A stretch of 64,000 bases of DNA from Thermomonas sp. (GTDB lineage: Bacteria; Pseudomonadota; Gammaproteobacteria; Xanthomonadales; Xanthomonadaceae): the NCBI GenBank assembly GCA_020692565.1, contig JAIMKJ010000012.1, positions 26,347 to 90,346 of the forward strand. The letters are read 5' to 3'. The first letter of the stretch is position 1; each line of letters starts with the position of its first letter. The notes under the pieces are model-generated. The model was not told where the DNA came from and made no database searches. It was given only the letters and a program-made list of their open reading frames with translations. Both the position numbers and the translations under genes were made by a program. Of this stretch, positions 1 to 64,000 are shown one piece after another.

Positions 1-1017
1 ATGTCTCTCTCCGGCCAAGGCTCGGCGCTGACGGTCGATTATGTCCAGGCAGGCACGCCGGACGCGTTGCTCACCAGCGATACCCTGGCGGTGTTCGGCT
101 TCGGCACCGACGCCCCGCACTGCGACGATCCCCGCTATCTGCGCATCCCGCTGCAGCCGTACGGCACCGCGCCGTTCGAACGCTGGCGCTGCGCCGCGCC
201 GGTCGAATTCGGCCGCAACGGCGACCCGATCGACGGTCAGATCCGCTGGTCCACCGACGGCCAGCTCACGTTCGGCGTGATCGAGATCGACGAGCCGCCG
301 GGGGACCACCCCGACCACAGCGACATCAGCGAAGCCGCCGAACGCGCCTACTCGCAACTGGTCGATTTCGTCTCCGGCAGCCGCACCCCGCATCTGCTGC
401 GGGTGTGGAACTACCTCGACGCCATCACCCAGGGCGACGGCGATACCGAACGCTACCGCCAGTTCTGCGTCGGCCGCGCCCGCGGCCTGGGCCGTTTCGA
501 TACCGTCGAGCTGCCGGCGGCGACCGCCATCGGCCGCTGCGACGGCCAGCGCACGCTGCAGGTCTATTGGCTGTCGGCCAACCAGCGCGGCACGCCGGTG
601 GAGAACCCGCGCCAGGTCAGCGCCTACCGCTACCCGCGGCAATACGGGCCGCAGTCGCCCAGTTTCGCCCGCGCGATGCTGCCGCCGCCCGGCAGCACCA
701 TGCCGCTGCTGCTGTCCGGTACCGCCAGCGTGGTCGGCCATGCTTCGCAGCACATCGGCGAACTGCTGGGCCAGATCGGCGAGACCTTCGCCAATTTCGA
801 CGCCCTGCTGGCCGAAGCGCGCCGCCACCAGCCGTCGCTGCCGGCCGGATTCGGCAGCGGCACCCGACTGAAGGTCTACGTGCGCGATGCCGACGACCTC
901 CCGCTGGTCGCCAAGGCGCTGGACGAACGCTTCGGCGCCAGCGTGCCGCGAGTGTTGCTGCACGCGGCGATCTGCCGGCGCGAGCTGGCGGTGGAAGTGG
1001 ACGGCGTACACGCCTGA
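1..1017 (+). CDS. xanB2: FkbO/Hyg5-family chorismatase (XanB2 type; hydroxybenzoate supply for xanthomonadin/aryl-polyene pigment)
   Basis: 338 aa with LLRVWNY, ENPRQVSAYRYPRQYGPQSPSFARA, LLLSGTAS and C-terminal ICRRELAVEVDG motifs of this family. Confidence 0.85.
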   Translation: MSLSGQGSALTVDYVQAGTPDALLTSDTLAVFGFGTDAPHCDDPRYLRIPLQPYGTAPFERWRCAAPVEFGRNGDPIDGQIRWSTDGQLTFGVIEIDEPPGDHPDHSDISEAAERAYSQLVDFVSGSRTPHLLRVWNYLDAITQGDGDTERYRQFCVGRARGLGRFDTVELPAATAIGRCDGQRTLQVYWLSANQRGTPVENPRQVSAYRYPRQYGPQSPSFARAMLPPPGSTMPLLLSGTASVVGHASQHIGELLGQIGETFANFDALLAEARRHQPSLPAGFGSGTRLKVYVRDADDLPLVAKALDERFGASVPRVLLHAAICRRELAVEVDGVHA

Positions 1018-1107
1018 ACCTCGACGCCGACGCTTGATTTCGCTGGCGCCGCATCCATCTTGACGTTGCCGGTCCGCACGTCCGCGGGCTTCGATGGGGA
1101 AACTGTC

Positions 1108-1353
1108 ATGGGTCTGATCAGTCTGCTCTGGGGCATCGTCGCGATGCTGTTGATGTTCCTCGGCCTGATTCCGCTGCTGGGTTGGCTGAATTGGCTGGTG
1201 ATTCCCTTCGCCGGCATCGGCGCGATCATCGCCGCGATCGGGATCATGTTTCGCGGCGAGAAAAGCCGGCGCGGCAAGGCCGGGCTGCTGCTCAACGGCA
1301 TCGTCATCGTGATCGCGGCGATCCGGCTCAGCATCGGTGGCGGATTCATCTGA
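1108..1353 (+). CDS. Small inner-membrane protein (81 aa)
   Basis: ATG at 1108 after GGGGA; three hydrophobic stretches (MGLISLLWGIV..., WLNWLVIPFAGIG..., GLLLNGIVIVIAAIRL). Confidence 0.75.
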   Translation: MGLISLLWGIVAMLLMFLGLIPLLGWLNWLVIPFAGIGAIIAAIGIMFRGEKSRRGKAGLLLNGIVIVIAAIRLSIGGGFI

Positions 1354-1383
1354 CGGCCTCCGCCGCTACCGTCCGCACCTGAA

Positions 1384-1550
1384 GAGCGGCCTTCAGGCCG
1401 CTTACTTGCTTGGGTACCGCCTGCCACATAAACGGCGAAGCCGGCCCGATAAGCCCGCGCCATCGTCGGAGACGGTGGCGCGCGCCGCGGGCGTGAGCCA
1501 AGAAAGCAGCTGCCGAGCTTCCGCGCTGCGCGCGGGTTACTTTCTTTGGC
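1384..1550. repeat. REP-like palindromic elements
   Basis: AGCGGCCTTCAGGCCGCT hairpin and GCCAAGAAAG...CTTTCTTTGGC inverted repeat between convergent genes. Confidence 0.5.
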
Positions 1551-1630
1551 GATCCAGTGGCTTTACATGCGACACACTGAAAATCTGTTTATCAAGATAA
1601 AGCCGTCGCGCATGAAGGATTGGCTCGGGA

Positions 1631-2487
1631 TCAATTCGCGGTCTCGTCGACCTTTGCCGGCACGATCCCCGCGGCGTCCACGATCCGCAGATCGCGGATC
1701 GCACGGTTGACGTCCGGAACGCCATCAAGGGCGCCATCGCCCACATACAGCGCGAGATGTCCCGCATCGAAGCGGCCGAGTCCGGCGTCGTAGCTCGTCC
1801 AACGCCTGCCGTCCCAGGCCTGCACCCAGACGTGCGGACTGAACACATGCGCTTGTCCGGTAAAACGGCTGGAATACGCGACGCCGTAGACCACCCGCGC
1901 CGGAATCCCCAGCGCGCGCGCCGATGCCGCCAGCAGCACCGCGTATTCGGTGCAGTCGCCGCCGCGAGTCTTGAGTGCGGTCAGCGCATCGTGGTAATCG
2001 CGATAGTCGATCGCGCCGGTCATGTGTTTCTGGATCGCGGTCACCAGCGCCTGCATGCGGGTGTGGATCGAGCCGCCGCGGGTGTGCTGGCGCGCGAAAT
2101 TGCGGATGCGGCGGTCGTCGCTCTGCACCCAGGCATTGGGCGCGAGATAGCGACGCAGCATCGCATCGGTGGGCGCCTGCTCGCGACCGCAGTCGTCGCA
2201 CATCCGCAGCGTGATGCCGTTCGCATCGATGGTCGCCTGCTGTTCGCCGGTCTGCGGCCAGGCCCATTCGCGCGACGATTCGAAACGCAGCCGGTAGCGG
2301 ATTTCGCCGCCGCGCGCCTGCGCCGACATCCGGTACGGCGATTTCACCAGCAGACCTTGGACGAACGCACGGGCCTGTTCGGTGGTCGGTCTTGGTGTCG
2401 ATTTCACGGTGCTTGCCGTCTGCGCTGAGACGTGGCCCGCGCACAACATCGCGGATAGAACGAGCATGCGGATCGCAGCGTCCGATC

Positions 2488-2491
<4 letters not shown>
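1631..2491 (-). CDS. Exported transglutaminase-like (TGase/cysteine-protease fold) protein
   Basis: Start MRSDAAIRMLVLSAML (signal peptide-like); triad motifs GDCTEYA, HVWVQAW, YDA; ATGA overlap with the upstream gene. Confidence 0.8.
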
Positions 2492-6068
<3,577 letters not shown>

Positions 6069-6070
6069 TC

Positions 6071-6715
6071 ATGTCCAGCGCTTCGCAAAAACCGCTCAAC
6101 CCGACGCTCAGCCCCCTGTCCCGCCTGATCTTTGCCTCGCGCTGGCTGCAGCTGCCGCTGTATCTGGGCCTGATCGTGGCCCAGGGCGTGTACGTGTTCC
6201 TGTTCGGCAAGGAGTTGTGGCACCTCATCCACGACACGCCGACGCTCAGCGAACAGGACATCATGCTGATCGTGCTGGGCCTGATCGATGTGGTGATGAT
6301 CTCCAATCTGCTGATGATGGTGATCGTGGGCGGCTACGAAACCTTCGTTTCGCGGATGAATCTGGCGGGCCATCCCGATCAGCCGGAATGGTTGAGCCAC
6401 GTCAATGCCAGCGTGCTCAAGGTCAAGCTGGCGATGGCGATCATCGGCATCTCCTCGATCCATCTGCTCAAGAGTTTCATTGAAGTCGGCATGGTCGACG
6501 GCCTGCCGCTGTGCAGCACGATCGCTGGCGTCGAGGCGATGAAAGTCATGCAGCCGTTGATCGATGCCGGGCAGAAACTCAAGCCCTGCACCACGATCAC
6601 CTCGGCCGGCGTGATGTGGCAGGCGATCATCCATGCGCTGTTCATCGTCTCGGCGATCGGCATCGCCTGGACCGACCGGATCATGATGGGCAGTTCGACC
6701 AAGCGCGATCATTGA
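6071..6715 (+). CDS. TIGR00645/UPF0114 (YqhA-like) membrane protein
   Basis: SRWLQLPLYLGL, LGLIDVVMISNLLMMV, GGYETFVSR, LKVKLAMAIIGISSIHLL. Confidence 0.88.
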   Translation: MSSASQKPLNPTLSPLSRLIFASRWLQLPLYLGLIVAQGVYVFLFGKELWHLIHDTPTLSEQDIMLIVLGLIDVVMISNLLMMVIVGGYETFVSRMNLAGHPDQPEWLSHVNASVLKVKLAMAIIGISSIHLLKSFIEVGMVDGLPLCSTIAGVEAMKVMQPLIDAGQKLKPCTTITSAGVMWQAIIHALFIVSAIGIAWTDRIMMGSSTKRDH

Positions 6716-6796
6716 TTCGCGCTGGACGGAGCGCCCGGTCGATACCGGGCGCATAAAAACCGGGCAAGCCCCGGTGATCCGGCCTAAAATGCCCGG

Positions 6797-8992
6797 ATGG
6801 ATGTCTCCCACCTGCTCGACGGCCTGAACGCCGCGCAACGCGAAGCGATCAGCGCCGAAACCGGGCACTTGCTCGTGCTCGCCGGTGCCGGTTCCGGCAA
6901 GACCCGCGTCCTCACCCATCGCATCGCCTGGCTGCACGAAGTCTACGGCGTGCCGATGCACGGCATTTTCGCGGTGACCTTCACCAACAAGGCCGCGGGG
7001 GAGATGCGCCATCGCGCCGAATCGCTGCTGCCGGGCGGCAGCCGCGGCATGTGGATCGGCACCTTCCACGGCCTCGCCCATCGCCTGCTGCGCCTGCACT
7101 GGCAGGACGCGAAGCTGCCCGAAGCGTTCCAGATCCTCGACAGCGACGACCAACTGCGGCTGGTCAAGCGCGTGGTGCAGGCGCTGGAACTCGACGAGGC
7201 GCGGTTCCCGCCGCGGCAGATCGCGTGGTGGATCAACGCGCAGAAGGACGAAGGCCGCCGGCCGCAGCATATCCAGCCCGAGAAGGATGAATGGGCCAGC
7301 GTGATGCTGCGCGCCTACACCCTGTACCAGGAGCGCTGCGAGCAGTCGGGGCTGGTCGATTTCGCCGAAATTCTCCTGCGCGCGCACGAACTGCTGCGCG
7401 ACCATCCGCCGCTGCTGCAGCACTATCGCCATCGCTTCCAGCAGCTGCTGATCGACGAGTTCCAGGACACCAACAGCCTGCAGTACGCCTTCATCCGCCT
7501 GCTGGCCGGCGATACCGGCCAGGTGTTCACGGTCGGCGACGACGACCAGGCGATCTACGGCTGGCGCGGCGCGAAAGTGGAGAACGTGCAGCGCTTCCTG
7601 CGCGATTTCCCCGGCGCCAAGACCATCCGCCTCGAACAGAACTACCGCTCCAGCGCCAACATCCTCAACGCCGCCAACGCGGTCATCGCGCACAATCCGT
7701 CGCGGCTTGGCAAGCAGCTGTGGACCGACAGCGGCGAAGGCGAGCCGATCGATCTGTACGCCGCGTACAACGAAATCGACGAAGCGCGCTTCGTGATCGA
7801 GCGCATCCGCGCCTGGGTGCGCGACGGCGGCAGCCACGGCGAAACCGCGATCCTCTACCGTAGCAACGCGCAGTCGCGCGCGTTCGAAGAAACCCTGCTG
7901 GGCGAACAGATCCCGTTCCGCGTCTACGGCGGCATGCGCTTCTTCGAGCGCGCCGAAATCAAGGACACCCTGGCGTACATGCGCCTGATCGCCAACCGCG
8001 ACGACGACGCGGCGTTCGAGCGCGCGGTCAACACGCCCACGCGGGGCATCGGCGAGCGCACGCTCGACGAGGTGCGCCGTTATGCCCGCGCCCACGGCAT
8101 TTCGCTGTGGAAATCGGCGGCGCTGGTGTCGCGCAGCGACCTGCTGCCCGGGCGCGCGCGTAACGCTTTGGCGCTGTTCGAAGGTCTGATCGACACTGTC
8201 GCCGACGAATCGATCGATCTGCCGCTGAAGGACAAGATCGATCACGTGCTGGCGCGCTCCGCGCTGCGCGACCACTACGCCGCGCTGTCGAAAGGCTCGC
8301 TGGATTCGCGCACCGACAATCTCGACGAACTGGTGTCGGTGGCCTCGCGCTTCGTGAAGGGCGACGACGAAGAATCCGCGGCGCTGCCGGAGCTGGTCGC
8401 CTTCCTGGCGTACGCGGCGCTGGAAGCCGGCGAAGGCCAGACCGAAGCCGGCGAGGACGGCGTGCAGCTGATGACGCTGCACAGCGCCAAGGGCCTTGAA
8501 TTCCCGCTGGTCTTCCTGGTCGGCATGGAAGAAGGCCTGTTCCCGAACAACAAGTCGATCGAGGAAGCCGGCCGGCTGGAAGAAGAGCGCCGGCTCGCCT
8601 ACGTCGGCATCACCCGCGCGCGGCAGAAGCTGGTGATCACCTACGCCGAAGCGCGTCGCCTGCACGGTCAGGACATGTACGGCCTGCCGTCGCGCTTCCT
8701 GCGCGAGATTCCCACGACACTGATCCATGAAGTGCGGCCGAAGATCCAGGTCGCGCGGCCGATGTACAACGCGAACGCGCGCCGCGACGCGTGGCAACAG
8801 GGCCGCGGCCACGCCTCGCTGCAGGAAAATACCGGCGTGCGTGTCGGCCAGAACGTGACCCACGCGAAATTCGGCAGCGGCATCGTCACCGATATCGAAG
8901 GCACCGGCGCGCACGCGCGCGTGCAGGTCAATTTCGAGGACGAAGGCAGCAAATGGCTGGTGATGGCGTACGCGAATCTGCAGCCGGCGTAA
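6797..8992 (+). CDS. uvrD: DNA helicase II
   Basis: AGAGSGKT Walker A, DEFQDTN, VGDDDQAIYGWRGA, LEQNYRS, MTLHSAKGLEF, EEERRLAYVGITRA. Confidence 0.97.
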   Translation: MDVSHLLDGLNAAQREAISAETGHLLVLAGAGSGKTRVLTHRIAWLHEVYGVPMHGIFAVTFTNKAAGEMRHRAESLLPGGSRGMWIGTFHGLAHRLLRLHWQDAKLPEAFQILDSDDQLRLVKRVVQALELDEARFPPRQIAWWINAQKDEGRRPQHIQPEKDEWASVMLRAYTLYQERCEQSGLVDFAEILLRAHELLRDHPPLLQHYRHRFQQLLIDEFQDTNSLQYAFIRLLAGDTGQVFTVGDDDQAIYGWRGAKVENVQRFLRDFPGAKTIRLEQNYRSSANILNAANAVIAHNPSRLGKQLWTDSGEGEPIDLYAAYNEIDEARFVIERIRAWVRDGGSHGETAILYRSNAQSRAFEETLLGEQIPFRVYGGMRFFERAEIKDTLAYMRLIANRDDDAAFERAVNTPTRGIGERTLDEVRRYARAHGISLWKSAALVSRSDLLPGRARNALALFEGLIDTVADESIDLPLKDKIDHVLARSALRDHYAALSKGSLDSRTDNLDELVSVASRFVKGDDEESAALPELVAFLAYAALEAGEGQTEAGEDGVQLMTLHSAKGLEFPLVFLVGMEEGLFPNNKSIEEAGRLEEERRLAYVGITRARQKLVITYAEARRLHGQDMYGLPSRFLREIPTTLIHEVRPKIQVARPMYNANARRDAWQQGRGHASLQENTGVRVGQNVTHAKFGSGIVTDIEGTGAHARVQVNFEDEGSKWLVMAYANLQPA

Positions 8993-9001
8993 GCCGGAAT
9001 C

Positions 9002-9225
9002 GTAGAGCGGAGCAGAGCTCCGCTGCCTTGTGAGGCACACCAGCAGATCGATATCGAAGCATTGTCATCCCGAGCCGCTGGCGAGGGATCTGCTTCTTGC
9101 TTTCCATCGGGCGACCAAAGCGAACAGCAGATCCCTCACCCCGATGAGGCCGGGGTGAGGGATGACAGTGTTCCGTCGCGATGCCGCTTCCGGAGAGGGC
9201 GCAGCGGAGCTGCGCTCCGCTCTAC
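9002..9225. repeat. Nested REP element: inverted GTAG-REP pair enclosing a GTCATCCC...GGGATGAC element
   Basis: GTAGAGCGGAGCAGAGCTCCGCT at 9002 and AGCGGAGCTGCGCTCCGCTCTAC ending 9225; inner inverted repeat at 9063-9167. Confidence 0.8.
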
Positions 9226-9249
9226 AATTGCGAAAACGAGGCTTGTTCG

Positions 9250-10173
9250 ATGACAGATACCGACCCCGATTTCCTCCGCGTCCGCGACTACCTCACCGGC
9301 CTGCAAGACCGCATCTGCGCCGCGATCGAGGGCGCCGACGGCGGCGCGACCTTCCAGGAAGATCGCTGGGAGCGCGCCGAGGGCGGCGGCGGACGCACGC
9401 GGATCCTGCGCGACGGCGCGGTGTTCGAGCAGGCGGGGGTCGGGTTCTCGGATGTCTCGGGCACCACGCTGCCGCCGTCGGCGACCGCCGCGCGGCCGGA
9501 GCTGGCCGGTGCGTCGTGGCGTGCGGTCGGGGTGTCGCTGGTGTTTCATCCGCGCAATCCCTACCTGTCGACCACGCACGCCAACGTCCGTCATTTCCGC
9601 GCGATGCGCGATGACCAGACTGTGGCCTGGTGGTTCGGCGGCGGCTTCGATCTGACGCCGTTCTATCCTTTCGACGACGACGTGCGCCATTGGCACCGGA
9701 CCGCGCGCGAGTTGTGCGAACCCTTCGGCGGCGCCGAACGCTACGCGGCGCACAAGCAGTGGTGCGACGAGTATTTCTTCCTCAAGCACCGCAACGAAAC
9801 CCGCGGCGTCGGCGGGCTGTTCTTCGACGATCTGCACGGCGACTTCGAGCGCGACTTCGCGTATCAGCGCGCGGTCGGCGACGGATTTCTCGACGCCTAC
9901 CTGCCGTTGGTCGAACATCGCAAGGACACGCCTTATGGCGAGCGAGAACGCCAGTTCCAGCTTTACCGCCGCGGCCGCTACGTCGAATTCAATCTCGTGT
10001 TCGACCGCGGCACCCTGTTCGGCCTGCAATCGGGCGGACGCACCGAATCGATCCTGATGAGCCTGCCGCCGCTGGTGCGCTGGGAATACGGCTATACGCC
10101 GGAGGCCGGCAGCGACGAAGCGCGGCTGCAGGATTACCTCAAGCCGCGGGATTGGTTGGGCGAGGCTTCGTAG
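9250..10173 (+). CDS. hemF: Oxygen-dependent coproporphyrinogen III oxidase
   Basis: [51 protein letters not shown]. Confidence 0.97.
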
Positions 10174-10348
10174 GAGGACCCGCCTTCGTAGGAGGGCCTG
10201 CTTTTGTAGGAGGGCCTGCTTTTGTAGGAGGACCTGCTTTTGTAGGAGGGCCTTCAGGCCCGAGCTTTTTGCGAAGGCTCTCCGCGAACATCGCTCTGAG
10301 GACGCTCACGCAAGAGCTCGGGCCTGAAGGCCCTCCTACAAAAGCAGG
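10167..10348. repeat. GTAG-family REP pair preceded by 18-bp tandem repeats
   Basis: Four tandem TTYGTAGGAGGRCCYGCY units, then GTAGGAGGGCCTTCAGGCCCGAGC and its reverse complement. Confidence 0.9.
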
Positions 10349-10353
10349 CTCTT

Positions 10354-10842
10354 CTACGGAGCGGGGTCCTGATCGGCCAACACGATGCTGATCCGCCCGT
10401 TGGTTTCCAGCGTCGCCACGCGGATCCGCGCGATGTCGGTGCAGCCGGCTTCGCGCATGGCCTCGTGGAAGTCGGCGTTGCTCACCAGTTGCCGGCGCAG
10501 TACATCGCGATGGACCTTGCCGTCGCGCGCCAGGATCACCGGTTCGCCTTCGATCAGCTTGCGCGCGCGCGGGCTGCGCGCGGCGACCAGGGCGACCGCG
10601 TAGTTCAACGCGATCAGGCAGACCGCCAGCAGCGCGGCGCCGGTCAGCGAGTTGTCGCCGCCGTTGAGTCCGTTCTGCACCGCATTGCCGATCAGGATCA
10701 GCAGCACGAGGTCGAACGGCGTGAACTGGCCCATCGCGCGCTTGCCGGACGCGCGCACCAGCAGCATCACCAGCACGTAGATGGCGACCGCGCGAAGTGG
10801 GAAATGCCACCAGGGCGCGGAAAGATGGAAGAGCTCGGACAT
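10354..10842 (-). CDS. DUF421 (YetF/YcaP-like) membrane protein
   Basis: SGKRAMGQFTPFDLVLLILIGNAVQN, EGEPVIL, LETNGRISI. Confidence 0.88.
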   Translation of the reverse strand: MSELFHLSAPWWHFPLRAVAIYVLVMLLVRASGKRAMGQFTPFDLVLLILIGNAVQNGLNGGDNSLTGAALLAVCLIALNYAVALVAARSPRARKLIEGEPVILARDGKVHRDVLRRQLVSNADFHEAMREAGCTDIARIRVATLETNGRISIVLADQDPAP

Positions 10843-10911
10843 GGACAGCACCGATGAGGCGGGCGGGTGCCAGTGTCCTCCCGGAATCCGGGAATAAAAA
10901 GCATCGGGCAA

Positions 10912-11032
10912 TAAAAAGCCCCGCAGGTGGGGGAACCGGCGGGGCTGGGAACGGGACTTGGGGAGAGTCTTACGTTCCGGCGACCACTCCAGGGGAGGGA
11001 GTGGTCTGCGACGGACGTTGCATCCGTCGCGA
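10912..11032 (-). ncRNA. sX13-like small RNA
   Basis: Downstream of polA on the same strand; three hairpins with C-rich loops (CUCCC, CUCCCCA, UUCCCCCA); the last is followed by a U tract, matching the described Xanthomonadaceae sX13 position and fold. Confidence 0.75.
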
Positions 11033-11310
11033 GTAAGTTGACCACGGAGCGGCATGACAGTTCGTAAATATTCCGCTTAGCGGCAAGTCGGATTCAGGGT
11101 CGATTCACGGCCGGTGCATCGTTCGTTCAGCTATCGGCGAATGCGCCCGAAAAACCTGTCTGAACTGGCAGGATCATGCTGTTTTCAAGGCCTTCCGGTA
11201 GAACGCTGTGGTTGCGTCCGGTGCGCTTCGTCCCGCCCGCGCCAGCCGGATTCCAGACAATCGCGAGGACACACGCATCGCCATGTGCGGCAGCCGTTGA
11301 AGCGCGATTG

Positions 11311-14076
11311 TCAGTGCGCCTCGTCCCAGTGATCCCCCACCCCGGAATCGATCACCAGCGGCACCCGCAGGTCGGCCGCCGCCGCCATCCTCGCCGTGGC
11401 TTCGCGCACCAGTGTGTCGACGAAATCGCCGTCGCACTCGAACACGAGTTCATCGTGTACCTGCAGCAGCATCTTCGCCTTGTCGGCATGCCCGGCGATC
11501 CATTGATCGATGTCGATCATCGCCCGCTTGATGATGTCGGCAGCGGTGCCCTGCATCGGCGCGTTGATCGCGGCGCGCTCGGCGCCGGCGCGCAGGCCCT
11601 GGTTGCGGGCGTTGATGTTGTCCAGGTACAGGCGGCGGCCGAACACGGTCTCGACGTAGCCCCGCTCGTGCGCCTCCTTGCGGGTGCGCTCCATGAACTC
11701 GCGCACGCCGGGATAACGGTTGAAGTACAGCGCGATGTAGTCCTGGGCCTCGCCGCGGCCGATGTCGAGCTGTTTCGCCAGGCCGAAGGCGCTCATGCCG
11801 TACATCAGGCCGAAGTTGATGGCCTTGGCGGCGCGGCGCTCGTTGCCGCTCACGTCGTCCAGCGGTTTGCCGAACACTTCCGCCGCGGTGGCGCGGTGGA
11901 TGTCGGCACCGGCTGCGAAGGCGCGCAGCAGGCCGGCGTCTTCGGACAGGTGCGCCATGATCCGCAGTTCGATCTGCGAGTAGTCGCAGGCCACCAGCTT
12001 GCGGCCCGGCGGCGCGATGAACGCCTTGCGGATGCGGCGGCCGTCCTCGGTGCGGATCGGGATGTTCTGCAGGTTCGGATCGTTGGACGAGAGACGACCG
12101 GTGGCGGCACCGGCCTGGTGGTAGCTGGTGTGTACGCGGCCGGTGTCGGGATTCACCATGTCCGACAGCTTGTCGGTGTAGGTACTGCGCAGTTTCGCCA
12201 GGCCGCGGTATTCGAGGATGATCCGCGGCAGCTCGTGCTGGTCGGCGATGGCTTCCAGCGCTTCTTCGTTCGTCGACGGCTGGCCGGTCGGGGTTTTCAC
12301 CAGTGCCGGCAGCTTCAGTTCGTCGAACAGCAGCGCCTGCAGTTGTTTGGGCGAGTCGAGATTGAAGGTGCGCCCCGCCAGCTCGGTCGCCTTCTGCTGC
12401 GCGGCGAGCATCCGCCGCGCCAGATCCACGCTTTGCCGGCGCAGTTCGTCGGCGTCGATCAGGATGCCGTTGGCCTCCATCCGCGCCAGCACCTGCACCA
12501 GCGGGACCTCGATCTCGCGGTAGACCGTCTGCAGCGAAGGAATCTCCGCCAGCTTCGCCGACAGCACGCGATGCAGGCGCAGGGTGATGTCGGCATCCTC
12601 GGCGGCGTAGGTCGTGGCGTCGTCGATCGCGACTTCCGAAAACGGAATCTGCTTCGCGCCCTTGCCGGCCACCGCTTCGAACTTGATGGTGTCGTAGCCG
12701 AGGTAGCGCTTGGCCAGCGAATCCATGTCGTGGCGGGTCGCGCTGGAATTCCAGATGAAGCTTTCCAGCATGGTGTCGTCGGCGTAGCCGTCGATGGCCA
12801 CGCCGTGGCGGCGCAGTACGTGGATGTCGTATTTGCCGTGCTGGCCGAGCTTGCGGTGCTGCGCGCTTTCCAGCAGCGGGCGCAGCGCGTCGAGGGTTTC
12901 GCGCAGGTCGAGCTGCGCCGGCGCGCCGGGATAGGTGTGGCCGACCGGGATGTAGCAGCCGCTGCCGGGTTCGGCGGAAAAACTCAGGCCGACCAGATTC
13001 GCCCGCATCGCGTCCAGCGCGTCGGTCTCGGTGTCGAACGCGAATTCGGCGGCGGCGCCCAGCTTCGCGATCCACGCTTCAAGCTGTTCGCGGGTCTGCA
13101 CGGTCTCGTACGTGCCTTTGGCGGCCAGCGCGGGGTCCAGGGCCTCGTTTTCGGTCGTCGTGCTGCGTGCGTAGCCGGCGGGGGTGTTGCGCATCCCGGC
13201 CAGCTCGGCCGATGCGGTCGCGGTCGCGTCGCCGCCGCCGAGTTCCTTCAGCGCCTGGTTGAAGCCGTAGCGCGCGTACAGCACGCGCAGGTCGTCGACG
13301 TGCGGTTCGCGCAGCGCCAGCGTGGTCGGGCCGCCGTCGAGCGGGACATCGAGCCTGATCGTCGTCAGTTGCCGGTTCAGCGGCAGGCGCGGCAGTGCGG
13401 CGCGCAGGTTCTCGCCGATCTTGCCCTTGATCGCATCGGCGTTGGCGATGACGTTCTCCAGGGTGCCGTACTCGGCCAGCCATTTCGCAGCGGTCTTCGG
13501 CCCGCATTTCTCGACGCCGGGAATGTTGTCGACGCTGTCGCCCATCAGCGACAGCAGATCGATGATCTGGTCGGCGCGCACGCCGAACTTCGCCATCACC
13601 GACGCGTCGCTGTCGAGCCGGCTGCCGCTCATGGTGTTGACCAGCGCCAGGCCCGGGCGCACCAGCTGCGCGAAATCCTTGTCGCTGGTGGAGATGGTGA
13701 CCGTGAGGCCCTCGGCGGCGCCCTGCACCGCCAGCGTGCCGATCACATCGTCGGCTTCCACGCCCGGTATGCGCATGATCGGCAGGCCCAGCGCCGCGAC
13801 TATCTGCATCATCGGTTCGATCTGCGCGCGCAGTTCGTCGGGCATCGGCGGGCGATTGGCCTTGTACTGCGGGTCGAGGTCGTCGCGGAAGGTCGGCCCG
13901 GAGGCATCGACCACGAAGGCGATGTACTCGGGCTTTTCCTTGAGATGGGCGCGCAGCATGTTGACGATGCCGAACAGCGCGCCGGTGGGCTCGCCCTGGG
14001 CGTTGCTCAGCGGCGGCAGCGCGTGGAAGGCGCGGAACAGGTAGGAGGAACCGTCGATCAGTACGAGTCGTGTCAT
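11311..14076 (-). CDS. polA: DNA polymerase I
   Basis: LIDGSSYLFRAFHA 5'-exonuclease, FDTETD 3'-exonuclease, DYSQIELR, KAINFGLMYG, QVHDEL. Confidence 0.98.
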   Translation of the reverse strand: MTRLVLIDGSSYLFRAFHALPPLSNAQGEPTGALFGIVNMLRAHLKEKPEYIAFVVDASGPTFRDDLDPQYKANRPPMPDELRAQIEPMMQIVAALGLPIMRIPGVEADDVIGTLAVQGAAEGLTVTISTSDKDFAQLVRPGLALVNTMSGSRLDSDASVMAKFGVRADQIIDLLSLMGDSVDNIPGVEKCGPKTAAKWLAEYGTLENVIANADAIKGKIGENLRAALPRLPLNRQLTTIRLDVPLDGGPTTLALREPHVDDLRVLYARYGFNQALKELGGGDATATASAELAGMRNTPAGYARSTTTENEALDPALAAKGTYETVQTREQLEAWIAKLGAAAEFAFDTETDALDAMRANLVGLSFSAEPGSGCYIPVGHTYPGAPAQLDLRETLDALRPLLESAQHRKLGQHGKYDIHVLRRHGVAIDGYADDTMLESFIWNSSATRHDMDSLAKRYLGYDTIKFEAVAGKGAKQIPFSEVAIDDATTYAAEDADITLRLHRVLSAKLAEIPSLQTVYREIEVPLVQVLARMEANGILIDADELRRQSVDLARRMLAAQQKATELAGRTFNLDSPKQLQALLFDELKLPALVKTPTGQPSTNEEALEAIADQHELPRIILEYRGLAKLRSTYTDKLSDMVNPDTGRVHTSYHQAGAATGRLSSNDPNLQNIPIRTEDGRRIRKAFIAPPGRKLVACDYSQIELRIMAHLSEDAGLLRAFAAGADIHRATAAEVFGKPLDDVSGNERRAAKAINFGLMYGMSAFGLAKQLDIGRGEAQDYIALYFNRYPGVREFMERTRKEAHERGYVETVFGRRLYLDNINARNQGLRAGAERAAINAPMQGTAADIIKRAMIDIDQWIAGHADKAKMLLQVHDELVFECDGDFVDTLVREATARMAAAADLRVPLVIDSGVGDHWDEAH

Positions 14077-14182
14077 GCGCGGATTCTACTCCCGCCCCCC
14101 GGGCGGTCGAACCGCCATCGGCGGCACGGATGGTTCACGCCCCGGGGCGCATAATCGGCACTCCCGCCCGCTGGAAACCGCC

Positions 14183-14482
14183 ATGCGCCGTTCGACCCTG
14201 CTCGTACTGCCCCTGCTGCTTGCCCTCGGCGGTTGCGCCACCACCGGCGGCGGCGCCGATGCTGGTGCCAACGCCGAAATCCCCGCCGATGCGGTCGCCG
14301 CGACCAAAGTCCAGCCCAACGGCGACGAGATCACCGAATACCGGGTCGCCGGCCAGCTCCGCGTCGTGAAGGTCCAGCCGAAGCGCGGCCCGGCGTTCTA
14401 CCTCTACGACCGCAACGGCGACGGTCGCCTCGACGAGGACAAGGACGTGTCGCCGGTGTACTTCAAACTGTTCGAGTGGTGA
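14183..14482 (+). CDS. DUF2782 family lipoprotein
   Basis: Lipobox LGGC; ITEYRVAGQLRVVKVQPKRGPAFYL; divergent from polA. Confidence 0.8.
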   Translation: MRRSTLLVLPLLLALGGCATTGGGADAGANAEIPADAVAATKVQPNGDEITEYRVAGQLRVVKVQPKRGPAFYLYDRNGDGRLDEDKDVSPVYFKLFEW

Positions 14483-14550
14483 ACGGCTTGCGCTGAAGCC
14501 CGGTCCCGGTTCTGATGCCGAACGACGAAGACGGTTCGCAGGGGTTTCGG

Positions 14551-15543
14551 ATGAAAAATGGATGGCTGTTGGCGGCGCTGCTGGTGTCGCCGTCGGTGTT
14601 GGCGTGCATCAATACGGTCGGGACCGATCGCAGTGGGCATCGTTTCATGCCCGGCTGGTATGCCGGCGATGCCTTGGTGGAACATCTGACTTGGACTGGC
14701 AATACGCATTACCGCCAATTTCTGGACGAGGACTCGCTGCGGCTGGCGAAAGCAGTACGCATCGAGCCCGATTTCAGGAACCACAACGACCTCGGCGTGA
14801 ATCTCATCCGTCAGGGGCGCATGGTCGAGGCGATCCGATTGTTCGTCGCCATCGAGAAACGATTTCCGGCGCGCCCGGAAACTGCCGCCAATCTCGGCAC
14901 CGCGCTGGAACTCCTCGGGTCGAACGAGATCGCGCTGCGGTGGATCCGCATCGGTATCCAGCGCAATGCAGCCGAGCACGAAGGCACGGAATGGCTGCAT
15001 GCCCGGATTCTCGAAGCGAAAATCGCGCTCAAGCACGATCCGCGATATCTGGATAACCGGTCCGTCGCGGGTGTGCGTTTCGACGGTGCGGTGCTGCCCG
15101 GGCTGCCGAAGGCATATCCGCCCGGCAATGACGGTCGTCCGGTCAGCGCTCACGCATTGAATATGGCGCTGAGCTACCAGCTGCATGAACGCATGATGTT
15201 CGTGAAGCCCAAGGATGCGATCGTCGCGAATCTGCTCACGGACTGGGCGACGCTGAATCTTGCTGGCGGGCCGGTGGAGAGCGCGGAAGCGTTGTATCCA
15301 TTGGCCGAACGCTACGGCGCCCCGCGCACGCCATTGGTGACCGCGAGGTTGGCGGAGATCCGCAGAATCCTCGCTTCCGCCAAGCGTCGTCCCGATGGTC
15401 CGCTCGGCCGTTGCCTGATCTGCGAGCCCATCGCGGAGCCGCCTCCCCCGCCACCGGAGCCTGATTCGCCATCGCGGCGCCCCGGCGAGCCGCTGCCTCC
15501 TCCGCCACCGCCTCCCCCGCCACCACGGCAATATCGTCAGTAA
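14551..15543 (+). CDS. Exported TPR-like protein with poly-proline C-terminus
   Basis: Signal peptide MKNGWLLAALLVSPSVLA; TPR-like helices (HNDLGVNLIRQG, AANLGTALELLG); PPPPP tail. Confidence 0.65.
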   Translation: MKNGWLLAALLVSPSVLACINTVGTDRSGHRFMPGWYAGDALVEHLTWTGNTHYRQFLDEDSLRLAKAVRIEPDFRNHNDLGVNLIRQGRMVEAIRLFVAIEKRFPARPETAANLGTALELLGSNEIALRWIRIGIQRNAAEHEGTEWLHARILEAKIALKHDPRYLDNRSVAGVRFDGAVLPGLPKAYPPGNDGRPVSAHALNMALSYQLHERMMFVKPKDAIVANLLTDWATLNLAGGPVESAEALYPLAERYGAPRTPLVTARLAEIRRILASAKRRPDGPLGRCLICEPIAEPPPPPPEPDSPSRRPGEPLPPPPPPPPPPRQYRQ

Positions 15544-15558
15544 CGCAGCGCGCCCTCC

Positions 15559-16290
15559 TCACGCCACCCGCGCGCACACCCAGGCATCCACCCGCCCTAC
15601 GCCCGCACGCAGCAGCGCGTCGGCAGCGGCGTGGAGGGTCGCGCCGGTGGTCATCACGTCGTCGACCAGCGCGACGTGCGCCGGCAGCGCGAGCCCCGGT
15701 CGCACCGCGAACGCGCGGCGCAGGTTGCGACGCCGGGCGGGGGCATCCAGTCGCGACTGCGGGGCGGTCTGGCGTACCCGCAGCAGCGCGTCGCCCCGCA
15801 GCGGCAGGCGCAATGCGTCGGCCAGCGGTCTGGCCAGTTCGAGCGCCTGATCGAAACCGCGGTCGCGCAGGCGGCCGGCGTGCAGCGGCAACGGGATCAG
15901 GGCGTCCGGCCGTTCGGCGTCGGCGAGGGCGGTGGCCATGAGCTCGCCGCAGAGCCGGCCGGCGGCGAGGTCGTTGTGGAACTTCAGTCGCGGCAGCAGC
16001 CGGTCCAGCGGGGTTTCGTAGCGGAACACCGCGCGGGTTTCGGTCAGCGGCGGCGGCCGGCGCTGGCAGTGGCCGCAGGCATCGGCCGGCAGCGGCAGCG
16101 GCAGGCCGCAGCGTAGGCAGGCGCTGCGGTTCCAGGGCAGGCTCCGGCCGCAGGCCGGGCACAGGGCCTGGCGGTCCGGTCCGCCGGCTTCGCCGCAGAC
16201 CAGACAATGCGCCGGCCACAGCCTGTCCAGCAGCCGGGTGAGACTTGGGCGGAGGCGTCGACGATAGACAAGGTTGACAGCGCTGTTCAT
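15559..16290 (-). CDS. comF: ComF family phosphoribosyltransferase-like protein
   Basis: Double zinc ribbon (CLVC, CPAC, CLRC, CGHC), [17 protein letters not shown]. Confidence 0.9.
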
Positions 16291-16339
16291 GCTTTCCAGA
16301 CTGCCTGTCCCGCTGCGCCGTGTCCGTCAGGAAACCCCG

Positions 16340-17428
16340 ATGCCTGCTGTCAGTCTTCCCGCACCCCCGCGCCACGATTGGAGCCGTACCGAGGTCGAGG
16401 CGCTGTTCGCGCTGCCGTTTCCGGTCCTGCTGCAGCGTGCGGGCGAAGTGCACCGGGACCATTTCGACCCCAGCGAGGTCCAGGTCAGCACCCTGCTGTC
16501 GGTGAAGACCGGCGGCTGCCCCGAGGACTGCGCCTATTGCCCGCAGGCCCAGCGTTACCACACCGGCGTCGAAGCCACCAAGCTGATGGACACCGATGCG
16601 GTGGTGGAGAAGGCGAAACAGGCCAAGGCCGCGGGCGCTTCGCGCTTCTGCATGGGCGCCGCGTGGCGCTCGCCGAAGGACCGCGATATCCCGAAGGTCG
16701 CCGCGATGATCAGCGAAGTGAAGGCGCTGGGGCTGGAAACCTGCGCCACGCTGGGCATGCTCAGCGGCGAACAGGCCACGGCATTGAAGGCCGCCGGTCT
16801 GGATTACTACAACCATAATCTGGACACCGCGCCGGAGTTCTACGGCGACATCATCCAGACCCGTGAACTGCAGGATCGCCTCGACACCCTCAGCCACGTG
16901 CGCGACGCCGGCATGAAGACCTGCTGCGGCGGTATCGTCGGCATGGGCGAGAGCCGCCGCCAGCGCGCCGGCCTGCTGCAGATGCTGGCGAACCTGCCGG
17001 CGCATCCGGATTCGGTGCCGATCAATCGGCTGGTGCAGGTGGAAGGCACCCCGCTGCACGGCACGACCGAACTGGACCCGTTCGAATTCGTCCGCACCAT
17101 TGCCGCGGCGCGGATCATGATGCCGAAATCGATGGTGCGGCTGTCCGCCGGCCGCGAAACGATGAGCGACGAGCTGCAGGCGCTATGCTTCCTCGCCGGC
17201 GCCAATTCGATCTTCTACGGCGAAAAGCTGTTGACCACGGGCAATCCCGACACCGAGCGCGACCTCGCGCTGTTCGAACGCCTCGGCCTGACGCCGATGG
17301 CGCTGGTGGAAACCGCCGGCACCGTGCATGCCGACATTCTCGATAACAGCAGCCTCGACACTCATCCTCCCGATACCACTGCCGCCGATGCCGGCGAGAC
17401 TTCACCTCCCTGCTTCCAAGCAGCCTGA
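16340..17428 (+). CDS. bioB: Biotin synthase
   Basis: [10 protein letters not shown] radical-SAM motif, [35 protein letters not shown]. Confidence 0.97.
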
Positions 17429-17455
17429 CCGCGCCGCCCGACCGAGCTGTCCGCC

Positions 17456-18657
<1,202 letters not shown>

Positions 18658-18661
<4 letters not shown>

Positions 18662-19077
18662 GGCCGGCCACGGCCCCTGTGGGAGCGGCGGAAGTCGCGA
18701 CTGACGACGACGCGCGCATCCCGGTCTGGAACGCGCTGTCGGATCTCTATCTCGATACCGATGTCGCGCTGTCGCATGCATACATCGTGCGCACGCTCGC
18801 GGCATCGCCGTATTCGCTGGATGAACTGCACGAGATGCTGATGTACGACGTGCATCCGGCGCTGTACCCGAATCTGATGAGCGTGGCCGGCGAATGGGCG
18901 GGCTTCGACGACGCCTGGCTGCTCGAACGCATCGCAACGATCCGCCGCCAGCCGCGCTGGCGTCGCCGCATCACCCACGGGTTCGCGCGCGACATCGGCG
19001 CGCAGTGGCGCACGCTCGAACCGATGATCCGCGCCGCGCGAAGCGCTGCACTGCCGGCATCCGCGCCGCAACCATGA
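18658..19077 (+). CDS. Hypothetical protein (DUF7079-like) inside the bio operon
   Basis: [15 protein letters not shown]...[17 protein letters not shown]; ATGA overlaps at both ends. Confidence 0.7.
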
Positions 19078-19883
19078 GCGAACGTCTGCACATGACCGTC
19101 AGCGGCGACGGCCCGCCGCTGGTGCTGCTGCACGGCTGGGCGATGCACGGCGGCGTGTTCGCCGCGCTGGTCGAGCGCCTGCGCGATCGACACACCTTGC
19201 ATGTGATCGACCTGCCCGGCCACGGCGGGAGTCGCGACGACATCACGCCGCTGGCCTTCGATGCGGTCTGCGACGCCATCCACGCGCAGACGCCGCCTGC
19301 ACCCTGGCTCGGCTGGTCGCTGGGCGGCATGTTCGCGCTGCATGCGGCGGTACGCGATCCCGCGCGGGTGCCGGCGCTGATCGCGCTGTGCAGCAGCCCG
19401 TGTTTCGTCCGCGGCGACGACTGGCGTTACGGCGTGTCGGCGGAGATCTTCCGCGATTTCGCCAAGGGCCTGAGCGACGACTATCGCGCCACGCTCGACC
19501 GCTTCGTCGCGCTGGAAGCCTTCGGCTCCGATCACGCGAAAGAAGAGATGCGCGAGCTGCGCGCCGAACTGTTCGCGCGCGGCGAGCCCGCGGCGCGCGT
19601 GCTCGTCGACGGCCTGCGCATTCTCGAAACCGTCGATCAGCGTCCGTTGCTGTCGCAACTGCGCGTGCCGAGTCTGTGGATCGCCGGCCGCCGCGACCGT
19701 CTGGTCGACCCGCGCGCGATGCGCGAAGCGGCCGCGATGATCGAACAGGCCGGACACGCGCCCGCGACCTTCGCGCAGATCGACCATGCCGGGCACGCGC
19801 CGTTCCTCACGCATGTCGATGAAGTCGTCGCGCACGTGTCCGCATTCCTGTCCGGCGTCTCGACAAGTCGCGCATCGCAATGA
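19074..19883 (+). CDS. bioH: Pimeloyl-ACP methyl ester esterase
   Basis: LHGWAMH, GWSLGG nucleophile, HAPFLTH; bio operon context. Confidence 0.93.
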   Translation: MSERLHMTVSGDGPPLVLLHGWAMHGGVFAALVERLRDRHTLHVIDLPGHGGSRDDITPLAFDAVCDAIHAQTPPAPWLGWSLGGMFALHAAVRDPARVPALIALCSSPCFVRGDDWRYGVSAEIFRDFAKGLSDDYRATLDRFVALEAFGSDHAKEEMRELRAELFARGEPAARVLVDGLRILETVDQRPLLSQLRVPSLWIAGRRDRLVDPRAMREAAAMIEQAGHAPATFAQIDHAGHAPFLTHVDEVVAHVSAFLSGVSTSRASQ

Positions 19884-20818
19884 CCGCACTGTTCGACCCG
19901 CGCCAGGTCCGTCGCGCCTTCTCGCGCGCGTCCGCCAGTTACGCTGATGCCGCGAAACTGCAGCGCGAAGTCGAATCGTGGCTGCTCGAATCGCTCGATT
20001 ACTACGCGGAAAACCGCGACGGCGATGCGCAGACACCGGCGCTCGTCGTCGATGTGGGCTGCGGCCCAGGCCACGCCTCGCGCGCATTGCAGCAGCGCTG
20101 GCCGAAAGCACAGGTGCTCGCGCTGGATCTCGCGCTGCCGATGCTGCGCCAGCACGATGTCGACACCTCGGCCTTCGCGCGCGCGCTGCCTGGCGCGTTC
20201 TCGCGTCTGCTCGCACGGACGCCGGCGCGCATCTGCGCCGACGCGCGCGCGCTGCCGCTCGCCGACCACAGCGTGGATCTGCTGTTCTCGAATCTCTGCC
20301 TGCAATGGATCGAAGATTTGCCGGCGGTGTTTGCCGGCTTCCGCCGCGTGCTCAAGCCCGGCGGCATGCTGGTGGTCTCCACCTTCGGCCCCGACACGCT
20401 GTACGAACTGCGCGGCGCCTTCGCCCAGGCCGATGCCGTGCCGCACGTCAGCCCGTTCGCGTCGATCGCGCAGTTCGGCGACGCGCTCATCGCCAGCGGC
20501 TTCCGCAACCCGGTGCTCGATCGCGACGAACTCACCACCCGCTACGCCGACCTGCCCGCACTGATGCGCGAACTCCGCGCCATCGGCGCCACCAACGCGC
20601 TGCACGCGCGTCGGCACACGCTCACCGGCAAGGCCCGCTTCGCTGCCGCTGCGAATGCCTACGAAACGTTCCGCGACAATGATCGACTGCCCGCGACGTG
20701 GGAAATCATCTCCGCGCTGGCGTGGGCGCCGGATCATGGCGTGCCGATCCGGGAAAGCGGGGAGGATGTGGCGAGGTTCCCGGCGAGTGGGATTCCGGTG
20801 AGGCGCAGGGTTGAGTAA
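19880..20818 (+). CDS. bioC: Malonyl-ACP O-methyltransferase
   Basis: RRAFSRA, DVGCGPG SAM motif, FSNLCLQW, FSTFGPDTLYEL-like segment. Confidence 0.93.
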   Translation: MTALFDPRQVRRAFSRASASYADAAKLQREVESWLLESLDYYAENRDGDAQTPALVVDVGCGPGHASRALQQRWPKAQVLALDLALPMLRQHDVDTSAFARALPGAFSRLLARTPARICADARALPLADHSVDLLFSNLCLQWIEDLPAVFAGFRRVLKPGGMLVVSTFGPDTLYELRGAFAQADAVPHVSPFASIAQFGDALIASGFRNPVLDRDELTTRYADLPALMRELRAIGATNALHARRHTLTGKARFAAAANAYETFRDNDRLPATWEIISALAWAPDHGVPIRESGEDVARFPASGIPVRRRVE

Positions 20819-20850
20819 ACGAGGCAGACTGCGCTTATCGTCGTCAGCCA

Positions 20851-20904
20851 TTGACGAGTCTTCGTTGACACCGTTGAATGTCTCGAATCAATATCCGGTA
20901 TCGC
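20851..20904 (+). promoter_or_regulatory. Promoter-like module, copy 1 (upstream of the cassette array)
   Basis: TTGACA at 20865 and CAATAT at 20889; near-identical copy at 22728-22781. Confidence 0.55.
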
Positions 20905-20937
20905 CCCTCGCATGGGGTCGAATAGGCGTTACGGCCC

Positions 20938-21252
20938 ATGAAAATTGTTGCAACAGCTGTAGTATTTTTACTCTTCGCTGGCTGCACTGGCACATATGAA
21001 ACTATGCCATTGCCTGAAGCAGGTACGGATTACTACACAGCCAGAGAGAAACTTATCGCTGCGGGTTGGCAACCTGCCCCAGCCAGATGCTCTGAACGCA
21101 ACATCTGTTTTAGTGATCTCCCTGAACTCGCCACCAATCTAGATACTGCATCTACATGTGGCATGTTCTTAAAGAGAAGTTCTTCTATTCGCGTGTGTGG
21201 CCAAGCAATACCAGACGGAATGCTCGTAAAGAATGCTCAGACTGGGCCCTAA
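20938..21252 (+). CDS. Cassette 1: hypothetical lipoprotein (104 aa)
   Basis: Lipobox FAGC; AREKLIAAGWQP motif; several Cys; TAA stop lies within attC1. Confidence 0.75.
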   Translation: MKIVATAVVFLLFAGCTGTYETMPLPEAGTDYYTAREKLIAAGWQPAPARCSERNICFSDLPELATNLDTASTCGMFLKRSSSIRVCGQAIPDGMLVKNAQTGP

Positions 21253-21358
21253 CAATTCGTTCAAGCCGACCCCATGTCGTGGCGTCGGTCATGTGCATAA
21301 GCTACGCTAGCACGCGTCCGCCGCCCCGCTGCGGGTCGGTTTAACTCAGGCGTTAGGC
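21247..21358 (+). repeat. attC site 1
   Basis: CCCTAAC...GTTCAAGCCGACCC...GGGTCGGTTTAAC...GTTAGGC; unpaired extra base in L''. Confidence 0.88.
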
Positions 21359-21362
21359 CCAC

Positions 21363-21800
21363 ATGGCAGAGCACATCATCCTTCCAACCGCTCGCACCAG
21401 GACCGCTGCGCTACTGAAGCTTGGCGCGTCAATTGCAGTTGTCGCCGGGCTGGTGTTGGCCGCTCGTCTGTATTCCACCCATCTCGCACCGCTTCCCACG
21501 TGCGCTCAGCTACCGTGGATTCGGTTGGTCGCTATCGTAGGCGCATTAGGGTTGCTCTCCCTCGCCGTTCTGTTCTACCGCAGCGGACTGAAAGTCTGGC
21601 GCTCTGGCCAGTTCCCCGCACCAGGCACGCCAGTCATCTTTGCTACCAAGGTTTCTACTGGCTGGTGGGCTCGCGCCAATGCAGTTACATTGCTCTTGCT
21701 CGCTGCCCTCTCGGCAGCAGGCTTTGCCCTCTGGTCTCAGTTCTTCGTCTTCTCGCAATTTGGGGCATATATTCTTGGGTTTCGCAGCTGTGGGGCCTGA
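21363..21800 (+). CDS. Cassette 2: hypothetical membrane protein (145 aa)
   Basis: Three hydrophobic segments; GQFPAPGT motif; TGA stop within attC2. Confidence 0.75.
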   Translation: MAEHIILPTARTRTAALLKLGASIAVVAGLVLAARLYSTHLAPLPTCAQLPWIRLVAIVGALGLLSLAVLFYRSGLKVWRSGQFPAPGTPVIFATKVSTGWWARANAVTLLLLAALSAAGFALWSQFFVFSQFGAYILGFRSCGA

Positions 21801-21854
21801 CAATTCATTCAAGCCGAAGCCGTTTCGCGGCGCGGCTTGATTCAGGCGTTAAGT
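21795..21854 (+). repeat. attC site 2 (60 bp)
   Basis: GCCTGAC...TTCAAGCCG...CGGCTTGA...GTTAAGT. Confidence 0.88.
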
Positions 21855-21897
21855 GCCTTTGTTACACTGCCAATATTCCTCAAACAGGAAACTTGCC

Positions 21898-22113
21898 ATG
21901 CCGACTGATAAAGCGAAGACAAACAGCAGCACTGGCGTTGGTATCGCTGTTGGTGTCGCCATTGGCGTAGCGCTCGGCGCAGCCTTTGATCAGCTTGCTC
22001 TGGGCATTGCCATCGGTACGGCATTCGGCGCTTCGATCGATGTCTTCTCTCACGTAAAGCGCAAGAAGAACATCAGCGCTGACTCTGAAATAGACTCAGA
22101 CGGTAAGAGGTAG
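21898..22113 (+). CDS. Cassette 3: small glycine-zipper membrane protein (71 aa)
   Basis: AGGA RBS; GVGIAVGVAIGVALGAA...LGIAIGTAFG GxxxG repeats. Confidence 0.75.
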   Translation: MPTDKAKTNSSTGVGIAVGVAIGVALGAAFDQLALGIAIGTAFGASIDVFSHVKRKKNISADSEIDSDGKR

Positions 22114-22132
22114 GGCACACTTCTTGGCCGGC

Positions 22133-22253
22133 GCCGAATACTATCGTTCAAGCCGCCCCCGTGTCGTAGCGCCGGTCACGTGCCTTCGCTACGCTGGCAC
22201 ATGCCTGTCATGTCCGACGCCCTCCGCAGGGCCACTCAACTCAGGCGCCAGGT
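22133..22253 (+). repeat. Decayed attC site 3
   Basis: GTTCAAGCCG and AACTCAGGC retained and interior resembles attC1, but core boxes are mutated (GCCGAAT, GCCAGGT). Confidence 0.7.
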
Positions 22254-22273
22254 CTCACGGATGAAATTACCGA

Positions 22274-22618
22274 ATGTCCAGGATTGAACTTGGTTGCCCT
22301 TCATGCTCGACCGCTGTTCTTCAACGACAACAGCGCCGAATGAATGGTTTTTTTGGGCTCCGATCTGTTCCTTGCAGCGGTTGTGGTCTGTTGCTGCAGT
22401 ATCACTCTTCACTTCTGCCTCGCCTGCGTTTCGGAGGCCACATATTCAGATTCGGGCTTCTGATCATTGCCGCATGGGTGACGCTGGAAGTTCTGGACGT
22501 GTTCTCAGCACGCGTCCTTGCCATTACCGCATGGACAGGCATCAGCGTTGTGCTGGCCGGTATTCTGTTGACCGCAACACGTCCAAGTTCTATCCGCGTG
22601 GAGGTCGTCAGCCACTAG
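22274..22618 (+). CDS. Cassette 4: zinc-ribbon plus two-TM hypothetical protein (114 aa)
   Basis: CPSC and CSGC pairs followed by two hydrophobic helices. Confidence 0.65.
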   Translation: MSRIELGCPSCSTAVLQRQQRRMNGFFGLRSVPCSGCGLLLQYHSSLLPRLRFGGHIFRFGLLIIAAWVTLEVLDVFSARVLAITAWTGISVVLAGILLTATRPSSIRVEVVSH

Positions 22619-22670
22619 TCAAGGCAAGGCTGAAAGCCGCAGCCGGGGCTCTTCGCAGAGATGTTCCCTG

Positions 22671-22710
22671 CGTCATCCCGGGTCCGCGCGTTGCACGGAC
22701 ACCGGGCTAC
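22671..22710. repeat. REP-like hairpin; related copy at 23286-23318
   Basis: CATCCCGGGT.CGCGCGTTGC...ACCGGGC shared by both copies. Confidence 0.55.
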
Positions 22711-22727
22711 GACTTGCGCGGTTGCCG

Positions 22728-22781
22728 TTGACGAGCCTTGATTGACACTTTTGAAGAGCACGGATCAATATCCGGCATCGC
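22728..22781 (+). promoter_or_regulatory. Promoter-like module, copy 2 (upstream of SnoaL-like gene)
   Basis: TTGACA at 22742 and CAATAT at 22766, same spacing as copy 1. Confidence 0.55.
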
Positions 22782-22843
22782 TTTATGGATAGCGCTGAAT
22801 CGGCGCGAGGCGCCATGAACCCCATCGAAGGTGAATCAACGCA

Positions 22844-23239
22844 ATGAACCCCCATCCGATCCAGACATGGCACCGGCTTGTCGCATCCGTCGATCCCTCC
22901 GGCCTGGATGAGCTCCTGGCCGACGATACCGTGTTCTTCTCGCCGATCGTCCATACGCCACAACGCGGCAAGGCGCTCGCAAAGGCCTATCTCGCTGCGG
23001 CTTTGCAGGTGTTTTCCAACCCGAGCTTTCGCTACGTGCGTGAGATCATCGGTCCCTCCGATGCGATGCTGGAATTCGAGACGGAGGTCGATGGGGTCCT
23101 GGTCAACGGGGTCGACATCATCAAGTGGAACGAATCGGGCAAGATCGTCGAGTTCAAGGTCATGCTCCGTCCGCTCAAAGCGATTGGACTGATCCACGAG
23201 CGCATGGGCGCCATGCTCGCGGCGAAGCACCCCGGGTAA
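22844..23239 (+). CDS. NTF2/SnoaL-like protein
   Basis: LLADDTVFFSPIVHTPQRGK, NGVDIIKWNESGKIVEFKVMLRPLKA. Confidence 0.88.
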   Translation: MNPHPIQTWHRLVASVDPSGLDELLADDTVFFSPIVHTPQRGKALAKAYLAAALQVFSNPSFRYVREIIGPSDAMLEFETEVDGVLVNGVDIIKWNESGKIVEFKVMLRPLKAIGLIHERMGAMLAAKHPG

Positions 23240-23526
23240 GGCCGAGGATCGCACCCTGGACTCTTCTGGGAGTTTGAACTTGCCCCATCCCGGGTGCGCG
23301 CGTTGCGTTTAACCGGGCGATGTCATCGCGCTCGCGTGAGCGCTGGCGAATGGCGTGCCGACCCGCGAAAGTCGTGAAGATGCGGCGAGGGTCCCGGCGA
23401 GTGGAATTGCGGTTCGGCGGCGTTGAATCCGATCCCGGATTGATCCCGAAGACCGTATTGCGCACGTAGCCGGCGACGAGCAAGCTCTTCCGCACAGGGC
23501 GCATGGGCCCATCGAGGACGGCGGTC

Positions 23527-24096
23527 ATGCAGACATCGTTCCAGAAGAAGCTCGCCACGATCGCGCAGGGCCAATACGACAGGTATCGCTTTCTGCGCGA
23601 GAACCAGGAGCCGCTCTCGACACAAATCAAGGCGTATTGGCGAGGCATCGGGCTGCCGTTTCCCGGCGTGGATGAGGCGTGGTCGGCGGTCTTCGTGTCG
23701 TGGTGCGTCAAGAATGCCGGGGCGACCGCTGCACAGTTCAAATTCTCGTCCGCGCATTCCCGCTTTGTCCACGCGGCAATCGCGAACGCGCAGTCCGGGA
23801 ATGGTGTTTTCCACGGGCGTCGCCCCTTGGAATACGCGCCTAAAACCGGCGACATCCTTCACAACAACCGTGCCGGAAATCGTTTCGACTTCGACTTCGC
23901 CAAAGCGAACAAGCAATACAAATCGCATTCGGCCATCGTCATCGAAGTCGGCACCGACAGTCGCGGCCGATATCTGCGCACCATCGGCGGCAACGAAGGC
24001 GATTCCGTCGGCATGAAGGAAGTGCGGTTGACGGCGCGCGGCCTGGTCAAGAACGGCGATGGCCTGTACATCGCCGTCATCGAAACGCTGCTTTGA
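23527..24096 (+). CDS. DUF2272 / CHAP-like putative peptidoglycan amidase
   Basis: AWSAVFVSWC, HSRFV, P..GDIL, SHSAIV, TIGGNEGDSV motifs. Confidence 0.7.
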   Translation: MQTSFQKKLATIAQGQYDRYRFLRENQEPLSTQIKAYWRGIGLPFPGVDEAWSAVFVSWCVKNAGATAAQFKFSSAHSRFVHAAIANAQSGNGVFHGRRPLEYAPKTGDILHNNRAGNRFDFDFAKANKQYKSHSAIVIEVGTDSRGRYLRTIGGNEGDSVGMKEVRLTARGLVKNGDGLYIAVIETLL

Positions 24097-24106
24097 GGAG
24101 AAGGCC

Positions 24107-24775
24107 ATGAAGCCCATGATCCAACGTGCGTTCCTGGCGCTGTTGTTGGCGACGCTGGGTGGTTGCGCGACCTTCCGCGGCGCCCCCGACCTGCCGTTCG
24201 AAAGCGGCAAGGTCTTCGGCAAAGACGAAACACAGAATGCGTTGAAGAAGCTTGCCTCCGGCGACCCGAATTTCGATGAGGCAACTCGCAATGAGCAGGT
24301 CATCAAACTCGTCGCCGCGATCGATCTGAGTTACGGTGATTTCAAGCAGCAGTTCATGGCCCAGCGCCAGCACGTGGGAAGTCTGTCCGACGCCTTGGTC
24401 CTGGCGATGACCGTTGCCGGGTCGTTGACAAATTCCGCAGGCGTCAAAGAGCACTATCTGCAAGGCATCGCATTGGTGCGTGGCGGAACCGAGAACTACG
24501 ACAAGAATTATCTGCTCACCCAGACGGTGCATGCGCTGGTCGCGCAGATGGATGCCAGTCGCAAACAGAAGCTGCAGGAAATCTACCAGAAGATGACCAA
24601 CAGCGATCTCGTGCAGTATCCGGCGATCGCGGCTTATAACGACGTGCTCGATTACTATCACGCCGGCACGGTGCTGGGGGCCATCCTTTCGATACAGGCA
24701 GACGCCAAACAGAAGGAAAACGAAGCGAACGCGTTGCTGAGCCCGATGCTGACTTCGGACAAGATCACGCGATAG
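24107..24775 (+). CDS. Hypothetical helical lipoprotein
   Basis: GAGGAG RBS 10 nt after the DUF2272 stop; lipobox LGGC; YP...DVLDYYHAGT motif. Confidence 0.8.
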   Translation: MKPMIQRAFLALLLATLGGCATFRGAPDLPFESGKVFGKDETQNALKKLASGDPNFDEATRNEQVIKLVAAIDLSYGDFKQQFMAQRQHVGSLSDALVLAMTVAGSLTNSAGVKEHYLQGIALVRGGTENYDKNYLLTQTVHALVAQMDASRKQKLQEIYQKMTNSDLVQYPAIAAYNDVLDYYHAGTVLGAILSIQADAKQKENEANALLSPMLTSDKITR

Positions 24776-24885
24776 GAATTGGCGTTTGTAGCGTGTGTTC
24801 CGCGGGATCGGTTTTCATGTTCGGCGATTCCGGTGCTGCAATATGCGCAGGACGCACGGCATGCAGCCCATCGATCGGTGCCGTC

Positions 24886-25311
24886 TCAACTCACCTGCGC
24901 GATCCAGTCCTGCAGGTTGTAGTGGTTCGTGACGCGCGCGATCCTGCCTTCATGGATGTCGAAGAACGCGCCGCCTGACAGCACGTACTTCTGGCCGTTC
25001 GCAGGCGGCAATCCGTCGTCGGCGACCAGGTATTCGCCATGCACGACATATTCGGCGGCGGCGCGGGCGCCGTCGGGCGAGGCCATCACCACGATGTCGC
25101 GCAGATGTTCGCGATAGCTGCGGTCCATGCGCGCGAGAAAAGCGGCGAAGGCGTCGCGGCCGGTTTCGCGCGTGCCCTGGTTGAGGTCGTGGGCCACGTC
25201 ATCGGTGAGGAGCGCCAGCATCGCGGCCCAATCGCCGCGGTTGAAGGCGGCGTAGTAGGCAAGGATGAGCGTGGTGGCGCGGTCGTGCGCGCGGGTACCG
25301 TCGATGATCAT
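24886..25311 (-). CDS. Ketosteroid-isomerase-related (SnoaL fold) protein
   Basis: YYAAFNRGDW..ML.LL..DVAHDLNQG, RITRVTNHYNL-like C-terminus. Confidence 0.85.
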   Translation of the reverse strand: MIIDGTRAHDRATTLILAYYAAFNRGDWAAMLALLTDDVAHDLNQGTRETGRDAFAAFLARMDRSYREHLRDIVVMASPDGARAAAEYVVHGEYLVADDGLPPANGQKYVLSGGAFFDIHEGRIARVTNHYNLQDWIAQVS

Positions 25312-25334
25312 GGGGGAATGCTCCAGGAAACGGT

Positions 25335-25994
25335 TCAGCGCGGCGACACGAACAGATCGCGATGGAAGAAATACACCTCGCTGAGCAGGAAACGCCAGCG
25401 CGTGTCGAAGCTGCGGTAGCGGCTGGTCGGCGTGGGCGAGCCGAGGCAGACGATGCCGACCTCGCCGCAGATGCGCAGCGCGCGCGACATGTGCAGCGGG
25501 TCGCTGACCACGACCGCGCGGCCGAGTTCGCGTTGACGCATCAGCGCCGCGGCCTCGCTGAGGTTCTCGCGGGTGTTGCGCGATACGGTCTCGATCATGA
25601 TCCCGTCGTCGGGCACGTCGCGGCGCAGCGCGTAGCGACGCCCGACCTGCGATTCGGCGAACCGCGCGCCGTTGCCGCCGAAACCGCCGGTGAAGATCAG
25701 GGTCGGCGCCAAGCCGCGTTTGTAGAGATCGATGCCGTGGCGGATGCGTTCCTCGAACACCGGCGACGGCCGCGCGTCGTAGGCAGCGGCGCCGAGCACG
25801 ATGATCGCGTCGGCGCGGACGCCATCGCCGGCGGCGTCGTCGCGCGCGCCGACGTGCATGATGTAGAGCGCCACGCCGCATAACCACAGCAGCAGCAAGA
25901 CCAGCAGACGCCGCAGCCAGCGGAACACGCCACCGCGCTTGCGGCGCTTCCCGGACGCGCGCTGGATCAACGGCGGTGGTGCGCCGCGACTCAT
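25335..25994 (-). CDS. YdcF/DUF218 family protein
   Basis: IIVLGAA, IFTGG, ETVSRNTREN, VVSDPLHMSRA. Confidence 0.88.
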   Translation of the reverse strand: MSRGAPPPLIQRASGKRRKRGGVFRWLRRLLVLLLLWLCGVALYIMHVGARDDAAGDGVRADAIIVLGAAAYDARPSPVFEERIRHGIDLYKRGLAPTLIFTGGFGGNGARFAESQVGRRYALRRDVPDDGIMIETVSRNTRENLSEAAALMRQRELGRAVVVSDPLHMSRALRICGEVGIVCLGSPTPTSRYRSFDTRWRFLLSEVYFFHRDLFVSPR

Positions 25995-26962
25995 GCCTGC
26001 GCTTGCCAGGGCAGGGTGTCGAGGTCGACATTCCCGCCGGAAATCACGATGCCGATGCGGCGCCCGGCGAAGCGGTCGCGATGGCGCAGCACGGCGGCGA
26101 ACGCGATCGCGCCCGAGGGTTCGACCACGAGTTTCAAGCGTTCCCACAGCAGCCGCATCGCTTCGACCACTGCGTCGTCGTCGATGACGAGGATGCCGTC
26201 GATGTGACGCTGCAGCAGCGCCAGCGTGCGCGGCGCGAGATGCCCGCGCAGGCCGTCGCAGATGGTGTGGGCGGTCATGTCGGTGATGCAGCGGTTTTCT
26301 TGCAGGGAGGCGTGCGCATCGGCCGCGCCTGCGGGCTCTGCGCCCCAGATCTCCAGATCCGGTCGTAGCGTGCGCGCGGTCAGTGCGCAGCCCGAGAGCA
26401 GACCGCCGCCGCCGACCGGCGCCAGCAGGGCGTCGAGATCCGGTTCGCTGCGCAACAGTTCCAGCGCCACCGTGCCCTGTCCGGCGATCACGTCGCTGTC
26501 GTCGAAAGGATGTACCGGATGCCCGCCGGTCCGGGCGACCAGCGCGTCCGCGGCGGCGACGCGGGCGGCCATCGTCGGCGCGCAGCGGACGATGGTCGCG
26601 CCGTAGCCGGCGATGGCTTTCAGTTTCACCGCCGGTGCGCCTTCGGGCACCACCACGGTCGCGGGCACGCCGCGCAGGCGGCTGGCCAGCGCGACCGCTG
26701 CGCCGTGGTTGCCGGAGCTCTGGGTCACGATGCCGCGTGCGGCGGCGGTGTCGTCCAGCGAAAAGATCGCATTGCAGGCACCGCGGAACTTGAAGGCACC
26801 GACGCGCTGCAGGTTCTCGCATTTGAAATGCAGTTCGCAGCCGGCGAAGTCGTCGAGCGATCGCGAACGCAGTACTGGCGTGCGCTGGGCATGCGGGGCG
26901 ATCCGGGCCGCGGCCGAAAGCACGGCGGCGAAGTCGGGCAACGGCGGTACGGCGGCGGTCAT
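25991..26962 (-). CDS. PLP-dependent serine/threonine dehydratase (serine racemase-like)
   Basis: KCENLQRVGAFKFRGA, SSGNHG, PVGGGGLLSG, VISGGN. Confidence 0.9.
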   Translation of the reverse strand: MTAAVPPLPDFAAVLSAAARIAPHAQRTPVLRSRSLDDFAGCELHFKCENLQRVGAFKFRGACNAIFSLDDTAAARGIVTQSSGNHGAAVALASRLRGVPATVVVPEGAPAVKLKAIAGYGATIVRCAPTMAARVAAADALVARTGGHPVHPFDDSDVIAGQGTVALELLRSEPDLDALLAPVGGGGLLSGCALTARTLRPDLEIWGAEPAGAADAHASLQENRCITDMTAHTICDGLRGHLAPRTLALLQRHIDGILVIDDDAVVEAMRLLWERLKLVVEPSGAIAFAAVLRHRDRFAGRRIGIVISGGNVDLDTLPWQAQA

Positions 26963-27149
26963 CCCGTCATCGTAACAGGCGGTACAAGTCGGCCCGGGTG
27001 CCGTTGGTACGGGTGTTCATGACCTGCGCCGTGCGACAGGGCGAACGTTGCCTCCGTCTTCGTCCGACGGGCGATGTATTCAAGCTCGGCGCGTGCTCCG
27101 GGCCGCGGTGGGAACGTCTTCGGCGCATGATGAAGGTGAGCAGCGATCT

Positions 27150-27165
27150 TGTGACGCAGATCGCA
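27150..27165. promoter_or_regulatory. Putative Clp/CRP binding site
   Basis: TGTGA-CGCAGA-TCGCA, 9 of 10 matches to TGTGA-N6-TCACA. Confidence 0.55.
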
Positions 27166-27307
27166 TCCTGTCCCGTGGTCGGGGGCATGAGCCGTGATTC
27201 ATCATGGCGTCAGAGCCTCTGACTTAAGGACACGTTCAATGCAGGGGGTAGATGCTCGATACTCCGACGGGCCGATGCCGTCGGCAACGATCACTCAGGG
27301 GTGCCCC

Positions 27308-28027
27308 ATGTTCCGTCTAGGTCTGCTTGCGACATTCTCCGCACTGATTCTGACCGGCTGCGTCAGTACTTACGCGTATCGCGGCGCTGATGGCGGGGAT
27401 TACTACTATTCCGAGCCCTCGGTGCAGTATCACGACGTCTATGGCGCACCGTACAGTTCGATAGGTTACGGCTATCCCGGCGGCTGGTACGGGAGTCTGG
27501 GCTTCGGGTTCGGCTACGGTCACGTCCCCTATTCGCGCTTCGGCTTCCCTTACCGCTACGGCAATTACCGCTACGGGTACCCGTATTCGTATTACCCCTA
27601 TCCACATCGCCGGCCGCACCATCCGCGCCCGCCGCACGTGACGCCCCCGGGCACGCCGCCGCCCGGTGTGATTGATCCGCCGCCCGGCAACGGCGGCCCG
27701 CAGATCGGCGATCGCGACCGCGAAGGCGGCCCGTGGCGTCATCTCGACCGGCGGCGTCGTCCCGAAGCGATTCCGATGCCCGGCAGTCCGCCCGCGATGG
27801 TGGTGCGGGACGATCGCCCGCAGCGGCGGATCATGGTGCCCCAGCCCGGGTTGCGGGTCGGCGGGGATGGGTCGCCCGGCGCGGTGCCGCAGGTGCGTCG
27901 CGCCCCGGTGTCAGCGCCCCAGCCCGCGGCGCAACCGCGGCCGCGCATGGAGTCGCCGCGGCCTTCGCCGCCCCAGCGCCGCATTGAACCGCGGGAACGA
28001 GAATCCCGTCGCGATACGACGCCCTGA
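27308..28027 (+). CDS. Tyr/Gly- and Pro/Arg-rich low-complexity lipoprotein
   Basis: Lipobox LTGC; GGDYYY; GY-rich segment followed by P/R-rich tail. Confidence 0.75.
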   Translation: MFRLGLLATFSALILTGCVSTYAYRGADGGDYYYSEPSVQYHDVYGAPYSSIGYGYPGGWYGSLGFGFGYGHVPYSRFGFPYRYGNYRYGYPYSYYPYPHRRPHHPRPPHVTPPGTPPPGVIDPPPGNGGPQIGDRDREGGPWRHLDRRRRPEAIPMPGSPPAMVVRDDRPQRRIMVPQPGLRVGGDGSPGAVPQVRRAPVSAPQPAAQPRPRMESPRPSPPQRRIEPRERESRRDTTP

Positions 28028-28109
28028 AAGCCCTTGCCAAGCGCCTGAATTGGTCGCAAGCTAAACCAGTCTGACCGGTTGCGTCGGAATCCGACGTATC
28101 ACGGTAAGA

Positions 28110-28440
28110 ATCGCCGACCCCCGGCGGGGAAATCCGGATCCCCCCTGTTCCGCTCCCCGTCGGGCGTCGGCACCTAAGTCAGTAAGGCGCGGCGCACCCG
28201 TGTCTTTCCGGGACGCCCGGAACCCTCCCTCTTGAATCAGATATCGAACCTCTCGGGTCGATGGTGATCATGGGCGATGCGCGCGACTGTTCCGGATCGC
28301 GGACATCGGCAGATGAAAACACGCAGACAAAAAAAGGGGCCGAATGTCCCCCGACATTCGGCCCCTGGCTCCCTCAACGCGCACGTGGCCAGCCCTGTTC
28401 CACCCCGGCCTGCGCTTTCGCGCATGCCGCGCTGAGTGCC
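28110..28440 (-). ncRNA. Candidate sigma54-dependent sRNA locus with three GGAACAG-loop hairpins
   Basis: No convincing CDS; sigma54 promoter, intrinsic terminator at 28329-28365, repeated loop motif at 28145, 28287 and 28395. Confidence 0.55.
28329..28365 (-). terminator. Intrinsic terminator of the candidate sRNA
   Basis: GGGGCCGAATGTC/GACATTCGGCCCC 13-bp stem followed by 7 U on the minus strand. Confidence 0.85.
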
Positions 28441-28450
28441 ACTTGAGATA

Positions 28451-28467
28451 AGCAGATTGCGTGCCAA
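28451..28467 (-). promoter_or_regulatory. sigma54 (RpoN) -24/-12 promoter
   Basis: Minus strand TTGGCACGCAATCTGCT with GG-N10-GC spacing. Confidence 0.7.
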
Positions 28468-28602
28468 CTTTGGCGCCGAACTCTCGGCGCCGCGGCTCAC
28501 CGGGAACGCCATTCGTTAGAATGCGGGCCAGACCCAAGGTGGCGCGATGCCGCGCGGCCCTCCCTCCAGGTCGCGGCAACGACTGCGACGACAGGTACCC
28601 AG

Positions 28603-30489
28603 ATGAACGACTTCTACCGCTTCGACGTGATCGTCATCGGCGGCGGCCACGCCGGCACCGAAGCCGCGCTCGCGTCGGCGCGCGTCGGCGCGCGCACGTT
28701 GCTGCTCACGCACAACATCGAAACCGTCGGCGCGATGAGCTGCAATCCGGCCATCGGCGGTATCGGCAAGGGGCACCTGGTCAAGGAGATCGACGCGCTC
28801 GGCGGAATCATGGCCCGCGCCGCGGACGCCGCCGGCATCCAGTGGCGCCGCTTGAATGCGTCGAAAGGCCCGGCGGTGCGCGCCACCCGCTGCCAGGCCG
28901 ATCGCGCGCGCTACCGCAGCTTCATCCGTCGCGCGGTGGAATCGCAGCCGGACCTGACCGTGTTCCAGTCGGCGGTCGACGACATCATCATCGAAGGCGA
29001 TGCCGTGCGCGGTGCGATCACCCAGACCGGCCTGCGTTTCGAAGCGCCCGCGGTGGTGCTGACCGCAGGCACCTTCCTCGCCGGCAAGGTCCACATCGGC
29101 GAGACCCAGTTCGCCGCCGGCCGCGCCGGCGACCCGCCGGCGACCACGCTCGCCGCGCGACTGCGCGAGCGCCCGTTCCAGGTCGACCGGCTCAAGACCG
29201 GCACGCCGCCGCGCATCGACGGTCGCAGCCTCGATTATTCGGTGATGGAAGAACAGCCCGGCGACGATCCGCGTCCGGTGTTCTCGTTCATGGGCAGCGC
29301 CGCCGATCATCCGCCGCAGATCTCGTGCTGGATCACGCACACCTCCGAGCGCACCCACGAGATCATCCGCAACGCATTGCACCGCTCGCCGCTCTACAGC
29401 GGCCAGATCGAAGGCATCGGCCCGCGCTACTGTCCGTCGATCGAGGACAAGGTGGTGCGCTTCGCCGAGAAGGCATCGCACCAGATCTTCGTCGAGCCCG
29501 AAGGCCTCGATGTGACCGAGATCTATCCGAACGGCATCTCGACTTCGTTGCCGTTCGACGTGCAGCTCGATCTGGTGCGCAGCATCCGCGGCTTCGAGCG
29601 CGCGCACATCACCCGCGCCGGCTACGCGATCGAATACGACTTCTTCGATCCGCGCGGGCTGAAGAATTCGCTGGAGACCAAGCTCGTCGCCGGCCTGTTC
29701 TTCGCCGGTCAGATCAACGGCACCACCGGCTACGAAGAAGCGGCCGCGCAGGGGCTGGTCGCCGGGCTCAACGCCGCGCGCCACGTGCGCGGGCTCGATG
29801 CCTGGTCGGCGCGTCGCGACGAGGCCTACATCGGCGTGCTGATCGACGATCTGATCACCCACGGCACCAAAGAGCCGTATCGCATGTTCACCAGCCGCGC
29901 CGAATACCGGCTGCAACTGCGCGAAGACAATGCCGATCTGCGCCTTACCGAGACCGGTCGCGGCCTGGGTCTGGTCGACGATGCGCGCTGGGAACGCTTC
30001 GCCCGCAAGCGCGATGCGGTCGTCGCCGAAACCGGGCGCCTGGGCGCGCTGTGGGCCTCGCCGAACAACGCGCTCGGCCGCGAGGCAGTGGCGACGCTGG
30101 GCATCGAACTCAGCCGCGAAACCCATGCGCTGGATCTGCTGCGCCGGCCCGAACTCGATTACGCCAAGCTGCTGAGCGTGCCGATGCTCGGCCCGGCGGT
30201 GGAGGATGTCGCCGTTGCCGAGCAGGTCGAGATCGAAGCGAAGTATTCCGGCTATCTCGCGCGCCAGCGCGAGGAGATCGCGCGCCAGCAGCGTCACGAA
30301 CACACCGGCATTCCGGAAGGTTTCGACTATGCGGCCGTGCGCGGCCTGTCGTTCGAGGTGCAGCAGAAACTCGAGCGTGTGCGCCCCGAAACCGTGGGTC
30401 AGGCGCAGCGCATTCCGGGCATGACCCCGGCGGCGATTTCGCTGCTGCTGGTGCACCTGACGCGCCAGCGCCGCGGCGCCGCGGCCTAG
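28603..30489 (+). CDS. mnmG: tRNA uridine-5-carboxymethylaminomethyl modification enzyme
   Basis: [61 protein letters not shown]. Confidence 0.98.
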
Positions 30490-30535
30490 GCCCTGGCGCC
30501 GCTCCCACGGGTCGGATGGCGTACCCTTGGCCCCC

Positions 30536-31840
30536 ATGCGCACACCTCTTCTTCGCCCGCTCGCTCTCCTCGCCCTCGCCCTGCTCTCCGCCTGCGGCGA
30601 GGCACCCGTGCCGCCGAAGCCTGTCGTGGCCGGCGACCTGGCGATCGAAGCCTGGCCGCTGCCGGCGATGTCCGGCTCGGCCCAGCCGGATCTGGCGCTT
30701 GCGCCCGATGGCCGTGTGCTGCTCAGCTGGATCAACAGCACCCGTGGGCGCCGGCCCGCCTTCCAGTTCGCCGAGTTCTTTCCGGACGGGCATTGGCAAG
30801 GTCCGCGCACGGTGGCGGTCGGCAATTCGATGTTCACCAACTGGGCCGACACCCCGCATATCGCCGCCACCGCCGACCGCGCGCTGTGGGCGCACTGGCT
30901 GCAGAAATCCTCCGACGCGCCCTACGCCTACGACGTCATGCTGGTGCGTTCGCTCGACCACGGTATGAACTGGAGCGCGCCGCGGAAAGTCCATGACGAC
31001 GATACGAAGACCGAGCACGGCTTCGTGTCGATGTGGCCGCAGAGCGACGGCAGTCTCGGTGTCGCGTGGCTCGATGGCCGCAACACCGCCGATGCCGGCG
31101 CGCAGAAAGACGGCGGCGGCCACGAGGATCATGGCGACAGCGGCCACGACGACAGCCGCGGCGGCGGCGCGATGACGCTGCGTGCGGCGGTGTTCGACGC
31201 CAGTCTGCGGAGCAGTGCCGTGGCCGAGATCGACGCGATGACCTGCGACTGCTGCCAGACCGATGCCGCCGCCGCCGGCGACGGCGCGGTGCTGGTGTAT
31301 CGCGGTCGCAGCAAGGCCGAGATCCGCGACATCTACGCCACGCGCTTCGACGGCAAGGTCTGGTCGAAGCCGGCGCGCGTGCACGCCGACGACTGGACGA
31401 TGCCGGCCTGCCCGGTCAACGGCCCGTCGGTCGCGGCGCTGGACAAGGACGTGGTGGTCGCGTGGTACACCGCGGCCGGCGATACGCCGACGGTGAAGCT
31501 GGCGCGCTCCGTCGACGGCGGCGCCACGTTCGCGACACCCGTTGCGGTGGATACGGGCACGGCGACCCAGGGCCGGGTGACGGTGGCGGTCGATGCGCAG
31601 CAGGTGTGGCTGCTGTGGATGCGCGAAGACGCCGGTGCGCAGTCGCTGTGGCTCGCGCGCTACACGCCCGACCTGTCGAAACAACTGCAGCGTACGAAGC
31701 TCGTCGACCTGCAGGGCAAGGGCCGCGCCACCGGATTTCCGAAACTCCTCCTCAACGGTGCCGCCACGCACGTGGTGTGGACCGATGTGATCGACGGCGT
31801 GCCGGAGCTTCGCGGCGTGCGACTGCTCGCCGCGAAGTAA
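30536..31840 (+). CDS. BNR/Asp-box (sialidase-fold) lipoprotein
   Basis: Lipobox LSAC; RSLDHGMNWS and RSVDGGATF Asp-boxes; CDCCQT and CPVNGP motifs. Confidence 0.8.
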   Translation: MRTPLLRPLALLALALLSACGEAPVPPKPVVAGDLAIEAWPLPAMSGSAQPDLALAPDGRVLLSWINSTRGRRPAFQFAEFFPDGHWQGPRTVAVGNSMFTNWADTPHIAATADRALWAHWLQKSSDAPYAYDVMLVRSLDHGMNWSAPRKVHDDDTKTEHGFVSMWPQSDGSLGVAWLDGRNTADAGAQKDGGGHEDHGDSGHDDSRGGGAMTLRAAVFDASLRSSAVAEIDAMTCDCCQTDAAAAGDGAVLVYRGRSKAEIRDIYATRFDGKVWSKPARVHADDWTMPACPVNGPSVAALDKDVVVAWYTAAGDTPTVKLARSVDGGATFATPVAVDTGTATQGRVTVAVDAQQVWLLWMREDAGAQSLWLARYTPDLSKQLQRTKLVDLQGKGRATGFPKLLLNGAATHVVWTDVIDGVPELRGVRLLAAK

Positions 31841-31895
31841 CCGTCGCTTCGGCGCGATCGGATGCAAGGCGCTTGGATGCGCTGGCGATACCGCG

Positions 31896-31969
31896 GTAGG
31901 AGGGGCTTCAGCCCCGGGCTCTGCGCACCGATCACCGTCAAAAAAGCTCGGGCCTGAAGGCCCTCCTGC
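31896..31969. repeat. GTAG-family REP pair
   Basis: GTAGGAGGGGCTTCAGCCCC...GCTCGGGCCTGAAGGCCCTCCTGC; same family as 10167 and 59949. Confidence 0.85.
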
Positions 31970-31978
31970 GGGAGCAAC

Positions 31979-33109
31979 TCAGCCGCGATGTTCCGATGCC
32001 AGGTACTCGGCGGATTGCATCTCGATCAATCGCGACGCGGTGCGCTCGAACGCGGCGCGAAGCCGTTCGCCGCGATACAGCTGCGACGGGGCGGCATCGG
32101 CGCTGCAGATCAGGTTGACGTGGCGGTCGTAGAGTTCGTCGATCATGGTCACGAAGCGACGCGCGGCATCGTCGCGCAGCGCGTCGAACACCGGGATGCC
32201 GCCGACCAGCACGGTGTGGAATTCGGTCGCGATCTCGATGTAGTCGGCGCTGCCGCGCGGGCCTTCGCAGACCGCCGCGAAATCGAACCAGGCCATGCCC
32301 TTGGTGCGCGCGCGCACCGGGATCCGGCGGCCGTCGATGACGATGCCGGCGTCGCGGTAGCGGGTTTCGCCCAGCACGCCGTCGCCGCCGAGTTCGTGCC
32401 AGCGCGATTCCAGCCACGCGTCGCTGTCGCCGTCCAGCGGCGCGCGATACACCGGCGAGCGGGTGAGCGCGCGCAGCCGGTAGTCGTGCGGGCTGTCGAG
32501 GTGCACGACATTGCAGTGGCGTTCCAGCAGCGCGATCGCGGGCAGGAAGCGCGATCGCTGCAGGCCGTCCTTGTAGAGATCGGATGGCGCGGCGTTGGAG
32601 CTGGTGACCAGGATCGTGCCTTCGTCGAACAACCGTTCCATCAAGCGCCCCAGCAACATCGCGTCGCCGATGTCGCTGACGAAGAATTCGTCCAGCACCA
32701 GCACGCGCAGCTGCGCGCGCCATTCGCGGGCGATGACCGCCAGCGGGTCGCGGGCGCCCGCGTGTGCGCGCAGGCGCTCGTGGACTTCGCGCATGAAACG
32801 ATGGAAATGCGTGCGCCGTTTTTCGCGGATCGGCAGTCCGGCGTGGAACAGATCGATCAGGAAGGTCTTGCCGCGGCCGACGCCGCCCCACAGATACAGG
32901 CCGTTCGGCGAGGGAGTGACCGGTTTGCCGAACAGGGTGTCGAGCAGACCTTTGCGCACGGGTGGTGCGGACAGCGCCGCATGCAGGCGATCGAGTTCGC
33001 GCAGCGCCGCATGCTGTGCCGGGTCGTCGCTCCAGTCGCCACGGGCCACGCCCTCGGCATAGCGCACGGAAGGCGCCGCCGCGCCGCCGCTCATCGGGAT
33101 GTCGCTCAT
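31979..33109 (-). CDS. zapE: AFG1-family ATPase ZapE
   Basis: YLWGGVGRGKT, HFHRFM, DEFFVSDIGDA, RRFVTMIDELYD, RTASRLIEM. Confidence 0.93.
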   Translation of the reverse strand: MSDIPMSGGAAAPSVRYAEGVARGDWSDDPAQHAALRELDRLHAALSAPPVRKGLLDTLFGKPVTPSPNGLYLWGGVGRGKTFLIDLFHAGLPIREKRRTHFHRFMREVHERLRAHAGARDPLAVIAREWRAQLRVLVLDEFFVSDIGDAMLLGRLMERLFDEGTILVTSSNAAPSDLYKDGLQRSRFLPAIALLERHCNVVHLDSPHDYRLRALTRSPVYRAPLDGDSDAWLESRWHELGGDGVLGETRYRDAGIVIDGRRIPVRARTKGMAWFDFAAVCEGPRGSADYIEIATEFHTVLVGGIPVFDALRDDAARRFVTMIDELYDRHVNLICSADAAPSQLYRGERLRAAFERTASRLIEMQSAEYLASEHRG

Positions 33110-33828
33110 GATCCGGCGTCGGGCTCCGACGGCTCGTGTCCGGCGTGGAGATGGCGCTGCACGCCGTGTTTGATCGCGCCGCGCAGGTCCATCAGTTTGC
33201 GATGGAAGAAATGACTGGTCTCCGGCATGCGGATCAGCTCGACCGCGACATCCGGCTGCGCCTGCGGAATCTTTTCCAGCCAGTCGTAGACCGCCTGCGG
33301 GTCGACGATCTCGTCTTCCTCGCCCTGGATCACCAGCCACGGCATGGTCGGCAGCGCGATGCCGTCGAAGTCCCAGCGGCCGGCCGGCGGTGCGATCGAG
33401 ATCAGGACCGCCGGCTGCAGCTCCACCGCGCCGCGCAGGCTGACGTAGGCACCGAAGCTGAAACCGCCCAGCCACAGCGTCGCGTCGGGGCGCGTCTGGC
33501 GCACCCAGGCGACGATGGCGCGGAGGTCGTCCAGCTCGCCTTCGCCCTGGTCGAAGGCGCCTTCGGAGGCGCCGGTGCCGCGGAAGTTGAAGCGCACGGT
33601 GGTCACGCCCAGCTCGCGCAGGCTGCGCGCGGCCATCGTCACCACTTTGTTGTGCATCGTGCCGCCTTCGGTCGGCAGCGGATGGCAGAGCACCGCGACG
33701 ATCGGCAGGGCCGCGACCGGCTGCCCGGCGACTTCGGCCTCGGGCGGATCGACGGCGACTTCGAGCGCGCCGGCCGGACCGGGCAGGGTCAGGGCAGCGG
33801 CGGCGCTGGGGAAAGCGGGAATGATCAT
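33106..33828 (-). CDS. Alpha/beta hydrolase
   Basis: CHPLPTEGGTMHNKVV, RFNFRG, GFSFG, HFFH. Confidence 0.9.
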   Translation of the reverse strand: MIIPAFPSAAAALTLPGPAGALEVAVDPPEAEVAGQPVAALPIVAVLCHPLPTEGGTMHNKVVTMAARSLRELGVTTVRFNFRGTGASEGAFDQGEGELDDLRAIVAWVRQTRPDATLWLGGFSFGAYVSLRGAVELQPAVLISIAPPAGRWDFDGIALPTMPWLVIQGEEDEIVDPQAVYDWLEKIPQAQPDVAVELIRMPETSHFFHRKLMDLRGAIKHGVQRHLHAGHEPSEPDAGS

Positions 33829-33853
33829 GTGCCGATGATAGCCGGCCGGGCGT

Positions 33854-35566
33854 TCAGGGCTTCCGCAATCTGAACCCGACCACCAGCGGATCGTGGTCGG
33901 AACTGCGCCAGGGCGCGCGGTCGCCGGGCCGGCTCTGGTAGCCGCGGCTGTCGGGTTCGTCGGCGTTGCTGTGCCATTCCGCCGCGCCGGCCAGGCGCGC
34001 GGCCAGTGCGGGGCTGAGCAGGGCGTGGTCGAGGCGACCGGTCAGGCCGTCGTAGACATAGCTGTAAGGCGCCGGCCCGCGCTGTCCGGCGAAGGCATCG
34101 CGCCAGCCGGCGGCGGCCAGCGTCGTGATCGGGTCCTCCATGCTGTAGGCGTTCAGATCGCCGACGATCATCGCAAGATCGCTGCCGGAGCCGGTCGGAT
34201 CGGTGCGCAGCCAAGCGTTCAGTCGGCGCGCGGATTCGGTGCGGGTCGCGTTCCAGCAGCTCTGGCCGTCCTTCTGGTCGGCGTCGGCACCGCTGGCGCT
34301 GCCGCAGCCTTTGGACTTGAAGTGATTGGCGACGACCGTGAAGGCCGGGCCGTTGCCGGCGCGGAAGGTCTGCGCCAGCGGCGGCCGGTTGCGGGTGCCG
34401 AACAGGTCGTCGGTCAGCGTCGCCGCCGTGCCCACCGACGACACCCGCGAGGCGCGGTAGATCAGCCCGACCCGGATCTGGTCGCCGCCCTGGTCGGCGT
34501 CGGTGACGATGGCGCGCCAGTCGCTGCCGCCTGCGTTCAAGGCGTCGACCAGCATGGCGATGGCCGACGCCGGGCCGAAGCCGTCGTTCTCCATCTCCAT
34601 CAGCGCGGCGATGTCCGGGTTCAGCCCGCGGATCGTCGCGACCAACCGGGCGAGCTGGCCTTCGAGTTCGGCCGGATTGCGGGCGCCGCGCGGGGTGGGA
34701 AAGCCGCCGCCCTGGCCGTCGCCGTTGAAGAAGTTCTCGAGATTGAGGGCGGCGATGCGCACGTCGCCGTCGACCTTCGGCGCCGCTGGCGGTGTCGTGC
34801 GCTTGAACGCGGGCTTCGCGGTGAGCTGCAGCCGGTAGATGCCGCCGCGCTGGTCGAGAATGCCTTCGACCTTCGACAGTCGCGTACCGGTGCGCGGCAG
34901 GCCGGTCCTGGGGAGATACCAGACCGAGGCGGGCCGCTCGGCGTCGCTGCCGTCGTCCAGGCGCAGCATGCGCCGCGCGTTTTCGGCCGCCAGCGCGCGC
35001 GCGGCATCGCCGGGCGCCACCGCGTCGGAAGGCGTGCGCAGGCGATCGCCGAAGTTGACCATCAGTTCGCCGTATTTCTCGGCGCGATGGGTGCCGGCCA
35101 CGAGCATCGGGGCGGTGATCCGCACGCGCATGTTTTCGTAGCGTTCCCAGTCGGCGGGCGGGGTGGCGATGGCGACGCTGCGGATCTTGCCCTTGCCGAG
35201 CGGCGTGATGTCCGTCGGTTGCAGGGCGGTGCGGGTGCCGTTGCCGGCATTCAGTTCAACCACCCTGCCGCGGACGCGGACGCGTTCGCCAACGGCCGGT
35301 GTGTTCGCATCGGCCACGAACAGCGCATCGGAGGTGGCGGCGTCTCCGTCGCCGGCATCCTGCAGGAACCAGCCGCCCAGGCCATTGCCGAAAGCGGACG
35401 TCACCACACCCTCGACCACGACGTCCTGACCTGCCAGTGGGCTGCGCTCGCCCGTGCCCTGGACCTTGCCGATGGCGATCGCCGCGTCCTGCGCCGATGC
35501 GACGCTTGCCGCGAACAGGCCGCCGAACGAGAGCATCAGCAGCAGTGGGAGAAGCGGATGGCGCAT
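33854..35566 (-). CDS. ExeM/NucH family extracellular endonuclease
   Basis: Signal peptide; OB-fold region; NLENFFNG, NHFKSKG, GDLNAY, LDHAL, SSDHDP. Confidence 0.9.
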   Translation of the reverse strand: MRHPLLPLLLMLSFGGLFAASVASAQDAAIAIGKVQGTGERSPLAGQDVVVEGVVTSAFGNGLGGWFLQDAGDGDAATSDALFVADANTPAVGERVRVRGRVVELNAGNGTRTALQPTDITPLGKGKIRSVAIATPPADWERYENMRVRITAPMLVAGTHRAEKYGELMVNFGDRLRTPSDAVAPGDAARALAAENARRMLRLDDGSDAERPASVWYLPRTGLPRTGTRLSKVEGILDQRGGIYRLQLTAKPAFKRTTPPAAPKVDGDVRIAALNLENFFNGDGQGGGFPTPRGARNPAELEGQLARLVATIRGLNPDIAALMEMENDGFGPASAIAMLVDALNAGGSDWRAIVTDADQGGDQIRVGLIYRASRVSSVGTAATLTDDLFGTRNRPPLAQTFRAGNGPAFTVVANHFKSKGCGSASGADADQKDGQSCWNATRTESARRLNAWLRTDPTGSGSDLAMIVGDLNAYSMEDPITTLAAAGWRDAFAGQRGPAPYSYVYDGLTGRLDHALLSPALAARLAGAAEWHSNADEPDSRGYQSRPGDRAPWRSSDHDPLVVGFRLRKP

Positions 35567-35687
35567 GCGGCGGATGTTCAAGAGAGGAATCTCCGGTCTG
35601 GAGCGGGAGGTGGAACGGACAACGCCGCCCGGAGGCGGCGTTGCGGAGGCGCTGTTGCGGGCGGAACGGCGAAGCGGAGCGCTTGGC

Positions 35688-36200
35688 TCAGACCTGATCC
35701 AGCATCCAGTCGACCGTCGCCTTCACCTGGTCGTCGGTCAGGGCCGGGTTGCCGCCCTTGGCCGGCATCACGCCTGCGTTGCCGGTATAACCTTCGATCG
35801 CGTGTTTGTGCAGCGTGTCCTTGCCCAGGCTGGCGCGGGCGCCCAGGCCTGCGGCGGTAAGCATCGGCGCGCCGCCGACGCCGGACTTGTGGCAGGCCGC
35901 ACAGAGGCTGTCGTAGATCACCGCGCCGTCCAGAGTGCCGCCGTAGGCGACCTGCGAGGCCGCAGCGGCCTTGGCGGCAGCGTCCGCGGCGGCTTTGGCG
36001 GCTTCGCCGCTGGCGCCCGCGAACACCGCGCCCGACGGGGCGATCCGCCCTTCGGTGCGCTGCGCTTCGATCGGGCTCACCTCCTGCGGCAATGCGTCGT
36101 GGAGATAGACCGAGAACAGGATCAGGCCCAGGGTCACCGCCATGAGGAAGGCGATCACCATCGAAAAGTGTTTCAGAAAGTCCAGATCGTAATTGCGCAC
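35688..36200 (-). CDS. Cytochrome c5 family protein
   Basis: N-terminal TM helix; CAACH heme motif; MPAKGG. Confidence 0.9.
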   Translation of the reverse strand: MRNYDLDFLKHFSMVIAFLMAVTLGLILFSVYLHDALPQEVSPIEAQRTEGRIAPSGAVFAGASGEAAKAAADAAAKAAAASQVAYGGTLDGAVIYDSLCAACHKSGVGGAPMLTAAGLGARASLGKDTLHKHAIEGYTGNAGVMPAKGGNPALTDDQVKATVDWMLDQV

Positions 36201-36471
36201 GACTCACCCGGAAAACGACATGATTGGCGGGGCGGCCGGGCTGCGGCCGCACAATCCGCGCAGTATAAAGGGTGTAGCGCCCCGGATTCGAGTCCGTCGG
36301 GGGAATGCGGGCCTGTCCCTGCGCCCGGGCGGCGGTGTCGATGGGCGTCCTGTCCCGCCGGACGCGACGACCGGCGCCCGGAACGCACATCGCCCGGGGA
36401 CGCCGGGCGATGTGGTTCCAACTGTGGATCGTGGCCGATGGCCGCGATCATGCCGTCCGAATGCGCCGGGT

Positions 36472-38538
36472 TTATTTCAGACCGGAGCTGATCGCTTCGG
36501 CCAGGCTGCCCTGGGCATCGTCGCCGCTGAATTCCCAGAAGAACGCGCCGCCCAGGTTCTGGGCCTTCACGTAATTCATCTTGGTGCGGATCAGCGCCGG
36601 GGTGTCGAAGCTCCAGAACGTGCTGCCGTTGTACATCCAGGTGGCCATCGCATCGTTGTCGGTGTAGACCGGCCAATTGAGGTTCTTCAGCACCTTGTAA
36701 TCCTCGATCCCGGCTTCGTAGGTGCCCGGCGCGGCGCCGCTGCCGCTCTGGTACAGGCCGTTGGCGCCGCCGTTGGGGACGTTGGTCCAGCCGCGGCCGT
36801 AGAAGCCGATGCCCAGCGTCAACTTCGAGGCCGGCACGCCGCGCGCGAGGAAGGCCTCGATGGCGTCGTTGCTGTTGTAGAACTTCTGGTCGCCGGTCGA
36901 CGGATCGCGCGGCGATGCGAACAGCGCCGAGTGATGATTGGTCCGCGGATCCCAGGCGCCGTGGAAGTCGTAGGTCATCACGTTGATGAAATCGAGCGAC
37001 TGATGGTAGATCCCCGGATCGGTGGCGCGGATCTTGTCGATGCCGGCGCCGGAGGCGATGGTCAGCAGCAGGCCGGGGCGCACCGCATCGAGCTGCCGGC
37101 GGAATTCCGCGAGCAGGGCGTTGAAGTTGGCCCGATCTTCGGCGCCGCCGCAGCTGAGGCCGCAGGCGTTGGGGTATTCCCAGTCGATGTCGATGCCGTC
37201 GAACACGCCGGCCGCCGCGCCCGGACCGCCTGCGCCGTCGGTGACGGGCAGGTTGCCGCGGATGTAGGCATCCACGCATGACGCGACGAAGGCCTGGCGG
37301 TTCTCCGGACGCGCCGCGCTGGCGAAACCGCGCGACCAGGTCCAGCCGCCGAGCGAGATCAGCACCTTCAGATTGGGATGCTTGGCCTTCAGCTGCTTGA
37401 GCTGATTCCAGTTGCCGCGCAGCGGCTGGTCCCAGGTATCGGCGGTGCCGCTGACGCTTTCGCCCGCGGCGAAGGCCTTGGTGTAATCGGCGAAGGCATC
37501 GCCGCCGGCGCCGGTGTTGGGATCGGATGGGATGGTCAGGCCGACTTCGCAGCGGTTGTTGCGCACGTTGCCGAACGCGTAGTTGATGTGGGTGAGCTTG
37601 GCGGCCGAGCCGCTGGTGTCGATGTTGCGCACCCGGTAGTTGCGACCGTAGATGCCCCACTGCACGAAATAGCCGATCACCCGCTTGTTGCCCGGCGGCG
37701 GGGTGGTCGTGGTGCGGGCGGTGATTTCGCCGCTCTGCGCGGACGCATTGCCGGCGTTGTCGCGGGCGCGGACCCGGAACGTGTACTGGGTGTTGGCGTT
37801 CAGGCCGCTGCTGGTGTGGCTGGTCGTGGTGGGCGACGCCACCAGGCTGCCGTTGCGGTAGACGTCGTAGCCGGCCACGCCGCTGCCGCCGGCGTTGTCG
37901 GTGGCGGCATTCCACTGGATGGAGATGCTGTTGCTGGTCTGCGAAGGCGACGTCAGGCCCGAAGGCACGCTGGGTGCCGTGGTATCGGTCGGCGGCGTGC
38001 CGTTCACGGTGACGGTCGCCGTGGCCGAGGTCGCCGTGGCGCCCTGATTGTCGGTGGCGACCGCGCGGAAACCGTGGGTGCCGGCGGTGGCGCCGTTCCA
38101 GGTGATGCTGTACGGCGCGGTGGTATCCACGCCGAGGGACGTCGTGCCGCGGAAAAATTCCACCCGCGCGATGCTGCCGTCGGGGTCGCTGGCGTTGGCG
38201 CTCACGGCGATGTTCGCGCCGGTATTGAACGCGGCGCCGTTGGCCGGTGCGGTCAAGGCGACCGTCGGCGATTGATTGCCGCCGGTGCCGCAGCTGCCCA
38301 GGTCCTTGTACCAGCCGCAGGAGGTGCAGTAGGTGGGCGCCGCATTCCAGATCGGAATGTTCGCCTCGTACAGCCTGCCCTGATAGACCATCCTGTCGCC
38401 CGGGTTGTAGACCGTGCTGGCATTCCAGGCCGGGATGCCAGCGCAGCTCACGGTCTGCGCCATGGCGTTGAAACTCCACGCGGCCGCGATCGCGAACGAC
38501 AGCAGCCATCGCTTGCCGGATCTTGTTGAGTACAGCAT
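36472..38538 (-). CDS. chiA: Modular GH18 chitinase (chitin-binding domain, Ig-like domain, Fn3, catalytic domain)
   Basis: Signal peptide; AWNASTVYNPGD CBM5/12; DTTAPSVP Fn3; THINYAF, SLGGWT, FDGIDIDWEYP, MTYDFHG. Confidence 0.93.
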   Translation of the reverse strand: MLYSTRSGKRWLLSFAIAAAWSFNAMAQTVSCAGIPAWNASTVYNPGDRMVYQGRLYEANIPIWNAAPTYCTSCGWYKDLGSCGTGGNQSPTVALTAPANGAAFNTGANIAVSANASDPDGSIARVEFFRGTTSLGVDTTAPYSITWNGATAGTHGFRAVATDNQGATATSATATVTVNGTPPTDTTAPSVPSGLTSPSQTSNSISIQWNAATDNAGGSGVAGYDVYRNGSLVASPTTTSHTSSGLNANTQYTFRVRARDNAGNASAQSGEITARTTTTPPPGNKRVIGYFVQWGIYGRNYRVRNIDTSGSAAKLTHINYAFGNVRNNRCEVGLTIPSDPNTGAGGDAFADYTKAFAAGESVSGTADTWDQPLRGNWNQLKQLKAKHPNLKVLISLGGWTWSRGFASAARPENRQAFVASCVDAYIRGNLPVTDGAGGPGAAAGVFDGIDIDWEYPNACGLSCGGAEDRANFNALLAEFRRQLDAVRPGLLLTIASGAGIDKIRATDPGIYHQSLDFINVMTYDFHGAWDPRTNHHSALFASPRDPSTGDQKFYNSNDAIEAFLARGVPASKLTLGIGFYGRGWTNVPNGGANGLYQSGSGAAPGTYEAGIEDYKVLKNLNWPVYTDNDAMATWMYNGSTFWSFDTPALIRTKMNYVKAQNLGGAFFWEFSGDDAQGSLAEAISSGLK

Positions 38539-38848
38539 TGCGCTTCTCCATTGCGGTGGGTTGAACACGAAGACCGGCCCATGGCGGGTCCGATCGCGAT
38601 TCCCCTGCTTCTCCCTGATCCATGCGATGCCGTTTCGGATGCCGACCCCGACCGAAGCGGGGCACGGCGCATCGCACGCAACTACATCAATGTTCGACGC
38701 TGACGGCAGATCTGGATTGCCTGCCTGATGACCTGCGAGTGCGGCCTGCACGGTGCCGCGTTGGTGTTGCGCGCGCATTGCCGCAGAGCAATGCAGGCGT
38801 GACGGGCAGGCAGTACGACGCCAGCCGGTCGGGTGCAGGCTGGGTTCC

Positions 38849-38866
38849 GGTGACAACGTTGTCAAC
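38849..38866. promoter_or_regulatory. LacI-type operator, probably NagR (GlcNAc regulon)
   Basis: Perfect palindrome TGACAACGTTGTCA at 38851-38864 upstream of chiA; fits the Xanthomonas NagR motif as recalled (GTTGACAACGTTGTCANC). Confidence 0.65.
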
Positions 38867-38882
38867 AGTTGATGTGCGAGTC

Positions 38883-38898
38883 TGCGGGTTTGCTCACA
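38883..38898. promoter_or_regulatory. Putative Clp/CRP site upstream of chiA
   Basis: TGCGG-GTTTGC-TCACA. Confidence 0.45.
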
Positions 38899-38985
38899 GA
38901 ATCCGGGCTTATGCCGTTTCGTTACTTCGGCAGCGCAGGGTTGTTCTCCAACACCCCGCCAGCGTCTCGGAGCGCTGGCGCGAAG

Positions 38986-39426
38986 CTAAGCCCCGTAGAA
39001 CAGCGCGCCGTCGCCGCGTTCGGCCGCCTCCTGGAAAAACGCGGACAGCACGTCGTACTGGTCGATCAGATCGCCTTCCTCGTGCTGATACACCGCCTGG
39101 TGGTACAGGCCGGCATCCTCATCGATGGCGCGCAGCGCATCGCGCACCCGCGCCCGACTCCAGACCGACAGTTCCTTCGCCTGTGCCTTCACCAGTTCGG
39201 GCGAAACGAAGTCGCAGCCGTTGCTCAGCACCCCGTCGGCGACGCCGTCGCTGCGGAAGCCGGCCTCGTCGAGGATATGCCGCAGTACATCCCAGGCGGT
39301 GTCCACGTCGATCGAGGCCGTGCAGCGCGCTTCGCTTTCGACCCATCTGTCGATCAGATCGTGGTCATCGCGCATCGCGTCGAGATCCTTCGGCGCGAAG
39401 GCCTGGAAAAACATGTTCATGCTCAT
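38986..39426 (-). CDS. YfbM/DUF1877-like protein
   Basis: MSM start, IDVDTAWDVLRHIL, C-terminal FFQEAAERGDGALF. Confidence 0.65.
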   Translation of the reverse strand: MSMNMFFQAFAPKDLDAMRDDHDLIDRWVESEARCTASIDVDTAWDVLRHILDEAGFRSDGVADGVLSNGCDFVSPELVKAQAKELSVWSRARVRDALRAIDEDAGLYHQAVYQHEEGDLIDQYDVLSAFFQEAAERGDGALFYGA

Positions 39427-39510
39427 GGTGTGAAGGCTCTTGCGGTCGATACGGGAATGATGTCGAAACAATCGTGTTCGCGAAAGCGATCCTGAAGGCG
39501 GGGCGCCGGT

Positions 39511-41097
39511 TCAGCCGCGTACCCGCTCCCAGTCCAGATCGAAGCGGGCGAGGTATTTGCGCAGCCGGTCGGCGTCGTTGGTGCTGCTGCGCTGCGTGCG
39601 CGATACCGCGAACAGCGTGCGTCCGGCGTCGGACAGTGATTTCGCCTGTAGGCAGACGCGTACCACGTCCTCCAGCTGCGTGCGGTCGAAACGATCGAGT
39701 CCGGCGACGCCATCGCCCAGCAGCGCATCCAGCGGCGACGGCGCCCCGCCTTCGCGCCACAGTCCGCGCAATCGCGCGATTTCCTCTTCGACCAGTTCGA
39801 TCTGGATGCGGCCGGCGTTCGCCAGCGTCGCCATGCGCATCACCGCAGCGCCGAGGTCGCGGAAGTTGCCGGCCCAGCGCGCTTCGGGGCTGGTCGCGAA
39901 TGCGAGGAATCGCGTTCGCGCTTCGCGGTTGAACGCGACGCGCTGGTGGTGGTCGCGGCTCCAGCGTTCGAGTTCGAAATCGAGGTTGGGCTCGATGTCT
40001 TCCATGCGCTCCGCCAGGCCCGGCAGGCGATAGGTCCACAGATTGAGTCGCGCCAGCAGGTCGTCGCGGAAGCGGCCCTGCATCACCGCGTTCTGCAGAT
40101 CGCGATTGGTGCCGGCGATCAGCTGGAAGTCGCTTTCGACCTCCTTGTCGCTGCCCACCGGCGGGAAGCGCTTCTCTTCCAGCGCGCGCAGCAACAGCGC
40201 CTGTTCGTCCAGGCCGAGTTCGCCGATCTCGTCGAGGAACAGCAGCCCCTGATGCGCCGAGCGCAGGAAGCCGGCGCGGTCGCTGCCGGCGCCGGTGTAC
40301 GCGCCCTTGATGTGTCCGAACAGCGCGCTCATCGCGCCGTCGCCGCGCAGCGTGGCGCAGTTCACTTCGACGAAGCGTCCGGGCAACTGGTGCTTGAGTT
40401 TCTTCAGCTCGAACACGCGCTTGGCGAGTTGGCTCTTGCCGGCGCCGGTCGGCCCCATCAGCAGCATCGGCGCCTTCGAGCGTGAGGCCACGGTCTCGAT
40501 CTGCTCGATCATCCGGTTGAACGCGGCATTCCGCGTGGCGATGCCGCTTTTCAGCAGATCGCGATCCTCCAGGCGCTGCTGCTGGAAGCGCTGCGCGATC
40601 AGGTCGTACCGCGACAGGTCCAGATCGATGATCGCGAAGCTGCCGCTCTGACCGCGCTCCTGTTTGCGAGGCGGCGACGTCTGCAGCAGCCGGCCGGGGA
40701 AATGCCGGCTCTCGGCGAGCAGGAACCAGCAGATCTGCGCGACGTGCGAACCGGTGGTGATGTGGATGTAGTAGTCCTCATCGTCCGGCTTGAACGCGTA
40801 GCCGCGCAGGAAATCGTGCAGCGTCGCGTAGACGCCTTCGAAATCCCAGGGGTCGGTCAGGAAAGTGTCGTGGCGGCGCAGCGTGGATTCGGGCGAGATC
40901 TGCGCGAAGTCGTCCGCCACCGTCTGCGCAAGCCGGCCGTAGCGGCGCTCATCGACCAGCAGCTCGAAACGATCGACCACGAAGTCCTCGTGCATGCCCA
41001 GCGAGACCGTGGGCCGCCATTTTTCCCAGCGCCCGGGGCCATTGCCGGCGTCGAGCTGGGTGCCGAGCATCCCGAAGATGACTTGCTGCTTGCGCAC
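39511..41097 (-). CDS. rtcR: sigma54-dependent RNA-repair regulator (CARF + AAA+ + HTH)
   Basis: RWEKWRPTV, HITTGSHVAQIC, GPTGAGKS, FLDEIGEL, GNFRDL, NDADRLRKYL. Confidence 0.95.
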   Translation of the reverse strand: MRKQQVIFGMLGTQLDAGNGPGRWEKWRPTVSLGMHEDFVVDRFELLVDERRYGRLAQTVADDFAQISPESTLRRHDTFLTDPWDFEGVYATLHDFLRGYAFKPDDEDYYIHITTGSHVAQICWFLLAESRHFPGRLLQTSPPRKQERGQSGSFAIIDLDLSRYDLIAQRFQQQRLEDRDLLKSGIATRNAAFNRMIEQIETVASRSKAPMLLMGPTGAGKSQLAKRVFELKKLKHQLPGRFVEVNCATLRGDGAMSALFGHIKGAYTGAGSDRAGFLRSAHQGLLFLDEIGELGLDEQALLLRALEEKRFPPVGSDKEVESDFQLIAGTNRDLQNAVMQGRFRDDLLARLNLWTYRLPGLAERMEDIEPNLDFELERWSRDHHQRVAFNREARTRFLAFATSPEARWAGNFRDLGAAVMRMATLANAGRIQIELVEEEIARLRGLWREGGAPSPLDALLGDGVAGLDRFDRTQLEDVVRVCLQAKSLSDAGRTLFAVSRTQRSSTNDADRLRKYLARFDLDWERVRG

Positions 41098-41219
41098 GCG
41101 CTATCCAGATAAAAATTTATCCAACAATATACATTTTCACGGAACGGGCAAGTCGGCCAAGATGGATTTTTTCGATAAATGCCAATTTAAACAACAAGAT
41201 AAGGCCGAATCAGAAAAGC

Positions 41220-41235
41220 TGGCATGGCGATTGCA
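41220..41235 (+). promoter_or_regulatory. sigma54 promoter of rtcBA
   Basis: TGGCATGGCGATTGCA (GG-N10-GC), downstream of an AT-rich segment containing GATAAAAATTTATC. Confidence 0.85.
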
Positions 41236-41395
41236 ATACACGGCTCGAACACGCCGAACATCTCGGCAACAAGCCGGCCACGGCCAAATCGCAAACGATG
41301 TTCAATGCCCGGCCGGCAATGGGGCCGGTCGGGCAGTGGGAGATCGGGCGGGGTCATCGACCCGGCATCATCGGCAACACAAGGCAGAATGCACC

Positions 41396-42622
41396 ATGAC
41401 CACCGAACACTACGATGTCATCCACGATCAGGGCGCCGTGCCGATCAAGCTGTGGACCCGCGGCGTACCGCTGGAAGACGAGGCCCGCAAGCAGTTGCAG
41501 AACATCGCCAGGCTGCCCTTCATCCACCGCTGGATTTCGGTGATGCCCGACGTGCATCTGGGCAAGGGCGCGACCGTGGGTTCGGTGGTGCCGACCATCG
41601 GCGCCATCGTGCCGGCGGCGGTAGGCGTGGATATCGGCTGCGGCATGATCGCGGCGCGCACCACGCTGGTCGCGAGCGATCTTCCGGACAATCTTGCGGA
41701 AGTACGCAGTGCGATCGAACGCGCGGTCCCGCACGGCCGCACCGCGCAGCGACATGCGCGCGACAAGGGCGCATGGGAGAACGCGCCCGAGCTCGCGGTC
41801 GAAGGCTGGTCGCAGCTGGTCGCCGATTTCGAGAAGATCTGCGAGCGTCACCCGCGGCTGAAGAACACCAACAACCTCAAGCACCTCGGTACGCTCGGCA
41901 CCGGCAACCACTTCATCGAAATCTGTCTCGACGAAGCGCAGCGGGTGTGGTTCATGCTGCACTCCGGCTCGCGCGGCGTCGGCAACGCCATCGGCACGCA
42001 CTTCATCACCCTGGCGAAGGAGGAAATGCGTCGCTGGATGATCAACCTGCCGGACCAGGACTTGGCCTATCTGCCGGAAGGCAGCCAGCACTATGCCGAC
42101 TACGTGTTCGCGGTCGACTGGGCGCAGCGTTACGCGCGCATCAACCGCGAAATCATGATGCGGCATGTGGTGGAAGCGGTGCGCAAGGTCATTCCCAAGC
42201 CGTTCGAGGCGCAGGCCGAGGCGGTGAACTGTCACCACAACTACGTCAACCGCGAGCATCACTTCGGCAAGGACGTGCTGGTGACCCGCAAGGGCGCGGT
42301 GAGCGCGCGCAAGGGCGAGCTGGGCATCATCCCGGGCAGCATGGGCGCGAAGAGTTTCATCGTGCGCGGCCTCGGCAATGCCGACAGCTTCCACAGCTGC
42401 AGCCACGGCGCCGGCCGGGTGATGAGCCGCACCCAGGCGAAGAAGCTGATCAGCCTGGACGATCACCTCAAGGCCACCGCGCACGTGGAATGTCGCAAGG
42501 ACGCGGACGTGGTGGACGAATCGCCGGCGGCGTACAAGTCCATCGACGCGGTGATGGAGGCGCAGAAGGATCTGGTCGAGATCGTGCATACGCTTCGACA
42601 GGTGGTCTGCGTGAAGGGGTGA
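41396..42622 (+). CDS. rtcB: RNA 2',3'-cyclic/3'-phosphate ligase
   Basis: MPDVHLGKGATVG, VGVDIGCG, GTLGTGNHF, HSGSRG, CHHNY, SCSHGAGR. Confidence 0.97.
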   Translation: MTTEHYDVIHDQGAVPIKLWTRGVPLEDEARKQLQNIARLPFIHRWISVMPDVHLGKGATVGSVVPTIGAIVPAAVGVDIGCGMIAARTTLVASDLPDNLAEVRSAIERAVPHGRTAQRHARDKGAWENAPELAVEGWSQLVADFEKICERHPRLKNTNNLKHLGTLGTGNHFIEICLDEAQRVWFMLHSGSRGVGNAIGTHFITLAKEEMRRWMINLPDQDLAYLPEGSQHYADYVFAVDWAQRYARINREIMMRHVVEAVRKVIPKPFEAQAEAVNCHHNYVNREHHFGKDVLVTRKGAVSARKGELGIIPGSMGAKSFIVRGLGNADSFHSCSHGAGRVMSRTQAKKLISLDDHLKATAHVECRKDADVVDESPAAYKSIDAVMEAQKDLVEIVHTLRQVVCVKG

Positions 42623-42784
42623 GGGGCAGCATGCATGCGCGGCACTGCCGCGCAGCTGCCCCGAACGCACGCACATGGATGTGCGGGCCGGGCGATCCGA
42701 AGCCTGTCGAATATCGCCATGGATGGCATCGCAGCCGATGGACGAAGTAGAGACACGCGCAGCGCGATGCGCGCAACGAGAGCA

Positions 42785-43822
42785 ATGAGCAGCATGATCG
42801 GGACAGACATGATCGAAATCGATGGCGCGGCCGGCGGCGGACAGCTGCTGCGGACCGCGCTGAGCCTGAGCCTGTGCACCGGCACGGGCTTCACCATGCA
42901 GCAGATCCGCGCGAAGCGTTCGCGTCCGGGACTGATGCGCCAGCATCTGACCGCGGTGAACGCCGCGGCGCGGATCGGCAATGCCTGCACGCACGGCGCC
43001 GAACTCGGCGCGACCACGCTGCGCTTCGAGCCGGGCGTGGTGCTGCCGGGCGATTACGCGTTCGCCACCGGCAGCGCCGGCTCGGCGACGCTGGTGCTGC
43101 AGACCGTATTGCCGCCGCTGTGGCGCTGCGATGCGCCGTCGCGCCTGCGCCTGGAAGGCGGCACCCATAATCCGCTGGCGCCGAGCGCCGATTTCATCGC
43201 CGACAGCTATCTGCCGGCGCTGGCGCGCATCGGTATCGAGGCGTCGATCGCACTGGAACGTCCGGGCTTCGCCCCGGCCGGCGGCGGCATCCTGCATGCG
43301 ACGGTGTCGCCCGCGCCGACGTTGCGCCACGCGGACTTCATCGAACGCGGCGAACTGCTGTCGATCGATGCGGTGGCGATGCTGTCGGGCCTGGCGATGA
43401 GCATCGGCGAGCGCGAGCTGGAGACGCTCGCGAAGCGCCTGCAGTTGAAGTCGGAGGCCCTGCATCTGCGTGAAGTGCGTCCGTCGCTTGGCCCGGGCAA
43501 TGCGCTGCTGTTGAAAATACGTCATGCACATCACGACGAAACCTTCACCGGTCACGGCGAGCGTGCGCTCTCCGCCGAAAAGGTCGCGACGCGGCTTGCG
43601 GGCGAAGCGCGGACGTATCTGAAAAGCGGCGCCTGTGTGGCCGAGCATCTTTCCGACCAGTTGCTGTTGCCGATGGCGCTGGCCGGCGGCGGCGCGTTCA
43701 CCACGCATACGGTCAGCGATCATCTGCGCAGCAATGCGCGTCTGATCGAGAAGTTCCTGCCGGTGGAGATCGAATGGACGGAACAGCGCGGGGATCTGTG
43801 GCGGGTGACGGTCGCGTCGTAG
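42785..43822 (+). CDS. rtcA: RNA 3'-terminal phosphate cyclase
   Basis: GGGQLLRTAL, GLMRQHL, GSATLVLQT, GGTHNP, HLSDQLLLPMAL, SDHLRSN (His); start could also be 42809. Confidence 0.93.
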   Translation: MSSMIGTDMIEIDGAAGGGQLLRTALSLSLCTGTGFTMQQIRAKRSRPGLMRQHLTAVNAAARIGNACTHGAELGATTLRFEPGVVLPGDYAFATGSAGSATLVLQTVLPPLWRCDAPSRLRLEGGTHNPLAPSADFIADSYLPALARIGIEASIALERPGFAPAGGGILHATVSPAPTLRHADFIERGELLSIDAVAMLSGLAMSIGERELETLAKRLQLKSEALHLREVRPSLGPGNALLLKIRHAHHDETFTGHGERALSAEKVATRLAGEARTYLKSGACVAEHLSDQLLLPMALAGGGAFTTHTVSDHLRSNARLIEKFLPVEIEWTEQRGDLWRVTVAS

Positions 43823-43888
43823 AACACCGATGGCCTTCCAACGGGATCGCCACGACGATCCTGCTGCGAGTCGAAGCGTCCCGCCGCG

Positions 43889-44590
43889 TCAGCCGCCGTT
43901 GTCGCGCAGCTTCAGGCCCACGCCGGGCTCGGTCACGATCCAGCGCGGTGCGGCGGCATCGTCGCCGAGCTTCTGGCGCAGTTTGGCGACCAGGATCCGC
44001 AGATAGTGGGTGTCTTCTTCGTGGGTCGGCCCCCACAGTTCGCGCAGCAGTTGCGGTTGGGTCACGACCCGACCGGCGTTGCGCGCCAGCATCGCCAGCA
44101 GCGCGAACTCCTTGCGGGTCAGCGCGACCGGCTGTCCCTCCACGAACACTTCGCGTCGTGCCAGATCGATCCGCAGCGTGTCCAGCGTGTAGACGGGCGA
44201 ATCGTGCTCCGGCCCGGCGGCGGCGGCGCGCAGCAGTGCGCGGATGCGCGCCATCAGCTCCTGTATGCCGAACGGTTTGGTCACGTAGTCGTTGGCGCCG
44301 GCATCCAGCGCGGCGACTTTCTCCGCCTCGCCAGCGCGCACGGTGAGCATGATCACCGGCACCGCCGACCATTGCCGCAGTTCGCGCAACACTGAATGGC
44401 CGTCGCGGTCCGGCAGGCCGAGATCCAGGATCACCAGATCGGCGCCCTGCGTCGCGAGTGTGGCCAGACCGGTTTCGCCGTTCTCGGCCTGATGCACGAC
44501 ATAGCCCTGCGCGCGCAGGCTGATCTCCAGGAATTTCCGGATCTGGGGTTCGTCGTCGATGACCAGGATGCGGAGCGGTAGCGGCGTCAT
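43889..44590 (-). CDS. kdpE: Response regulator KdpE
   Basis: LVIDDEPQIR, LDLGLPD, DYVTKPFG, winged-helix domain; kdp operon context. Confidence 0.93.
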   Translation of the reverse strand: MTPLPLRILVIDDEPQIRKFLEISLRAQGYVVHQAENGETGLATLATQGADLVILDLGLPDRDGHSVLRELRQWSAVPVIMLTVRAGEAEKVAALDAGANDYVTKPFGIQELMARIRALLRAAAAGPEHDSPVYTLDTLRIDLARREVFVEGQPVALTRKEFALLAMLARNAGRVVTQPQLLRELWGPTHEEDTHYLRILVAKLRQKLGDDAAAPRWIVTEPGVGLKLRDNGG

Positions 44591-44600
44591 GCGATGGCGG

Positions 44601-47261
44601 TCATGCCGGAGCGGGTTGCAGTCTCGGCAGCGTAATCCGAATCGTGGTGCCGCGGCCACGTCCGCCGGGCAAGGCTTCGACGCTGCCGCCGTGCGCGCCG
44701 ATCATGCCCTGGCAGATGGTCAGCCCCAGGCCGGTGCCTTCGCGCCCACGGTCGCCACGCTCCACGCTGTAGAACATGTCGAAGATGCGCTGGCGCTCGT
44801 CTTCGGGAATGCCCGGGCCGCTGTCGGTCACATCGATGCGCAGCGCACCGCTGCCATCGTCCATCGCTTCAATGGCGACTGCGGCGCCCGGCGGCGAGAA
44901 CTTCGCGGCGTTCTCGATCACGTTGAACAGCGCCTGCTCCACCAGCGCGGGATGCACCCAGAGCGGTGCGAGGCCTTCGGCGATCCGCAATTCGCAGTGC
45001 GCATCGGGCTGGTAGCGTTTCAGCCGGCCCACGGCCGAACCGATCAATTCGTCCACGCCGATCCAGTCGCGATTCAGCGACAGCCCGCCGTGGCCCAGCC
45101 GGGTCATGTCGAGCAGATTCTGGATGTAGCGGTCCAGGCGCTCGCCCTCGATGCGAATGGTGTCGAGCAGATCGGCGCGATCCTTCGCGTCCATCTGCGC
45201 GCCATAGTGTTCCAGGCTGGACGCCGAACCGATGATCGACGCCAGTGGCGAGCGCAGATCGTGCGACACCGACGACAGCAGCGCCGAGCGAAGACGTTCG
45301 GTTTCCCCGGCCACGCGCGCGTCCTCCAGATCGGAGACCAGCCGCGTGCGCAACACCGACTGGGCGATGTCGTCGATCATCGCTTCGGCCAGGCGGCGCT
45401 GTTCGGAAGTGAGGCGCGTCGCCCCGGTCACGAAGCGCAGACCGACCACGCCGAGCGTGCGCGCGTTGCCCAGCAGCGGCAGGAACCACCAGTCGACCCC
45501 CGACAGCGTATCGGTGTAGCGGCCGGCGGGCTGCCCGTGCTTCAAGACCCAATCCGCCGCCGAGCCGGCTTTCTGGTCCATGCCGACCTCGGCATCCGGT
45601 TGCAGCGGATCGATGCCCAGATGCACGACGACATCGGCATCGAGCGCGCGGCGCAGCGCGACCCGCGCCGCCTGCTCGACCTGCCGCGGGTCGGCGGCGC
45701 TGGCGAGATCGCGGCTGAGCGATTGCAGCGCGGTCGCGTGCGCGTTGGCTGCGCGCAATGCGATCACCTGCGAACGCAGTTTCGCGGCCAGCCGCCCGGC
45801 CAGCAGCGCCGCACCCAGGAACAGCAGCACGGTGGTCACGCCGCGGTGGGCGCTGATATAGAACGTGAATCGCGGCGCGATGAAGAAGAAGTTGTAGGCC
45901 AGAAAGCACAGCATCGCCGCCAGCACCGCCGCGGCCATGCGCGTGCGGGTAGCGACGATCAGTACCCCGACGATGAAGACCATCGACAGATCGGTCAGGC
46001 CGAGCCAGCGTTCGGCGACGCCGGCCACCACCACCGCCAGCACCGAGCACAGCACCGCAAACCCCATGTCCCCGGCGCGCAGGGTGTCGCGGGTGTCGCC
46101 GAACCAGCGCCGCGCCTGTGCGCGCGCCTCCGGCGAACTGACGATGGTCAGTTCGTAATGCGCGCCGCGCTGCAGCAGTTGTTGGGTGATGGTGCGATTG
46201 AGCATGCGCGCGAACGGACGCTCGCGGGTCCGGCCGACGATGATCGCGGACGCGCCGCTGCGCGAGGCGTGATCCAGCAGCGCGTCCACCACGTTGGCAC
46301 CATGCAGCAGCTCCGCACTGCCGCCCAGCCGGCGCGCCAGCGCGAACGCACGCTCGATCTCCTGCTGCGCTTCCGGTCTGGATTCGCCGATCTGCACGCT
46401 GACCACCGTCCACGGCGCATCGCGGCGCTCGGCGATGCGGCGGGCGATCCGCACCAGATACTCCGATTGGCCGCGGCCGTCGATCGCCACCAGCACCTGT
46501 CGGCGCAGATTCAGTGCCGGCTCGCCGTGCGCGGTGCGCGCCTCGCGCAGATCGCTGTCGACCCGGTCCGCCGCCGTCTGCATCGCCAGTTCGCGCAGCG
46601 CGGCGAGGTTCGCCGGCACGAAGAACGACTGCAGCGCCTGCGCCGCGTGATCGGGCAGATAGACCTTGCCCTGATTGAGGCGTTCGATCAGTTCGTCCGG
46701 CGGCAGGTCCACCAGCACGATGTCGCGCAGCCGGTCGAACACAGAATCGGGCACCGTTTCGGCGACGCGCACGCCGGTGATGCGGTGCACGACATCGTTG
46801 AGGCTTTCGAGATGCTGGATGTTGATCGTGGTGTGGACGTCGATCCCGGCGTCCAGCAGTTCCATCACGTCCTGCCAGCGCCGCTCGTGGCGGCTGCCCG
46901 GCGCATTGCGATGCGCCAGTTCGTCGACCAGCGCGACCTGCGGCCGGCGCGCCAGCAGCGCGTCGAGATCCATTTCCTCCAGGGTGCGGTCGCGGTAAGC
47001 CACGCGGCGGCGCGGCAGCACTTCCAGACCTTCCAGCATCGCCGCGGTATCGACGCGGCCGTGGGTTTCCACCAGGCCGACCGCGACATCGATCCCGCGA
47101 TGTTTCAGGTCGCGCGCCCGCCCGAGCATCGCGCAGGTCTTGCCCACGCCCGGCGCCGCACCGAGGAACACCGTCAGCCGTCCGCCGCGCTGACGCTTGA
47201 GTTCGCCGATCAGGGCATCGGCCTGCTGTTGGCGCTGCGCAGCGTTGCGGGCGTCGTTCAT
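44601..47261 (-). CDS. kdpD: Sensor histidine kinase KdpD
   Basis: FLGAAPGVGKT, VDELAH, TTINIQHLESLND, USP domain, TM helices, SVSHDLRSPL. Confidence 0.96.
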   Translation of the reverse strand: MNDARNAAQRQQQADALIGELKRQRGGRLTVFLGAAPGVGKTCAMLGRARDLKHRGIDVAVGLVETHGRVDTAAMLEGLEVLPRRRVAYRDRTLEEMDLDALLARRPQVALVDELAHRNAPGSRHERRWQDVMELLDAGIDVHTTINIQHLESLNDVVHRITGVRVAETVPDSVFDRLRDIVLVDLPPDELIERLNQGKVYLPDHAAQALQSFFVPANLAALRELAMQTAADRVDSDLREARTAHGEPALNLRRQVLVAIDGRGQSEYLVRIARRIAERRDAPWTVVSVQIGESRPEAQQEIERAFALARRLGGSAELLHGANVVDALLDHASRSGASAIIVGRTRERPFARMLNRTITQQLLQRGAHYELTIVSSPEARAQARRWFGDTRDTLRAGDMGFAVLCSVLAVVVAGVAERWLGLTDLSMVFIVGVLIVATRTRMAAAVLAAMLCFLAYNFFFIAPRFTFYISAHRGVTTVLLFLGAALLAGRLAAKLRSQVIALRAANAHATALQSLSRDLASAADPRQVEQAARVALRRALDADVVVHLGIDPLQPDAEVGMDQKAGSAADWVLKHGQPAGRYTDTLSGVDWWFLPLLGNARTLGVVGLRFVTGATRLTSEQRRLAEAMIDDIAQSVLRTRLVSDLEDARVAGETERLRSALLSSVSHDLRSPLASIIGSASSLEHYGAQMDAKDRADLLDTIRIEGERLDRYIQNLLDMTRLGHGGLSLNRDWIGVDELIGSAVGRLKRYQPDAHCELRIAEGLAPLWVHPALVEQALFNVIENAAKFSPPGAAVAIEAMDDGSGALRIDVTDSGPGIPEDERQRIFDMFYSVERGDRGREGTGLGLTICQGMIGAHGGSVEALPGGRGRGTTIRITLPRLQPAPA

Positions 47262-47282
47262 CGGATCATTGTCGCGCGGCGG

Positions 47283-47873
47283 TCACCGCAGCGCATCCAG
47301 CGCGAGATTCAGCTCGACCACGTTCACGCGCGGCTGGCCGAGCACGCCGAACTGCGGCGCTTCGACCGTGCGTTCGACCAGCCCGGCGACGGCGGCGACC
47401 GTCAAGCCGCGCGCCCTGGCGACGCGCGCGATCTGCACCCGCGCGGCGGCCGGCGAGAGATGGGGGTCCAGCCCGCTGCCGGAGCGGGTCGCGAGATCGG
47501 CCGGCACCTGCGCCGACGTGATGCCCTCGCGCGCGGCGACCGCGGCGATCTGGTCATCGATGGTCCTGATGAGATCGGGATGGGTACGCGCCTGATTGCT
47601 GCCGGCGGCGGCCATCGGGTCGTAGCCCGCGGCCGACGGACGCGGATGGAAATAGCGCGCGTCGGCGAACGGCTGGGCGACCCAGCGCGACGCGACCGGC
47701 TTGCCGTCGCGGACCAGCAGGCTGCCGGTGGACTGCTGTGGGAACAGCAGTCCGCCCAGCGATGCGACGCCCGCCGAATACAGAAAACCGAAACCGAGCA
47801 GGGCGACGGCGGCCATCGTCAGCGCCGGGCGCCAGGCGCCGCGTGTGATCAACGTTTGGGAAGACGTTTGCAT
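47283..47873 (-). CDS. kdpC: K+-transporting ATPase subunit C
   Basis: YFHPRPSA, GSNQA, SGSGLDPHLSP, VNVVELNLALD. Confidence 0.95.
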   Translation of the reverse strand: MQTSSQTLITRGAWRPALTMAAVALLGFGFLYSAGVASLGGLLFPQQSTGSLLVRDGKPVASRWVAQPFADARYFHPRPSAAGYDPMAAAGSNQARTHPDLIRTIDDQIAAVAAREGITSAQVPADLATRSGSGLDPHLSPAAARVQIARVARARGLTVAAVAGLVERTVEAPQFGVLGQPRVNVVELNLALDALR

Positions 47874-47874
47874 A

Positions 47875-49932
47875 TCAGCCTCCGAATGCAGAGAGGAGCA
47901 GATCGATCAGCTTGATCGCGACGAACGGCAGCAGCATGCCGCCGACGCCGTACAGCAGCATGTTCCGGCGCAGCAGCGACACCGCGGTGGCCGGGCGGAA
48001 TCGCACGCCTTTCAGCGCCAGCGGGATCAGCGCCGGAATGATCAGCGCGTTGAAGATCAGCGCCGCCAGCACCGCGTTGTGCGGGCTGGACAGCTGCATC
48101 ACGTTCAGCGCGGCCATCGATGGAATGGCGGCGGCGAACATCGCCGGCAGGATCGCAAAATACTTCGACACGTCGTTCGCCAGCGAGAACGTGGTCAGCG
48201 CGCCGCGGGTGATCAACTGCTGCTTGCCGACTTCCACCACCGCCAGCAGTTTCGCCGGATCGTTGTCCAGATCGACCATGTTGCCGGCTTCCTTCGCCGC
48301 CTGCGTGCCGGAGTTCATCGCCAGTCCCACATCGGCCTGCGCCAGCGCCGGAGCGTCGTTGGTGCCGTCGCCGACCATCGCCACCAGCCGGCCCTGCGCC
48401 TGTTCCTCGCGGATGCGCGCCAGCTTGTCTTCCGGACGCGCCTCGGCGATGTAGTCGTCGACGCCGGCTTCGGCGGCGATCGCTGCGGCGGTGAGCGGAT
48501 TGTCGCCGGTGATCATCACCGTGCGGATGCCCATCCCGCGCAGCCGCGCGAAGCGTTCCTTCACGCCATGCTTCACCACGTCCGACAGCTCGATCACGCC
48601 GAGCACGAACGGACCTTCCGCCACCACCAGCGGCGTGGCGCCGCCGCGCGCGATCTGTTCGACGCGCGCACCCAGTTCCACCGGCACGCTGCCGCCGAGC
48701 GCCTGCACGTGACGGGCGATGGCGTCGCCGGCGCCCTTGCGGATGCTGCGCGCCAGCGTACCTTCGCCGGCCGGCAGATCCACGCCCGACATCCGCGTCT
48801 GCGCGCTGAACTGCACGAACTGCGCACGCTCGGGATCGACCAGAGTCGCGCCCTGGGCTACCGCCAGCTTCACTACCGACTTGCCTTCCGGCGTGGGGTC
48901 CGCAAGCGAGGACAGCATCGCCGCATCGCGCAACTCGTCGGCAGAAACCCCACTGATCGCGTAGAAACGCGTCGCCTGGCGGTCGCCGTGGGTGATGGTG
49001 CCGGTCTTGTCCAGCAACAGTACGTCGACGTCGCCGGCGATCTCCACCGCCTTGCCGGATTTCGCCAGCACGTTCGCCGACAGCGCGCGGTTCATGCCGG
49101 CGATGCCGATCGCCGGCAGCAGGCCGCCGATGGTGGTCGGGATCAGGCACACCAGCAGCGCGATCAACAGCAGCGGATCGAGCGTGGCGCCGACGAAAGC
49201 CGCGATGAGGGGCAGCGTGGCGACCACGATCAGGAACGTCAGCGTCATCGCCGCGAGCAGCATGGTCAGCGCGATCTCGTTCGGGGTTTTCTGGCGGTTG
49301 GCGCCTTCCACCAGCGCGATCATGCGGTCGAGGAAACTGCCGCCGGGTTCGGCGCTGATCTCGATCACGATTTCGTCGGACAGCACCTTGGTGCCGCCGA
49401 TCACGCTGCTGCGGTCGGTGCCGGCTTCGCGCAGCACCGGCGCGGATTCGCCGGTGACCGCGGCTTCGTTGACCGTCGCCAATCCCTGGATGATTTCGCC
49501 GTCGGCCGGTACCAGTTCGCCCGCCGACACGATCACGCGATCGCCACGGCGCAATTGCGACGCGGGAATACGGGTTTCGGCATGGTGGTCGTCGAGCTTG
49601 CGCGCGACCAGATCCTTGCGCGCGGCGCGCAAGGCCGCCGCCTGGCCGCGGCCGCGTGCTTCGGCGACGGCTTCGGCGAAGTTGCCGAACAGCACGGTGA
49701 TCAACAGGATGGCGGTCACCGCAAGACCGTAGCCGAGCGGCGCATGGCCGGTCACGGTGATCAATGCCGAGATCAGCGTGCCCAGCAGCACGATCGCCAT
49801 GACCGGGCTTTTGATCGCATGCCGCGGCGCGAGCTTGCGCACGGCCTCGCGGCAGGCGAAGCGGACGCCGGCGGCATCAAGGCCGGCGATGGCGGCACGG
49901 CGCTGCGTGCCGAGATGGGGAGAGGCGTTCAT
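47875..49932 (-). CDS. kdpB: K+-transporting ATPase subunit B
   Basis: [39 protein letters not shown]. Confidence 0.97.
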
Positions 49933-51674
49933 TGCGGACCTCGGAGCGACATGAGCTGCAGGTGGTCGGCGATCGGGCCGAGCACCAGCGCAGGCAGGAA
50001 TTGCAGGACGGTCAGGATCGCGACGATCGAGACCAGGGTGATCGCGAAGGTCGGCGTTTCGACCTGTAGCGTGCCGGCGCTCTCCGGCGCCATGCGCTTC
50101 TTCGCCAGCAGGCCGGCGACCATCAGCGGCACCAGCAGCGCCGGGAAGCGCCCGAGCGCCAGCACGATCGCGGCAGTGGTGTTCCACCACACGGTGTTGT
50201 CGCCGAGACCTTCGAAGCCGGAACCGTTATTCGCGAATGCCGACGCGTATTCGTAGAGCACCTGCGAAACGCCGTGGAAGCCGGGATTGGAATTCCCGGT
50301 GAGCGCGGGTATCGCCAGCGTCGCCGCGGTGAAACCCAGCAGCGCGAGCGGTTGCAGCAGGATCAGCAGCACAAGCAGCCGAACTTCGGGCGCTTCGATC
50401 TTCCGACCGAACAATTCGGGCGTGCGTCCGGTCATCAGCCCGGCCAGGAACACCGCCAGCAGCAGATAGACGATGAACTGCAGCGCACCGCAGCCGATGC
50501 CGCCCCAGATCGCATTCAAGAGCATGTTCGAGATGAGAACGCCGCCGGTCAGCGGCGCCATCGAGTCGTGCATCGCATTGACCGAGCCGTTCGAGGTCTG
50601 GGTGGTCAATGCGCCCCACAGCGCCGAGGCCGCGATGCCGTTGCGCACTTCCTTGCCTTCCATCGCCGCGACGTTCGCATCGTTCGCGGTTTCGGCGAGC
50701 GCGGTTTCCGAAAGTATCGCCGCGCCGGTCGACAGCAACGACATGCCCAGCATCGTTGCGAATACGAACGTGCCGAATCTGCGCCGGCCGGTGAACGGCC
50801 CGACCATGAAGGCGATGGCGACCGGTAGCAGGATGATCGCAAGCGTCTGCAGCAGATTGGAGAACGGCGTCGGGTTTTCGAGCGCCACCGAACTGTTCGG
50901 TCCGTACCAGCCGCCGCCGTTGGTGCCCAGTTGTTTCGCCGCGACCATCGGCGCGACCGGGCCGACCGGAATGTGCTGCGTCGCCATGCCGGCGCTGGCA
51001 TCGATCGGCGTCACGTCTGCGCCGCGTGCGAGCGTGGACGGCACGCCCTGCGAGGCCAGCAGCAGCGACCACAGCAGACACAGCGGCAACAGGATGCGCA
51101 GCGTGGCGCGGGTGATGTCGATCCAGAAATTGCCGACATCGCGCTCCTGACCTTCGAGGGCTGCGCCTTCGTGCGTTGCTGCGATCGACTGCATCGCCTC
51201 GCGCCCGCCGAACAATCCGCGCAATGTCGCAACCAGCACCGCAAGGCCGAACATCGGCGTGATCACCTGCAGGCCGACGATGCCGACCATCTGCGACAGA
51301 TACGACAGCTGCGCCTGGCCGGAATAATGCTGTTGATTGGTGTTGGTGAGGAACGACACCATGGTGTGCAGCGCGAGATCCCATTTCATCCCCGGAACCT
51401 GATCGGGATTCAACGGCAGTGAGCCCTGCGTCATGAACAGCACCCAGACGATCGCGCCCAGCACCAGATTCGCGAGCAGGAAATTCCCCGCGTAGCCGCG
51501 CCAGCTCATGCCGCCCTGCGCACCCGCGCCCAGCAGGCGATAAAGCGCGCGTTCCACGGGCGCGAATACCCGGTCGCCGGGCGCGGGATCGCCACGCATC
51601 ACCCGGGCCATGTAGCGGCCCAGCGGCCAGCCCAGCGCGACGGCCAGCAGCATCGTCAGAACGAATTCGGTCAT
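49929..51674 (-). CDS. kdpA: K+-transporting ATPase subunit A
   Basis: [48 protein letters not shown]. Confidence 0.97.
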
Positions 51675-51684
51675 GTCGGCAGTC

Positions 51685-51777
51685 TCAGAAATCTTCGGGT
51701 TTCAGAATCACGTACAACAGATACGCGGCCGCGATGCAGGTGGACAACGCGCATACGGCGATCAGCCAGTTCGGCAT
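51685..51777 (-). CDS. kdpF: K+-transporting ATPase subunit F (30 aa; below the ORF-track size cutoff)
   Basis: Hand translation MPNWLIAVCALSTCIAAAYLLYVILKPEDF with the YL.Y..L.PE.F signature, just upstream of kdpA. Confidence 0.9.
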   Translation of the reverse strand: MPNWLIAVCALSTCIAAAYLLYVILKPEDF

Positions 51778-51968
51778 GGGAATGTCCTCGGGAATGGAGC
51801 GCCGTAGTGCCGTGATTCCGGCGCCACGGCGAGGGCGAGAGCGGGCGCAGATCGGCCAGCCCGCAACGATCGGTTCATCACGTCATCTCGTCCGCAAGGA
51901 TGCGGATTTCGAGCGCGCAGTGTCCTCTCGGTTGCGGTAAAGCGGCTATGCGCAAGGCGGTGTCTGGC

Positions 51969-51984
51969 CGTAATGTTTGCGTAA
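51969..51984 (-). promoter_or_regulatory. Putative KdpE binding site
   Basis: TTACG-N6-TTACG direct repeat (11-bp period) in an AT-rich patch upstream of kdpF. Confidence 0.5.
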
Positions 51985-52385
51985 ATTTTCGTTACGGTCA
52001 TTGACGGCAGCCAAATGCCGATCTGGCCGGGTGCGCGATGTCGCAACGTGATGTCTTGCCCGGCGCATCGGCGGACATCCGGAAGACATGCAGTCCGTCA
52101 GATTCGAGTCCTGCCGCGGTGTTCGTCGTCTCTGAGATGACGCGGATAACGGCGGTCTGGACGGCTGGATTACAACAAAAGCGCAATCGAGCATGTCGTC
52201 TTCATGCGTCGAACGTGCATTCGTCACGCATCCGCAAGAAAGATTGCGGGAGCCTGCCGGGCGTCGCGCACCGTAGCCTGCGCTCGCATAGCATCGGACC
52301 GCTCCGCGACCGTGCGGGAATGCCTGCCATCGTCGGAGGATGTCAACACAGACCCTGTCGCACGGTTCCGCCGGAAGCGGTCGTG

Positions 52386-52399
52386 TGTCTTGCAAGACA
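52386..52399. promoter_or_regulatory. Operator-like palindrome upstream of the GH16 gene
   Basis: Perfect 14-bp palindrome TGTCTTGCAAGACA. Confidence 0.45.
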
Positions 52400-52465
52400 T
52401 GCGAAGCGCGATGCCGGTGTCGCCCTGATGCGATGTTCGCGTTTCCCCCACAAGGAAAAAGCATC

Positions 52466-53887
52466 ATGAAGAAGCTGATGAAAGGAATGATCGTTCTCCT
52501 CGCATGCATGTTCGCCAGCGCCGCCTCGGCGCAGAACTGGCAGCTGGCATGGAGCGACGAATTCAACGGCACCATCGGGCCGGATTGGGTGTTCGAGACC
52601 GGCAACGGCGCGAGCGGTTGGGGCAACAACGAGTTGCAGTATTACCGGCGCGAGAATGCCGGCATCGAGAACAATGCGCTGGTCATCAACGCGAAGCGCG
52701 AGGATTTCGGCGGCTATCGCTACACCTCCGCGCGGATGAAGACGCAGGGCGTCCGCACATTCAAGTACGGCAGGATCGAAGCGAGGATGAAGCTGCCGTC
52801 GTTCATGGGCGCATGGCCGGCGTTCTGGATGCTGGGCGCCAATCTGCCGCAGGCCGGCTGGCCCGCCGCTGGCGAGATCGACGTGATGGAGCACGTCAAC
52901 AACGAGGATCGCACCTACGGCACCATCCATTGGCGAGACAACAACGGCAACTACGCGCAGTACGGCGGCAATACGCCGATCACCGTCGCTGACTGGCACG
53001 TGTATGCCATCGAATGGGACGCCAACGCGATCCGCTGGTATGTCGACGGCAACAAGTTCCATGAAGTGAATATCCAGAACGGGATCAACGGCACCGAAGA
53101 GTTCCACAACGATTTCTTCCTGCTGCTGAACTTCGCCATCGGCGGCAACTGGCCGGGCTTCAACGTCGACGAGTCGCGGCTGCCCGCGAAAATGCACGTC
53201 GACTACGTGCGCGTCTACAGGGCGGGTACCGCGGGCACCGGTGTCGCCAGCGTGTATCAGGACTGCAACTACGCCGGCTACGGCGTGGCCTTGCCCGAGG
53301 GCAGCTACACGCTGGCGCAATTGCAGGCGCGCGGCGTGCGCAACGACGACTTGTCCTCGCTGCGCGTGAATGCCGGCTACCGGGTCACGCTGTACCAGGA
53401 CGACAACTTCACCGGCCCCAGCGTCACCAAGACCGGCGACACCGCGTGTCTGGTCGGCGACGGCTTCAACGATCGTGCGACATCGCTGGTGGTCGCGCGC
53501 GTCAACCAGCCGTGGTCGCTCACCGTGCAGGCCGAGAACTTCAGCGCCCAGAACGGCGTGCAGGTCGAAGCGTGCTCGGAAGGCGGCTCCAACCTCGGCT
53601 GGATCGACACCGGCGACTGGGTGGCCTACAACGGTATCGCCTTCCCCTCCAGCGGCAACTACCGGGTGGAATACCGCGTCGCCAGCCCCGGCGGCGGCAC
53701 GCTGTCCCTCGACCTCAACGCCGGCGGCATCCTGCTGGGCCAGGTGCAGGTACCGTCCACCGGCGGCTGGCAGAACTGGACCACCGTCTCGCATACCGTC
53801 AGCGTGGCCGCAGGCACCCACAACGTCGGCCTGTACGCGGCGCAAGGCGGCTGGAACATCAACTGGATCCGCATCACTCGGCTGTGA
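52466..53887 (+). CDS. GH16 endo-beta-1,3-glucanase with beta-gamma-crystallin-like and CBM6 domains
   Basis: AAGGA RBS, signal peptide; WSDEF, WPAFWML, GEIDVMEH (ExDxxE); YQDCNYAG/NDDLSSLRV crystallin-like motifs; QAENF...TGGWQNW CBM6. Confidence 0.9.
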   Translation: MKKLMKGMIVLLACMFASAASAQNWQLAWSDEFNGTIGPDWVFETGNGASGWGNNELQYYRRENAGIENNALVINAKREDFGGYRYTSARMKTQGVRTFKYGRIEARMKLPSFMGAWPAFWMLGANLPQAGWPAAGEIDVMEHVNNEDRTYGTIHWRDNNGNYAQYGGNTPITVADWHVYAIEWDANAIRWYVDGNKFHEVNIQNGINGTEEFHNDFFLLLNFAIGGNWPGFNVDESRLPAKMHVDYVRVYRAGTAGTGVASVYQDCNYAGYGVALPEGSYTLAQLQARGVRNDDLSSLRVNAGYRVTLYQDDNFTGPSVTKTGDTACLVGDGFNDRATSLVVARVNQPWSLTVQAENFSAQNGVQVEACSEGGSNLGWIDTGDWVAYNGIAFPSSGNYRVEYRVASPGGGTLSLDLNAGGILLGQVQVPSTGGWQNWTTVSHTVSVAAGTHNVGLYAAQGGWNINWIRITRL

Positions 53888-53900
53888 GCGTCGTTTGAAG

Positions 53901-53938
53901 AACGGGCGTCGTCATGGGGTGGCGTCCGTTTTCGTTTA
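53901..53938 (+). terminator. Probable terminator after the GH16 gene
   Basis: AACGGGCGTCG/TGGCGTCCGTT stem followed by T-rich tail. Confidence 0.45.
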
Positions 53939-54030
53939 GCAGGCGTGCTCGTGGTCGCGATTCGTGGATGCTTTGAGGAGGCCAACCGGGAATCACTGGA
54001 TGATTTTGTGTCTGGCTACGGGGGAGAACT

Positions 54031-54103
54031 TGGGCCCACCAGGACTCGAACCTGGAACCAAAGGATTATGAGTCCTCTGCTCTAACCATTGAGCTATAGG
54101 CCC
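54031..54103 (-). tRNA. tRNA-Ile2 (CAT, lysidine type); CCA not encoded
   Basis: GGGCCTATAGCTCAATGGTTAGAGCAGAGGACTCATAATCC...GGTTCGAGTCC; CTCATAA loop and location after rpoD resemble E. coli ileX. Confidence 0.9.
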
Positions 54104-54124
54104 ATGGGCTTATCTTAACCGTCC

Positions 54125-54157
54125 AAGAAAAAGCCCGCCATGCGGCGGGCTTTTTCT
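54125..54157. terminator. Bidirectional intrinsic terminator after rpoD
   Basis: AAAAAGCCCGCC-ATGC-GGCGGGCTTTTT. Confidence 0.88.
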
Positions 54158-54178
54158 GCGCTGGAACGGCGGGGCGGC

Positions 54179-56029
<1,851 letters not shown>

Positions 56030-56058
56030 GGGCGCCACCGTGGGAAAGTGAACCCGTA

Positions 56059-56067
56059 ATTATAACA
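56059..56067 (-). promoter_or_regulatory. Extended -10 promoter of rpoD
   Basis: Minus strand TGTTATAAT about 30 nt upstream of the ATG. Confidence 0.65.
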
Positions 56068-56251
56068 GCCCCAAGGCGGGGACTGGGCGTCGGTGTGGGC
56101 GGGGCCGGCGCGCGGGGCGATTCGGAAACAACGGTCGGGGAAACGCACGACCGGGATGAATGAGGTTGGATGCGGGCGATGTGGTGCGCGACCGGCGTCG
56201 ATTCAAGGCGTCGACCGCCCGAGATCGAGGCGTATTCAGCCTCGGAATGCT

Positions 56252-56692
56252 TCAGGCGCGCAGCAGGAACGTGACCGGGCCGTCGTTGACCAGGCTGACG
56301 GCCATATGTGCGCCGAATCGACCGGTTTCGACGGCATTGACGTGCTGTTGGCGGCAATAGGCCACTAATTCGCCGAAAATGCGTTCGGCGTCCGCGGGCG
56401 CGGCGGCGGTGCTGAAACTCGGTCGCAGGCCGGAGCGGGTGTCGGCGGCCAGGGTGAACTGGCTGACCAGCAGCAGGCCGCCGCCGGTGTCGGCCAGGGA
56501 GAGATTCATCTTGCCGGCCGCGTCGGAGAACACCCGGTAGCGGAGCAGACGGTCGCCGAGTCTGGCGACCTGTTCGCGGCTGTCGTCGGGCTCCACGCCG
56601 ACCAGCGCCAGCAGCCCGGGGCCGATCACGCCCACGGTCTCGCCCTCGACTTCGACCCGGGCTTCGGCGACGCGTTGGATGAGGGCGAGCAT
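56252..56692 (-). CDS. dtd: D-aminoacyl-tRNA deacylase
   Basis: [31 protein letters not shown]. Confidence 0.95.
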
Positions 56693-56847
56693 GGCGGACG
56701 GCTGCAGGAGGCGGGAACGCGAGCATCCGGGGATCGCGGACGCGACGCAAGCGGTGGCCGGCCGGCGATGATGCCGTGGCGACGCGGTCTTCGATGATGA
56801 CCTCTTCCATGCGTTGCCGGCAGCGTCGTCCCAGTAGACTCCCGGCG

Positions 56848-57795
56848 ATGACCGATGTTTTCGCCCGCATTCTTTACTGCATCGCCAGCGCCATCGGCCG
56901 TCTGCCGTGGCCGTGGCTGCGCGCGCTCGGCGACGGCATGGCCCGGCTGTGGCTGCGTCGGGGCGGGCGCGAGAGCCGGGTGGCCGGGCGCAATCTCGAA
57001 ATGGCCTATCCCGAACTGCTGCCCGGGCAGCGCGAGGGGCTGCAGGGCGAGATCCTGCGGACGACCGCGCGGCAGGCGCTGGAAACCCTGCGTCTGTGGA
57101 CCCGTCCGCATCCCGAGAATCTGCGGATGATCCGCGAAGCCCAGGGCGTGGCGCTGTTCGATGCCGCCATCGCCTCGGGCAGGGGCGTGATCGTGGCGGC
57201 GCCGCACTACGGCAACTGGGAGTTGCTGAATCAGTGGCTGGCATCGCGCACGCCGCTGGCGATCCTGTACCGGCCGCCGGAATCGGCGCTGGGCGAAGCC
57301 TTCCTGCGCCGGGTCCGCGCCGATGCCGGCGACCGCGTGACCCAGGTCCGCGCCGAGGCCGCGGGGATCCGCCAGCTGTTCAAGCGTCTGCGCGACGGCG
57401 GCGTGGTCGGCATCCTGCCGGACCAGCAGCCGAAGAGCGGCGACGGCGAGTTCGCGCCGTTCTTCGGGGTGCCGGCGTACACCATGTCGCTGCTGCCGCG
57501 CCTGGCGGAACGCAGCGGCGCGGTCGTGCTGTTCGCCTACTGCGAGCGGGTCGGCGATCTGGCGTTCGCGCTGCGGATCGAGCCGGCGCCCGATGAGATC
57601 GCCTCAGGCGATACGCTGGTCGCGACTTCGGCCCTGAACGCGGCGGTGGAGCGCATCGCCCGCCGCGATCCGGCACAGTATCAATGGACGTACAAACGCT
57701 ACACCCTGCGACCGTCGTTGAATCCGTATCACAATCCTTACCGCGATCTGGAGGGCCGCGACCCTGAAGATCGCGACCCCTCCGGCCCCGGATGA
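56848..57795 (+). CDS. lpxL: Lipid A late acyltransferase (LpxL/HtrB family)
   Basis: [28 protein letters not shown]. Confidence 0.8.
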
Positions 57796-58427
57796 CGCCG
57801 GATCGCAGTCCCTTCCCCCCGACCGATATCGACATGACCGAACCGTTTCCCGAGGCGCTGGACCGCGCCGAGCCCGACCAGGCCAATGCCGCCCACGGCG
57901 CAGTCCCCGGCGAAACGCCGGCGCCCGCGCCGGATGTCTGGGTCGCCCCGAGCGGCTGGCAGTCGCTGCCGCCGCGCGCCTACCGAGTGTTCCTCTACGT
58001 CGCGCTGCTGGTCGCTGCGGTGCCGTCCGCGTTCGCCACGCTGATGCTCCGCAACGCGCTGGCGGCGCAGGATTGGGGTTGGATGGTGATCGCCGGGCTG
58101 TGGGCGGTGGCGATCGGGTTCGCGGTCTGGGTGGCGCGCAAACGCTATCGCTACACCTTCTGGATGCTGGACGAGGACGGCTTCGCGGTGCGGCGCGGCC
58201 GCCTGTGGCAGTGGGAAACGCGGGTACCGACCTCGCGCGTGCAGCATCTGGATCTCAAGCGCGGGCCGCTGGAACGTGCGCACCGGCTGGCCTCGCTGGT
58301 GCTGCACACCGCCGGCACCCGGCTGAGCGCAGTCAGCATTTCCGGCCTGGACGATGCCGACGCCGAACGCCTGCGCGACCATTTCAGCCGCCAGATCGAC
58401 CTGCAGGACGACGATGACCACGCCTGA
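57792..58427 (+). CDS. bPH_2 (YdbS-like) membrane protein
   Basis: Two TM helices; VPTSRVQHLDLKRGPLER; start could be 57834. Confidence 0.85.
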   Translation: MTPDRSPFPPTDIDMTEPFPEALDRAEPDQANAAHGAVPGETPAPAPDVWVAPSGWQSLPPRAYRVFLYVALLVAAVPSAFATLMLRNALAAQDWGWMVIAGLWAVAIGFAVWVARKRYRYTFWMLDEDGFAVRRGRLWQWETRVPTSRVQHLDLKRGPLERAHRLASLVLHTAGTRLSAVSISGLDDADAERLRDHFSRQIDLQDDDDHA

Positions 58428-59931
58428 CGCCGCCGTGGCGCCCGGGATCGAGGAACAGCCGGAACGCCGGCTGCATCCGATGTCGTGGCTGTTCGTGCTG
58501 ATCCAGCAGCTCAAGCAGTTCATCCTGCCGATCCTCGCGCTGTTCCTGTTCGGGCGCGGCGACCGCAACGACCTCTGGGGCCTGGTCGCGATCTGCGTGC
58601 TCGGCGCGGTGTCGATCTGGCAGTACTACACCTACCGTTTCCGCATCGGCATCGACAGCCTGGAAATCCGCAGCGGCCTGCTGGAACGCAGCCTCCGGCA
58701 GATCCCGTTCGCGCGCATCCACAACGTGGGCCTGCACCAGACGCTGCTGCACAGGATCTTCGGCGTGGCCGAGGTCCGGCTGGAATCCGCCGGCGGCATC
58801 AAGCCGGAAGCGGAAATGCGGGTGCTGAAGCTCGAAGACGCCCTGGCGCTGGAAGCGCTGGTGCGCCGCCGCAGTCGCGCCGATGCCGCGACCGCAGCCC
58901 CCGTGGACGACCCGGCCGCCGGCGGGATCGGCCTGCTGCACACACTGTCGACCGCCGAAGTGGTGCGGGTCGGCCTGATCTCCAACCGCGGGCTGATCGT
59001 GGTCGGCGGCGCGTACGTCGCCATGAACCAGTTCGGTTCGGACATGACCTCGGACCTGATCGAATCCTGGGGCCGGGTGCTGTTCGGCATGGTCGACAGC
59101 TATGGCCGCGGCCACGAAGCGATGGCGACCCTGTTCCTGGTGCTGGTGTTTCTGCTGTTGCTGCGCGCGTTTTCGGTGCTGCTCGCGCTGCTGCAGTATT
59201 CCGGCTTCCGCCTGGAAGAACACGGCCGCCGGCTGACGCTGGAACGCGGCCTGCTGACCCGCATCCGCACCAGCACGCCGCGCCGGCGCATCCAGTCGTG
59301 GACGCTGCGCGAAGGCATGCTGCACCGGCTGTTCAAGCGGCGCACGCTGGAAGTGGGCACCGCGGTGCTGGACAACGGCTCGCACAGTCAGCCGCGCTCG
59401 CTGCGCGAGGTCGCGCCGGTGGCCACGCCGCAGCGCTGCGACGAACTGATCCGCCACCTCGCGCCGCAGGTGCAGTGGCCGCCGCAGACCTGGCAGCGCC
59501 TGCATCGCTGGACCTTCGCGCGCCTGTTCGTGCCGCAGATGCTGCTGGCGTCGCTGCTGGGTGCGATCGCGCTGTGGAATTCCGGCCTGCTCGGCCTGGT
59601 GTTCGTGGTGCTGTGGGTGCCGTGGATCGCCTACATCACCTGGCAGCACGCCAGCCATGCCGGTTATGCGATCGACGAACGCATGGTCGCCACCCGGCGC
59701 GGCTGGTGGACGCGCGAATGGCGGTTCGCCGAAATCGGCAAGCTGCAGGCGATCCGTTTCGGACAGTCGCCGCTGGAACGCCTGCTGGGCATGGCCACGC
59801 TGTTGCTGGATACCGCCGGCGGCAATGCCCTGGCCGAACCGCTGCGGCTGCGTTTCCTGCCGGAAGCCGATGCGCGCGCGCTGCAGGCGCGGCTGGCACG
59901 CGAGATCGCGCGCAGCCCGCTGCGCTGGTGA
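58414..59931 (+). CDS. bPH_2 repeat (YdbT-like) membrane protein
   Basis: RRLHPMS, IPFARIHNV, RRIQS, KLQAI repeats with TM segments. Confidence 0.85.
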   Translation: MTTPDAAVAPGIEEQPERRLHPMSWLFVLIQQLKQFILPILALFLFGRGDRNDLWGLVAICVLGAVSIWQYYTYRFRIGIDSLEIRSGLLERSLRQIPFARIHNVGLHQTLLHRIFGVAEVRLESAGGIKPEAEMRVLKLEDALALEALVRRRSRADAATAAPVDDPAAGGIGLLHTLSTAEVVRVGLISNRGLIVVGGAYVAMNQFGSDMTSDLIESWGRVLFGMVDSYGRGHEAMATLFLVLVFLLLLRAFSVLLALLQYSGFRLEEHGRRLTLERGLLTRIRTSTPRRRIQSWTLREGMLHRLFKRRTLEVGTAVLDNGSHSQPRSLREVAPVATPQRCDELIRHLAPQVQWPPQTWQRLHRWTFARLFVPQMLLASLLGAIALWNSGLLGLVFVVLWVPWIAYITWQHASHAGYAIDERMVATRRGWWTREWRFAEIGKLQAIRFGQSPLERLLGMATLLLDTAGGNALAEPLRLRFLPEADARALQARLAREIARSPLRW

Positions 59932-59948
59932 CAGCATTCTCGATTTTC

Positions 59949-60043
59949 GTAGGAGGGCCCGTAGGAGGGCCTTCAGGCCCGAGCTTTGTTGTATGGCGAC
60001 CGCGGTCGCGGCAGGAAAAACTCGGGCCTGAAGGCCCTCCTAC
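59949..60043. repeat. GTAG-family REP pair with partial terminal duplication
   Basis: GTAGGAGGGCCC GTAGGAGGGCCTTCAGGCCCGAGC...CTCGGGCCTGAAGGCCCTCCTAC. Confidence 0.88.
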
Positions 60044-60049
60044 GAAGGC

Positions 60050-61102
60050 TCAGCCCAAGCCCCAATAGCCCAGCTTCGAGCGGATCTGCAGCGCCCGGAA
60101 TCGGCCGCCCAGCGGTTTGCCGCGCAGCGGTCCCAGCCTGCCGGCGATCAGGTCGTCGGTCGCGGCGATGACGCGCTCCGATGCGCGGCCATCGCGATAC
60201 GGATGAATGGCGTCGGCGTAGTCCGCCAACGCCGCGCGCAGCGTCTCCGTTGGCGCGAATGCCTGTTCCAGCAACGCCGGCAAATCCGGCGGATCGTCGA
60301 AATCCAGCATGTGCGGCTTCGGTGCGCGATTGCGGAAGGTCACCACCGGTTTGTGCTGGACCACGAATTCGGACACCACCGACGTGGTGTCCGCCACCAG
60401 CACGTCGGCGGCGCGCTGCGCGGCCATCAGCTGTTCGGTTTCGACGAACGCGGCGTTCGGCCCGGCCAGGCCGCGGTAGCGCTCGAACAGATCCGGCGCG
60501 CACTTCGGATGCAGGGTCAGCAGCCAGTAGCGGTCGCCGCGCGCCACTTCGGCGGCGATGGCGTCGAACAGATGCGGTGCGGCGCTCAGGCGTTCGGTGA
60601 AGGTGGACGCGAACAGCACCGTTGGCCGCTCGCCCGCGGGCGAGCGCAGTGCGGCGGAAGCGCCGCCGTCGTCGCGGAACAGCGGATCGAGCTTCGGCCA
60701 GCCGGTTTCGACCACGGCAAAGTGAGGATGCCCGGCCGCCAGCGTGCGGAACGGCGCGGTCGTCGCCGGTCCCTGGGTGCAGTACAGATCGAACAGCCCG
60801 CGCACCCGGAAGTGACCGCGGGCGGCGTCGCGTTTCTCCACGTTGAAGCCGTGGAACAGCTGCACTTTCGGGCCGCTGAGGAAGGTCGGCACCCAGTTGG
60901 CCGCCGACAACACCGCGCGCGGCCGCAGCGCCACCGCTTCGCGCAGGCCCACGCTGCGCACCGGCGCCGGCAGGCGCGCGCCCGCGGCGCCGTCGACCAG
61001 CCAGGCGGACACCCCGTGTCCCGAGGCTTGCAGCGCGTCCGCCAACGGTTGCAGGATGGGCAGCGCATAACGCTCGGTCGCGAACAACAGGTATTCCGCC
61101 AT
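60050..61102 (-). CDS. CDP-glycerol glycerophosphotransferase family protein (LPS/surface glycan)
   Basis: GGAG RBS; VQLFHG, TGWPKLDP, TLHPK, DVLVADTTSV. Confidence 0.85.
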   Translation of the reverse strand: MAEYLLFATERYALPILQPLADALQASGHGVSAWLVDGAAGARLPAPVRSVGLREAVALRPRAVLSAANWVPTFLSGPKVQLFHGFNVEKRDAARGHFRVRGLFDLYCTQGPATTAPFRTLAAGHPHFAVVETGWPKLDPLFRDDGGASAALRSPAGERPTVLFASTFTERLSAAPHLFDAIAAEVARGDRYWLLTLHPKCAPDLFERYRGLAGPNAAFVETEQLMAAQRAADVLVADTTSVVSEFVVQHKPVVTFRNRAPKPHMLDFDDPPDLPALLEQAFAPTETLRAALADYADAIHPYRDGRASERVIAATDDLIAGRLGPLRGKPLGGRFRALQIRSKLGYWGLG

Positions 61103-61886
61103 CAACACGTCTCCATCCACGGCACCGCCGATCACCGGCTGCATTATCACGTTCAACGAGGCCGACCGCATCGGCGATTGCCTCGATTCGCTGGCGTTCT
61201 GCGCGGAGATCGTGGTGGTGGACTCGGGCTCGACCGACGGCACCCGCGCCATCGCCGAAGCGGCCGGCGCGCGGGTGCTGGAGCGGCCGTTCGACGGTTT
61301 CCGCAGCCAGAAGCAGTTCGCGGTCGATCAGGCGAGCCACGACTGGGTGCTGTGCCTCGATGCCGACGAGCGCGTGAGTCCGGAGCTGAAGGCCTCGATC
61401 CTGGCCGCCCGCGATGCCGGTTTCGGCGCCGTCGCCGGCTACCGGTTCGCACGACTGAGCGAATACTTCGGCAAGTTCCTGCGCCGCGGCAACGCCTACC
61501 CGGATCGCGTTCTAAGGCTGTTCGATCGCCGTCGCGGCGGCTGGCGCGGCGATCGCGAGATCCACGAGGCCGCCAGCGTCGACGGCGCAGTACGCACGCT
61601 GTCGGGCGATCTCATCCACTATCCATATCGTTCGCTGATGCAGCAGTTGCAGAAGACCGAACGTTACGCGCGGATGATGGCCGAGTACGAATTCTCGCGC
61701 GGCAAGCGCGCGTCGCTGGGCAAATTGATCGTCTCGCCTGCATGGCGGTTCTGGCGCGGCTACGTATTCCGGCTGGGGTTCCTCGATGGCTGGCACGGCC
61801 TGGTCTACGCCTACGTCCGCGCCAATTACGTCCGCCAGAAGACGATCATGCTGTGGCTGCTGGAACGCGGGCAGCGGGTGGAGTGA
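61101..61886 (+). CDS. GT2 glycosyltransferase (WaaE/KdtX-like); no canonical start codon ahead of the conserved N-terminus
   Basis: ITGCIITFNEADRI...VVDSGSTDGT, LCLDADE, HYPYRS; frame open from 61071 with no ATG/GTG/TTG before 61212. Confidence 0.8.
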   Translation: MNTSPSTAPPITGCIITFNEADRIGDCLDSLAFCAEIVVVDSGSTDGTRAIAEAAGARVLERPFDGFRSQKQFAVDQASHDWVLCLDADERVSPELKASILAARDAGFGAVAGYRFARLSEYFGKFLRRGNAYPDRVLRLFDRRRGGWRGDREIHEAASVDGAVRTLSGDLIHYPYRSLMQQLQKTERYARMMAEYEFSRGKRASLGKLIVSPAWRFWRGYVFRLGFLDGWHGLVYAYVRANYVRQKTIMLWLLERGQRVE

Positions 61887-61916
61887 GTCCTCGGATATCG
61901 CGGCGTGCCGGTTTTG

Positions 61917-62361
61917 CCCCCTTTGAAAAAGGGGGCGAAGCGGCGCGCTTGCGAGGCATTGCCTCGCGCGCCAATGAGCGCCTGAGCGCAGTGTGCGAGG
62001 GCCGGAACACACGAAATGCCTTGTTAGCCCCCTTTGGAAAAAGGGGGCGGGCGGCTGCGAAGCAGCCGACGGGGGATTTGGCCGGCAGCGTCATGAAAAC
62101 GGTGTGTTCTTTCGACCCTTCAGGCAAAAAGCGAATTCCCCCTTGCCCCTTTTTTCAAAGGGGGAACAAGCAAATGCATGTTTTGCAGAGTGCGGCGTTG
62201 CGCTGACCCCCTTTGAAAAGGGGGTCGACGTCTGCGCAGCAGGCGGCGGGGGATTTGGCCGGCAGCGTCATGAAAACGGTGTGTTCTTTCGACGCTTCAG
62301 GCGAAAAGCAAATCCCCCCGCTGATCGCTGCGCGATCAACGGCCCCCTTCGTCGAAGGGGG
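61917..62361. repeat. Cluster of CCCCCTTT/AAAGGGGG hairpin elements with a duplicated unit
   Basis: Five related hairpins; identical 46-bp direct repeat at 62071-62116 and 62248-62293. Confidence 0.85.
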
Positions 62362-62479
62362 CAACAGCGAACAGCGACGGCAGCGGCTTAACGGCAACGC
62401 GAGCGCGGGATGTCTGGAAACAGGGTTCGGCCGTAGCAATGCCATGATGCGTGCCCTGATGGTTGCCTTGCCGCCGGAC

Positions 62480-64000
62480 ATGCCCTCCCTCTTCGACACG
62501 CTCCGATTCGACAACACCTTCCTCGCCGAACTGCCCGGCGACCCTGACACCGGCGCACGCCGTCGCGAAGTGCGGGGCGCGCTGTGGTCGCGGGTGACGC
62601 CCACGCCGGTGGCCGCGCCGCGCACGCTGGCGGTCTCGCGCGAGATGGCCGCAACGTTGGGGCTGCGCGATGACGATGTCGCGTCGGAGACATTCGCGCA
62701 GGTCTTCGCCGGGAATGCGCTGTTGCCGGGCATGGACCCGTTCGCGACCAATTACGGCGGCCACCAGTTCGGCCACTGGGCAGGGCAGCTCGGCGACGGC
62801 CGCGCGATCAGCCTGGGCGAAACCGTGAACGCGACCGGCGACCGCTGGGAACTGCAGCTGAAGGGCGCGGGCGCGACGCCGTACTCGCGCAGCGCCGACG
62901 GCCGTGCCGTGCTGCGTTCGTCGATCCGCGAATTCCTGTGCAGCGAAGCCATGCATCACCTCGGCGTGCCGACCACGCGCGCGTTGTCGCTGGTCGCCAC
63001 TGGCGAGGACGTGGTCCGCGACATGTTCTACGACGGCCATCCGAAGCCCGAACCCGGCGCCGTGGTCTGCCGGGCCGCGCCGTCGTTCCTGCGCTTCGGC
63101 CATTTCGAGCTGCCGTCGTCGCGCGGTGAGGTCGATCTGCTGCGGCAATTGACGGATTTCGCGATCCGCCGCGATTTTCCGCATCTCGCCGGCAGCGGCG
63201 AGGCGCTGTACGCCGACTGGTTCGCCGAGGTCTGCACCCGCACCGCGCGGCTGATGGCGGAATGGATGCGGGTCGGCTTCGTCCACGGAGTGATGAACAC
63301 CGACAATTTGTCGATCCTGGGCCTGACCATCGACTACGGTCCCTACGGCTGGATCGACGCCTACGATCCGGAGTGGACGCCCAACACCACCGATGCCGGT
63401 GGCCGACGCTACCGCTTCGGCTGGCAGCCGGCGGTGGCGCGCTGGAACCTGGTGCGGCTGGCGCAGGCGATCTCGCCGCTGTTCGCGGGCGGCGAGGCGC
63501 TGCAGGCCGGCATCGACGCCTTCGGCGGCGCATACACGGTCGCCGACCGCGACAACACTGCGCGCAAACTCGGCCTGGCCGAATGCCGCGACGACGATGT
63601 CGCGCTGATCCGCGATCTGCATGGATCGATGCAGGAAGCGGAGGTCGACATGACGCTGTGGTTCCGCGCGCTGATGGACGTGGATATCGATGCGCCGACG
63701 CTCAAGCCGCTGGAGGAAAGTTTCTACGACCCGGCGAAGCGCGAGGCGCATGGCGCGCAGTTCGACGACTGGCTGCAGCGCTATGCGGCGCGCCTGCGCG
63801 AGGACACCCTGTCGGCGGCGGATCGCCGCGAAAGGATGCGGCTGGCGAATCCGAAATACGTATTGCGCAACTATCTGGCGCAGGAGGTCATCGATCGCGC
63901 CGAGGCCGGGGACGCTGCCGGCATCGGTGAACTTCTGGAGGCGATGCGCCGGCCGTACGACGACATTCCCGTTGGAGGACGCGCGGACAGCGAACGCTAC
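62480..64000 (+). CDS. selO: Protein adenylyltransferase SelO/YdiU (runs off the window end)
   Basis: [72 protein letters not shown]. Confidence 0.95.

What the first reader, a model, noticed from the sequence alone, without database searches (positions are those of the whole stretch)
20851..22781. A 54-bp promoter module occurs twice, bracketing the cassette array
Seen: 20851-20904 TTGACGAGTCTTCGTTGACACCGTTGAATGTCTCGAATCAATATCCGGTATCGC and 22728-22781 TTGACGAGCCTTGATTGACACTTTTGAAGAGCACGGATCAATATCCGGCATCGC align without gaps at about 43/54 by eye. TTGACA, TCAATATCCGG and the spacing are conserved, while the spacer has drifted. Copy 1 ends 23 bp before the first cassette GTT; copy 2 precedes an unrelated SnoaL gene. 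Inference: a portable promoter acting as an integrase-independent Pc/attI-like expression platform, or the trace of a duplication that created the landing site.
Basis: partly seen in the sequence, partly recalled or inferred. Interest (0 to 1): 0.7.

Follow-up and report, generated by a model that had tools for sequence, protein, structure and literature searches.

The report
Integrase-less integron docking sites with promoter
The repeated 54-bp "promoter" is half of a ~110-bp copy of this bacterium's own integron docking site (attI) and cassette promoter: one intact copy with no integrase gene beside it heads the cassette array after the biotin operon, and one dead copy now appears to act only as the promoter of a fixed gene.

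Summary
The two 54-mers match at 43/54, and the similarity extends to about 96-110 bp.

The module is homologous to the promoter/attI region next to the genome's only integron integrase gene (intI), which lies on another contig. A profile built only from intI-adjacent regions of nine other species finds four sites in the 4.2-Mb genome: the canonical site, both window copies, and a third integrase-less copy that also heads a cassette array.

- **Copy 1 (20822-20930)** starts 4 nt after the bioC stop codon and ends in the G|TT crossover where cassette 1 begins. In related species, identity to the window stops at this point and unrelated cassettes follow. That pattern suggests IntI acts on it from its distant locus.
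- **Copy 2 (22711-22807)** carries GCG in place of GTT in every species examined. I read it as a dead attI kept as the SnoaL promoter.

"Integrase-independent" is not.

I class this as a new variant of a known kind: a cassette array without a neighbouring integrase (CALIN) that keeps its own minimal promoter-attI head.

The parts
19880..20818 (+). bioC, the last gene of the bioB-bioF-DUF7079-bioH-bioC operon. Its stop codon TAA is at 20816-20818, 4 nt before the module.
   Evidence: ORF list; Pfam families of the called genes.
20822..20930 (+). Module copy 1 (M1), an integrase-less Pc-attI paralogue. It has a left arm (20822-20864), -35 TTGACA (20865-20870), an 18-nt spacer, -10 CAATAT (20889-20894), an imperfect palindrome TATCGCCCC-N6-GGGGTCGAATA (20899-20924) and the core GCG|TTA with the crossover between G20928 and T20929.
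   Evidence: Sequence. Alignment to intI-adjacent attI regions. nhmmer with a canonical-only profile, E=3.7e-8. Homology to relatives ends at 20934-20937. Palindrome 94% paired.
20851..20904 (+). It is the promoter half of M1.
20929..21352 (+). Cassette 1. The ORF (20938-21252) encodes a 104-aa lipoprotein-like orphan. attC1 spans about 21246-21359, with R' GTT at 21352-21354.
   Evidence: No Pfam hit. A 76% homologue sits as a cassette in another species' array.
21353..21848 (+). Cassette 2. The ORF (21363-21800) encodes a 145-aa membrane-like orphan. The short attC2 spans about 21794-21855, with GTT at 21848-21850.
21849..22619 (+). Cassettes 3 and 4, fused. ORFs are at 21898-22113 (71 aa) and 22274-22618 (114 aa). 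The attC3 between them (about 22133-22254) is degenerate at both ends, with R' GCC at 22247-22249 instead of GTT.
22620..22710 (.). REP-like nested palindrome (D4a), a member of a repeat family dispersed through the genome. Conservation with relatives resumes here.
22711..22807 (+). Module copy 2 (M2), a decayed attI paralogue. It keeps -35 TTGACA (22742-22747) and -10 CAATAT (22766-22771). GCG at 22805-22807 replaces the GTT crossover triplet.
   Evidence: nhmmer E=0.0026. The same GCG is seen in all five species where I read M2 (G000, G251, G228, G030, G327); G312 has it too, in a 5'-truncated copy.
22728..22781 (+).
22815..23239 (+). Short uORF (22815-22847, MNPIEGESTQ*) overlapping the start of the SnoaL_2-family gene (22844-23239). 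M2 presumably transcribes both.
   Evidence: Conserved 86-92% in relatives.
23232..23322 (.). Second REP-like palindrome (D4b). Conservation with relatives ends at 23317.
23327..23419 (+). Displaced fragment of the bioC 3' end (A2), 81% identical to 20713-20805. The DUF2272 gene follows it, and in a more distant species (G324) that gene lies directly after bioC.

Best explanation
The 54-bp repeat is the promoter half of a module of about 110 bp. The module is a paralogue of the Pc-attI region, the cassette promoter plus docking site, of this genus's chromosomal integron.

**Shown:**
- The genome has one intact intI on another contig. Next to it lies a canonical TTGACA-18-CAGTAT ... CGCCCC-N6-GGGGTCGACTAAGCG|TTAGGC region.
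- The window's two copies, and a third copy elsewhere in the genome, are the only other genome-wide matches to a profile built from such regions of other species.
- Copy 1 sits 4 nt after the bioC stop codon, has no integrase or integrase remnant beside it, and ends in G|TT exactly where the first cassette starts.
- At least eight species of the genus carry this module after bioC. Four of them (G000, G251, G228, G333) keep an intact GTT core followed by attC-bearing cassettes, and G321 also keeps GTT.
- In the two relatives compared base by base (G251, G228), identity to the window stops at the crossover and unrelated cassettes follow.

**Inferred:**
- The single IntI acts in trans on this satellite attI, inserting and removing cassettes.
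- The module's own promoter transcribes the array. The predicted transcription start is near 20901, and the 5' leader contains a conserved hairpin or palindrome.
- Copy 2 is the same module with the crossover triplet mutated to GCG in all species examined. It can no longer recombine but keeps the -35 and -10 elements and their spacing. It now serves as the promoter of the SnoaL gene, plausibly a former first cassette frozen in place.
For: 1. Direct alignment of the window copies, the C61 copy and the intI-adjacent region shows shared blocks with identical spacing: TTGACA, GATCA(A/G)TAT, A-CG-CCCC, GGGG-CGA-TA and GCGTTA.
2. In an independent test, nhmmer with a profile from nine other species' intI-adjacent regions finds C6 (2.8e-22), C61 (7e-10), M1 (3.7e-8) and M2 (2.6e-3) in the whole genome. 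Nothing else scores below E=1.
3. The third copy, C61:905-1016, is followed by GTTAGCC, an ORF and classic attC sites.
4. Synteny: window 16000-20934 is 92.8% identical to G251 and 16000-20937 is 90.9% identical to G228. Between 20935 and about 22610 only an attC matches. Conservation then resumes at 22610-23317.
5. The module follows bioC in G000, G251, G228, G333, G312, G321, G327 and G305.
6. intI is full length, scores above the curated cut-off and is single-copy in 33 of 43 genus genomes.
7. attC1 in the window belongs to the same 114-nt attC family as the sites in the intI-linked array.
8. Cassette 1 has a 76% homologue that starts right after a GTTAGG in another species' array, so it is a mobile cassette.
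9. M2 carries GCG in all five species where I read it. A third dead copy (GCT) follows SnoaL in G327.
Against: - No transcription or recombination data exist.
- The consensus promoter scan reports no site in 20600-23600, because the -10 CAATAT matches only 3 of 6 positions, though these include A2 and T6.
- The two bases that distinguish the orphan core (CGAATAGGCGTTA) from the canonical core (CGACTAAGCGTTA) lie where an integrase-binding box would be expected. They could weaken IntI recognition.
- Cassette differences between species could have arisen by homologous replacement of whole arrays rather than by IntI acting at this site.
- G333 keeps an intact copy with cassettes but has no detectable intI.
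- In G312 the bioC-linked copies have lost GTT, so the site is not under universal constraint.
Confidence: 0.7

Rival explanations
1. Fossil of a second integron. The module is a true attI/Pc homologue left behind when a second integron lost its integrase, or when an attI-array block was moved. It is no longer used for recombination. The array is frozen, and differences between species come from old events or from homologous replacement through the conserved flanks.
For: - Loss of intI is a recognised route to CALINs (Cury et al. 2016, PMC4889954).
- attC3 is already degenerate, and cassettes 3 and 4 are fused.
- M1 has decayed in G312, G321 and G327.
- G333 has the platform but no intI.
- The whole block looks like an old insertion flanked by a duplicated bioC 3' end.
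Against: - There is no intI remnant. bioC abuts the module in every species, so the integrase-less state predates the species splits.
- The cassettes are nevertheless completely different in G000, G251, G228 and G333, and the break sits exactly at G|TT.
- A functional-looking IntI and matching attC sites are present in the same genome.
Confidence: 0.2
2. Portable promoter or regulator-binding repeat only. The module is a mobile promoter or operator cassette whose resemblance to attI is incidental. The cassettes entered at a secondary GTT site.
For: - A perfect -35 and fixed spacing are conserved while the spacer drifts.
- Copy 2 drives a non-cassette gene.
- IntI can insert cassettes at non-att sites (Loot et al., cited in the Xanthomonas preprint).
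Against: - Homology to the intI-adjacent region runs past the promoter, through the palindrome, to the crossover.
- Intact copies followed by attC cassettes all end in GCGTTA or ACGTTA at the cassette junction.
- The third copy also heads an array.
Confidence: 0.06
3. Simple local tandem duplication with no present function. M1 and M2 would be by-products of duplicating a [module-gene-repeat] unit.
For: - Two or three module copies lie in tandem at this locus in several species.
- A 72-nt repeat precedes M2 and follows SnoaL.
Against: - The 72-nt repeat is a dispersed REP-like family with at least 10 copies on other contigs, so it is not evidence of a tandem duplication.
- Both copies keep the promoter hexamers and spacing across species that are 8-10% diverged.
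- A copy on a different contig heads its own array.
Confidence: 0.04

Closest known systems
CALIN (cluster of attC sites lacking an integron-integrase; Cury et al. 2016, PMC4889954)
   Same: - The array has at least two good attC sites and no intI within tens of kb.
- It sits at a conserved chromosomal position, like the CALINs reported next to lamG, secF and recD in Xanthomonas (bioRxiv 10.1101/2025.06.18.660453).
   Different: - CALINs are defined without reference to attI or Pc. IntegronFinder annotates attI only for classes 1-3, and the paper states that attI is unknown for most integrons.
- This array retains a recognisable Pc-attI head homologous to the genome's own integron.
- The array begins at that head's G|TT.
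Canonical sedentary chromosomal integron platform (intI-PintI/Pc-attI), as in Xanthomonas or Vibrio
   Same: - The order is the same: promoter, palindrome, GTT crossover, then the first cassette.
- The attC family is the same as in the intI-linked array.
- Sequences are homologous to the intI-adjacent region.
   Different: - There is no adjacent intI, no PintI region and no intI pseudogene.
- Only about 70 bp, from the -35 to the crossover, is shared with the canonical region.
- The roughly 40-bp left arm is specific to the orphan copies.
- Two core bases differ: CGAATAGG versus CGACTAAG.
Delta-attI-type cassettes and attI-X-attI architectures in mobile integrons (Gonzales Machuca et al. 2026, PMC12901181)
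   Same: A stretch of array is bracketed by two attI-derived sites. That paper reports that identical flanking sites make a segment extremely excision-prone. This fits the survival here of one live and one dead copy.
   Different: - Those sites lie in class 1/2 mobile integrons with an adjacent intI, and IntI1 recombines them experimentally.
- Here the platform is chromosomal and integrase-less.
- The downstream copy lacks GTT in all species examined.
Off-target (attG or secondary-site) cassette insertion by IntI (Loot et al., cited; bioRxiv 10.1101/2022.09.11.507474, listed)
   Same: Cassettes lie away from the integron, and an integrase encoded elsewhere is responsible.
   Different: Secondary sites are short, degenerate and scattered. 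Here the target is a conserved structured module of about 110 bp, homologous to attI and with its own promoter.

Membership tests
Integron attI site | Sequence homology to the attI region next to the cognate intI | tested here: met
   A profile from nine other species' intI-adjacent regions hits M1 at E=3.7e-8, the C61 copy at 7e-10 and M2 at 2.6e-3. These are the only non-canonical hits in 4.2 Mb. Alignment.
Integron attI site | G|TT crossover at the junction with the first cassette | tested here: met
   M1 has GCG|TTA at 20926-20931. Identity to relatives ends here and unrelated cassettes follow. M2 has GCG at the same place, so the feature is not met for copy 2.
Integron attI site | Located directly beside intI | tested here: not met
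   bioC ends 4 nt upstream. The only intI is on contig C6. No intI fragments lie near the window copy or the C61 copy.
Integron attI site | Bound and recombined with attC by IntI | not testable with these tools
   Only comparative evidence is available: species-specific cassettes behind a conserved integrase-less site.
Pc cassette promoter | Sigma-70 -35 and -10 hexamers upstream of attI, oriented into the array | tested here: inconclusive
   TTGACA (6/6), an 18-nt spacer and CAATAT (3/6, with A2 and T6) are invariant in position across 16 paralogues and orthologues. The consensus scan calls no promoter at its threshold.
Pc cassette promoter | Mapped transcription start or promoter activity | not testable with these tools
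CALIN | At least two attC sites with no integron-integrase nearby | tested here: met
   attC1 and attC2 are intact and attC3 is degenerate. No intI lies in the window or on its contig.
Complete integron | intI plus attC sites in one locus | tested here: not met
   the only intI is on contig C6.
attI-X-attI (Delta-attI-type) cassette | Two recombination-competent attI-derived sites flanking the segment | tested here: not met
   The downstream copy lacks the GTT triplet in all species examined.

The most novel reading that the evidence does not exclude
A 'distributed integron'. One chromosomal IntI would serve several dispersed, minimal (about 110 bp) Pc-attI satellites planted directly behind housekeeping operons. 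This genome has three live platforms: the canonical one, the one after bioC, and the one on C61. Each would capture and express its own cassettes. Satellites that lose the GTT triplet, such as copy 2 here and a third copy in G327, would be domesticated as ordinary promoters of the gene they trapped. That would be a visible route from mobile cassette to fixed chromosomal gene. It would also mean that many CALINs are active satellite platforms rather than debris.
Probability: 0.45. Interest if true: 0.72.

Novelty: new variant of a known kind. Interest (0 to 1): 0.6.

Why it matters
Cassette arrays without an integrase (CALINs) are common, but their origin and activity are unresolved. Standard tools cannot recognise attI outside classes 1-3, so nobody routinely asks whether a CALIN still has a docking site and a promoter.

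This locus gives a concrete, testable case:
- The satellite attI/Pc is related by sequence to the cognate integron.
- It is conserved behind bioC across species that carry different cassettes.
- Live and dead copies sit side by side.

If IntI works on it in trans, the functional unit of a chromosomal integron is larger than the intI-linked array, and cassettes in satellite arrays are expressed from their own promoter. The dead copy in front of SnoaL would illustrate how a captured gene becomes a fixed gene with a ready-made promoter.

The same method could be applied to any integron-bearing genome: build an attI profile from intI-adjacent regions, then scan the heads of CALINs.

Tried and rejected
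- **Pattern scan of genome contigs** with TTGACA-N16-ATCAATATCC. The pattern was too unspecific.
- **Rfam on the whole window**. Nothing matched in 20800-23400. It found only sX13, asX1 and a tRNA elsewhere, which place the genome in Xanthomonadaceae.
- **Consensus promoter scan**. It made no call because the -10 matches only 3 of 6 positions.
- **A third, degenerate module copy after the displaced bioC fragment** (23420-23500). Neither the alignment nor the profiles support it. That stretch is instead orthologous to the bioC-DUF2272 spacer of G324.
- **The 72-nt repeat D4 as an attC or as proof of a tandem duplication.** It folds as a nested palindrome with TAAG/CTTA ends. It is, however, a dispersed REP-like family with at least 10 copies on other contigs, so both ideas were rejected.
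- **Covariation in the conserved palindrome**. It is 94-95% paired but shows only one compensatory pair, probably from a single event. This cannot separate a protein-binding inverted repeat from an RNA or DNA hairpin.
- **Origin of the C61 copy**. The flank is a nest of insertions with duplicated gene 3' ends and a scaffold gap, and no empty site was recovered.
- **Family-wide searches**. The orphan type was found only in this genus. Other genera gave only weak matches (best E=6e-7).
Full report
**Observation.** Their first 21 nt occur twice in the window, against 0.01 expected from shuffles. The repeat is longer than reported. It is 71% identical over 96 nt (20847-20942 versus 22724-22819), and a weaker left arm reaches 20822 and about 22711. 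The bioC-module-cassette 1 junction is identical (454/454) in Logan contigs from three sequencing runs, which break inside the first attC.

**Context.** The window comes from a Xanthomonadaceae genome of about 70% GC (Rfam sX13 and asX1; composition).
- bioB, bioF, a DUF7079 gene, bioH and bioC end at 20818.
- A lower-GC island (50-63%) runs from about 20820 to 24900.
- Behind copy 1 lie four small orphan ORFs with no Pfam hit above a family's cut-off.
- They are separated by two good attC sites (R' GTT at 21352-21354 and 21848-21850) and one attC degenerate at both ends (GCC at 22247-22249).

**What the module is.** The genome holds one full-length integron integrase on contig C6: TIGR02249 at 487 bits over positions 1-314 with no stops, plus Pfam Phage_integrase and SAM_4.
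- The intergenic region between that intI and its first cassette reads TGATTGACA-N18-CAGTATTCTTTACCGCCCC-GTATTT-GGGGTCGACTAAGCG|TTAGGC.
- The window copies align to it, and to the intI-adjacent regions of eight other species. Invariant blocks are TTGACA, ATCA-TAT, A-CG, CGA-T and CG--A, with identical spacing.
- To avoid circularity I built an nhmmer profile from nine intI-adjacent regions of other species only and searched the whole 4.23-Mb genome.
- Hits were the canonical C6 site (2.8e-22), a site on contig C61 (7e-10), window 20865-20931 (3.7e-8) and window 22739-22800 (2.6e-3). Nothing else scored below E=1.
- The repeat is therefore a paralogue of the integron's promoter-attI region.
- Only the stretch of about 70 bp from the -35 to the crossover is shared with the canonical region. 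The left arm of about 40 bp (AGGCAGAC...GCCATTGACGAG) is specific to the integrase-less copies.

C61:905-1016 is 81-82% identical to copy 1, left arm included. It runs straight into GCG|TTAGCC, an ORF and classic 113-nt attC sites. No integrase fragment lies near it or near the window copy.

**Comparative anatomy.**
- The genus has 43 species genomes in the collection, and 33 carry one intI.
- A sequence-only covariance model of the module finds several copies per genome in a sub-clade: G000, G228, G251, G312 and G327 have four each, and G333 has three with no intI.
- The module follows bioC in G000, G251, G228, G333, G312, G321, G327 and G305.
- Window 16000-20934 is 92.8% identical to G251, and 16000-20937 is 90.9% identical to G228.
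- Identity stops within a few bases of the G20928|T20929 crossover. Between there and about 22610 only an attC matches. Conservation resumes at 22610-23317, lapses again, and returns from 24885.
- The first cassettes differ in G000, G251, G228, G333 and C61.
- None of the four window cassettes occurs elsewhere in the genus, except a 76% homologue of cassette 1. That homologue sits right after a GTTAGG in the array of G200.
- attC1 of the window belongs to the same 114-nt attC family as the intI-linked array.
- bioC abuts the module in all these species, so the integrase-less state is older than their divergence, yet the cassettes are species-specific. The simplest reading is that IntI, encoded elsewhere, works on this site in trans.
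- This is inference. Replacement of whole arrays by homologous recombination through the conserved flanks is not excluded.
- The site has decayed in some lineages: CTT or GTC in G312, weak hexamers in G321, truncation in G327.

**Copy 2.**
- In all five species where I read it (G000, G251, G228, G030, G327), and in a 5'-truncated copy in G312, the copy in front of SnoaL has GGCGCGAGGCG where GGCGTTAGGCN is expected. GCG sits at 22805-22807 in the window.
- It keeps TTGACA, the 18-nt spacing, CAATAT and a compensated palindrome (GCCCT...AGGGC).
- What follows, GAGGCGCCATGAACCCC, looks like a typical cassette start with the TT replaced.
- I read it as an attI that trapped SnoaL and then lost its crossover, surviving as that gene's promoter. 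G327 has a further dead copy (GCT) after SnoaL, in front of a lipoprotein gene.
- The array is therefore not bracketed by two equivalent sites.
- A useful parallel comes from mobile integrons. Segments flanked by two identical attI sites are reported to excise at very high frequency (PMC12901181), so one live and one dead copy would be the stable arrangement.

**Promoter.** The -35 is perfect. The -10 CAATAT matches 3 of 6 positions (A2, A5, T6), and the spacing is 18 nt. The hexamers and spacing are fixed in 16 sequences while the spacer drifts. Promoter function is therefore probable but unproven. A conserved imperfect palindrome (20899-20924) is 94% paired but has only one compensatory pair. 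It could be an integrase-binding inverted repeat or a 5'-leader hairpin.

**Duplications around the block.**
- The 72-nt repeat that precedes copy 2 and follows SnoaL folds as a nested palindrome. It is a dispersed REP-like family with at least 10 copies on other contigs. It is neither an attC nor evidence for a tandem duplication.
- A real duplication exists: 23327-23419 is an 81% copy of the bioC 3' end.
- In the more distant G324, bioC is followed directly by the DUF2272 gene, which follows this fragment in the window.
- The fragment is thus the displaced original bioC end. The 2.6-kb block (module, cassettes, copy 2, SnoaL) is an old insertion that brought a replacement bioC end. How it was inserted is unknown.

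**Comparison with what is known.**
- The array meets the CALIN definition, and CALINs at conserved loci are reported in Xanthomonas.
- Cury et al. list loss of intI, secondary-site insertion and rearrangement as possible origins. They note that attI is unknown for most integrons, so it is not searched for.
- A full-text search for 'orphan attI' found nothing.
- I therefore class this as a new variant of a known kind: a CALIN that keeps a minimal, sequence-recognisable Pc-attI head, present in several copies per genome, with live and dead versions.
- Earlier unchecked notes of this scan describe similar integrase-less attI sites in other genomes (e1-701435, e1-5224666) and the same module in another genome (e1-4214168). 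I treat them as leads, not support.

**Verdict.**
- Confidence in homology to attI is about 0.9.
- Confidence in the full functional statement (IntI acting in trans plus promoter activity) is about 0.7.

Noticed in passing
window 22620-22710 and 23232-23322: A nested palindromic repeat of about 95 nt (ends GTAGCCCGGGTAAG...CTTACCCGGGCTAC, inner GCACCCGGG/CCCGGGTGC) sits just after stop codons. At least 10 further copies lie on other contigs (C11, C22, C23, C31, C38, C45, C53 twice, C57, C60). It looks like a REP/MITE-like family. Both variable segments of this locus start or end at a copy.
   Followed up: partly
window 23327-23419 (with 20713-20805): A displaced fragment of the bioC 3' end, 81% identical, is followed by the DUF2272 and lipoprotein genes. 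In G324 bioC is followed directly by DUF2272. The attI-cassette-SnoaL block is therefore an insertion that replaced the end of bioC. G312 has a similar bioC fragment plus module on a different contig from bioC (L214, rc 3933-4140).
   Followed up: partly
window 22133-22254: The third attC is degenerate at both ends (R'' GAATACTATCG, R' GCC instead of GTT). Cassettes 3 and 4 are therefore fused and probably immobile.
   Followed up: no
window 22815-22847: A 10-codon uORF (MNPIEGESTQ*) overlaps the SnoaL start codon (ATGA). It is conserved in relatives and begins with the same ATGAACCC as SnoaL itself.
   Followed up: no
L011 (G000:C61) 1000-4840: The flank of the third module copy is a nest of insertions with duplicated gene 3' ends. 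A copy of about 430 nt of the end of a 484-aa orphan gene lies directly before the module and contains a 33-N scaffold gap. A 118-nt segment that is 83-97% conserved in nearly all genus genomes occurs twice (C61:4722-4837 and about 2356-2474).
   Followed up: partly
L224 (G200:C58), rc 200-310 and 900-985; rc 706-903 and 1742-1930: This species has no detectable intI. Its cassette array contains two copies of a unit of about 110 nt ending in GACATAAGGCGTTAG, possibly another attI-like or attC-like head. It also contains two copies of a GC-rich element of about 190 nt inserted at cassette ends.
   Followed up: no
L218 (G327:C186) 2200-3100: A third module copy with a dead core (GGCGCTA) and weakened -35 (TTGAAA) follows SnoaL and precedes a lipoprotein gene. 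That gene is again closed by a REP-like palindrome.
   Followed up: partly
G333 (L216, C4): This species carries the bioC-linked module with intact GTT, attC cassettes and copy 2, but no intI was found at E<=1e-30.
   Followed up: no
window 28330-28438 and 10912-11019: Rfam matches above gathering score to the Xanthomonadaceae sRNAs asX1 (84.9 bits) and sX13 (61.1 bits), both on the minus strand.
   Followed up: no

What the first reader, a model, noticed from the sequence alone, without database searches (positions are those of the whole stretch)
20928..22618. Orphan integron cassette array (CALIN) at the 3' end of the biotin operon
Seen: intact attC sites at 21247-21358 and 21795-21854. Cassette starts match their own R'' boxes (GTTACGGCCC vs GGGCCCTAAC; GTTAGGCCC vs GGGCCTGAC), as expected from circular intermediates. 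No tyrosine recombinase is present in the 64 kb. Known: Xanthomonas chromosomal integrons usually sit next to ilvD. Inference: cassettes were inserted in trans at a secondary site, or the integrase was lost.
Basis: partly seen in the sequence, partly recalled or inferred. Interest (0 to 1): 0.7.

Follow-up and report, generated by a model that had tools for sequence, protein, structure and literature searches.

The report
Integrase-less integron array with own attI
The low-GC block after the biotin gene bioC is a genuine integron gene-cassette array that has no integrase gene beside it but keeps its own docking site (attI). Related species hold entirely different cassettes at the same site, so it was probably filled by the genome's one integron integrase, encoded on another contig.

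Summary
A covariance model built only from attC sites outside this contig scores the two reported sites at 127.9 and 55.4 bits. It also finds a third, decayed site at 22136-22256. The whole 94-kb contig has no tyrosine recombinase.

The 75-85 nt just 5' of the first cassette (20850-20936) are a homologue of the attI site that lies beside intI throughout this genus. The first cassette starts exactly at its GTT.

The genome has one intact intI, on another contig beside comEC. It also has a second orphan attI heading a further array on contig C61.

- Eight of 43 congeners carry the same bioC-attI junction.
- Where the interval is assembled, flanks are 85-93% identical but no cassette is shared.
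- Each first cassette carries the attI x attC insertion signature.
- Cassette 1 recurs (92% and 58% aa) between attC sites in metagenomic arrays.
- Four other congeners have a complete integron at bioC, and three keep intI stubs there.

Best reading (0.65): an ancestral integron locus that lost intI but kept attI and is served in trans. By definition it is a CALIN. The retained, reused attI is a new variant of a known kind.

The parts
19880..20818 (+). bioC, last gene of the bioF / alpha-beta hydrolase / bioC cluster. Its last ~10 nt differ from most congeners ('type A' end), which marks the left junction of the attI module.
   Evidence: Pfam methyltransferase hits. 3' ends compared across 20 species.
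20806..20936 (+). Orphan attI module ('attI*'). Positions 20850-20936 are homologous to the intI-proximal attI of the genus: TTGACA, N18, CAATAT, then CGCCCC-N5-GGGGTCGAATAGGCGTTA. The crossover GTT is at 20928-20930. The left 45 nt are shared only with other attI* copies.
   Evidence: blastn and nhmmer against the intI-linked attI of 28 congeners, 48.2 bits, E 3e-12 in the whole genome. 63-67% identity to group 1 attI, with all invariant columns kept.
20929..21352 (+). Cassette 1. ORF 20938-21252 encodes a 104-aa predicted lipoprotein (lipobox LFAGC, GC3 0.38). attC1 is at 21244-21361 and is intact.
   Evidence: CM 127.9 bits. Homologues at 92% and 58% aa lie between attC sites of the same family in metagenomic arrays.
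21353..21848 (+). Cassette 2. ORF 21363-21800 encodes a 145-aa membrane protein. attC2 at 21792-21857 is of the short type, with R'' TGAC instead of TAAC.
   Evidence: CM 55.4 bits. Hairpin z -4.1. A 46% homologue in Pseudoxanthomonas sp. PXM02 has no attC hit from model R1 in its 4-kb flanks.
21849..22249 (+). Cassette 3. ORF 21898-22113 encodes a 71-aa glycine-rich membrane peptide. attC3 at 22136-22256 is decayed, with both R boxes lost.
   Evidence: CM 38.4 bits with mispaired R boxes. No significant fold.
22250..22618 (+). Cassette-like segment 4. ORF 22274-22618 encodes 114 aa with Cys pairs and two TM segments. It has no attC and abuts the REP element.
22619..22722 (+). REP-like hairpin element with a degenerate left arm. 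It is the constant right-hand boundary of the variable block in all species compared.
22724..22819 (+). Fossil second attI* copy. It is 71% identical to 20847-20942 without gaps, keeps the TTGACA...ATCAATATCC part and has lost the GTTA core. It lies in front of the SnoaL gene.
   Evidence: the repeat finder family D1. nhmmer 18.2 bits covering the first 41 of 72 profile positions only. Conserved at 79-93% in seven relatives.
22844..23239 (+). SnoaL-like gene (131 aa), followed by a second REP copy at about 23231-23318. Probably an old unit of the same platform.
   Evidence: Pfam PF12680. REP blast.
23327..23420 (+). Remnant of a bioC 3' end ('type B', 81% identical to 20712-20805). It is followed by a DUF2272 gene (23503-24096) and a lipoprotein gene (24107-24775), in the arrangement seen directly after bioC in relative G009.
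24886..26031 (-). Conserved anchor gene (SnoaL-domain, 381 aa) that closes the hypervariable gap between bioC and the anchor.

Best explanation
This is an integron platform without its integrase. An attI recombination site, probably with a cassette promoter, lies 4-115 nt after the bioC stop codon. Four cassettes follow it: two have usable attC sites, one has a decayed attC and one has none.

**Shown**
- The sites are genuine.
- The attI is a homologue of intI-linked attI sites.
- The cassettes begin at its GTT.
- The only integron integrase of the genome (intact, 487 bits) is on another contig beside comEC.
- Relatives with the same bioC-attI junction carry entirely different cassettes.

**Inferred**
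- The locus descends from an integron that once sat at bioC, as it still does in four congeners, and that lost intI before the G000 subclade split.
- Since then the comEC-linked IntI has excised cassettes as circles (attC x attC) and inserted them at this orphan attI in trans (attI x attC at G|TT).
- The first cassette is transcribed from the conserved TTGACA-N18-CAATAT element inside attI, and/or by read-through from bioFHC.
- The distal cassettes are decaying.
For: 1. attC sites are validated by an independent CM and belong to the same family as those beside the genome's own intI.
2. Positions 20850-20936 align without spacing changes to the attI of 28 intI-linked copies and keep all invariant columns: TTGAC, CCC, GGG-C-A-T, GTT.
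3. The insertion signature is present. The first bases after GTT are complementary to the same cassette's R'' in G000 (10/11), G053 (10/10), G043 (12/12; its second cassette 11/11), G010 (12/13) and the C61 copy (9/9 and 12/12).
4. There is turnover. Eight of 43 congeners share the bioC-attI* junction. Where the interval is assembled (G053, G043, G010, G044), the flanks are 85-93% identical. An all-against-all blast of the intervals finds only attC matches between species, plus one weak 67% match between the incomplete G022 and G050 pieces. No G000 cassette recurs.
5. Cassette 1 is mobile. Homologues at 92% and 58% aa sit between attC sites in three metagenomic arrays.
6. An intact intI exists in trans.
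7. The bioC locus is an integron site. Complete integrons lie at bioC in G001, G052, G056 and G045. intI stubs lie between bioC and attI in G018, G005 and G004. Orphan group 2 attI with arrays lies there in G007 and G015.
Against:
- attI* differs from the cognate comEC-linked attI at about 35% of positions, including the left core box. Integron integrases usually prefer their own attI (my knowledge of the class 1-3 work), so recognition is not assured.
- attI* as a whole evolves about as fast as bioC third codon positions (0.76-0.84 against 0.77-0.83), so purifying selection on it is not demonstrable.
- No intI remnant exists in the window itself.
- attI* is closer to group 1 attI (63-67%) than to the group 2 attI that actually sits at bioC in other species (48%). 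Its descent from a bioC integron is therefore not proven.
- G043 has the platform with two cassettes bearing perfect junction signatures but no detectable intI.
- The consensus promoter scan finds no sigma-70 promoter here; the -10 matches only 3 of 6.
- Every array ends without a terminal attC, which simple attI x attC insertion does not predict.
Confidence: 0.65

Rival explanations
1. Frozen relic. The array was assembled while an integrase still sat at this locus, in this lineage or in donors. Nothing has recombined here since intI was lost, and differences between species reflect separate histories or losses.
For: - The distal half of the array is decaying: attC3 is broken and cassette 4 has no attC.
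- attC2 has a mutated R'' triplet.
- attI* shows no measurable constraint.
- G043 keeps a similar array without any intI.
- Three congeners show intI decay at this locus.
Against: - All eight attI* carriers share the same intI-less junction, including 45 nt of non-attI left flank. A single loss therefore predates their divergence, yet no cassette is shared among the assembled arrays.
- The first cassettes have near-perfect junction signatures and intact attC sites.
- Cassette 1 is 92% identical at protein level to a cassette in another array, which points to recent movement.
Confidence: 0.2
2. Block exchange by homologous recombination. Whole attI*-to-REP segments are swapped between strains, for example after natural transformation, using the conserved bioC/attI* and REP/SnoaL flanks as arms. 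No site-specific recombination occurs at this locus in this genome.
For: - Conserved flanks frame a fully replaced interior.
- A duplicated bioC 3' remnant at 23327-23420 and a partial bioC duplication in G024 show that recombination has reshaped this locus.
- The bioC 3' end exists in two versions.
- Natural transformation is reported to drive cassette shuffling in chromosomal integrons (PMC12614218, title and abstract only).
Against: - The donor blocks must themselves have been built by insertion at an attI* site, and all 8 known attI* carriers lack intI there.
- The junction signatures are those of attI x attC events.
- This mechanism can add to trans insertion but does not replace it.
Confidence: 0.1
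3. Cassettes inserted by an integrase at an ordinary genomic secondary site (attG-type insertion, as described by Loot and co-workers, bioRxiv 10.1101/2022.09.11.507474). This would create a small CALIN de novo.
For: - The array is small.
- No intI pseudogene lies nearby.
- No transposase flanks it.
Against: - The sequence 5' of the crossover is a 75-85 nt homologue of the genus's attI, with identical spacing of all conserved blocks.
- The same module heads a second array on C61.
- The site is shared by eight species.
Confidence: 0.03

Closest known systems
CALIN (cluster of attC sites lacking an integron integrase; Cury et al. 2016, PMC4889954; IntegronFinder 2, PMC9024848)
   Same: Three same-strand attC sites lie within 1.1 kb, with no intI within 4 kb (here none on a 94-kb contig). 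The cassettes are small ORFs of unknown function. The genome also holds a complete integron elsewhere.
   Different: CALINs are defined without reference to attI, because attI is unknown for most integrons (PMC4889954). Here a full attI homologue heads the array, the same module occurs twice in the genome, and comparison across species shows turnover at it.
Sedentary chromosomal integrons of Xanthomonadaceae (Xanthomonas ilvD-linked integron and its conserved-position CALINs; PMC12444791)
   Same: The attC family has the same general form (TAAC-AATTCG-TTCAAGCC ... GGCTTAAC-TCAGGC-GTTA). intI loss and decay are frequent. CALINs sit at chromosomal positions conserved across species.
   Different: In this genus intI is beside comEC, bioC or two other loci, not ilvD. 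In the passages I read, the Xanthomonas paper does not mention attI sites at its CALINs.
Complete integron at bioC in congeners G001, G052, G056 and G045 (group 2 intI/attI)
   Same: Same chromosomal position and orientation: bioC, then attI, then cassettes reading away from bioC.
   Different: Those have intI (on the minus strand) between bioC and attI. Their attI is only 48% identical to the window's attI*.
attG / SALIN route of cassette insertion (bioRxiv 10.1101/2022.09.11.507474)
   Same: Cassettes are found away from the integrase, which acts in trans.
   Different: attG sites are described as unlike attI in sequence and structure. This site is an attI homologue.

Membership tests
attC site (integron cassette recombination site) | Scores with an attC covariance model built from independent sites | tested here: met
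   127.9, 55.4 and 38.4 bits. The model was built without any window site.
attC site (integron cassette recombination site) | Inverse core sites R'' (RYYYAAC) and R' (GTTRRRY) that pair, and an imperfect hairpin of the bottom strand | tested here: met
   attC1: CCTAAC/GTTAGG paired, z -2.8. attC2: hairpin z -4.1, but R'' is TGAC. attC3 fails both criteria.
CALIN | At least two attC sites clustered on one strand | tested here: met
   Three sites lie within 21244-22256 on the + strand.
CALIN | No integron integrase nearby | tested here: met
   No PF00589 or TIGR02249 match on contig C35. tblastn with two IntI proteins finds no remnant in the window.
Complete integron | intI adjacent to attI | tested here: not met
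   The bioC stop is 4 nt from the attI module. intI is on contig C6.
Complete integron | attI site at the head of the array, with the first cassette joined at GTT | tested here: met
   Homology to 28 intI-linked attI sites. The cassette 1 start is complementary to its own R''.
Complete integron | Pc promoter reading into the cassettes | tested here: inconclusive
   A perfect TTGACA is invariant in all attI copies, with CAATAT 18 nt downstream. The consensus scan reports no promoter, because the -10 matches only 3 of 6. No transcript data were available.
Functional attI (recombined by IntI) | IntI binds the site and recombines it with attC | not testable with these tools
   The only support is indirect: junction signatures and cassette turnover across species.
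attG-type secondary-site insertion | The target is unlike attI and attC | tested here: not met
   The target is an attI homologue.

The most novel reading that the evidence does not exclude
This lineage runs a distributed integron: one integrase gene beside comEC serves several attI platforms. These are its own attI, the bioC-linked attI* and the C61 attI*. The bioC platform would be kept because it gives a second 'first position', where a captured cassette is expressed from the attI promoter and/or as the tail of the biotin operon. On this reading, integrase-less arrays that retain attI are a stable functional architecture and not debris. Much of the unexplained 95% of CALINs without intI pseudogenes could then be of this kind.
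Probability: 0.35. Interest if true: 0.7.

Novelty: new variant of a known kind. Interest (0 to 1): 0.5.

Why it matters
The origin of CALINs is an open point. Cury et al. found intI pseudogenes near only 5% of them (PMC4889954). Loot and co-workers proposed insertion at attG sites for small ones (bioRxiv 10.1101/2022.09.11.507474).

This locus shows both ends of a third route within one genus. The route is loss of the integrase with retention of a usable attI:
- complete integrons at bioC in four species;
- intI stubs there in three;
- clean intI-less attI platforms there in ten species (attI* in eight, group 2 attI in two).

Complete cassette replacement between species that share the same intI-less junction suggests such platforms go on capturing cassettes. 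If so, counting intI genes underestimates the number of active cassette-capture and expression sites in a genome. attI sites, which current tools search for only in classes 1-3, would then deserve genus-specific models.

The genus also shows the 'sedentary' integron at four different chromosomal loci.

Tried and rejected
- **Rfam scan of the window.** It found only sX13, asX1 and one tRNA. No Rfam family matched the attC sites, so I built my own model.
- **Weak CM hits at 45036-45107 and 60479-60601.** Inspected; they are coding sequence with no attC boxes, so I rejected them.
- **Misassembly through attC repeats.** Rejected. The contig continues for tens of kb on both sides, and seven species share the bioC-attI*...REP-attI*'-SnoaL framework.
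- **Pfam on the four cassette ORFs.** Nothing above cut-off.
- **Cassette 2 homologue in Pseudoxanthomonas sp. PXM02.** My CM finds no attC around it.
- **Two pattern scans of JGI metagenome contigs for the attI* core.** No match. So no attI* with a cognate intI was found, and there are no population variants.
- **The look-up of sequencing runs was closed.** No read-level test for excised circles or junction variants was possible.
- **Literature search for orphan or second attI sites.** It was swamped by 'attitude' matches and found nothing relevant.
- **REP element as a decayed or alternative attC.** It has no similarity to the attC consensus and no CM hit. It also occurs next to the anchor gene in species without arrays (G011, G002), so it is probably native flank.
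- **tRNA or Rfam gene at the C61 island repeat.** None found.
- **Organism name.** I did not establish it.

Full report
**1. What is at 20928-22618**

The sequence shows bioC ending at 20818. About 110 nt of non-coding DNA follow, then four small same-strand ORFs:
- 20938-21252
- 21363-21800
- 21898-22113
- 22274-22618

Repeats with TAAC-AATTCG-TTCAAGCC ... GGCTTAAC-TCAGGC-GTTA ends separate the ORFs. GC falls from about 0.70 to 0.49-0.63. Cassette 1 has GC3 0.38, against 0.83 for bioC.

To test the sites independently I laid the whole assembly in the Python box. I collected attC sites from other contigs and from the array of more than 70 cassettes in the complete genome G012. I aligned 48 of them with no window site included and built covariance model R1.

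With filters off over the whole window, R1 finds:
- 21244-21361 at 127.9 bits;
- 21792-21857 at 55.4 bits;
- 22136-22256 at 38.4 bits;
- everything else at 18 bits or less.

The bottom strands of the first two fold into the expected hairpins. The third does not, and both its R boxes are mutated. attC2 carries TGAC for TAAC in R''. Cassette 4 has no attC.

The whole genome has tyrosine recombinases only on C1, C6, C21 and C49, and none on the window's 94-kb contig.

**2.

The repeat finder showed that 20847-20942 recurs at 22724-22819. Blast against the genome showed a third copy at C61:908-1017.

Reading the intI-proximal region on C6 showed the same architecture next to the genome's only integron integrase: TTGACA, N18, CA(A/G)TAT, CGCCCC-N5-GGGGTCGA-N4-GCGTTA. 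That integrase scores 487.5 bits on TIGR02249 against a cut-off of 265, has no stops and has both Pfam integrase domains.

I fetched the intI loci of 28 congeners and extracted the sequence between intI and the first cassette. All share this architecture, in two sequence groups. The window element aligns to them without any change of spacing.

A profile of the 72-nt core finds exactly four places in the 4.2-Mb genome:
- C6 beside intI, 62 bits;
- the window, 48.2 bits;
- C61, 47.4 bits;
- the partial copy at window 22740-22780, 18.2 bits.

The window copy ('attI*') is 63-67% identical to group 1 attI, 48% to group 2 and about 80% to the other attI* copies. It keeps every column that is invariant in the alignment. 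The first cassette begins at its GTT (20928-20930).

**3. Were cassettes inserted at this attI?**

An attI x attC event puts the incoming cassette's own R' tail right after the GTT, so the first bases should be complementary to that cassette's R''. This holds:

| Array | Match |
|---|---|
| Window, first cassette | 10 of 11 |
| C61 copy | 9 of 9, then 12 of 12 for its second cassette |
| G053 | 10 of 10 |
| G043 | 12 of 12, then 11 of 11 |
| G010 | 12 of 13 |

Cassette 1 is also demonstrably a mobile cassette. Five homologues exist, all metagenomic. For the 92% and 58% homologues, the three encoding contigs are dense arrays in which the gene lies between two attC sites of this same family.

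**4. Comparison across the genus**

The gap between bioC and a conserved SnoaL-domain anchor gene (24886-26031, minus strand) ranges from 0.9 to 5 kb and differs in content in nearly every species.

Eight of 43 genomes carry attI* directly after a 'type A' bioC end: G000, G010, G022, G043, G044, G050, G053 and G057. In G057 and G022 only part of the region is assembled.

Where the interval is assembled, the frame is bioC-attI*-[variable]-REP-fossil attI*-SnoaL. Flanks are 85-93% identical. An all-against-all blast of the variable intervals finds only attC matches, and no G000 cassette recurs anywhere.

Because all carriers share the same intI-less junction, including 45 nt of non-attI left flank, the integrase was already absent in their common ancestor. 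The cassettes have been replaced since. G000, G010, G022, G044, G050 and G053 each have one intI, always beside comEC. G043 has none detectable.

**5. Where the platform came from**

- Group 1 intI always lies beside comEC.
- Group 2 intI lies directly downstream of bioC in G001, G052, G056 and G045, and at two other loci in eleven further species.
- intI stubs remain between bioC and an attI in G018 (N- and C-terminal pieces with an internal deletion), G005 (96 aa) and G004 (30 aa).
- G007 and G015 have group 2 attI plus 4-5 attC sites at bioC, with intI elsewhere.

So bioC is a recurrent or ancestral integron locus with repeated integrase loss.

Two points keep this from being proven for the window itself. 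There is no intI remnant here. And attI* resembles the comEC-type attI more than the bioC-type attI.

The locus has also been reshaped by other recombination:
- a type B bioC 3' remnant at 23327-23420, followed by the genes that directly follow bioC in G009;
- a tandem second unit, attI*'-SnoaL-REP'.

**6. Mechanism and its status**

- Shown: the sites, the homologies, the junction signatures, the absence of a local integrase, the presence of one intact integrase elsewhere, and cassette replacement between species.
- Inferred: that the comEC-linked IntI performs attI* x attC insertion in trans.
- Inferred: that TTGACA-N18-CAATAT is a cassette promoter. The strict scan does not call it.
- Inferred: that bioFHC transcription may read into cassette 1. 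No convincing terminator lies between them.

Against a strong functional claim, attI* evolves at roughly the synonymous rate of bioC, and every array lacks a terminal attC. No read data could be examined.

**7. Comparison with what is known**

By definition this is a CALIN (PMC4889954). That paper notes that attI is unknown for most integrons and so is not searched for. It found intI pseudogenes near only 15 of 279 CALINs.

The attG route (bioRxiv 10.1101/2022.09.11.507474) does not fit, because the target here is an attI homologue.

Xanthomonas genomes have CALINs at conserved loci (PMC12444791), but attI sites at them are not mentioned in the passages I read.

Earlier notes of this scan describe similar orphan-attI arrays in other genomes, including one downstream of bioC in a relative. 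Those are unchecked AI notes. My analysis of relatives was done before I read them, and it agrees with them.

**8. Verdict**

This is a genuine cassette array and a CALIN by definition. It is better described as an intI-less integron platform that retains attI and shows cassette turnover across species. It is a new variant of a known kind, of moderate interest.

Noticed in passing
G000 contig C61:1-1017 (locus L007), minus strand: A second orphan attI* (81% identical to the window copy over 110 nt) heads another array with two attC sites that runs off the contig end. It shares 45 nt of non-attI left flank with the bioC copy, so the module was copied as a unit. Relatives lack this copy.
   Followed up: partly
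L007 2600-2700 and 1020-1122 (contig C61): A direct repeat of about 100 nt containing a tRNA T-arm-like GGATTCGAATCC motif brackets about 1.5 kb just upstream of the C61 attI*. It looks like island att sites, but ARAGORN and Rfam find no tRNA or tmRNA.
   Followed up: partly
Genus-wide: loci L045-L073: The 'sedentary' integron occupies four different chromosomal loci in one genus: beside comEC (group 1), beside bioC, and at two further conserved loci (group 2). No genome has more than one intI.
   Followed up: partly
window 22619-22722 and about 23231-23318; also G000 C22:41751-41843: A hairpin element of about 100 nt (GTGAC-GTAGCCCGGGTAAGG ... CTTACCCGGGCTAC-GTCAC) forms the right end of cassette arrays at several loci and in several species. 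The last cassette always lacks an attC and abuts it. The element also lies next to the anchor gene in species without arrays.
   Followed up: partly
G000 C22:40700-41850: Another small integrase-less array: a truncated attC tail, one cassette, one short attC, then a second cassette that ends directly at a REP copy.
   Followed up: partly
G000 C17:49970-50471, C60:124095-124716, C23:31740, C34:18025, C69:9104: Further isolated or paired attC remnants are embedded in long contigs, so this genome has several scattered cassette relics besides the main array.
   Followed up: no
L022 about 6390-6460 (G010, minus strand): The single attC in G010's bioC array carries internal tandem duplications (TTCAAGCCG twice; GGCGTTAGGCGTTGCGGCTGC twice).
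   Followed up: no
L023 1500-1793 (G024): About 290 nt of the bioC 3' end are partially duplicated in tandem downstream of bioC. This is another sign that the locus recombines.
   Followed up: no
L001 / C6 about 47780-47800, and all group 1 intI loci: A conserved palindrome, GGCGGTACGACATACCGC, lies between the intI start and attI (GCCGTGATAAGACATATCGGGG in group 2). It may be a regulator binding site for intI.
   Followed up: no
window 28330-28438 (-), 10912-11019 (-), 54031-54103 (-): Rfam hits to the Xanthomonadaceae sRNAs asX1 and sX13, and one tRNA.
   Followed up: no

Follow-up and report, generated by a model that had tools for sequence, protein, structure and literature searches.

The window, by which we mean the whole 64,000-nucleotide stretch of Thermomonas sp. 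DNA that was analysed, contains a 575-bp gap (28028–28602) between two plus-strand genes. The upstream gene encodes a protein whose start, MFRLGLLATFSALILTGC, is a lipobox-containing lipoprotein signal and which is rich in Tyr, Gly and Pro thereafter; it matched no Pfam or NCBIfam family, and its 61 homologues are all named 'hypothetical'. The downstream gene is mnmG (gidA). On the minus strand of the gap lies a small RNA gene, preceded by a sigma-54-type promoter and divergent from mnmG, and on the plus strand the end of the lipoprotein gene is followed by a series of predicted hairpins. These features, together with a further small RNA gene elsewhere in the window, are as follows, each with the evidence from which it was drawn.

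27308–28027, plus strand: gene of the Tyr/Gly/Pro-rich lipoprotein, lipobox LILTGC (translation)
28033–28061, plus strand: hairpin a, CUUGCCAA...UUGGUCGCAAG, directly 3' of the lipoprotein stop codon (genus alignment)
28080–28098, plus strand: hairpin b, UGCGUCGGAAUCCGACGUA, preceded by a conserved UGACCGG at 28072–28078 (genus alignment and folds)
28113–28171, plus strand: hairpin c, the long conserved hairpin of the predicted lipoprotein 3'UTR (covariation, G-U count and minimum free energy)
28136–28151, plus strand: invariant loop segment of hairpin c, GGAUCCCCCCUGUUCC (columns invariant in 86 sequences)
28282–28301, minus strand: CGCGA/TCGCG hairpin with GGAACAG (window genome only)
28330–28366, minus strand: intrinsic terminator of asX1, a 14-bp stem (28366–28335) with the conserved apex GUCGGGGGAC and a U-run (fold and Rfam consensus)
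28393–28401, minus strand: core of the apical loop of asX1 hairpin 2, GGAACAGGG (Rfam consensus)
28438–28330, minus strand: asX1 sRNA gene, Rfam RF02235 (cmscan and fold)
28467–28451, minus strand: sigma-54-type −24/−12 promoter, TTGGCACGCAATCTGCTT, GG-N10-GC (read directly)
28603–30489, plus strand: mnmG (gidA), divergent from asX1 (Pfam GIDA, E = 1.3e-169)
10912–11019, minus strand: sX13, RF02232 (61.1 bits)

The asX1 gene and its sigma-54-type promoter

A cmscan search matched 28438–28330 on the minus strand to RF02235, scoring 84.9 bits where the gathering score is 70; the match spans model positions 1–115 and is thus full-length. The other Rfam families reported over the gap at E ≤ 10 were noise (traJ_5, sR34, mir-4654). 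The transcript of about 110 nt beside mnmG is the already catalogued Xanthomonadaceae sRNA asX1, so that an earlier, sequence-only reading of this DNA, which had taken it for an undescribed family, was mistaken on this point; its description of an RNA gene of about 110 nt with a GAAA-loop hairpin and an intrinsic terminator was sound, the terminator stem being 14 bp long and followed by a T-run. From its 5' end, the RNA consists of a closing stem, a GCGC-GAAA-GCGC hairpin, hairpin 2 and the terminator, and the predicted fold has z = −5.9. The Rfam consensus places GGAAcA in the loop of the second hairpin, which makes the first of three GGAACAG copies noticed in that reading a defining feature of the known family; this loop is near-invariant over about 90 loci, which bears out the proposal that GGAACAG(GG) is a conserved loop feature, as far as asX1 hairpin 2 is concerned. 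The G-rich apex GUCGGGGGAC of the terminator is the second conserved G-rich apical sequence in the molecule.

asX1 was first found in X. campestris pv. vesicatoria in 2012 (Schmidtke et al., NAR, PMC3300014), as an RNA of 116 nt that ran at about 110 nt on Northern blots and gave very few dRNA-seq reads. Bands of up to 900 nt were ascribed to alternative termination, and neither the promoter class nor a target is given in that paper. RNA-seq counts from X. campestris pv. raphani show that asX1 is expressed (PMC4652430, supplement), and it has also been detected in Xylella (PMC12189769). The table in PMC4652430 lists, in order, gidA, a 303-nt 'hypothetical' ORF on the strand opposite asX1, then asX1, and a convergent hypothetical gene of 543 nt with clear expression, placing the X. 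campestris gene in the same gidA/mnmG neighbourhood as the copy in the window. The two RNAs share the 5' stem, the GGAACA loop and the terminator, with no structural difference between the family and the window copy. The antisense 303-nt ORF (strain CFBP 5828R) is probably spurious and is a possible reason why the RNA was named as antisense ('as'). The TT058 fragment, from the intergenic region XC0389/XC0390 (PMC7694677), may also be asX1.

Searching with the Rfam model, we found a single asX1 in the whole of the window's own genome, matches in 22 of 24 same-genus genomes, and one copy per genome in 160 of 201 Xanthomonadaceae genomes, representing 55 of 64 genera. Diverged asX1-like genes that the Rfam model misses are present both within the family and in its sister families.

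The −24/−12 promoter that had been read at 28467–28451 was confirmed as correctly spaced (GG-N10-GC), and it is conserved in every locus with upstream sequence, amounting to about 90 loci in more than 55 genera. In the window, TGGCACG-N4-CTGC is located 12 nt 5' of the Rfam-defined asX1 end, with a predicted start at about 28440. TGGCAC-N5-TGC stands at this fixed distance in all 22 same-genus loci for which upstream sequence is available, in all 30 of the best diverse asX1 loci and in 40 further loci (one per genus), where the one degenerate case still keeps GG-N10-GC; it also precedes the diverged asX1-like genes, in the family as well as in the sister families. The strict pattern is rare, with 12 matches in the whole 4.2-Mb genome, including those of glnA and the rtc operon. 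Because the promoter is kept family-wide at a fixed distance and the pattern is rare in the genome, we strongly infer that asX1 is under sigma-54 control. A sigma-54 link was not found in the searchable literature mentioning asX1, nor was any report there of its sigma-54 promoter or of the partner 3'UTR hairpin described below. The asX1 promoter is absent from the list of a Xylella RpoN-regulon study, since the scan used there covered only the coding-strand regions upstream of annotated genes.

About seven enhancer-binding-protein genes are present in the genome, the one within the window being RtcR, 12 kb from asX1. A conserved enhancer site upstream of the −24 element was not found in the same-genus alignment or in other genera; the genus alignment shows only the mnmG −10 box there (TAGAAT, on the other strand). 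In four Xanthomonas-like loci (L024, L027, L039 and L047), a CRP/Clp-type palindrome, TGTGA-N6-TCACA, is situated about 40–70 nt upstream of the −24 box, in the interval separating the mnmG promoter from the divergent asX1 promoter; the window's genus and other genera lack it.

Further sigma-54-related features were seen in the same genome. The RtcR-type enhancer-binding protein, with RtcR and Sigma54_activat domains, is encoded at 39511–41097 on the minus strand, and divergent from it a strong sigma-54 promoter, CTGGCATGGCGATTGCAA, at about 41219 (plus strand) presumably drives the rtc RNA-repair operon. Outside the window, an orphan strong promoter of this type, GTTGGCATGGGGTTTGCTT, at C58:~17772 (plus strand), is not followed by an evident start codon within 90 nt and may drive another sigma-54-dependent non-coding RNA.

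Sigma-54-dependent sRNAs are known from other bacteria, among them NrsZ (controlled by NtrC), CrcZ/CrcY (CbrB), Qrr1–5 (LuxO) and GlmY/GlmZ (GlrR). The CrcZ/Y and Qrr RNAs are also mentioned in PMC8657755. asX1 resembles all of these in its −24/−12 promoter, its intrinsic terminator and, presumably, its dependence on the signal of one enhancer-binding protein, but has no sequence or structural homology to any of them: it shows neither NrsZ's three-module repeat, nor CrcZ's A-rich Hfq/Crc motifs, nor the seed of the Qrr RNAs. Membership of the NrsZ family was rejected, as asX1 is, apart from noise, the sole Rfam match at E ≤ 10 and the locus is that of the lipoprotein gene and mnmG, not ntrBC.

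A conserved hairpin downstream of the lipoprotein gene

The third GGAACAG copy lies in a stretch of about 170 nt whose conservation in the same-genus alignment far exceeds that of the flanking sequence, and which recurs in 29 of 30 diverse loci. With a strict pattern, its loop was found in 89 of 93 loci, 134–577 nt from the asX1 start; of the four loci missed, at least three have a loop variant which a covariance model still detects. This stretch holds hairpin c, whose outer stem has 17 bp. The loop of the hairpin, GGAU(C/U)CCCCCUGUUCC, is invariant in 86 sequences, and an inner GGA/UCC stem leaves a C-rich loop at the apex.

On which strand this hairpin acts as RNA was judged from an alignment of 86 loci with 21 base pairs, read on the plus strand. 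In it, 90.2% of the cells were paired, compared to 37–53% when the partners were slid by 1–3 columns, double-sided changes were seen at 13 pairs, and the covariation score was reached by 0 of 500 shuffles. Cells that form a valid pair only on the plus strand (as G-U) numbered 217, against 20 valid only on the minus strand (as A-C), and the predicted plus-strand fold was the more stable one in 72 of 86 loci, by a mean of 4.4 kcal/mol (minimum free energy). We therefore read hairpin c as a plus-strand RNA, because its stem has A-C and C-A mismatches on the asX1 strand where the plus strand has G-U pairs. Read in this direction, the hairpin displays CCCCCCUGUUCC and not GGAACAG.

An orthologous Tyr/Gly/Pro-rich lipoprotein ORF stops 110–175 nt before the loop of hairpin c in every genus examined, which places the element in what would be the 3'UTR of the lipoprotein mRNA. 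Two smaller hairpins precede it. The arms of hairpin a, GCTTGC/GCAAGC, are conserved and present across genera, with a C-G to U-A change in one locus (L012), and hairpin b shows A-U/G-U alternation on the plus strand in the genus alignment. Downstream of hairpin c, most genera have a GC stem whose U-run is better on the plus strand; an obvious plus-strand terminator at this place was not seen in the window's own lineage.

Hairpin c had no matching Rfam family at E ≤ 10. A covariance model built on it scores 83.1 bits at 28100–28183 in the window and finds exactly one copy in 182 of the 201 family genomes, in 61 of 64 genera; weaker single matches, with the same loop and the same mnmG neighbourhood, occur in four sister families of the order. 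By these comparisons, hairpin c is an unlisted, conserved, single-copy RNA motif, predicted to be a structured cis-element of an mRNA 3'UTR.

The three GGAACAG copies

CTGTTCC occurs on the plus strand of the gap at 28395, 28287 and 28145, corresponding to GGAACAG on the minus strand. The sequence-only reading had placed all three copies in the loops of minus-strand hairpins, with stems GGCCGG/CTGGCC for the first, CGCGA/TCGCG (28301–28282) for the second and 18-nt arms (28113–28130 and 28154–28171) for the third. These sequences and stems do exist; the second copy is a product of chance, as far as can be judged, and the third belongs to an RNA of the opposite strand that carries the complement. 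The triple recurrence is uninformative by itself and lies within chance: in the window, 582 other 7-mers occur three or more times on one strand within 358 nt without overlap, compared to about 200 in first-order Markov simulations, and GGAACAG is over-represented in it, with 19 copies against 5.3 expected.

Conservation separates the copies. Exactly two are present in the 22 same-genus relatives, one at +37 and one at a variable +171 to +307, so that the first and third copies are conserved and the middle one (+145, 28287) is absent from all 22 and found only in the window locus (L001), within a spacer that is not alignable between relatives; the middle copy is most likely a chance occurrence.

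These results bear on the model put forward in the earlier reading, of one long or processed minus-strand RNA with GGAACAG in three loops, serving as an RsmA/CsrA sponge or as a set of tandem sRNAs sharing a seed. Rsm/Csr sponges present several GGA motifs, typically four or more, in loops or single-stranded stretches of a single transcript. asX1 shares with RsmY, RsmZ, CsrB and RsmU a GGA in a hairpin loop, but its transcript has one loop GGA in all, far from the multi-GGA design of these sponges, and no GacA-type control is apparent. Besides the presence of three copies with stems, and of a loop GGA in asX1, which would suit such a model, there is a middle copy confined to the window genome, a third stem that needs the G-U pairs of the plus strand (217 against 20), a distance between the first and third copies that ranges from 134 to 577 nt, a genome (G043) with the copies on opposite DNA strands, and the commonness of triple 7-mer recurrence in the window. 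With one copy attributable to chance and another on the opposite strand, the idea of an RsmA sponge or of tandem sRNAs loses its basis, and we regard this model as very improbable; there is no multi-GGA architecture, and in place of a shared seed there are two complementary loops, one in asX1 and one in the UTR. RsmU (PMC7694677) was also rejected as a counterpart of asX1, as it derives from the comEA 3'UTR, another locus, and is found in Xanthomonas only.

Complementary loops of asX1 and the lipoprotein 3'UTR

The two RNAs are tightly linked. The hairpin c model finds a match in all 160 asX1-positive genomes, and asX1 is present in none of the 19 genomes without hairpin c, with two whole genera having neither. 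Five loci with hairpin c and no Rfam asX1 match were examined, and all have a diverged asX1-like gene with a sigma-54 promoter.

As RNA, the asX1 loop GGAACAGGGG and the UTR loop CCCCUGUUCC are complementary, and about 80 of 89 loci retain this match over 10 nt; within the UTR loop (28136–28151), the part complementary to asX1 is CCCUGUUCC. When all pairs of 10-mers between asX1 and the UTR were scanned for duplex energy, corrected for the cost of opening each site, the loop-loop pair ranked first in the window at −11.1 kcal/mol, and it was the top pair in 5/5 genomes tested, including a Xylella-like genome and one with inverted asX1, at −10 to −12 kcal/mol. Opening the asX1 10-mer UGGAACAGGG costs only 0.3 kcal/mol. 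A genome-wide RNAduplex scan with the asX1 loop and its closing stem was discarded, being swamped by GC-rich chance duplexes.

Sequence changes at the two loops are few and point in more than one direction. The Xylella-like genome has altered both loops (GGAAUAGGGG / CCCCUAUUCC), which is the one clear compensatory event for the pairing, and a genome with GGAGCAG in the asX1 loop retains the pairing with the UTR through G-U. In three genomes the asX1 loop has lost 1 nt and the UTR shows no corresponding change, other genomes have uncompensated changes at the ends, and part of the conservation of UGUUCC is explained by the inner GGA/UCC stem of hairpin c.

Two inversions are informative. In genome G043 (L095, C14:687300–688700), asX1 and its sigma-54 promoter are inverted and share a strand with the UTR and mnmG, with both loops unchanged, such that the loops are complementary as RNA yet form no direct repeat in the DNA. 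By its coordinates, asX1 at G223:C30:34424–34785, between the lipoprotein 3'UTR and mnmG, is inverted too. Retention of the loops in these genomes argues against any model that needs the GGAACAG copies on one transcript, and also against a purely cis-antisense one.

In a classical cis-antisense arrangement, read-through of the asX1 terminator would yield a long minus-strand RNA over the 3'UTR and coding region of the lipoprotein gene, and the loop match would be incidental. The asX1 Northern signals of up to 900 nt (PMC3300014) would fit such read-through, as would the convergent arrangement of asX1 and the lipoprotein gene that is kept in almost all genomes. However, the strong 14-bp terminator with its U-run speaks against read-through, most genera have a second hairpin with a flanking A-run and T-run between asX1 and the UTR RNA, read-through in G043 and G223 would not be antisense and both loops are nonetheless kept, and this account leaves the invariant complementary loops unexplained. 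We give it little credence.

We instead consider it somewhat probable that asX1, driven by sigma-54, forms a kissing interaction with the 3'UTR loop of the neighbouring lipoprotein mRNA. asX1 would be transcribed from its sigma-54 promoter, and would therefore depend on an enhancer-binding protein and its signal, and would end at its own terminator. The convergent lipoprotein mRNA would have a structured 3'UTR that displays the invariant C-rich loop, and this loop and the hairpin-2 loop of asX1 would form a kissing complex of 9–10 bp. Through such pairing, the sigma-54 signal could govern how stable the lipoprotein mRNA is or how it is processed, or act likewise on a fragment derived from its 3'UTR; alternatively, the UTR could titrate asX1. 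RpoN dependence, pairing in vivo and the regulatory outcome are all things we infer.

OxyS-fhlA is an established loop-loop 'kissing' pair of sRNA and target, and GadY-gadX an example of regulation at the 3' end. asX1 and the lipoprotein UTR resemble these systems in having a short complementarity between two apical loops and a regulator that is convergent at the 3' end of its presumed target. asX1 differs in that it does not overlap its partner and that its pairing is a predicted one.

A different role for the two loops is suggested by sX13. The C-rich apical loop of hairpin c (AUCCCCCCUGU) closely resembles the sX13 loops AUCCCCUG, CUCCCCA and UCCCCCUG, and the logic of pairing between G-rich and C-rich loops is the same; the two are not homologous, hairpin c giving no Rfam match and being part of a predicted mRNA 3'UTR, not a free-standing sRNA gene. 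In the sister families, moreover, the asX1-like loop keeps only CAGGGG and the UTR loop is invariant over 16 nt, and because the UTR loop stays invariant while its counterpart drifts, something besides asX1, either another partner or a structural constraint, probably also constrains it. The C-rich UTR loop might mainly serve another partner, either a protein or, should the 3'UTR be processed into an sRNA, G-rich sites on mRNAs as for sX13, with asX1 acting as a decoy or sponge for RNAs with C-rich loops (the UTR fragment, sX13) and not as a regulator of the lipoprotein mRNA. The second G-rich apex of asX1, in its terminator, would also fit this role. Against it, within the family the UTR loop is complementary to asX1 over 10 nt, compared to 6 nt for sX13, asX1 and the UTR hairpin always lie side by side and disappear from genomes together, and nothing points to a processed UTR or to a protein that binds it. 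We consider it unlikely, although less so than the cis-antisense arrangement.

The sX13 copy in the window itself has three C-rich loops, CCUCCCCU, CUCCCCA and UUCCCCCA, which are complementary to the G-rich loops of asX1. Elsewhere in the same genome, outside the window, a perfect 9-bp hairpin at C68:~10070–10115 has the loop UCCCCCCUGUUCCC, with 13 nt identical to the 3'UTR loop. It is located about 35 nt upstream of a gene for a 492-aa ParB-N/DNA-methylase protein, in a leader with repeated GGTTTGC words, and may have arisen by chance (about 0.3 such matches expected in the genome) or be a second site complementary to asX1, carried on a mobile element. The genome also has at least ten copies of a REP-like element, TCCCCCCTTTGAAAAAGGGGGGCAGGGGGGATTTGCT, in which a C6/G6 hairpin precedes CAGGGGGGATT; sites outside the window include C3:36955, C3:29115, C17:55927, C17:130036, C22:18266 and C31:26410.

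Returning to the kissing of asX1 and the lipoprotein 3'UTR, a wider version may be put forward tentatively, as a possibility that we hold in some doubt. asX1 and the UTR could form a two-RNA module extending across the order, in which the G-rich loops of sigma-54-made asX1 dock on the invariant, sX13-like C-rich loop in the 3'UTR of this uncharacterised envelope lipoprotein's mRNA, and possibly on sX13 as well, so that asX1 would be both a 3'UTR-directed regulator and an anti-sRNA within a Xanthomonadales network of C-rich loops and G-rich motifs.

To what was known of asX1, our comparisons would add a conserved sigma-54 promoter, a wider distribution and a candidate partner hairpin. The locus also illustrates that a same-strand 'repeat' in raw sequence can turn out to be two RNAs complementary to each other. 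For more than 10 years, asX1 has been listed in Xanthomonas, Xylella, Stenotrophomonas and their relatives with no promoter class, target or function attached to it. The conserved sigma-54 promoter points to the condition in which asX1 would be made, namely that sensed by one enhancer-binding protein, and the complementary loop 100–300 nt away offers a concrete first target for this RNA.
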